Below, piece after piece: positions 1 to 24,564 of a stretch of 24,564 nucleotides of DNA. Each line of letters starts with the position of its first letter. Position 1 is the first letter of the stretch. The DNA lies in NCBI GenBank assembly GCA_050049275.1, contig JASFWO010000001.1, positions 1 through 24,564 of the forward strand, read 5' to 3'. The translations under genes and the position numbers were made by a program. Origin of the DNA: Flavobacteriaceae bacterium (GTDB lineage: Bacteria > Bacteroidota > Bacteroidia > Flavobacteriales > Flavobacteriaceae). Below the pieces are notes generated by a model that did not search any database, was not told the DNA's origin, and saw nothing but the letters and a program-made list of their open reading frames with translations.

Positions 1-2
1 AA

Positions 3-1070
3 TTTCTAGACATATACAACATACAAAAAGAACCCGCTCGCACCAATGCATTTGGTTTTCTTATAATCTTATTGGTCTTCCAGGTCATTGTGGTTGTTTT
101 CTTATCCATTGAAGACATTCTTCGTGGTTTTCGAGCAATTATTGCTTTTTTTGTCCCTGAGGTGGGACCTGTTTGGGTGGGTCGAAGAAAATTTGTCAGC
201 CAGATAGCTTTAGGTCTGGCGGCCCTTCCCGTTGCTGGGTTGCTGTATGGGATTTTGAAAGGGAAGTACAACTATAAGGTGCTCAGTTATGAACTCACCT
301 TTGACGATCTACCTGAGGCTTTTGATGGCTTTCAACTGACACAAATATCGGACCTTCATTGTGGGAGTTTTGACAATCCTGAACGTGTTCAATACGGAAT
401 TGACCTAATAAACGAACAGCGATCAGATGTAATTCTTTTTACAGGAGATATGGTCAACAACCGAGCCGCCGAACTCGATCGTTGGCAGAGTATGTTGGCT
501 ACCCTTGACGCCAAGTATGGGGTCTATTCAGTGTTGGGCAATCATGACTACGGAGATTATGTTCCATGGAATAGTCCCGAAGACAAATCGTCTAATATGG
601 ACAGGCTTATGGAGATCCAAAAACAAATGGGCTTTAAGTTGCTCTGCAATGAAAATGATGTGATTCATAAAGAAGATCAAAAATTAGCCATAGTGGGTGT
701 TGAAAATTGGGGTGCTGGTGAGTTTACCAAAAAAGGGGATTTGTCCAAAGCCCTTTCAGGTCTTGATGCGGATTGTTTTAAGATTTTGTTGACCCACGAC
801 CCTTCCCATTGGCAGCTCAAAATCAAGGACGAGGACATAAACATTCCTTTAACTCTCAGCGGTCATACTCACGGTATGCAATTTGGCATTGAAATTCCAG
901 GGAAGTTCAAATGGAGCCCTGTCAAATGGCGCTACCCCTATTGGGCAGGGGTGTATAAAGAGAACAATAAATACCTCAATGTCAACCGTGGATTTGGTTA
1001 TTTGGCCTACCCTGGCCGTCTTGGAATATGGCCTGAAATCACCGTAATAACCTTAAAAAAAGCGGTTTAG
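3..1070 (+). CDS. Membrane-associated calcineurin-like metallophosphoesterase (YkuE/YaeI-like), 5'-truncated by the window edge
   Basis: Motifs DLH, GDMVN, GNHD(YG), THDP and GHTHG. The frame is open from base 3 (FLDIYNIQKEPARTNAFGFLIIL) into the ORF-track start at 72, so the true start lies upstream of the window. An RRKF-plus-hydrophobic segment precedes the catalytic domain. Confidence 0.9.
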   Translation, partial: FLDIYNIQKEPARTNAFGFLIILLVFQVIVVVFLSIEDILRGFRAIIAFFVPEVGPVWVGRRKFVSQIALGLAALPVAGLLYGILKGKYNYKVLSYELTFDDLPEAFDGFQLTQISDLHCGSFDNPERVQYGIDLINEQRSDVILFTGDMVNNRAAELDRWQSMLATLDAKYGVYSVLGNHDYGDYVPWNSPEDKSSNMDRLMEIQKQMGFKLLCNENDVIHKEDQKLAIVGVENWGAGEFTKKGDLSKALSGLDADCFKILLTHDPSHWQLKIKDEDINIPLTLSGHTHGMQFGIEIPGKFKWSPVKWRYPYWAGVYKENNKYLNVNRGFGYLAYPGRLGIWPEITVITLKKAV

Positions 1071-1092
1071 CAAGGATTTAACCATAAAAATG

Positions 1093-1124
1093 TATTTTTG
1101 TGTTGAGTACATATCCTAAATTTG
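1093..1124 (+). promoter_or_regulatory. Two Bacteroidota -7 type promoter motifs upstream of the thioredoxin-like gene
   Basis: TATTTTTG at 1093-1100 and TAAATTTG at 1117-1124 both match TAnnTTTG in a 62-nt intergenic gap. No convincing -33 element was assigned. Confidence 0.5.
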
Positions 1125-1132
1125 ATTGAACC

Positions 1133-1429
1133 ATGTCTAAGTTTGGTGAATTAATAGATGCAAAAGCACCGATCCTACTCGACTTTTACACAGAGTGGGA
1201 TGAAACTTCTGAGGAGATGCATTCGGTGTTGCGCGATGTGGCAGCTGCTATGGGCGACCAAGGCAAAGTCATTAAAATTGATGTCGAAAAAAATCCTCAG
1301 CTGGTCGAAGCTTTGCGAGTCAAAGGCTTACCTACCCTAATGATTTATAAAGGCGGTGAAATGGTGTGGCGCCAAAGCGGAGAACAAGACGCCAACACTT
1401 TGATTTCTTTGATGAAAGATTTCCTTTAA
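1133..1429 (+). CDS. Thioredoxin-fold protein lacking the CxxC motif
   Basis: PILLDFYTEW, VIKIDVEKNPQL and GLPTLMIYKGGE match the thioredoxin fold including the cis-Pro loop. The active-site position reads WDETS and the protein has no Cys. Confidence 0.85.
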   Translation: MSKFGELIDAKAPILLDFYTEWDETSEEMHSVLRDVAAAMGDQGKVIKIDVEKNPQLVEALRVKGLPTLMIYKGGEMVWRQSGEQDANTLISLMKDFL

Positions 1430-4400
1430 GACCTCAATTGCTCGAATCTAGCTGAAGCCGAATCAAATGTTTTTTGGGCGGCTTGTAAAATTTCTTGATT
1501 TTCTTCGTGCCTTTTCAGACTTTCCAACAACGACCGATAGGCTCCTACATCAACCAGTATGGAAGAGGCGTAGTATGTTAAATCATCTGCTTCGATATTG
1601 CCATACAACTCCAATCGGTTTTGGTAAATAGTGGCTATTTTTTCAAACAAATCCAACCCTGCCTTGGTGTCATTAGCCTTATACAAAGCAGGTACAAATG
1701 CCTGAAGCTCCGCATAAAAATCATAATCACCGTAAAAATAACTGAAGGGTTTGATCGCATCATAAAACAACTTGTACTCCTCAGCAAGTGCTTCATAGTC
1801 TCTCGATTGAACAATAGTTTCTACCAAACTTCGATAACGTTCTACATAAGCCAGTAACTCTGTTGACATATTGTATTGGTCATCAAGAGAGATACTCGCA
1901 TAATATGCCATGTATTCTCGATATCCTTTAGACAATTCTCGCATCAAGTTTTGGGCTTTACTTGGTGCGCCAGCACGGTAATACGCCTCCACAAAAGGGG
2001 TAAGTAAACTGTAGTAACCGAAAGATTCAAGAGGCATTTTATCCATAGCCAAATCTAGTACATCAATGGCTTTGTCGGCTTGTCCCTCATCGATTAGGGA
2101 TTCGGCCAATCTGCTTATGTTGGATCGAAATGAGATGCTGTTTTTTCGAGTTTCAGGATCGTGATAGATCAAAGGACTATCGGCATTTCCCCAATCCCAT
2201 TTTTTAACAATCTCATACATTTTGTCGGCATCTATGCGCCCCATTTGATACGGATTGTTCGGGTTAATGAGTGTGCGAATGGGCACCAATTTGTAGACCA
2301 AGCCTTCGAGCTGAAGGTAATCTTTCATCCAAAAATATTCTTCCTCATCATAGCTACCCCCTGTAAAGTAAATGGGTCTTTCCCAATCGTTGTTTTTAAG
2401 GATATCGAGCATCAACAAGCGGTTTTTGTAGATTCCAGAAGTGGGTAAGTCGATGTCAATATAATCAACGATGAGATGTGCATCTTGAGGTTTTACCACC
2501 CCGCTTTTCAATACATTTTCTTTATTGACGGGCACTCGAAGTTTGTTGGTAGGATAATACACAAGTTCTTGGGTGGCTTTCGGAATCTGGTCCAAGTCTG
2601 CTCCGTATTGTTGCAGCAAATGTTTGTATTTGGTGCGGGGGTGATCACTGCTTACCCAGTTCATAAAGTCATCAATGTCCCATCGCACGCTGTCCAGAAG
2701 CGCTTCGTGTTTGATGTAATCTCTCACGCCATAAGCATATTGAGCATGTTTGAGTTGTGAGGGTATTGGGGTGCTCTCGTACGTCTTTCTTTTGAGTTGA
2801 TCGATATACCAATCGGTTGCCAAAAGCTGGGTATTGATGCTTCGAACATCGGTACGATAGCCTTCAATTTCTTGGACATACCAAATTGCGAAAGTATCAT
2901 TGTCTCCTATGGTAAAAATCATCGCATCTACACCCTCTTCCACGGAATCCAAATAGGCTTTGGCGGTCGATTGGGCGGTGTATCTTCCCGATCGGTCGTG
3001 ATCGTCCCAATTTTCAGAAGCCATTAGCACAGGCACCGCTAACAGACTCAGAGTTGCAGTGAGCCCAACTGCGAGTTTGGGTCGTAGGTAGTTTTTGAGT
3101 TGGGTTTGTAAAGCCAACACTCCGAACCCTATAAAAATGCTAAAAGCATAAAACGAACCCACCAAGGCATAATCCCGTTCACGGGGTTCAAACACCCGCT
3201 CATTTAAATACACCTTTAATGCCAAACCTGTAAACAAGAAAAGCAACAACACCACCCAAAAACGTTTTGGATCTTTTTGATACAGAAACAACAATCCAAA
3301 AAGCCCGAATAGTAAGGGCAACATGTAATATTTGTTTTTGCCTTTATTGTTTTGCAATTCGCTAGGCAAGGCGTCTTGATCTCCCAAGCGCCAGTTGTCT
3401 ATAAAAGGGATGCCACTGATCCAATTTCCATTGGTGCGATCGAGTTTTCCCTGGATGTCATTTTGGCGTCCTGAAAAATTCCACAAAAAATACCGCCAAT
3501 ACATATATCCCATTTGAAACTCAAACATATAGCGGAGGTTGGTGAAAAACGAAGGCTTCTCAATGTTCAAGAAGGATCCAAACTGTTGTAAAAAACGGTG
3601 GTAATCTTCCACATCTGCATCTCCTTCGTTCCAACGGCCGATAAACTCATTGACCATTTGAATAAGCTGTTGCTCATTGCGGTATTCGGGTTTGATGTCA
3701 AAATCTACCACTCCAAAATAACGCATATAATTTACTGCGTTTCCGCTGCTCCACATCCTAGGAAGTATGCCCTCATGCGCACTGTTGCTGTTGACACGTG
3801 CTTGCTCCCACTCATTGACAACAATGTACTTTTTGGTTTTTTCATCCCGTTCATACTTAGGCTTATCGTCCACATAAGGTTTATTGGCATCTTGTCCTGC
3901 ATACATATCAGAAAACATAGGCCCGTAGAACAAGTGGGTTTCAGGATATTGTTCTAGGTTATAGTAAGCCAACAAAGAGCGTGCATCTGTTGGGGCGTTT
4001 TCATTGATTACCGTATTGGCGTTGGCACGTATGGGCAGCATAATCCAAGAGGAAAAACCAATCAAGATAAATAAGACACACAGCAAGACGGTGTTGATCT
4101 GTACCCACTTTTTAGCTTGCGTCCATTTGAGAGCAAACCAAAAGAACATCACGATGACAGTGCCGGCAATAATGGTTCCGGAATTGAATGGCAACCCAAC
4201 TTGGTTGACAAAAAACACTTCTGCATAACCAAAGAATGCCAAAGTCGAAGGCAACAACAATTTGAAAATAAACAACAAAATGGAGACGGAAATGACATTG
4301 GCTATCAAAAAGTTTTGAATCGTAATTTTTTGGGTGTTTTTAAAATAATAGAGCATCCCGATAGCAGGGATTGTGAGCAGTCCCATAAAGTGTACTCCAA

Positions 4401-4950
4401 AAGACAATCCCACTACAAAAGCGATTAGCACCAACCAACGGTCGCCACGGGGGTTGTGCATATCGGCTTCCCAACGAAGCCCCAGCCAAAAAAGCAATGC
4501 CAAAAGGCAAGTAGCCATTGCATAAACTTCTGCTTCAACCGCGTTAAACCAAAAACTGTCTGAAAAAGCAAACCCTAAGGCACCAACCGCAGCCGCAACA
4601 AAAATCCCAGCATTGTGATCTCCTTGATTGTTAGGATCTAGAAAACGTTTGCTCAGCCGCGTGATGGTCCAGAATAAAAATAAAATCGTAAAAGCACTAG
4701 CCAACACCGACATCATATTCACCGCTAGAGCGATGTACTCAGCAGAGGGTGCTAGGCCAGCAAAAACGGCCCCTACCATTTGGAAAAATGGCGCTCCGGG
4801 CGGATGCCCTACTTGTAGCTTGGCCGAGGTAGCGATGTATTCACTGCAATCCCAATAACTGGCCGTGGGTTCTACAGTGAGGATGTAGGTGCAAAGCGCC
4901 ACCGCAAAGACTGCCCAACCCACGAGGTTGTTCCATTGATTGTAGTTCAT
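1426..4950 (-). CDS. DUF2723 multi-pass membrane protein (GT-C fold, TMEM260-like putative glycosyltransferase), about 1174 aa
   Basis: N-terminal TVEPTASYWDCSEYIATSAKLQVGHPPGAPFF, SDSFWFNAVEAEVYA, ERDYA, WDDHDRS and IFTIGDNDTF are DUF2723 hallmarks. The start was moved from 5031 to the ATG at 4950 (MNYNQWNN) because the extra 27 codons cover a promoter-like region. Confidence 0.88.
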   Translation of the reverse strand: MNYNQWNNLVGWAVFAVALCTYILTVEPTASYWDCSEYIATSAKLQVGHPPGAPFFQMVGAVFAGLAPSAEYIALAVNMMSVLASAFTILFLFWTITRLSKRFLDPNNQGDHNAGIFVAAAVGALGFAFSDSFWFNAVEAEVYAMATCLLALLFWLGLRWEADMHNPRGDRWLVLIAFVVGLSFGVHFMGLLTIPAIGMLYYFKNTQKITIQNFLIANVISVSILLFIFKLLLPSTLAFFGYAEVFFVNQVGLPFNSGTIIAGTVIVMFFWFALKWTQAKKWVQINTVLLCVLFILIGFSSWIMLPIRANANTVINENAPTDARSLLAYYNLEQYPETHLFYGPMFSDMYAGQDANKPYVDDKPKYERDEKTKKYIVVNEWEQARVNSNSAHEGILPRMWSSGNAVNYMRYFGVVDFDIKPEYRNEQQLIQMVNEFIGRWNEGDADVEDYHRFLQQFGSFLNIEKPSFFTNLRYMFEFQMGYMYWRYFLWNFSGRQNDIQGKLDRTNGNWISGIPFIDNWRLGDQDALPSELQNNKGKNKYYMLPLLFGLFGLLFLYQKDPKRFWVVLLLFLFTGLALKVYLNERVFEPRERDYALVGSFYAFSIFIGFGVLALQTQLKNYLRPKLAVGLTATLSLLAVPVLMASENWDDHDRSGRYTAQSTAKAYLDSVEEGVDAMIFTIGDNDTFAIWYVQEIEGYRTDVRSINTQLLATDWYIDQLKRKTYESTPIPSQLKHAQYAYGVRDYIKHEALLDSVRWDIDDFMNWVSSDHPRTKYKHLLQQYGADLDQIPKATQELVYYPTNKLRVPVNKENVLKSGVVKPQDAHLIVDYIDIDLPTSGIYKNRLLMLDILKNNDWERPIYFTGGSYDEEEYFWMKDYLQLEGLVYKLVPIRTLINPNNPYQMGRIDADKMYEIVKKWDWGNADSPLIYHDPETRKNSISFRSNISRLAESLIDEGQADKAIDVLDLAMDKMPLESFGYYSLLTPFVEAYYRAGAPSKAQNLMRELSKGYREYMAYYASISLDDQYNMSTELLAYVERYRSLVETIVQSRDYEALAEEYKLFYDAIKPFSYFYGDYDFYAELQAFVPALYKANDTKAGLDLFEKIATIYQNRLELYGNIEADDLTYYASSILVDVGAYRSLLESLKRHEENQEILQAAQKTFDSASARFEQLRS

Positions 4951-4973
4951 ACAAACGAATTGATTAGGAGGTA

Positions 4974-4981
4974 CGAAAGTA
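4974..4981 (-). promoter_or_regulatory. Variant -7 promoter element for DUF2723
   Basis: Minus-strand TACTTTCG (one mismatch to TAnnTTTG), 23 nt upstream of the ATG at 4950. Confidence 0.45.
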
Positions 4982-5019
4982 CACAATTCTGATTTTGAAG
5001 TGAAATCAAAAACAAAGTA

Positions 5020-5049
5020 TTGGTCTTCCAAAACTTTATTTTATTTTTG
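5020..5049 (+). promoter_or_regulatory. Bacteroidota sigma-70 promoter of the tRNA-Gln locus
   Basis: TTG (5020-5022), a 19-nt spacer, then TATTTTTG (5042-5049), matching TTG-N19-TAnnTTTG. It ends 9 nt before the interrupted tRNA copy at 5059. Confidence 0.7.
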
Positions 5050-5058
5050 CACCTCCAA

Positions 5059-5141
5059 TGGCCTATGGTGTAAGCTACCTAAGACCAGCCAAACTGGCAA
5101 CACGCCTGCCTGCCAGCAGGCAGGTCTGATTCAAAATCAGA
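5059..5141 (+). pseudogene. Interrupted duplicate of the tRNA-Gln 5' half
   Basis: TGGCCTATGGTGTAA (5059-5073), CTGGCAACACG (5094-5104) and TCTGATT (5125-5131) together equal the first 33 nt of the intact tRNA. They are separated by two 20-nt insertions. No T-arm or 3' acceptor strand follows. Confidence 0.85.
5105..5124. repeat. 20-nt GC-rich palindrome (REP-like)
   Basis: CCTGCCTGC-CA-GCAGGCAGG: perfect 9-bp arms around a 2-nt centre. Confidence 0.8.
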
Positions 5142-5191
5142 CTAAAACTGGCAGAAGTGAATTTCGGCTTTAAACGAAGTAATTGATATTT

Positions 5192-5264
5192 TGGCCTATG
5201 GTGTAACTGGCAACACGTCTGATTTTGGTTCAGAAGAGTCTAGGTTCGATCCCTAGTAGGCCAA
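5192..5264 (+). tRNA. tRNA-Gln (anticodon TTG)
   Basis: Cloverleaf: acceptor TGGCCTA/TAGGCCA (U1-A72, typical of tRNA-Gln), D-arm, anticodon arm TCTGA-TTTTGGT-TCAGA, T-arm CTAGG-TTCGATC-CCTAG. CCA is not encoded. Confidence 0.97.
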
Positions 5265-5265
5265 C

Positions 5266-5294
5266 AAAAAATCCCGCAAACAGCGGGATTTTTT
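5266..5294. terminator. Bidirectional intrinsic terminator after tRNA-Gln
   Basis: AAAAAATCCCGC-AAACA-GCGGGATTTTTT, with A and T tracts on either side. It lies between the tRNA and the convergent desaturase gene. Confidence 0.85.
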
Positions 5295-5382
5295 CTTTGC
5301 ACACTGTTTTTTTTAAAAATCAAGATTTTTTAAAAAAAAATAAAACAAAAAAAGCGCTTATCAGGGAGTATAAATGAAAAAT

Positions 5383-6609
5383 TTATTGTTTAAGCTTTTC
5401 ATGCAGGATTGCAATCCAAACAAAAGCTACCCATCCATACACTGCCCATCCGATAAACATCTCTTTTTCTTGAAATACAGCTGTCAACGACCAACCTAAA
5501 ACCAAAAGATTTCGAACCCACTCAAGGTTTATAGCCCATTTTTTGCCGTCCATCACACTGGTATAACTAAAGATGGCAACAAACAAAGCCCCTCCTATTT
5601 GCAACAACATATGGGTGCCCAAGGATTCAAACAAATACAGCATCTGCAACAACAATCCAAGAGTCGCCACCAAGTGAAAGGCAGCCCAATAAGACAGACT
5701 GTTTGATGTTTTTGGGGCATATTTTTCGAAATCATGCAGGTTTTCTATGGTTTTCATCGGACGTTGCTGAGCGACATCCATTGGGCGCCAACCTGTGGGT
5801 CGAAACCAAAGTTGGAGTTTGTCTTTCCAATTTCTGGTATACCAAGCATCTTTGGCGAGGCTCCAGAAATGCATAAAGTTGATCAGTAGGGGATTCCAAG
5901 TATGGACAGGCTTCAGTACCCCATAGACAGGGGGTTCTTCATCTAATTCTTCTTGAAAGGTGCCAAACATACGGTCCCAAACACAAAAAATGGCTGCCAA
6001 ATTTTTATCAATATAAAGGGGATTGATGGCGTGATGTACACGATGCTGGGAGGGGGTAACGATGATATATTCCAACCAACCCAATTTACCAATATGACGT
6101 GTGTGGTACCAAAATTGCCCAAACAAATGCAAGGGTGCCAAAATCGCAATGACCTCTTCGGGTATGCCGAGAAAGGCAGCTGGAATTAGAAAGAGTGCGC
6201 CGTATCCCAACACATTGGAGATGCTTTGGCGTAGTGCACAAGCCATGTTGAATTCTTCGCTGCTGTGGTGGATGATGTGTTGGTTCCAAAACACATTGAT
6301 TTTGTGGTTAAGCCGATGCGACCAGTAAGATGCGAAGTCTATGCAGACAAAAGCGACGAAGTAAAGCCAAGGAGTGGCCTCGATTTGAACCAAAGAAAGC
6401 TGGCTTTCAAGCCACGGATAGGAAATCAGAATAACCGCAAGCCCCAAGGTGTCTTTCAGTATGTTGGTCATTCCTGAGCTCAAGCTGGCGATGGTGTCCA
6501 TAAACACATGGGTCTGTTTACCTTTCCAATATCCATAGAACAACTCTACAGACATCAACAATACAAAGACAGGTATTGCAACCAATAAGGCGTTTGCATA
6601 AGCTTCCAT
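5383..6609 (-). CDS. Sterol desaturase/fatty acid hydroxylase family protein, alkylglycerol monooxygenase (AGMO/TMEM195)-like
   Basis: Di-iron His boxes HRLNH, HIIHHSSEEFN, FWYHT and PSQHRVHH, plus DKNLAAIFCVWDRMFGTF and the AGMO-type C-terminal extension (LWFRPTGWRP and further TM helices). Confidence 0.85.
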   Translation of the reverse strand: MEAYANALLVAIPVFVLLMSVELFYGYWKGKQTHVFMDTIASLSSGMTNILKDTLGLAVILISYPWLESQLSLVQIEATPWLYFVAFVCIDFASYWSHRLNHKINVFWNQHIIHHSSEEFNMACALRQSISNVLGYGALFLIPAAFLGIPEEVIAILAPLHLFGQFWYHTRHIGKLGWLEYIIVTPSQHRVHHAINPLYIDKNLAAIFCVWDRMFGTFQEELDEEPPVYGVLKPVHTWNPLLINFMHFWSLAKDAWYTRNWKDKLQLWFRPTGWRPMDVAQQRPMKTIENLHDFEKYAPKTSNSLSYWAAFHLVATLGLLLQMLYLFESLGTHMLLQIGGALFVAIFSYTSVMDGKKWAINLEWVRNLLVLGWSLTAVFQEKEMFIGWAVYGWVAFVWIAILHEKLKQ

Positions 6610-6614
6610 ATTTA

Positions 6615-6622
6615 CGAATGTA
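6615..6622 (-). promoter_or_regulatory. Variant -7 element 5 nt before the desaturase ATG
   Basis: Minus-strand TACATTCG-TAAAT-ATG. Confidence 0.4.
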
Positions 6623-6652
6623 ACAAATTCGTGTTATTAGTGAATTAATATG

Positions 6653-6660
6653 TATATTTG
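6653..6660 (+). promoter_or_regulatory. -7 promoter element of the rimP-nusA-infB operon
   Basis: TATATTTG, an exact TAnnTTTG match, 56 nt upstream of the rimP ATG. Confidence 0.7.
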
Positions 6661-6681
6661 CCTGGATTTTGTGGAACTACG

Positions 6682-6705
6682 GAAGGGGACAGCGTCCTCT
6701 TTTTT
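6682..6705 (+). terminator. rimP leader hairpin, candidate attenuator
   Basis: GAAGGGGAC-AGC-GTCCTCTTT (9-bp stem with G-U pairs) followed by a T tract, located between the promoter and the rimP start. Confidence 0.65.
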
Positions 6706-6716
6706 ATTTCTAAACA

Positions 6717-7187
6717 ATGGAGTTTACAAAAAAAGTACATAGCCTTTTGGAAGAAGCCTTGACCGAGCAACCCGATTTGTTTTTAATCGATTTGCAGGTT
6801 TATGAGCAGTCGCGTATTCGTGTCACTCTCGATGGTGACAACGGGGTTTCCCTACAGAAGTGTATGGCTGTAAGCCGCCACATCGAACACAACTTAGATC
6901 GTGAGAAACAAGATTTTTCGTTAGAAGTCAGTTCGGCAGGCGCATCATCTCCTTTGCAAAATGCGCGTCAGTACCGTAAACATATCGGTAGAAAATTGTT
7001 GGTAGAAACCGCAGACCACCAATCGTATAAAGCCACTTTGACAGCGGCTAACGATGACCACATTACCCTTGACTGGAAAGCCAGAGAGCCTAAGCCAGTA
7101 GGGAAAGGAAAACACACCGTGACCAAGCAAGTGTGCTTGTCCTATGATACAATTCAAAAAGCAACCGTTCAATTACAATTTAAGTAA
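6717..7187 (+). CDS. rimP: Ribosome maturation factor RimP
   Basis: IRVTLDGDNGVSLQKC, SRHIE, FSLEVSSAG and RQYRKHIGR motifs; directly upstream of nusA. Confidence 0.95.
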   Translation: MEFTKKVHSLLEEALTEQPDLFLIDLQVYEQSRIRVTLDGDNGVSLQKCMAVSRHIEHNLDREKQDFSLEVSSAGASSPLQNARQYRKHIGRKLLVETADHQSYKATLTAANDDHITLDWKAREPKPVGKGKHTVTKQVCLSYDTIQKATVQLQFK

Positions 7188-7195
7188 AGTCCACC

Positions 7196-8428
7196 ATGGA
7201 AAATCTCGCATTAATCGAATCCTTTTCAGAGTTTAAAGATGACAAATTCATCGACCGTGTGACCCTAATGGCGATTTTAGAAGAAGTGTTTCGCAACACC
7301 CTAAAACGCAAATTTGGGACTGACGACAATTTTGATATCATTATCAATCCCGATAAGGGAGACTTAGAAATTTGGCGCAACCGAGTCGTTGTCGAAGATG
7401 GCGCTGTTGAAGATCCCAATGAGGAAATCGAACTGACACAGGCCCGTAAAATTGAGCCCGATTTTGAGGTTGGAGAAGATGTTTCTGAAGAAGTAAAACT
7501 ATCTGACTTAGGTCGTCGCTCCATATTGTCTTTACGTCAAAACCTGATTGCGCGTATCCACGAGCACGACAACACCATCATCTACAAACAATTTATTGAC
7601 CTTGTAGGAGAGATTTATACTGCCGAAGTACACCACGTGCGTAACCGTGTGGTTATTTTATTAGACGACGAGGGCAACGAAATTGTCATCCCAAAAGACC
7701 GACAAATTCCCTCTGATTTTTATAGAAAAGGAGACAATGTGCGTGGGATCATTGAAAGTGTAGAGCTTAAAGGTTCTAAGCCAAGCATCATTATGTCACG
7801 AACTTCGCCTAAGTTTTTGGAGAAACTTTTTGAGCAAGAAATCCCTGAAGTTTTTGATGGCTTGATCACCATTAAAAAGGTAGTTCGTGTTCCTGGCGAA
7901 AAAGCCAAAGTAGCTGTAGATTCATACGACGACCGCATTGATCCTGTGGGAGCTTGTGTGGGTATGAAAGGCTCAAGGATTCACGGGATCGTACGCGAGC
8001 TCGGCAATGAAAACATTGATGTTATCAACTACACCAACAACAACCAATTGCTCATTACTCGTGCGCTAAGTCCTGCGAAAATCACTTCCATGACCATAGA
8101 CGAGGAGCAGAAACGTGTTGAAGTATTTATGGATCCATCTGAGGTTTCTAAAGCGATTGGCCGTGGAGGATTTAACATTCGATTGGCAGGTCAATTGACA
8201 GGATATGAAATCGATGTATTCCGTGAAGGAGCAGAAGAAGATGTCGAGCTTTCTGAGTTCTCCGACGAGATCGAAGCATGGATTATCGAGGAGTTTAGAA
8301 AGGTGGGTCTTGACACTGCAAAGAGTGTTTTAGAGCAAGAAGTTTCCGACTTGGTCAAGCGTACCGACCTAGAAGAAGAAACCATCAACGAAGTACGCAA
8401 TATATTAAATGCTGAATTTTCAGGTTAA
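7196..8428 (+). CDS. nusA: Transcription termination/antitermination factor NusA
   Basis: NTD, S1 domain, KH motifs RVPGEKAKVAV, DPVGACVGMKGSRI and AIGRGGFNIRLA. Confidence 0.98.
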   Translation: MENLALIESFSEFKDDKFIDRVTLMAILEEVFRNTLKRKFGTDDNFDIIINPDKGDLEIWRNRVVVEDGAVEDPNEEIELTQARKIEPDFEVGEDVSEEVKLSDLGRRSILSLRQNLIARIHEHDNTIIYKQFIDLVGEIYTAEVHHVRNRVVILLDDEGNEIVIPKDRQIPSDFYRKGDNVRGIIESVELKGSKPSIIMSRTSPKFLEKLFEQEIPEVFDGLITIKKVVRVPGEKAKVAVDSYDDRIDPVGACVGMKGSRIHGIVRELGNENIDVINYTNNNQLLITRALSPAKITSMTIDEEQKRVEVFMDPSEVSKAIGRGGFNIRLAGQLTGYEIDVFREGAEEDVELSEFSDEIEAWIIEEFRKVGLDTAKSVLEQEVSDLVKRTDLEEETINEVRNILNAEFSG

Positions 8429-8444
8429 AAGTGCTGGAAATTCA

Positions 8445-8452
8445 TATTTTTG
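8445..8452 (+). promoter_or_regulatory. Possible internal promoter for infB
   Basis: TATTTTTG in the 40-nt nusA-infB gap, inside the inverted repeat AAATTCA-N6-TGAATTT (8438-8457). Confidence 0.45.
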
Positions 8453-8468
8453 AATTTGAAAACAAGGT

Positions 8469-11090
8469 ATGTCTGAAGTAAAAACAATACGCATCAACAA
8501 AGTTCTTCGTGAGTTAAATGTCTCGCTGGATCGTGTGGTGGATCATTTGGCCGAGCATGGTCATAAGGTAGAACCCCGACCCACGTCAAAAATCTCACAG
8601 GAGGAGTATCAGTTGTTGTTAGATGCTTTTCAGACCGACCGAACCAAGCGTGAGGCATCGCACGAAGTAAGCGAAGAAAAGCGTAAAGAAAAAGAAGCCA
8701 TTCGTCAACAGATCGAAGAGAAGCAAGAGGCCAAACAAAAGGTCATTGAAGCTAAAACGAACTTACAAGGGCTTCGTCAGGTAGGGAAGATTGACTTGGA
8801 ACCTCAAACTCCAACGCCCGAACCCACGTCCACAGAAGAAGCCCAACCTGCCGAAGAGAAGCAGGTAGAAGCGCCCACCAAAGAAGTACAAGAAACACCA
8901 GCGCCAACGGAAACCAAGAAAGCTGAGCCCAAAACAGAGGTAAAAACAGAAGAAACACCTATAGACGAGGTTCCAAAAAAACACGCAACTCAATACACTA
9001 AATTGACTGGTTTAAAAGTTGCGGGAGATAAAATCGATCTTAAAAAATTCGAAAAGCCCAAAACAAGCCCCAACCCTGACCAAGAACGCAAACGCCGTAG
9101 AAAACGCATCACAAAAGATGCGCCTGGTGTAAAAAAGGACAATAAGCGAAAGCCGTCACGTCCGGCGGTGGTAAAGGAAGAGCCCTCAGACGAAGAAATT
9201 CAAAAGCAAATTAGAGAGACGCTCGAAAAATTACAAGGTAAAACCACCAAGTCTAAGGGTGCCAAATATCGCCGTGAAAAGCGCGATAGCCACAGACAGC
9301 GTTCTGAGGATGACATGGCTCAAATCGAAGCAGAAAGCAAAGTACTCAAGGTAACAGAGTTTGTAACTGTAGGAGAAGTAGCCACGATGATGGATATAAG
9401 CTCCACAGAAATCATCTCTGCCTGTATGACCTTGGGGATTATGGTTACCATGAACCAACGATTGGATGCTGAAACACTCTCTATCGTGGCCGACGAATTT
9501 GGTTATGAGGTAGAATTTGTCACAGCAGACATCGAAGAAGCCATTCAGGAAGAAGAAGATGCAGCAGAAGACTTGGAGCCACGTGCACCCATCGTCACTG
9601 TCATGGGACATGTTGATCACGGAAAAACATCTTTGTTAGATTACATCCGTAACGCCAATGTAACTGCAGATGAATCTGGAGGGATTACCCAACACATTGG
9701 TGCGTACAGCGTGTCATTGGAAAGTGGTCAGAAAATCACATTTTTAGATACGCCAGGTCACGAAGCTTTTACTGCGATGCGTGCCCGAGGTACGCAAGTA
9801 ACCGACTTGGTTATTATTGTTATTGCAGCCGACGATGACATCATGCCACAAACCAAAGAAGCTATTAGCCATGCACAGGCGGCTTCTGTACCGATTGTCT
9901 TTGCCATTAACAAAATTGACAGTCCTAATGCCAACCCCGATAAAATTAAAGAAGGACTTGCAGGTATGAACTTGCTTGTCGAAGACTGGGGAGGTAAAAT
10001 TCAGTCTCATGATATTTCTGCCAAACAAGGAACGGGCATCAACGAACTGTTAGAAAAAGTACTGCTTGAAGCCGAGCTGCTCGAACTGAAAGCCAACCCC
10101 AACAAAACCGCACAAGGAACAATTGTAGAAGCATACCTAGATAAAGGTAGGGGTTATGTGTCTACTGTTTTGGTCCAAGCAGGAACCCTCAGAGTAGGGG
10201 ATTTTTTGCTTGCTGGACGTCATAGTGGAAAAGTAAAAGCCATGCAAGACGAACGCGGTCATGATGTGGAAGTTGCAGGTCCATCTACACCGGTTTCACT
10301 TTTAGGACTCGATGGTGCTCCTGCTGCCGGAGACCGCTTTAATGTTTTTGACGATGAAAAAGAAGCCAAACAAATTGCAGTCAAAAGAACTCAGTTGGTA
10401 CGTGAGCAATCTGTCCGTACCCAACGTCACATCACTTTAGATGAAATCGGTCGACGAATCGCTTTGGGTGATTTTAAAGAGTTAAATGTGATATTGAAAG
10501 GAGATGTTGATGGCTCTGTGGAAGCTTTAACGGACTCTTTCCAAAAATTATCCACAGAAGAAATACAAGTCAACATCATTCACAAAGGAGTGGGTGCCAT
10601 TACGGAATCTGATGTGTTGCTTGCATCGGCCTCCGACGCCATTATAGTTGGCTTTAACGTACGCCCTGTAGGCACGGCACGACAATTGGCTGACAAAGAA
10701 GCGATAGACATTCGTAGCTACTCGATTATCTATGACGCAATCAATGACCTCAAAGACGCTATGGAAGGGATGCTTTCCCCTGAGTTTAAGGAAGAAGTTA
10801 CCGGAAATGTAGAGATTCGAGAGACGTTTAAAATATCTAAAGTAGGTACCATTGCGGGTTGTATGGTGATGGATGGTAAAATCCTTCGCAATTCTGGTGT
10901 AAGAATTATCAGAGAAGGTGTCGTGATTTACACAGGTGTCTTAGAATCGTTAAAACGCTTTAAAGATGATGTGAAAGAAGTGACCAAAGGCTATGATTGT
11001 GGTCTTCAAATTAAGGGTTATAACGACATCAAAATTGGCGATTCCATTGAGGCCTTCCAAGAAATAGCCATCAAGAAAAAACTTAAATAA
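8469..11090 (+). CDS. infB: Translation initiation factor IF-2
   Basis: G-domain motifs [26 protein letters not shown] and NKID; C-terminal IF-2 domains; charged N-terminal linker. Confidence 0.99.
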
Positions 11091-11096
11091 TCTCAA

Positions 11097-11459
11097 TTAG
11101 GGGAGCAGCAAAAAAGCTTTTGGAAATTTTCTTTTAATTTCTGCCAAAGCTGTAAGCCCATCGAGTCGAGTTTTGTAGCGACCTACCCTGATTTTGTAGT
11201 TGGGCGTTTCAAAAGTGAGTTTTGCTTCTGTCTCTGGAAAAAAGGTGGTAAATATTTCCATTTGAGCATCTGCTTGATCAAAGTTTCCAGAGAAAATTTG
11301 GACGGTGTATTGGTTTTGCTCCGAGCGCACTCGATCCAAAGTCGTTTTACGATCCATAACATTTTCTAGCTTATCGGGCAACTCTAGTTTTAATGTCCCT
11401 TCCTGTGCAGCAAGAGAACCAAACAATATGAACGCCCATAAACTCAGCATTTCTTTCAT
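11097..11459 (-). CDS. Secreted SPOR-domain protein
   Basis: Signal peptide MKEMLSLWAFILFGSLAAQE; SPOR motifs YTVQIFSG and FETPNYKIRVG. The start was moved from 11495 to the ATG at 11459. Confidence 0.8.
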   Translation of the reverse strand: MKEMLSLWAFILFGSLAAQEGTLKLELPDKLENVMDRKTTLDRVRSEQNQYTVQIFSGNFDQADAQMEIFTTFFPETEAKLTFETPNYKIRVGRYKTRLDGLTALAEIKRKFPKAFLLLP

Positions 11460-11638
11460 GTTTGCAAAGAAACATCGACTATGGAAGACAAACAATATTT
11501 CTTTAAAAATATTGTTTAATTTATGTATAACAACTTTTACATAAAATACTGAAAATCAGTTTTTTAAATTAACAATTTAGAATAAATATAAATTAATTTT
11601 AAAGCCTTTGCAGAGTTTCCTAAATGAGGGCTGTGTCG

Positions 11639-11646
11639 TACTTTTG
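11639..11646 (+). promoter_or_regulatory. -7 promoter element of the act-cox operon
   Basis: TACTTTTG, an exact TAnnTTTG match, upstream of actA. Confidence 0.65.
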
Positions 11647-11696
11647 TCAGCTGAATGTTTACAGCTTAAGCTTAGATGGATTTACGCCAAATTAAC

Positions 11697-12977
11697 ATGA
11701 CTCGGTTTTCACTACTCAAAGTAGTAACCACTCCCACACTTTTATCAATATTTTTCGCTCTTATTTTTTCTTCTTTCCTCAGCGCTCAAGAAGCGGATGT
11801 TCAGAAGGGAAAATCTTTATTCAACGCGAATTGTGCCGCTTGTCACAAGCTCAACAAACGTGCTGTTGGCCCTGCACTTGCGGGGGTTTCTGAAAAGTAC
11901 GACAAGGAATGGCTCTATGCTTGGATCAAAAATCCAATGGGAATGGTAAAAGCGGGAGACCCGCAAGCTGTGGCTGTCTATGAAGAGTACAATAAATCTG
12001 TGATGACTGCTTTTCCGCAGTTAAGCAACGAAGACATTGACAATATTTTAGCTTACACCGACTATACACCCCCTGCTCCAGCAGTTCCTGCTGCAGTCGC
12101 TACGACTGCCTCTACAACTGGGGACGACACAAGCTCTACCCTCATTTTGGGCATACTCGTGCTGGTCTTGTTGGTTTTAATCACCATGCTGTATTTGGTC
12201 AATAATACCCTGAGAAAGATTGCTGCTGCTAACGGTATTGAAATTATCAAAGCTGAAAAAGAAAAGCGACTCCCTCTTTGGAAAGCGTATGTACAAAACT
12301 CTTTCCTCGTTTTTGTCAGTGTGATTTTCTTGTTGCTCTCAAGTGCATATTTCGGATACGGCTATTTGATGCAGGTAGGGATTGACCAAGGTTATATGCC
12401 TGTTCAACCGATTCACTATTCACACAAAATTCACTCGGGAGACAATAAGATTGATTGTAAGTATTGCCATTCATCAGCACGTGTTTCCAAACATTCAGGG
12501 ATCCCTTCGCTGAATGTCTGTATGAACTGCCACATGAACATCGCTGAATACAACGGTGAAGAAGATTTAGAGAAAGGATACACCAAAGAGTTTTACACCA
12601 ATGAAATTAAAAAACTCTACAAAGCTGTTGGTTGGGATGAGGAAACCCAACAATACACTGGTGAAACTCAGCCTGTCAAATGGGTCCGCATACACAACCT
12701 TCCTGATTTTGTCTATTTCAATCACGCCCAACACGTTGAGGTTGCTGGAGTCGACTGTCAAAAATGTCACGGTCCTGTTGAAGAGATGGAAATCATGTAC
12801 CAACACTCCTCATTGACTATGGGATGGTGTATTGACTGCCACAGAGAAACCAATGTAGATGTGGCTAACAACGAGTATTACACCAAAATTCACGAAGAAC
12901 TTTCGAAAAAGTATGGTGTGGAAAAATTAACAGCAGCCCAAATGGGAGGCTTGGAGTGTGGCAAATGTCATTATTAA
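11697..12977 (+). CDS. actA: Alternative complex III subunit ActA (N-terminal monoheme domain plus pentaheme cytochrome c)
   Basis: Six CxxCH motifs: CAACH, CKYCH, CMNCH, CQKCH, CIDCH, CGKCH. It heads the act operon. The start at 11697 (A at -3, signal peptide follows) is preferred over 11676, but this is uncertain. Confidence 0.9.
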   Translation: MTRFSLLKVVTTPTLLSIFFALIFSSFLSAQEADVQKGKSLFNANCAACHKLNKRAVGPALAGVSEKYDKEWLYAWIKNPMGMVKAGDPQAVAVYEEYNKSVMTAFPQLSNEDIDNILAYTDYTPPAPAVPAAVATTASTTGDDTSSTLILGILVLVLLVLITMLYLVNNTLRKIAAANGIEIIKAEKEKRLPLWKAYVQNSFLVFVSVIFLLLSSAYFGYGYLMQVGIDQGYMPVQPIHYSHKIHSGDNKIDCKYCHSSARVSKHSGIPSLNVCMNCHMNIAEYNGEEDLEKGYTKEFYTNEIKKLYKAVGWDEETQQYTGETQPVKWVRIHNLPDFVYFNHAQHVEVAGVDCQKCHGPVEEMEIMYQHSSLTMGWCIDCHRETNVDVANNEYYTKIHEELSKKYGVEKLTAAQMGGLECGKCHY

Positions 12978-12987
12978 GGGATAAACA

Positions 12988-15900
12988 ATGATGAACCAAA
13001 AGAAATATTGGAAAAGTGATGTTGAGCTTGACACGTCTAACGACTTTGTGTCAGACTTACAACACAAGGAGTTTGTTGAAAAACTTCCAGAAGATGCTTT
13101 TCTAGGAGATCAAAAAGTCATGGACGAGTCAAAAACCAATCGTCGTGATTTTTTAAAATATGTAGGTTTTAGCACAGCTGCTGCTTCTTTGGCTGCCTGT
13201 GAAGGGCCTGTCTACAAATCGATTCCTTATGTAGTACAACCCGAGGAAATTCGTCCTGGAATTTCAAATTACTACGCTTCGACTATTGCAGATGGGTTCG
13301 ATTTTTCCAATGTATTGATTAAAACCCGAGAAGGACGTCCGATCAAGGTTGAAAACAACACAGAAGCTCCGACCAACGGTTATGCCAATGCAAGGGTTCA
13401 AGCGTCTGTTCTTTCACTTTACGACAACCTTCGTTTACGTGGACCTCAATATGCTGGCAGCCCTGTAGGATGGACCAAGCTTATTGATCAAACAAAAGAA
13501 CAACTCAATGCTTTGAAAGACGCAAACGCAGAAGTGGTTTTACTCACTCAGTCATTTGCAAGTCCTTCTACAGAAAAACTTATTGGGGACTTTTTGAATC
13601 AGTTCCCCAACGTTCGTCATGTTGTATATGATGCTTTGTCAGCTTCTGAAGCCCTCGATGCTTTTGAGCAGGCTTATGGAAGCAGGGCTTTGCCCACTTA
13701 CGACTTTGGCAAGGCTGAAGTGATCGTTTCTGTCGGCGCCGATTTCTTAGGTGATTGGCAAGGTGGGGGTCACAGTGCTGGATATGCCAAAGGACGTGTT
13801 CCCAAAAAGAACCATGGCAAAGCAAAGATGTCCAAACATTATCAGTTTGAGTCTAATATGACATTGTCAGGAGCAAGTGCTGATGTCCGTGTACCTTCAA
13901 CACCTGCAACTCAAAAACAAGTTTTAGCAGCCATATATGCATCTCTAACAGGAAAGAGTGATTCTATAGAGATGAGCCCAAAGCTAGCAGCGCAAGTTCA
14001 AACTGCTGTGAAACAACTGAAGCGTGCAGGCCAAAACGCACTTGTTGTGACGGGTCTTCCCTCTGTAGATGCCCAACGTATGGCATTGGCCATAAATGAG
14101 GTTCTTAAGAGTCGTGTCATTGATACTCAACACACGACTACGATACGTCAAGCCAAAACTGCTGAGGTGGCTCAAGTAGTAGATGACCTAAAAAGTGGAG
14201 CTGTACAAGGAATCATCACCGCAGGCATCAATCCCGCATACTCTTTGCCAAACGCAGATGCTTTTATAAAGGCCATGTCAAAGGCTCAGTTTTCACTTGT
14301 GTTTAGCATGAAAAATGATGAGACTGCAAGCCTTGCCCAATGGGTCGCGGCTACGCCACACTACTTAGAATCGTGGGGTGATGTTGCCTTCAAATCGGGG
14401 CACTATGGTTTAACACAGCCAACCATTCGTCCTCTTTTTGATACACGTCAGTTTCAAGATGTTTTATTGGCATGGACTGGCAGCGATGCCTCATACCACG
14501 ACGCATTAAAATCGTACTGGAATTCATCAATTCTCCGAGGTGCTTCATGGAGCAAAGCGGTTCATGATGGTTTCTTTGTAGGTCAAACACCTACAGCAAA
14601 AAAATATAAGGACACCCCGTCCGATGCCTACAACGCCCTTCGCAAGGCAGAAGATACAGGCATGAGTTTGGTGTTGTATTCAAAAACAGGGTTAGGAGAT
14701 GGTCAACAGGCCAACAACCCATGGCTGCAAGAACTTCCTGATCCAATCAGTCGTGTGACTTGGGATAACTACCTAACGGTCTCCAAGTCAGATGCATTGG
14801 CTTTGGGATTATGGAATGAAACCCAATCCGATGGTTCTCTTAATGGCGGAATGGCCAAAGTGACCGTTGGAAATGAGTCTTTAACAGCACCTGTCCTTAT
14901 TCAACCTGGACAGGCTAAAGGCACAGTAGGGTTGGCAGTTGGTTACGGAAAAACCGCTGGAATCAAATCAGAAATGCAAGTAGGAGTCAACGCCTATCCT
15001 TTGTACAAAAACCTTTCATCTGTTCAGTCTGTTCAGATCGAAGCGATTGATGGTGTACACGAATTTGCTTGTACACAGTTGCACAATACGCTGATGGGTC
15101 GTGGTGATATTGTGAAAGAAACTACTTTGGAGATTTTTAACACCAAAGACAAATCCTATTGGAACCCGGTTCCTGTGGTCTCCAAAAATCACATCGAAAC
15201 ACCTGTTACTTCTCCTGAGGTTGATATTTGGGACTCTTTTGATCGATCTATTGGACACCACTTCAATCTGTCTATAGACTTGAATGCTTGTACGGGTTGT
15301 GGAGCTTGTGTGGTGTCGTGTCATGCGGAGAACAACGTTCCTGTTGTAGGGAAGCGTGAAATTCGCAAATCGCGAGATATGCACTGGTTGCGTATCGACC
15401 GCTACTATTCTGCAGAGGACACATTTGAGGGTGATTTGGAAACCGTTGATCAAATCAATGGGTTGGGAGATTCGTTGACCACTTTTGGTGAGATGGAAGC
15501 CCCCTCCGAAAACCCACAGGTTACTTTCCAACCCATCATGTGTCAGCATTGTAACCATGCACCTTGTGAAACCGTTTGTCCTGTAGCAGCGACTTCGCAC
15601 GGTCGTCAGGGTCAAAACCACATGTCATACAATCGATGTGTTGGAACCCGCTATTGCGCAAACAACTGTCCTTATAAAGTACGTAGATTCAACTGGTTCT
15701 TGTACAGCAATAATGACGAGTTTGACTATCACATGAACGATGATTTGGGCCGCATGGTTCTCAATCCTGACGTGGTAGTGCGCTCACGTGGTGTGATGGA
15801 AAAGTGTTCTATGTGTATTCAAAAAACACAAAAAACGATTTTGGATGCCAAACTCGAAGGTCGCCAGATTCAAGATGGCGAATTCCAAACGGCTTGCTCT

Positions 15901-16065
15901 AGCGCATGTCCTACAGGAGCCATTGTTTTTGGTGACATCAACGACAAAGAAAGCAAGGTTGCAAAGTCGAAGGAAAGTGACCGCATGTACCATTTGTTGG
16001 AGAGTGTCGGTACCAAGCCAAACGTGCAGTATCAAGTGAAAGTAAGAAATACAGAGACAACCTAA
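12988..16065 (+). CDS. actB: Alternative complex III subunit ActB (TAT lipoprotein; molybdopterin-oxidoreductase-like domain plus Fe-S domain)
   Basis: TAT motif RRDFLK with lipobox LAAC; Fe-S motifs CTGCGACVVSC, CQHCNHAPCETVC, CVGTRYCANNC and CSMC...CSSAC. The start may be 12988 or 12991. Confidence 0.93.
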   Translation: MMNQKKYWKSDVELDTSNDFVSDLQHKEFVEKLPEDAFLGDQKVMDESKTNRRDFLKYVGFSTAAASLAACEGPVYKSIPYVVQPEEIRPGISNYYASTIADGFDFSNVLIKTREGRPIKVENNTEAPTNGYANARVQASVLSLYDNLRLRGPQYAGSPVGWTKLIDQTKEQLNALKDANAEVVLLTQSFASPSTEKLIGDFLNQFPNVRHVVYDALSASEALDAFEQAYGSRALPTYDFGKAEVIVSVGADFLGDWQGGGHSAGYAKGRVPKKNHGKAKMSKHYQFESNMTLSGASADVRVPSTPATQKQVLAAIYASLTGKSDSIEMSPKLAAQVQTAVKQLKRAGQNALVVTGLPSVDAQRMALAINEVLKSRVIDTQHTTTIRQAKTAEVAQVVDDLKSGAVQGIITAGINPAYSLPNADAFIKAMSKAQFSLVFSMKNDETASLAQWVAATPHYLESWGDVAFKSGHYGLTQPTIRPLFDTRQFQDVLLAWTGSDASYHDALKSYWNSSILRGASWSKAVHDGFFVGQTPTAKKYKDTPSDAYNALRKAEDTGMSLVLYSKTGLGDGQQANNPWLQELPDPISRVTWDNYLTVSKSDALALGLWNETQSDGSLNGGMAKVTVGNESLTAPVLIQPGQAKGTVGLAVGYGKTAGIKSEMQVGVNAYPLYKNLSSVQSVQIEAIDGVHEFACTQLHNTLMGRGDIVKETTLEIFNTKDKSYWNPVPVVSKNHIETPVTSPEVDIWDSFDRSIGHHFNLSIDLNACTGCGACVVSCHAENNVPVVGKREIRKSRDMHWLRIDRYYSAEDTFEGDLETVDQINGLGDSLTTFGEMEAPSENPQVTFQPIMCQHCNHAPCETVCPVAATSHGRQGQNHMSYNRCVGTRYCANNCPYKVRRFNWFLYSNNDEFDYHMNDDLGRMVLNPDVVVRSRGVMEKCSMCIQKTQKTILDAKLEGRQIQDGEFQTACSSACPTGAIVFGDINDKESKVAKSKESDRMYHLLESVGTKPNVQYQVKVRNTETT

Positions 16066-16075
16066 ACCAAAACCT

Positions 16076-17461
16076 ATGGCCGGTCATTACGAAGCACCCA
16101 TAAGAAAACCACTTGTTACCGGAAACAAATCGTACCACGATGTTACGGTCGATATTGTTGCTCCAGTTGAAGGCAAAGCCAACAAACAGTGGTGGATTGT
16201 TTTTGGAATCTCTCTTGTCGCATTTTTATGGGGCATTGGATGTATCATCTATACAGTGTCTACGGGTATTGGTGTCTGGGGACTCAATAAAACCGTAGGT
16301 TGGGCCTGGGACATCACCAACTTTGTTTGGTGGGTTGGTATTGGTCACGCAGGTACGCTTATTTCTGCCGTTTTGCTGTTGTTTAGACAGAAATGGCGTA
16401 TGGCCATCAACCGATCTGCTGAAGCGATGACGATTTTCTCAGTAATCCAAGCAGGATTGTTCCCGATCATTCACATGGGACGCCCTTGGTTGGCATACTG
16501 GGTATTGCCCATCCCTAACCAATTTGGATCTCTGTGGGTGAACTTCAACTCCCCTTTGTTATGGGACGTATTTGCAATATCAACCTACTTATCGGTTTCT
16601 TTGGTGTTCTGGTGGACGGGCTTGTTGCCTGACTTTGCCATGATACGCGACCGGGCTGTCAAACCCTTCCAAAAGAAGATTTACGGTTTGCTGAGTTTTG
16701 GTTGGAGCGGACGCGCCAAAGATTGGCAACGATTTGAAGAAGTATCCCTAGTCTTGGCTGGACTAGCAACTCCTTTGGTACTTTCAGTACACACGATCGT
16801 ATCTTTTGATTTTGCTACTTCTGTCATACCAGGGTGGCACACCACCATTTTCCCCCCATATTTTGTAGCTGGTGCGATCTTCTCTGGATTTGCCATGGTG
16901 CAAACCCTTTTGATCATCATGCGTAAGGTGTCAAACCTAGAAAACTATATCACCATTCAACACATCGAATTGATGAACATCGTTATCATGATTACCGGTT
17001 CGATCGTAGGGGTGGCCTATATCACAGAATTGTTTATCGCATGGTATTCTGGAGTTGAATATGAACAATATGCCTTCCTCAACCGTGCAACAGGGCCTTA
17101 CTGGTGGGCTTATTGGGCCATGATGACTTGCAACGTTTTTTCACCACAATTTATGTGGTTTAAAAAACTACGTACGAGCATCATGTTCTCTTTTATTATT
17201 TCTATAGTCGTGAACATCGGGATGTGGTTTGAACGTTTTGTAATTATCGTCACCTCACTCCACCGCGACTATCTGCCATCTTCTTGGACCATGTTCTCAC
17301 CAACCTTTGTAGATATCGGCATCTTTATAGGAACCATAGGATTCTTCTTTGTGTTGTTCTTGTTATATGCCCGTACCTTCCCGGTGATTGCCCAAGCGGA
17401 GGTAAAATCGATTTTAAAGTCTTCTGGAGACAAATACAAAAACGCACACGATGAGTCATAA
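16076..17461 (+). CDS. actC: Alternative complex III subunit ActC (NrfD/PsrC family quinol oxidase subunit)
   Basis: WAWDITNFVWWVGIGHAGTLISA, RSAEAMT, IIHMGRPW, SPLLWDVFA and WFERFVII. Confidence 0.95.
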   Translation: MAGHYEAPIRKPLVTGNKSYHDVTVDIVAPVEGKANKQWWIVFGISLVAFLWGIGCIIYTVSTGIGVWGLNKTVGWAWDITNFVWWVGIGHAGTLISAVLLLFRQKWRMAINRSAEAMTIFSVIQAGLFPIIHMGRPWLAYWVLPIPNQFGSLWVNFNSPLLWDVFAISTYLSVSLVFWWTGLLPDFAMIRDRAVKPFQKKIYGLLSFGWSGRAKDWQRFEEVSLVLAGLATPLVLSVHTIVSFDFATSVIPGWHTTIFPPYFVAGAIFSGFAMVQTLLIIMRKVSNLENYITIQHIELMNIVIMITGSIVGVAYITELFIAWYSGVEYEQYAFLNRATGPYWWAYWAMMTCNVFSPQFMWFKKLRTSIMFSFIISIVVNIGMWFERFVIIVTSLHRDYLPSSWTMFSPTFVDIGIFIGTIGFFFVLFLLYARTFPVIAQAEVKSILKSSGDKYKNAHDES

Positions 17462-17984
17462 AGTAGTACATGCCATTTATGATGACGATGATGTCTTGCT
17501 CCACGCAGTAAAAGACATCAAGGCCGCCAACCATCACATTGAAGAGGTGTTTACACCCTTTCCTGTACACGGTTTAGACAAAGCCATGGGACTGGCTCCC
17601 ACACGCCTTGCAATCGCTTCCTTTATGTTTGGATGCTTGGGCCTTGCCGTTGCTATAACCATGATCAATTATATCATGATTGATGACTGGCCTCAAGACA
17701 TCGGAGGAAAACCAAGCTTTTCCTTTTTAGAAAACATGCCCGCTTTTGTTCCCGTGTTGTTCGAGATGACGATCTTTTTCGCTGCCCATTTAATGGTTAT
17801 TACATTTTATATGCGAAGCAGATTATGGCCTTTTAAAGAGGCTGAAAATCCCATTCCTGCGACCACAGATGATAAGTTTTTGATGGAAGTAGCAGTTGGA
17901 AAAGATGAAAAAAAATTAATCGCGCTGCTCAAAAAAACAGGAGCGCAAGATGTCAGTGTTCACCTAAAAGAAGAAGAAGCATGA
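17451..17984 (+). CDS. actD: Alternative complex III subunit ActD (DUF3341)
   Basis: EVFTPFPVHGLDKAMG and FVPVLFEMTIFFAAH; position between actC and actE. Confidence 0.9.
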   Translation: MSHKVVHAIYDDDDVLLHAVKDIKAANHHIEEVFTPFPVHGLDKAMGLAPTRLAIASFMFGCLGLAVAITMINYIMIDDWPQDIGGKPSFSFLENMPAFVPVLFEMTIFFAAHLMVITFYMRSRLWPFKEAENPIPATTDDKFLMEVAVGKDEKKLIALLKKTGAQDVSVHLKEEEA

Positions 17985-18529
17985 AAACATCTTTTCACTT
18001 AATGCTTATCGGAGCATTGTTTCTTTCGTTAACCGCTTGTTATGATCCCTCGCAACCCAACTACCAGTACTTTCCAAACATGTATGAGTCTGTAGGGTAT
18101 GGCACTTATGCCGAGGCACCATTTGCCGATGGTACAGCTGCTCAACTCCCTGTAGAAGGGTCTGTTCCAAGAGGTTGGGAACCTTATGATTATCCAAACA
18201 CCAACGAGGGTTACGAGTTGGCCAAAGCCAAGCTTACATCCCCTCTTGAAGAAACCCCAGAAAGCTTGACACGTGGAAAGGAATTGTACGATATATACTG
18301 TGCGGTTTGTCACGGTGCCAAAGGAGATGGTCAAGGTATTTTAATGAAACGCGAAAAGTTTTTGGGAATTCCTAGCTATGCCGATCGTGAAATTACAGAA
18401 GGCAGTATTTACCATGTGCTTATGTACGGTAAGAACGCTATGGGGTCTCATGCAGGTCAGGTCAACGCCACGGAGCGTTGGCAGATTGGACAATATGTTT
18501 TAAAACTCAGAGCCGAATTAATTAAGTAA
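17981..18529 (+). CDS. actE: Alternative complex III subunit ActE (monoheme cytochrome c lipoprotein)
   Basis: Lipobox LSLTAC, YFPNMYESVGY, heme motif CAVCH and distal Met in KNAMGSH; ATGA overlap with actD. Confidence 0.92.
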   Translation: MKTSFHLMLIGALFLSLTACYDPSQPNYQYFPNMYESVGYGTYAEAPFADGTAAQLPVEGSVPRGWEPYDYPNTNEGYELAKAKLTSPLEETPESLTRGKELYDIYCAVCHGAKGDGQGILMKREKFLGIPSYADREITEGSIYHVLMYGKNAMGSHAGQVNATERWQIGQYVLKLRAELIK

Positions 18530-18531
18530 GG

Positions 18532-19905
18532 ATGATGTATACGTTTTCAAAAAGATTAAAACTTATCTCCATCGCACTGATGATTTTGGGTGCTGTGGGC
18601 TTGGTTTCGGGTTTCTTATCCGCTCCGGACTCTGTAGAAGAGGCCAAAGCCATGGTTGCAGATGCGCATGGTCATGCAAGTCATGATGCACATCATACAG
18701 ATTCGTATGCATCCACCGATTCCCACCAATACGCACACCAAGACGCACACCATGATGCGCATGGAGACGCACATGCTGGGCACGATGCGGGCCACGACAG
18801 CAGTCACGACGAACACTTACTACACCAACTACAAAACAAACCATGGGCTGCTCTTTATGTAGCTGCTTTGTTCTTTATGATGATTGCTTTGGGGGCCTTG
18901 GCTTTTTATGCGATCCAACGTGCTGCACAAGCAGGATGGTCTATTTTGCTCTTCCGCGTGATGGAGGGGATTACCTCCTATTTGTTCCCAGGATCAGTCA
19001 TCGTATTTGTGTTGTTGGTCTTATCGGGGCTACACCTCAACCACCTTTTTATATGGATGGATGCTGATGTGGTTGCTCACGACGAAATCATTCAAGGAAA
19101 AGTTTCATATCTCAACGTTCCATTCTTTTTGGCACGTGCCCTTTTTTATATTGTCGGTTGGAACTTGTACCGCTACTACTCACGTAAATTCTCTTTGGCA
19201 CAAGATCAAACCAATGGAATCGCGTATCACAAAAAGAATTTCCGCATCTCTGCCGCCTTTTTGGTGTTCTTCATCGTAACAGAATCGATGATGTCATGGG
19301 ATTGGATCATGTCTGTTGACCCACACTGGTTTAGTACCTTATTTGGATGGTATGTGTTTGCCAGTATGATTGTCACGGCAGTTACCATCATCGCCATGGT
19401 AACCATCTATCTAAAATCCAAAGGTCTTTTGCCTGACGTCAACGACAGTCACATTCATGACTTGGGTAAGTTTATGTTTGGGTTTAGTGTATTCTGGACC
19501 TACCTGTGGTTTTCTCAATTTATGTTGATATGGTATTCCAACATTCCCGAAGAGGTCACTTATTTTATCACCCGTATTGAAGACTACAACCTATTGTTCT
19601 TTGGTATGGTGGCTATGAACTTTGTTTTTCCACTATTGATATTGATGAACAGCGACTACAAACGCAACAATTGGTTCATCATTATCGCTGGGATTGTAAT
19701 CGTATTGGGGCATTATTTGGATGTGTACAATATGATCATGCCTGCAACCGTTGGAGACCAATGGTCATTTGGATTGTCCGAGATTGGCGCTTTGATGCTG
19801 TTCTCTGGACTGTTTATTTATATCGTATTTAACAACCTGACAAAAGAGCCCTTGCAGCCCACAAAGGATCCTTTGGTTGGGGAAAGCAAACGCTTTGTTT
19901 ATTAA
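18532..19905 (+). CDS. actF: Alternative complex III subunit ActF with a His-rich loop
   Basis: Multi-pass ActC paralog: MMSWDWIMSVDPHWFSTLFGWY, HIHDLGKFMFGFSVFWTYLWFSQFMLIWY and NIPEE. Confidence 0.92.
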   Translation: MMYTFSKRLKLISIALMILGAVGLVSGFLSAPDSVEEAKAMVADAHGHASHDAHHTDSYASTDSHQYAHQDAHHDAHGDAHAGHDAGHDSSHDEHLLHQLQNKPWAALYVAALFFMMIALGALAFYAIQRAAQAGWSILLFRVMEGITSYLFPGSVIVFVLLVLSGLHLNHLFIWMDADVVAHDEIIQGKVSYLNVPFFLARALFYIVGWNLYRYYSRKFSLAQDQTNGIAYHKKNFRISAAFLVFFIVTESMMSWDWIMSVDPHWFSTLFGWYVFASMIVTAVTIIAMVTIYLKSKGLLPDVNDSHIHDLGKFMFGFSVFWTYLWFSQFMLIWYSNIPEEVTYFITRIEDYNLLFFGMVAMNFVFPLLILMNSDYKRNNWFIIIAGIVIVLGHYLDVYNMIMPATVGDQWSFGLSEIGALMLFSGLFIYIVFNNLTKEPLQPTKDPLVGESKRFVY

Positions 19906-19924
19906 TGTTTAGAACAAAAACCGC

Positions 19925-20995
19925 ATGACTGCACTTTTGACGATTACCGTTTTAGTTTTGGTTGGTATTGCTTTATGGCAAATTACCAAGATTTTCGAGG
20001 TCTCTCAACTCGGCCGTAAAAAAGACGATTCTCAAATTGCCAACGACAAAGACAATGAACTACAAGGTAAGCTTATGTTTGCCTTTTTGGTCTTTATCTA
20101 CCTAATCACCATATACTCTTTTTGGGCGTGGGGCGATGTGTTGCTACCCGAAGCTGCTTCTGAACATGGAGTAGACTATGACCGACTGATGTGGATATCG
20201 TTTGCACTGATCTTTTTTGTGCAAACCATTACTCAGGCTTTGCTACACTATTTCTCATACAAATATCGTGGCGAAAAAGATAAAAAAGCCTTGTTCTACG
20301 CAGACAACGACCGACTTGAGTTTATCTGGACCATCATTCCAGTAATTACCTTGGCCGGACTTATTCTGTATGGTCTTTACACATGGACCAACATCATGAA
20401 TATTGAAGAGGACGACGAAGCCTTAATCGTTGAGCTTTATGCCCAACAGTTCAACTGGAAAGCCCGCTATGCTGGAGCCGATAACGTATTAGGAGATGCC
20501 AACGTACGGTTTTTACAAGACTTTGACGGGCTAAACGTCATCGGAATTGATGCCTCTGACCCAAACGGACTCGATGATATAGTGGTGCAAGAGCTGCACT
20601 TGCCTGTAGGAAGAAAAGTCATCTTTAAAATGCGTTCTCAAGACGTATTGCACTCCGCCTATATGCCACACTTCCGTGCCCAGATGAACTGTGTTCCAGG
20701 GATGATTACGGAGTTTGCCTTCACGCCAACCATCACTACTGATGAGATGCGTATGAATCCAGACATGGTGGCCAAAGTCGAAAAAATTAACAAAATACGG
20801 TACGAAAACAGCCAAGAACTCATCGCCAATGGAGAAGAGGCCTTGGACCCGTATCAGTTTGATTATTTGTTACTTTGTAACAAAATTTGTGGTGCCTCGC
20901 ACTACAATATGCAGATGAAAATCATTGTAGAAGAAGAAAAAGATTTTAATAAATGGTTGGCCGAGCAATCCACTTTTGCTGAAACCATCCAATAG
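19925..20995 (+). CDS. coxB: Cytochrome c oxidase subunit II (CuA)
   Basis: LEFIWTIIP, AQQFNW, DVLHSAYMP and the CuA motif CNKICGASHYNM. Confidence 0.95.
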   Translation: MTALLTITVLVLVGIALWQITKIFEVSQLGRKKDDSQIANDKDNELQGKLMFAFLVFIYLITIYSFWAWGDVLLPEAASEHGVDYDRLMWISFALIFFVQTITQALLHYFSYKYRGEKDKKALFYADNDRLEFIWTIIPVITLAGLILYGLYTWTNIMNIEEDDEALIVELYAQQFNWKARYAGADNVLGDANVRFLQDFDGLNVIGIDASDPNGLDDIVVQELHLPVGRKVIFKMRSQDVLHSAYMPHFRAQMNCVPGMITEFAFTPTITTDEMRMNPDMVAKVEKINKIRYENSQELIANGEEALDPYQFDYLLLCNKICGASHYNMQMKIIVEEEKDFNKWLAEQSTFAETIQ

Positions 20996-21006
20996 AAAAG
21001 AAACTT

Positions 21007-22770
21007 ATGGGAGCAGACGCACATCACCACAAGGAAACGTTTATTACCAAGTACATCTTTAGCCAAGATCACAAGATGATCTCTAAGCAATATTTGATCA
21101 CCGGATTGGTAATGGGTATTGTAGGAATTGCTATGTCTTTGTTGTTCAGATTGCAATTGGCATGGCCTGAACAACCTTTTGGGGTTTTTGAATCCCTTTT
21201 AGGCAAATGGGCACCCGATGGTGTAATGGACCCCAACGTGTATTTGGCTTTGGTGACCATTCACGGTACCATCATGGTATTCTTTGTGTTGACGGCTGGT
21301 CTGAGCGGTACTTTCTCTAACCTATTGATTCCATTGCAAATCGGAGCACGCGATATGGCCTCTGGTTTTCTAAACATGGTCTCTTACTGGTTGTTCTTCC
21401 TCTCTAGTGTGGTCATGGTCATTTCGCTGTTTGTAGAGTCAGGACCTGCCGCAGCAGGATGGACCGTCTATCCGCCACTGAGCGCATTGCCACAAGCTCA
21501 GCCCGGTTCTGGACTGGGAATGACCCTGTGGTTGGTTTCTATGGCGATCTTTATTGCATCCTCATTACTTGGATCTTTGAACTATATCGTAACCGTAATC
21601 AACCTTCGCACCAAGGGGATGAGTATGACACGCCTTCCACTTACCATATGGGCGTTCTTTGTTACGGCTATTATTGGGGTAGTTTCGTTCCCAGTGCTCT
21701 TATCCGCAGCTCTGTTGCTGATCATGGATCGCAGTTTTGGAACCTCTTTCTTCTTGTCCGACATATTCATTCAAGGGGAAGTATTGCACTTCCAAGGAGG
21801 ATCACCTGTTCTCTATGAGCACCTGTTTTGGTTCTTAGGACACCCAGAAGTATATATTGTATTGCTACCTGCTTTGGGCATCACCTCAGAGGTACTGGCC
21901 ACCAACGCCCGTAAGCCCATCTTTGGGTACCGTGCCATGGTCGCTTCAATCTTGGCGATTGCCTTTTTGTCTACCATCGTTTGGGGACACCATATGTTTA
22001 TCTCAGGGATGAATCCATTCTTGGGGTCGGTATTTACCTTTACCACCCTATTGATTGCGATTCCTTCGGCGGTCAAAGCCTTTAACTACATCACCACCCT
22101 GTGGAAAGGAAACTTGCAGCTCAACCCTGCCATGTTGTTCTCTATCGGACTGGTATCTACCTTTATCACAGGAGGACTGACAGGAATCATCTTAGGGGAT
22201 AGTACCTTGGACATCAACGTACACGACACCTATTTTGTAGTGGCTCACTTCCACTTGGTGATGGGAATCTCTGCACTCTACGGACTGTTTGCAGGGGTAT
22301 ATCACTGGTTCCCAAAAATGTTTGGCCGTATGCTCAACAAAAACTTGGGTTACATTCACTTTTGGGTGACAGCGATCTGTGCCTACGGGGTTTTCTTCCC
22401 GATGCACTTTATCGGAATGGCCGGTTTGCCACGCCGATACTACACCAACACCGCTTTCCCATATTTTGACGACCTGGCAGATATCAATGTGGTCATTACC
22501 ATTTTTGCCTTGATCGCGGGTGCGGCGCAACTAGTGTTCTTGTACAACTTTATCCATAGCATGTTCTATGGGAAAAAAGCGGAACAAAACCCATGGCGCT
22601 CGACCACTTTGGAGTGGACCGCACCTGTAAAACATTTTCATGGCAACTGGGAAGGTGACATACCTGAAGTACACCGCTGGGCCTATGACTACTCCAAGCC
22701 TGGACAAAAAGAAGACTTTGTTCCGCAGCACATTCCGCTGGCCAAAGGCGAAGAAGAACTACAGCACTAA
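21007..22770 (+). CDS. coxA: Cytochrome c oxidase subunit I, type A1 heme-copper oxidase
   Basis: SQDHK (D-channel Asp), HGTIM, WFLGHPEVY, WGHHMF, HDTYFVVAHFH and GLPRRY. Confidence 0.97.
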   Translation: MGADAHHHKETFITKYIFSQDHKMISKQYLITGLVMGIVGIAMSLLFRLQLAWPEQPFGVFESLLGKWAPDGVMDPNVYLALVTIHGTIMVFFVLTAGLSGTFSNLLIPLQIGARDMASGFLNMVSYWLFFLSSVVMVISLFVESGPAAAGWTVYPPLSALPQAQPGSGLGMTLWLVSMAIFIASSLLGSLNYIVTVINLRTKGMSMTRLPLTIWAFFVTAIIGVVSFPVLLSAALLLIMDRSFGTSFFLSDIFIQGEVLHFQGGSPVLYEHLFWFLGHPEVYIVLLPALGITSEVLATNARKPIFGYRAMVASILAIAFLSTIVWGHHMFISGMNPFLGSVFTFTTLLIAIPSAVKAFNYITTLWKGNLQLNPAMLFSIGLVSTFITGGLTGIILGDSTLDINVHDTYFVVAHFHLVMGISALYGLFAGVYHWFPKMFGRMLNKNLGYIHFWVTAICAYGVFFPMHFIGMAGLPRRYYTNTAFPYFDDLADINVVITIFALIAGAAQLVFLYNFIHSMFYGKKAEQNPWRSTTLEWTAPVKHFHGNWEGDIPEVHRWAYDYSKPGQKEDFVPQHIPLAKGEEELQH

Positions 22771-22793
22771 CCCTAGTTTACTGACAATGATTC

Positions 22794-22823
22794 AAACCCA
22801 CCTTTTGGTGGGTTTTTCTTTTT
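22794..22823 (+). terminator. Intrinsic terminator of the act-cox operon
   Basis: AAACCCACC-TTTT-GGTGGGTTT followed by TTCTTTTT. Confidence 0.85.
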
Positions 22824-22833
22824 GCTATCTTTG
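22804..22833 (+). promoter_or_regulatory. ruvB promoter overlapping the terminator
   Basis: TTTG (22804-22807), an 18-nt spacer, TATCTTTG (22826-22833), then 5 nt to the ATG. Confidence 0.7.
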
Positions 22834-22838
22834 GATAG

Positions 22839-23861
22839 ATGAACGAGCATTTAGACCCAAGCGGTTCCCACCTAAGTTCCGAAGACCAAGACATCGACCG
22901 TGCGTTGCGCCCCCTTCGTTTCGATGATTTTATGGGGCAGCCCTTGGTTTTGGACAACCTACAGGTGTTTGTCCAAGCCGCCAACCAACGCCAAGATGCC
23001 CTAGACCACACCCTCCTTCACGGCCCCCCAGGGCTGGGCAAAACCACCCTCGCACATATTTTGGCCAATGAGTTGGGCGTGGGGGTCAAAGTCACCTCGG
23101 GTCCTGTTCTTGACAAACCCGGAGATCTGGCCGGTCTGCTGACCAACCTCGAACCCCGTGATGTGCTGTTTATCGACGAAATTCATCGGCTGAGTCCGGT
23201 CGTAGAAGAATATTTATACTCCGCTATGGAGGATTACAAAATCGACATCATGATCGAATCGGGCCCCAATGCGCGCACGGTAGAGATCAACCTCAACCCC
23301 TTTACTCTTATTGGCGCTACCACACGATCGGGCTTGCTCACCGCACCCATGCGTGCTCGTTTTGGCATCAACTGCCGACTCGAATACTACACCACTGAGG
23401 TGCTGTCAACGATCGTAGAACGCAGTTCGGACATCCTCAACATTCCCATTGTGCCCGATGCTGCTGTGGAGATTGCCGGGCGTAGTCGCGGCACCCCGCG
23501 TATTGCCAATGCGTTGTTGCGTAGGGTTCGTGACTTTGCCCAGATCAAAGGCAACGGCACCATAGACATGGACATTTCTAAATTTGGCCTCGAAGCCTTG
23601 CATGTCGATGCGCATGGCTTGGACGAGATGGACAACAAAATCCTCACCACCATGCTCGATAAGTTTAAAGGAGGCCCGGTAGGGATCAATACCCTAGCCA
23701 CTGCGGTCTCTGAGAGCGCCGAGACCTTAGAGGAGGTCTATGAGCCTTTTTTGATTCAACAAGGTTTTATCGTACGTACGCCCCGCGGACGAGAAGTGAC
23801 CGACCTAGCTTACCAGCACCTAGGTCGTACCAAAGGAGGCGCGCAAGGCGGTTTGTTTTGA
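22839..23861 (+). CDS. ruvB: Holliday junction branch migration helicase RuvB
   Basis: LRP, Walker A GPPGLGKT, Walker [33 protein letters not shown] and YEPFL. Confidence 0.99.
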
Positions 23862-24564
23862 ATCTCCAAACCCGCCATACCCAACTGATCAAGCAGCATG
23901 CCCAACGGTTGGGTTTTATGTCATGTGGGATTTCACCCGCCGGATTTTTGGAAGAAGAAGCCCCTCGTTTGGAAGCCTGGCTCAACAAAGGGCACCATGG
24001 TCAAATGGGCTATATGGAGCGCAACTTTGACAAACGTTTAGACCCTACCAAACTGGTTCCCGACGCCAAAAGTGTGGTGTCGTTGTTGCTGAATTATTAC
24101 CCCGAACAGACCCAACAAGATCCATCGGCACCCAAAATTTCTAAATATGCTTACGGATCAGATTACCACCACGTGATAAAAACCAAACTCAAAGAACTGA
24201 TGCATTGCATCGAAGAAGAGATCGGTGCGGTATCGGGTCGGGCTTTTGTCGATTCGGCGCCTGTTTTGGACAAGGCTTGGGCCGCCAAGAGCGGCTTGGG
24301 TTGGATGGGCAAAAACACCAACCTGATTAGCCAACAGAAGGGTTCTTTCTTTTTTATTGCCGAACTCATTATCGATTTGAAACTCGACTATGACCACTCC
24401 ACGACCGATCATTGTGGCACCTGCACCGCCTGTATAGATGCCTGTCCTACAGAGGCCATTGTTGCGCCCTACCAGGTAGACGGTAGCAAGTGCATTTCCT
24501 ACTTTACCATAGAGCTCAAAGACGCCATTCCGCAAGAGGTTAAAGGGAAGTTTGACAACTGGGC
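23858..24564 (+). CDS. queG: Epoxyqueuosine reductase QueG, 3'-truncated by the window edge (absent from the ORF track)
   Basis: Manual translation from TTG at 23858: [26 protein letters not shown]...GQMGYM...RLDP...[11 protein letters not shown]...[28 protein letters not shown]...[14 protein letters not shown]...KCISY...KFDNW. The frame is open to the window end. Confidence 0.95.

Follow-up and report, generated by a model that had tools for sequence, protein, structure and literature searches.

A palindrome-split half-copy of tRNA-Gln in a flavobacterial genome, probably a nuclease-less form of a recurrent tRNA-restoring cassette

Introduction

Why should a tRNA gene be preceded by a broken copy of its own 5' half? 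This question is raised by the tRNA-Gln locus of a Flavobacteriaceae bacterium whose genus has small genomes of about 1.2-1.7 Mb. The window analysed here is the whole stretch of 24,564 nucleotides at the start of contig JASFWO010000001.1 (NCBI GenBank assembly GCA_050049275.1, forward strand). tRNA genes are classic landing sites of large integrative elements. A quarter of the tRNA genes in a streamlined marine flavobacterium bear tiny inserts of another kind, built around a GIY-YIG gene or its absence.

Layout of the tRNA-Gln locus

The sequence-only reading of this DNA had described the first 33 nt of the tRNA as recurring in three blocks split by two 20-nt insertions. Both the sequence and a repeat finder bear this out exactly: window positions 5059-5131 match tRNA-Gln positions 1-33 without mismatch, in blocks of 15, 11 and 7 nt with the two 20-nt inserts between them. 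The features of the locus are as follows.

5042..5050, + strand: -7 promoter box TATTTTTGc of the Bacteroidetes type, the single such box at the locus
5059..5073, + strand: block A, identical to tRNA-Gln positions 1-15 (5' acceptor strand and start of the D arm)
5074..5093, + strand: insert i1, 20 nt, single-copy in the source assembly (G000)
5094..5104, + strand: block B, identical to tRNA-Gln positions 16-26
5105..5124, no strand assigned: H2, a 20-nt GC palindrome with stem CCTGCCTG/CAGGCAGG and centre CCAG
5125..5141, + strand: H3, an anticodon-arm-like hairpin of 17 nt, which includes block C (5125-5131, tRNA positions 27-33)
5148..5154, + strand: segment K, CTGGCAG, complementary to 5110-5116 within H2
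5162..5179, + strand: H4, a 5-bp hairpin TTTCG/CGAAG with loop GCTTTAAA
5180..5191, + strand: A+T-rich spacer upstream of the working tRNA, with no promoter box
5192..5265, + strand: intact tRNA-Gln(TTG), called by ARAGORN and Rfam, the sole tRNA gene of the window
5272..5296, + strand: terminator-like hairpin ATCCCGC/GCGGGAT followed by a T run, read by eye, its position kept in relatives

The insert between promoter and tRNA-Gln is 133 nt long in the window. For a 74-nt tRNA compared with 140 nt of flanking sequence, the chance expectation is about 7e-6 exact 15-mers, with the collinear 11-mer and 7-mer not yet counted. H3 has the same anticodon stem as the tRNA, and its loop reads TTCAAAA instead, the CAAAA of which complements UUUUG of the tRNA. 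Downstream of position 33, the left copy shows no trace of the tRNA 3' half. ARAGORN and Rfam RF00005 found no cloverleaf in the upstream half-copy and called only 5192-5265, and Rfam searches at gathering and permissive thresholds returned the tRNA only, with no family matching the leader. The 60 nt at 5132-5191 contain no ORF. A single copy of tRNA-Gln was detected in G000, as was the case in the 99%-complete genome G003. Insert i1, H3 and the spacer have no second copy anywhere in the G000 assembly and are therefore not dispersed repeats. The locus neighbours are a TMEM260-like glycosyltransferase (PF11028) and a fatty-acid hydroxylase (PF04116).

Logan contigs from two independent public studies reproduced the arrangement and revealed no misassembly. 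Contigs of run X1 tile 5004-5145 and 5116-5218 with zero differences, and one contig of run X4, from the separate study, covers 5044-5218 with two differences from the window.

Transcription and predicted folding of the leader

Each of 20 loci has one TAnnTTTGC box, located 16-17 nt before the tRNA in alleles without the insert (empty alleles) or before the left copy in those with it (filled alleles). We take the TAnnTTTG box to be the promoter on the basis of the published Bacteroidetes consensus. The proposal that the best promoter precedes the broken copy agrees with the position of the sole -7 box (TAnnTTTG, 5042-5049). Because this sole promoter is upstream of the left copy, a leader of about 140 nt would have to be transcribed ahead of the working tRNA, and RNase P would have to remove it. 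For the terminator proposed after the intact gene, the hairpin and T run at 5272-5296 are evident by eye but absent from the terminator scan output; the sigma-70-type promoter/terminator scan of the locus returned nothing, as expected for Bacteroidota. In two metatranscriptome runs, both from other organisms, the contigs cover the tRNA alone.

The pseudo-acceptor of the left copy had been suggested to compete for the tRNA 3' strand, and the competing fold is indeed the predicted minimum-energy structure. In the minimum-energy folds predicted for whole precursors, the pseudo-acceptor pairs with the tRNA 3' strand in eight of nine long leaders, and these folds are predicted to lie 5-11 kcal/mol below the best native-cloverleaf fold. 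Short leaders whose left copy is mutated are predicted to fold natively.

Filled and empty alleles in the genus and in metagenomes

We compared 17 genus genomes that hold the tRNA-Gln locus. A homologous leader of 76-143 nt was present in six of them and in seven distinct metagenome variants, so the copy is not confined to the window genome. The other 11 genomes carry the empty allele, in which the promoter box lies 16-17 nt before the tRNA with nothing between. In empty alleles, the promoter-side and tRNA-side BLAST segments overlap by exactly the duplicated 15 nt. Long leaders, with 121-141 nt from promoter box to tRNA, are found in G000, G003 and G010. Short leaders of 76-77 nt are found in G013, G008 and G009; their left copy is decayed and their GC hairpin is the same, and the 76-nt form is without H3, K and H4. 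A metagenome scan with the H3 junction as bait yielded nine additional long leaders, seven of them distinct, and the flanks of some could not be aligned. The left copy plus H2 pattern, searched in 400 family genomes (302 genera), matched in G000 and G003 only.

Patchiness was judged from a tree of the neighbouring gene and from pairwise identities. G003 is filled and G018 is empty, with flanks 98.6% (upstream) and 96.6% (downstream) identical; filled G010 and empty G007 have flanks 96.6% and 93.6% identical. G009 carries a short leader and L049 a long one between flanks that are 99.1% and 98.9% identical. Within run X4, the filled allele, a contig in which position 5073 is followed directly by block B and then tRNA sequence, and a short-type leader are all present. 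Clean gains or losses of the leader module are frequent, and the module does not show the decay of junk DNA. That near-identical species lack the leader argues against an essential role.

The insert-free relatives bear on the idea that an interrupted gene was rescued by a re-supplied 5' half. They agree with it in that 76-143 nt together with a duplicated 5' part have been added between promoter and tRNA. Three further points went beyond the sequence-only reading: the module is recurrent and conserved, the second insertion is a palindrome found across phyla, and sister cassettes carry GIY-YIG genes.

Conservation and covariation of the leader

Long leaders share one order of modules: block A, optional i1, block B, H2, H3, a short linker, K, AAGTG, H4 and the A+T-rich spacer. 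Insert i1 occurs in 5 of 10 long leaders and is absent from G003 and L034; homologous inserts of 19-20 nt occupy the same place in four metagenome leaders. In the long leaders, K is a 7-nt segment complementary to the 5' strand and centre of H2. The H4 loop stays close to ACTTTAAA, and its stems vary by lineage with complementarity kept. The leader L034 comprises 1.5 units.

Between G000 and G003 the leader is 90.7% identical, compared to 83.1% and 75.6% for the flanks, and between G010 and L049 it is 83.1% identical, compared to 79.4% and 72.5%. The leader thus diverges more slowly than the sequence around it, which points to a module that is old or has been renewed horizontally. The perfect identity of the blocks had been taken to mean recent origin or selection. 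This is too simple, as the blocks are perfect where linkers and flanks have diverged by 10-25%. H3 does not vary among G000, G003 and G010, whose leaders came to light without the H3 bait; its invariance in the metagenome set is partly due to the use of H3 as search pattern.

Covariation was measured in a small sample of 10 sequences from about five lineages. In H4, changes on both sides were seen at 4 of 6 pairs despite slips of alignment register, and pairing is kept with at least five different stem sequences. In K, 92.6% of cells are paired, changes on both sides were seen at 2 of 7 pairs, and the segment co-varies with the H2 centre. Shifted controls gave pair counts far below those of H4 and K. 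The sole differences of the 175-nt X4 contig, 5115 (A to G) and 5149 (T to C), are pairing partners and form one K pair. Quasi-palindrome (templated) mutation can yield complementary changes in short inverted repeats without selection. This double change fits selection on structure, but also templated correction within the inverted repeat.

Sister cassettes with and without a GIY-YIG gene

The same layout of promoter, tRNA 5' copy split by a GC palindrome, cargo and intact tRNA was found elsewhere in the genus and in other phyla. Sister cassettes often hold a GIY-YIG nuclease gene of 80-90 aa where the window has about 50 nt, and a PF01541 search of the genus identified GIY-YIG frames of 80-92 aa adjoining tRNA genes. 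At tRNA-Leu(CAA) of G003, the promoter is followed by tRNA positions 1-24, 60 nt of GC hairpins, a decayed copy of positions 25-40, an 82-aa GIY-YIG ORF, 1 nt and the intact tRNA. At tRNA-Ala(GGC) of the same genome, a left copy interrupted twice like that of the window precedes a GIY-YIG frame with one stop and then the intact tRNA. In G014 and G003, tRNA-Arg(TCT) and a partial 3' copy flank a GIY-YIG gene of 80-84 aa; the corresponding gene of G006 is degenerate, and most relatives are empty at this site. The proteins of the sister cassettes match PF01541 with E values of 1.7e-17 and 4e-15. These putative nucleases consist of the GIY-YIG catalytic domain only, with no obvious DNA-binding domain.

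A nuclease-less twin of the window locus exists at tRNA-Leu(TAG) of G003, with positions 1-24, a hairpin, positions 25-32, 36 nt and the intact tRNA. The first 14 letters of its hairpin and the tRNA position at which it sits are the same as in the G003 tRNA-Leu(CAA) cassette. Beyond the genus, three loci show the order of a tRNA 5' copy split by the exact 20-mer, a GIY-YIG ORF and an intact tRNA: L149 (WWE3, tRNA-Lys), L218 (tRNA-Gly) and L230 (tRNA-Leu).

Among published integrative elements at tRNA genes, duplication of the 5' half is rarer than the usual pattern, in line with the sequence-only reading; yet such duplication is common in this genus (5 of 31 tRNA genes in G003). Partial self-copies accompany 7-8 of the 31 tRNA genes of G003 and 4 of the 22 in G000 (Gln, Arg(TCT), Gly(TCC) and Ser(TGA)). 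The three-part layout is seen again and again, at Gln, Leu(TAG), Leu(CAA), Ala, Arg and Ile tRNA genes and in other phyla.

The tRNA-Gln locus itself yielded no nuclease gene in any of 13 distinct leaders (six from genus genomes and seven from metagenome contigs). BLAST of the 3' part of the leader against nuclease-bearing cassettes gave matches of 10-11 nt only and no GIY-YIG remnant in the roughly 50 nt after H3. A small GIY-YIG gene was not seen in the 57%-complete G000 assembly.

The GC palindrome across phyla

The H2 palindrome of the window has a CCAG centre, and its CCGG-centred form is letter-for-letter identical in many phyla. The CCGG-centred 20-mer occurs at 120 or more loci in reference genomes, cultured isolates included. 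The matches listed include Patescibacteria, Omnitrophota, Planctomycetota, Bacteroidota, Gamma- and Deltaproteobacteria, Bdellovibrionales, Thermodesulfovibrio and Chloroflexi. It is found in four contexts: within partial tRNA copies adjoining an intact tRNA, at the midpoint of inverted repeats of local extent, flanked by local direct repeats, and nested in itself. A GIY-YIG ORF lies within 150 nt at 6 of the 120 palindrome loci listed, and about 95% have no adjoining nuclease gene.

The H2 motif recurs in the genus, and a control with the reversed pattern gave almost no matches. G000 has one copy, G003 has five and the other genus genomes have 0-2; elsewhere in the genus the motif is found in MITE-like arrays and next to other tRNA genes. 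A covariance model of the leader, run against 150 family genera, matched mostly bare palindrome hairpins and plain tRNA-Gln genes. One of its matches, at tRNA-Ile of G180, has tRNA positions 1-9, then the palindrome and a piece resembling a D arm, with about 35 nt separating these from the intact tRNA. Literature searches by palindrome sequence and by topic found no description of the palindrome or of the cassette family.

Proposed explanation

We propose, with a probability of roughly 0.6, that the window carries a homing-type, tRNA-restoring cassette in nuclease-less form, as a remnant or a non-autonomous copy, and that it is transcribed as a leader of about 140 nt. This reading builds on a layout that recurs at several tRNA genes and in several phyla, sometimes with and sometimes without the nuclease gene, and on the precise empty sites of close relatives. 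The cassette family is recurrent and apparently undescribed, and it occurs here in Bacteroidota with a conserved nuclease-less form.

A full cassette begins behind the resident promoter with the 5' part of the resident tRNA, up to about the anticodon loop, severed from the rest of the gene and split by at least one GC palindrome. The cargo is the 80-90 aa GIY-YIG nuclease gene, and at the end a second tRNA 5' copy is joined to the resident 3' part to give the working gene. By analogy with free-standing GIY-YIG genes such as T4 SegB, we infer that the nuclease cuts cassette-free tRNA genes and that the cassette is then copied in during repair, as happens in homing. A single crossover within the shared tRNA 5' part would be equivalent and could introduce a donor made of the 5' part, palindrome and cargo. 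The host would stay viable through the tRNA 5' part that the cassette carries, and the palindrome-broken copy would no longer be a nuclease target. Recombination between the direct repeats would delete the cassette cleanly, which would give a patchy distribution. At the tRNA-Gln locus, the nuclease gene may have been lost or may never have been there, as in a non-autonomous copy. The cassette may use the conserved hairpins as cis elements; alternatively, they may persist by allowing the tRNA to fold in spite of the competing pseudo-half.

Several points sit uneasily with this proposal. None of the 13 tRNA-Gln leaders has a nuclease gene, the window leader shows no detectable coding remnant, the incomplete G000 assembly revealed no small GIY-YIG gene, and most of the palindrome loci listed have no nuclease gene beside them. 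Filled alleles still hold an intact tRNA gene, and its escape from cutting is a weak point of homing. In addition, a dead scar would not be expected to be more conserved than its flanks and to keep its hairpins by compensatory change, which counts against a remnant. Tentatively, in a wider version of the proposal, the leader would not be a dead scar. The pseudo-half and the 20-nt palindrome could be the cis core of undescribed nuclease-driven, tRNA-restoring cassettes spanning many phyla, with the tRNA-Gln leader as a maintained form, either trans-mobilised or nuclease-immune, whose hairpins would serve tRNA maturation despite the competing half-tRNA.

The palindrome is identical in bacteria as far apart as the candidate phyla radiation and the Proteobacteria. 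If these are homing cassettes that mend the gene they break, they would represent a widespread and overlooked class of selfish DNA. They would further supply nucleases made of the catalytic domain alone, and would account for the 'split' and 'half' tRNA fragments that mislead annotation. In the nuclease-less leader there is a natural setting in which to test tRNA maturation from a precursor that holds a perfect acceptor-stem competitor.

Alternative explanations

Whatever its origin, the leader might now be a selected structured 5' leader RNA that tunes tRNA-Gln maturation or abundance. The pseudo-acceptor and D arm would compete for the tRNA 3' strand, CAAAA of H3 would pair with UUUUG of the anticodon loop, and H2/K and H4 would be alternative or insulating helices. 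The slow divergence of the leader in both pairs compared, the pairing kept in H4 and K, the compensatory pair that alone separates the near-identical X4 strain from the window, the predicted advantage of the pseudo-acceptor fold in most long leaders and the upstream position of the only promoter all argue for such a role. We nevertheless regard it as doubtful. Sister species with 96-99% identical flanks have no leader and another has only the 76-nt form, and the left copy with H2 is confined to this genus among the 400 family genomes. H2 is a generic palindrome that also occurs in unrelated contexts, the complementary changes could have arisen by quasi-palindrome mutation, and the H3 invariance in metagenomes owes something to the choice of bait. 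The leader matches no Rfam family, and the two metatranscriptome runs, from other organisms, cover only the tRNA. The slow evolution of the leader and the compensatory changes in its hairpins therefore give some weight to a structured-RNA role, or to a nuclease-immune allele.

It is improbable that the two tRNA segments represent attL and attR, produced when a tyrosine or serine recombinase integrated an element whose own site carried the tRNA 5' part and which later shrank to a cis-mobilisable remnant of about 100 nt. Direct repeats of a tRNA segment do bound the insert and the empty sites are precise. Identity stops in the anticodon loop, the classical place of crossover, after which comes the second half of an anticodon-like stem; tandem units occur at tRNA-Arg of G003, and L034 has its 1.5 units. 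However, no recombinase gene was seen in or beside any insert. The inserts are tiny (76-330 nt), and the sole type of gene, where one is present, is the GIY-YIG nuclease. The palindromes sit inside the left repeat, for which a simple crossover does not account. Scans of viral contigs with the H3 junction and the tRNA-Gln 5' part gave matches in coding sequences or none, none of them in a non-coding context, and thus no phage attachment site was found.

We likewise give little credence to a purely local history, in which a tandem tRNA duplication was followed by decay of the upstream copy and independent insertion of REP-like hairpins, with no mobile cassette involved. A relative of the same order (L019) does have tandem tRNA-Gln genes, and the GC palindrome turns up in other settings as well: by itself between genes, within other palindromes and in MITE-like arrays. 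Such a history does not explain why the three-part layout, with its break near the anticodon loop and its palindrome at a domain junction, recurs at six kinds of tRNA gene and in other phyla, or why the copy begins exactly at tRNA position +1 in every case. The left copy has no 3'-half trace after position 33, and the leader is conserved rather than decaying. The idea of a RAYT/Y1-mobilised palindrome was dropped, as the Y1 transposase (PF01797) had no match in G000, G003, G014, G010 or G018.

An assembly artefact, suggested by the state of G000 (a MAG of 146 contigs, 57% complete), is ruled out by the agreement of the X1 and X4 contigs, one of which crosses the whole leader, and by the homologous leaders in G003, G010 and nine metagenome contigs.

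Comparison with known systems

Partial tRNA duplications made by integrases as attL/attR were reportedly treated by Williams in Nucleic Acids Res in 2002, for islands, prophages, ICEs and gene-less derivatives (cis-mobilisable elements). Our cassettes resemble them in the direct repeats of tRNA segments, the intact tRNA that is kept, the precise empty sites and the boundary in the anticodon loop. They differ in that the 5' rather than the 3' part is duplicated, no recombinase is present, the size is 76-330 nt and palindromes interrupt the displaced copy.

Homing-endonuclease ORFs of organelles can duplicate or replace the end of a host gene on insertion. Truncated extra gene copies have been described in mitochondrial DNA rich in homing-endonuclease ORFs (PMC4162613). 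In both systems a nuclease ORF inserts together with a partial copy of the gene it enters, so that function is kept; the organelle hosts are mitochondrial protein genes, however, and involve neither a conserved palindrome nor a tRNA.

Phage T4 SegB is encoded by a free-standing GIY-YIG homing endonuclease gene in a tRNA gene cluster, moves by intron-less homing, and has a recognition site that includes a conserved tRNA T-arm motif (PMC2330249). As with SegB-type genes, a small GIY-YIG gene lies among or inside tRNA genes, is present or absent between close relatives and is inherited with flanking tRNA sequence. Unlike SegB, the cassettes are in bacterial chromosomes and not in phages, and they sit inside the tRNA gene and rebuild it by means of the 5' (or 3') part that they carry. 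A near-invariant 20-nt palindrome marks their displaced copy, and their proteins are putative nucleases of 80-90 aa with the catalytic domain only. The copy in the window is without a nuclease gene.

T-boxes are tRNA-sensing riboswitch leaders and are not typical of Bacteroidota. The H3 loop of the leader shows CAA, the codon read by the cognate tRNA, as a T-box would. In contrast to a T-box, the window leader precedes the tRNA gene itself and not an aminoacyl-tRNA synthetase or amino-acid gene. No Rfam T-box match was found at E of 5 or below and no antiterminator element was found in the leader.

REP, BIME and REPIN sequences, MITEs, and the GC clusters and double-hairpin elements of fungal mitochondria are short, dispersed GC-rich palindromes. 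The palindrome described here is like them in being short and GC-rich in A+T-rich DNA, in nesting within itself and in its frequent location in transcribed spacers. It is unlike REP-type elements in its apparently low copy number per genome (0-5 in the genus), in the identity of the 20-mer across phyla, in the lack of RAYT/Y1 in the five genus genomes searched, and in its strong association with broken tRNA copies and GIY-YIG genes.

Units beside other tRNA genes

Outside the tRNA-Gln(TTG) locus, broken or partial tRNA copies were found beside several tRNA genes in the genome that contains the window (G000) and in others of its genus (G003, G014 and G018), and GC palindromes of the kind seen in the window (H2, 20 nt) recurred in repeat arrays.

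G000 contig C69:2587-2743 (locus L057:288-444), minus strand: unit 5' of tRNA-Arg(TCT)
G000 contig C42:4524-4640 (locus L058), also G014:C15: insert 3' of tRNA-Gly(TCC)
G018:C49 (L024) and G003:C26 (L269): copy 3' of tRNA-Pro(GGG)
G003:C25:4771-4845, G003 C52, G003 C58 and G005:C2 (loci L023 and L027-L029): MITE-like arrays

The tRNA-Arg(TCT) unit of G000 starts with tRNA positions 1-9 (one mismatch) and a 40-nt GC hairpin; positions 10-25 come next, then an anticodon-like arm and about 30 A-rich nucleotides. The arm keeps the UCU loop and its stem differs. Two such units lie in tandem in G003, and the unit is absent from most relatives.

Copies of tRNA 3' ends were also observed. At its end, the 108-nt insert at tRNA-Gly(TCC) carries a pair of small GC hairpins and a 23-nt duplicate of the 3' end of the tRNA, together with 4 nt of flank. 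Only G000 and G014 have this insert, at 97% identity, and the site is empty in the other relatives. Downstream of tRNA-Pro(GGG) in G018 and G003, the last 30 nt of the gene recur with 35 nt of flank; about 50 nt, the palindrome among them, interrupt the T-loop of this downstream copy. At tRNA-Ser(TGA) of G000 (contig C37:439-600, locus L059), the 3' end and about 30 nt of downstream flank are duplicated about 110 nt farther downstream; this duplicate is diverged and carries no GC palindrome.

Other settings of the palindrome

The MITE-like arrays of G003 and G005 consist of units of about 110 nt with the ends TGTCAC...ATGACA, and include a GC palindrome of the H2 kind together with other hairpins. 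No transposase was identified for these arrays.

At locus L106 of another genus of the family (G133:C3), a small GIY-YIG reading frame is present twice, once in truncated form, and the two copies flank a palindrome-bearing fragment. This fragment terminates like the 3' end of a tRNA or tmRNA (T arm plus ...CACCA).

Among the matches listed from the reference genomes (loci L113-L232), the exact 20-mer CCTGCCTGCCGGCAGGCAGG occurs in very distant phyla in few copies, and it is frequently centred within a local inverted repeat, placed between local direct repeats, or nested within itself.

Reverse complement of part of the H3 hairpin

The divergent TMEM260-like gene has in its 5' region a 12-nt stretch (window positions 4988-4999) that is the exact reverse complement of 5130-5141, the 3' part of the anticodon-arm-like hairpin H3. 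Two positions of the upstream stretch differ in G003 and G005, and the perfect match is thus specific to G000; it could reflect chance or a templated change.

Follow-up and report, generated by a model that had tools for sequence, protein, structure and literature searches.

In a 24,564-nt stretch of DNA from a Flavobacteriaceae bacterium (assembly GCA_050049275.1, contig JASFWO010000001.1; here called the window), a hairpin upstream of a tRNA-Gln gene displays the glutamine codon CAA in its loop and is complementary to the anticodon arm of the tRNA encoded behind it. The question raised by this locus is whether such a hairpin acts on the tRNA, or whether the match has another origin. The tRNA-Gln(UUG) is the only tRNA of the window; it is intact and encoded on the forward strand (5192-5265, anticodon 5225-5227; ARAGORN, Rfam score 64 bits). 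The hairpin, TCTGA-TTCAAAA-TCAGA, is found on the same strand at 5125-5141 by inspection of the sequence, by a repeat finder and by folding. The genuine anticodon arm (5218-5234) reads TCTGA-TTTTGGT-TCAGA, and CAAAATCAGA, the last ten bases of the hairpin (5132-5141), is the exact complement of 5218-5227, which is nt 27-36 of the tRNA. The repeat finder extends the complementarity between leader and anticodon arm to 18 nt at 89%. The sequence and position of the hairpin and its exact complementarity to the tRNA, as given in a preliminary description of this DNA, were all confirmed. The 5-bp stem and 7-nt loop that were proposed there can be read in the sequence, but the lowest-energy fold of the isolated hairpin is a 9-bp stem (5123-5131 with 5135-5143) closed by a CAA triloop (-9.9 kcal/mol). 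Seven of the ten bases that are complementary to the tRNA are used by this stem.

The make-up of the hairpin indicates where it comes from. TCTGATT is a direct copy of tRNA nt 27-33, while CAAAATCAGA is the reverse complement of nt 27-36, and copying of the tRNA's own arm, the simpler origin that the preliminary description had also considered, accounts for all 17 nt. The CAA "codon" and the 10-nt complementarity are therefore inherited from that arm, seven nucleotides having been copied directly and ten inversely, and they do not count as evidence of a sensing design. By our rough estimate an exact 10-mer complement within about 130 nt is expected approximately 1e-4 times by chance. More than 15 independent loci have the identical 17-mer in the same place upstream of tRNA-Gln, and this recurrence rules out a chance origin. 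A loop borrowed from tRNA-Leu(CAA) was also considered, as the anticodon loop of that tRNA is likewise TTCAAAA and 11 nt are shared; such an origin is possible but less economical, since tRNA-Gln provides seven direct and ten inverted nucleotides. As a general motif the hairpin could not be traced: a search of 400 genomes of the family allowing one mismatch gave mostly chance matches, and none of the 33 loci examined from it, three exact matches outside the genus included, was near a tRNA.

The hairpin is part of a 133-nt insert (5059-5191) that separates the promoter from tRNA-Gln(UUG). Its parts are, in order, tRNA nt 1-15, a 20-nt insert, nt 16-26, a GC palindrome, the hairpin and a 50-nt spacer, so that 5059-5131 is a copy of tRNA nt 1-33 in three blocks. 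The first block (5059-5073, forward strand), recognized by the repeat finder and by comparison with congeners, is an exact copy of nt 1-15, and the second (5094-5104, forward strand), recognized by the repeat finder and by alignment of units, is an exact copy of nt 16-26. The 20-nt segment between them (5074-5093, forward strand) lies in the D-loop of the pseudo-copy; it is missing in the related genome G003, and other units have other mini-palindromes here, with a mean identity among units of 0.28-0.39. Nt 26 and 27 of the pseudo-copy are separated by a nested 20-nt GC-rich palindrome, CCTGCCTGCCAGCAGGCAGG (5105-5124), which is a member of a dispersed family. Within it CTGCCAG (5110-5116) is complementary to CTGGCAG at 5148-5154 on the forward strand, and the two can form an alternative helix that encloses the hairpin. 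In the spacer a further forward-strand hairpin, H3 (5161-5180), with the stem ATTTCG / CGAAGT and the loop GCTTTAAA, was read by eye and is only suggestive.

The insert is preceded by a forward-strand -7 promoter box of the Bacteroidota type (TAnnTTTG), TATTTTTG (5042-5049), which begins 17 nt upstream of base 1 of the pseudo-copy. The tRNA is followed by a terminator-like hairpin (ATCCCGC/GCGGGAT) and a T-run at 5271-5294 on the forward strand, seen in the sequence and by the repeat finder and absent from a simple terminator scan; it is the only terminator at the locus. Scanning the window for sigma-70 promoters and terminators gave nothing, a result that is uninformative for Bacteroidota. 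A likeness between the spacer and the upstream segment 4953-5004 is not collinear and was judged to be a coincidence. About 60 nt upstream of the tRNA promoter there is also an inverted repeat (4983-5011) that is conserved in all congeners, mostly as TTTCTCA..TGAGAAA. In the window it reads TCTGATTTTGAA, which copies tRNA nt 27-36 and has 12 nt exactly complementary to 5130-5141; this window-specific match to tRNA and hairpin is probably coincidental.

Two familiar causes of interrupted or duplicated tRNA sequence do not fit the insert. An intron or a split tRNA was rejected: the intact tRNA gene is uninterrupted, a group I intron would need more room than the insert offers, and no Rfam family matched the insert. 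Partial tRNA copies also remain as attL and attR after integrase-mediated insertion of islands or prophages; Williams is said to have given an example of such tRNA att-site copies in 2002. The present locus resembles them in that a direct repeat of part of the tRNA brackets the inserted DNA, with the break at the anticodon loop. However, there is no integrase here, the insert of about 110 nt is gene-less, it is the 5' half of the tRNA that is repeated, and the loops are unequal (TTCAAAA vs TTTTGGT), which is not expected from site-specific recombination. Neither an ORF or integrase nor an identical crossover core was found in the 133-nt insert, and the build with a spacer of about 50 nt is common to all units; an att site or prophage remnant was therefore rejected as well.

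Comparison with congeners shows that the host dispenses with the element. In 11 of them the promoter is joined directly to tRNA-Gln and there is no insert, while the long insert with the identical 17-mer is found in G003, in G010 and in the genome of the window. Three others (G013, G009, and G008) have a decayed form of 68 nt, in which a diverged pseudo-half and a remnant of the palindrome are left and the hairpin is gone. The nearest relatives of G003, G005 and G018, are without the insert. G003, which is 99% complete, contains only one tRNA-Gln-like sequence, and the gene carrying the unit is therefore probably the sole source of tRNA-Gln.

Outside these genomes the same unit was found in two ways. 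A metagenome scan anchored on the start of the palindrome and on the real tRNA, and hence blind to the hairpin, gave seven contigs with a Gln unit. When 185,579 species genomes were scanned for exact matches to a 19-mer, an approach biased towards intact hairpins, 11 matches were obtained, and nine of these are situated about 50 nt before a tRNA-Gln(UUG). The nine include metagenome-assembled genomes of Cyclobacteriaceae, Roseivirgaceae, and Flavobacteriaceae, all with the same gene-less build. The Cyclobacteriaceae carriers belong to the Cytophagales, as do presumably those of the Roseivirgaceae. The Gln unit is widespread, yet it is rare and patchily distributed among Bacteroidota species. 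It is a defined gene-less module of about 113 nt, with a core as conserved as the tRNA, scattered over Flavobacteriales and Cytophagales. At two loci (L125 and L140) it occurs in tandem with a decayed upstream unit.

Several leaders contain additional palindromes. In three leaders of the G010 type an extra hairpin, TCTAACAAAAATGTTAGA, follows nt 26 of the pseudo-copy with CACG on both sides, as if a mini-palindrome had been inserted with duplication of a 4-nt target. In L125 (1887-2008) and in L138 the pseudo-Gln D-loops contain an 18-nt palindrome, TCCCGATAGCTATCGGGA, or nested versions of it, replacing four bases.

On balance, the hairpin is probably the altered anticodon arm of a dead partial tRNA-Gln copy inside a small gene-less insert. 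The gene-less unit of about 113-133 nt, fronted by the dead copy, sits between the promoter and what is probably the only tRNA-Gln gene. It is built from tRNA nt 1-26, in some units interrupted by mini-palindromes in the D-loop, the 20-nt GC palindrome, TCTGATT with the inverted nt 27-36, and a spacer of about 50 nt, and it belongs to a group of Bacteroidota cassettes made of pseudo-tRNA and palindrome and situated at tRNA genes, some of which carry a tiny GIY-YIG nuclease gene. With tRNA-Gln sequence on either side, the unit could be gained by recombination into any tRNA-Gln gene, and recombination between the same direct repeats could lead to its loss or its tandem amplification. The unit would be transcribed passively as a 5' leader and then be removed by RNase P. 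The invariance of the hairpin would on this explanation reflect a constraint on the unit and not a regulatory need of the host; candidate constraints are capping of the anticodon-stem strand of the pseudo-copy and keeping the match to tRNA-Gln.

This invariance counts against the explanation, being greater than a scar would require. When ten Gln units were aligned, the identical 17-mer was found in eight of them, and it is also present in nine genome records; these eight were found independently of the hairpin, and the identity extends across two orders. Mean pairwise identity, calculated with the two L125 units left out, is 1.00 for the hairpin, 0.95 for pseudo-tRNA nt 1-15, 0.87 for the GC palindrome, 0.54-0.61 for the spacer, and 0.39 for the D-loop insert. 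In the L125 tandem the unit beside the tRNA reads TCTGATT-AAAATCAGA, where the C is missing and CAA is lost, and the decayed upstream unit reads TCTGA--CAAAATCAG. The anticodon arm of tRNA-Gln itself is invariant in every carrier found. The unbroken invariant core consists of CAACACG, the palindrome and the hairpin, and these 44 nt are identical between G003 and a Cyclobacteriaceae chromosome. The preliminary description had named an unconserved loop as evidence against a function of the hairpin; the loop is kept, and CAA is present in all but one unit. Drift would be expected in the loop triplet of a 9-bp hairpin, yet it is not seen there, and the spacers have diverged with compensatory changes while the hairpin is unchanged.

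Pairing is also conserved around the hairpin. RNAalifold and counts of pairs back the hairpin, in which the pairs never vary, and the enclosing helix CTGCCRG/CYGGCAG, which competes with the palindrome's own hairpin. In the enclosing helix there are three compensatory pairs, and covariation is 0.19 compared with 0.146 in shuffles (11 of 500). The position of H3 is kept while its stems differ between units, as judged by eye since the MAFFT alignment is out of register here, and the folding z-scores of H3 are not significant.

The leader is almost certainly co-transcribed with the tRNA. A TAnnTTTG box begins 16-25 nt upstream of 13 other tRNA genes in the genome of the window, whereas no such box is present in 5050-5191, that is, between the pseudo-copy and the tRNA. 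An internal promoter directly before the real tRNA was accordingly rejected, and because the sole box precedes the pseudo-copy the tRNA is likely to be transcribed through the leader. A metatranscriptome contig (run X7, 143 nt) runs from a spacer through the pseudo-half, the palindrome and the hairpin into a second spacer, the units being in tandem with a period of 113 nt. Its depth is 15.7 compared with 3-5 for the flanking genes (about 3-4x), these being contig-level data where DNA carry-over is possible.

If the leader is present in the precursor, its predicted effect on folding is large. Calculated with a nearest-neighbour model, the duplex between leader and anticodon arm has an energy of -24.0 kcal/mol, compared with -14.4 kcal/mol for two separate hairpins, and the probability of this pairing in the precursor ensemble is about 1; as all the energetics given here are equilibrium modelling, they leave out co-transcriptional order, tertiary contacts, and modifications. 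The minimum free energy of the precursor is -75.6 kcal/mol, compared with -64.1 kcal/mol for the leader fold plus cloverleaf, and the native fold has a probability of about 0 with the wild-type leader. In the structure of lowest energy, the 3' acceptor strand of the genuine tRNA is taken up by the 5' strand of the pseudo-copy, and the tRNA's anticodon arm forms a duplex with the hairpin. Scrambling the 3' half of the hairpin raises the probability of the native anticodon stem from about 0 to 0.81. Only a double scramble, of the hairpin's 3' half together with the pseudo acceptor strand, restores the native fold, the native anticodon stem then reaching 0.92 and the acceptor stem 0.94. The decayed short leaders of G013, G009, and G008 fold natively. 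The leader is thus predicted to trap the precursor by capturing the 3' acceptor strand as well as the anticodon arm, and a passive passenger with such a predicted capture of the only tRNA-Gln would be surprising. The unit may serve as a natural test bed for kinetic versus thermodynamic control of pre-tRNA folding.

These properties suggest the alternative that survives best, namely that the CAA hairpin has been selected in cis for pairing with the nascent tRNA-Gln at its anticodon arm, either throttling or timing its maturation or shielding the loop until release by RNase P. The strongly favoured pairing in the models, the loss of the native anticodon stem that depends on the hairpin, the invariance of the 17-mer with its loop across diverged units, and the occurrence of the leader in an RNA library at about 3-4x the depth of flanking genes all agree with this, as do G-U pairs on the sense strand in the base of the hairpin and in the enclosing helix. 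Still, we consider it a doubtful reading. The sequestering of the anticodon arm in the precursor that the preliminary description had suggested holds in the models, but it is difficult to reconcile with a host that dispenses with the element: 11 congeners are without it and three have only decayed forms, and the element is very rare among Bacteroidota species. The hairpin has been lost from the upstream units of tandem arrays, one unit adjacent to the tRNA is without the C of CAA, and the cassettes at other tRNAs do not display their own codon. Seven of the ten complementary bases are needed in any case for the stem of the hairpin, and the equilibrium calculations disregard the order of transcription, tertiary contacts and modifications.

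Known systems offer partial parallels to pairing of this kind. Pairing between anticodon and intron occurs in intron-containing pre-tRNAs of eukaryotes and archaea. There, as in the predicted fold here, sequence that is not part of the tRNA extends the anticodon helix of the precursor; the partner in the present case is, however, a 5' leader, neither a BHB motif nor a splicing endonuclease is present, and the leader would be cut off by RNase P. Transcribed spacers derived from or flanking tRNAs are found in E. coli, where the tyrT 178-bp repeats with rtT RNA and the sRNA sponge 3'ETS-leuZ are examples, and the 3'ETS shows that spacers of pre-tRNAs can act in trans. The leader would resemble these in being tRNA-derived or tRNA-flanking sequence that is co-transcribed and released by processing, but the E. 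coli elements are located 3' of the tRNA and none of them is known to pair with the anticodon arm of its own tRNA.

A variant that we regard as somewhat less probable still combines mobility with pairing: the unit would be a mobile leader specific for tRNA-Gln, whose CAA hairpin has been selected to pair with the nascent arm, so that a selfish insert gates the maturation of the tRNA or protects its loop. Were this the case, the unit would constitute a cis-acting anti-tRNA module without a described counterpart, gating maturation of the only tRNA-Gln of the cell. In any event, the locus offers a concrete example for studying how selfish inserts in essential tRNA transcription units are tolerated, or even put to use, by the cell.

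The probable origin of the hairpin in a dead tRNA copy places it among related cassettes at other tRNA genes. G003 and G018 have pseudo-copies with the same palindrome at tRNA-Pro(GGG), Leu(UAG), Leu(CAA), and Arg(CCU). In G003 the pseudo-half and the genuine tRNA-Leu(CAA) are separated by an ORF of 82 aa with a match to the Pfam family GIY-YIG (1.7e-17), and small GIY-YIG homologues adjoin tRNA-Arg(UCU), tRNA-Ala, and tRNA-Met in five congeners. At four loci of congeners (L076, where it occupies 118-366 on the minus strand, L086, L089, and L090) a GIY-YIG ORF of 82-92 aa is wedged between pseudo-tRNA pieces and an intact tRNA gene. In G014 the stop codon TAG of such an ORF falls within GGATAG of the pseudo-Arg D-loop, and the pseudo-Arg copy behind the nuclease gene has an altered anticodon arm, TCCGATTCTATCGGA, that is the same as in the gene-less Arg unit of the window's genome. 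Since the altered arm is found in both, gene-less and gene-bearing Arg units share descent.

This Arg(UCU) unit forms a gene-less leader of its own in the genome of the window, on the minus strand of another contig (C69:2587-2700). It is composed of pseudo-tRNA nt 1-9, a 40-nt cluster of GC palindromes, nt 10-25, the hairpin TTCCGATTCTATCGGAA, which keeps TCT in its loop, and a 30-nt spacer. The insert is missing from most congeners and occurs twice in tandem in G003 (loops TTTCA and TTTTTAA). The loops at tRNA-Arg(UCU) vary (TTCTA, TTTCA, TTTTTAA), and the cognate codon is not displayed. No inverted copy of the anticodon is present in the Ala, Leu(UAG), and Pro cassettes; the Leu(CAA) cassette alone shows an inverted copy of the loop, which is weak at 8 nt. 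The preliminary description had proposed a search for codon-displaying hairpins before other tRNA genes, and the cassettes found there do not show their own codon.

Like its sister cassettes, the unit of the window is a partial tRNA copy beside an intact gene, with a nested GC palindrome and a patchy presence that varies among relatives, and tandem arrays and gene-less units occur in both. Unlike them, the Gln unit is specific for tRNA-Gln, contains no GIY-YIG gene of about 80 aa, and has an invariant hairpin derived from the tRNA's own arm. No nuclease gene was seen in the unit of the window or beside any Gln unit, and a search of the window's genome (57% complete) for small GIY-YIG genes was negative. 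Judged from sequence, the link of the Gln unit to the nuclease appears to be one of family resemblance only. A full-text literature search found no account of bacterial units of GIY-YIG gene and palindrome lodged at tRNAs, and such cassettes are apparently undescribed; the Gln unit provides a handle on how they spread.

Small single-domain GIY-YIG proteins are known from another context. The Ssn proteins are single-strand-specific GIY-YIG nucleases associated with NTS/SRM hairpin repeats (Chenal et al., 2025; PMC11893778), and the paper describing them does not mention tRNA genes. Both Ssn and the REP/BIME repeats with their RAYT transposases are similar to the present one in that small single-domain GIY-YIG proteins, here in relatives, go together with dispersed mosaics of GC-rich hairpins; they differ in that the repeats here are found inside pseudo-copies of tRNAs, and the GIY-YIG proteins are here known from sequence alone. 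The resemblance allows for a role of the hairpin at the DNA level. The hairpin lies directly beside the GC palindrome and forms an inverted repeat with the genuine anticodon arm, and it might be read or used by the cassette machinery when the unit is copied into tRNA-Gln genes, the candidates being an Ssn-like single-strand GIY-YIG nuclease or template switching. This is consistent with the single continuous invariant block of 44 nt (CAACACG, palindrome, and hairpin), with the presence of GIY-YIG genes at sister cassettes, and with the requirement of Ssn nucleases for specific bases flanking their own hairpin (PMC11893778). However, the same palindrome has unrelated flanks at Pro and Arg loci, so a nuclease would not need the hairpin, and no nuclease gene is linked to any Gln unit. 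Such a role is therefore unlikely, if only slightly more so than that of a mobile leader acting on the nascent arm.

The two remaining explanations fare worse. A neutral scar without constraint, with the identity of the 17-mer due to recent spread of one unit, would agree with the patchy occurrence over two orders and with the decay of old units, but in these same units only about 50-60% identity is left between spacers and the D-loop inserts are wholly different, while the hairpin has no substitution. The invariance of the hairpin, loop included, is beyond what a neutral scar explains, and we give this reading little credence. A sensor of the T-box type, or an anti-tRNA that, once released, would bind mature tRNA-Gln in trans, has only the codon-anticodon complementarity in its favour and is highly improbable, as Rfam scans gave no T-box match at any threshold, CAA is located in the terminal triloop of a closed 9-bp hairpin and not in an internal specifier loop, there is no antiterminator/terminator switch, the gene downstream is the tRNA itself, and leaders removed by RNase P are normally degraded.

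The comparison with T-box riboswitches is nevertheless instructive, as these also present, in a leader, a codon complementary to a tRNA anticodon. The leader of the window lacks a Stem I specifier loop, a T-box sequence and a terminator switch; it precedes a tRNA gene and not a gene for an aminoacyl-tRNA synthetase or for amino-acid metabolism, and the host can do without it. Scans of 4950-5320 at the gathering threshold and at E-values up to 10 revealed neither a T-box nor any other Rfam family in the leader, weak matches at the relaxed threshold stemming from the terminator. That a T-box consensus is lacking, as the preliminary description had remarked, was borne out by these scans; the regulatory sensing that it had also entertained was not, given the lack of T-box features, a dispensable element and other cassettes without their own codon. 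A codon-anticodon match can evidently arise merely from a rearranged tRNA copy in a leader, which calls for caution in reading such hairpins as sensors.

The palindrome is not confined to tRNA genes. Its family is seen in G003, G018, G005, and the genome of the window, and in G003 it is dispersed over at least eight loci, some of them without a tRNA, where it forms mosaics with other hairpins. An intergenic region of the window's genome (C104:1767-1803) contains a 12-bp hairpin of the same family, GCCTGCCTGACA-11 nt-TGTCAGGCAGGC. At five tRNA-free loci of G003, G005, and G018, mosaic GC-rich hairpin repeats include the modules CCTGYCTG..CAGRCAGG, ATGCCGTGCCTGACACGGCAT, and GACTCCCGC..GCGGG, and one of these loci (L075) consists of two tandem units of 127 nt with a REP/BIME-like look. 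Finally, on contig C37 of the window's genome, a 13-nt direct repeat of the 3' end of tRNA-Ser(UGA), AATCCCTCTTTCT, is found about 110 nt after the tRNA and beyond its terminator, and it may be the footprint of another cassette.
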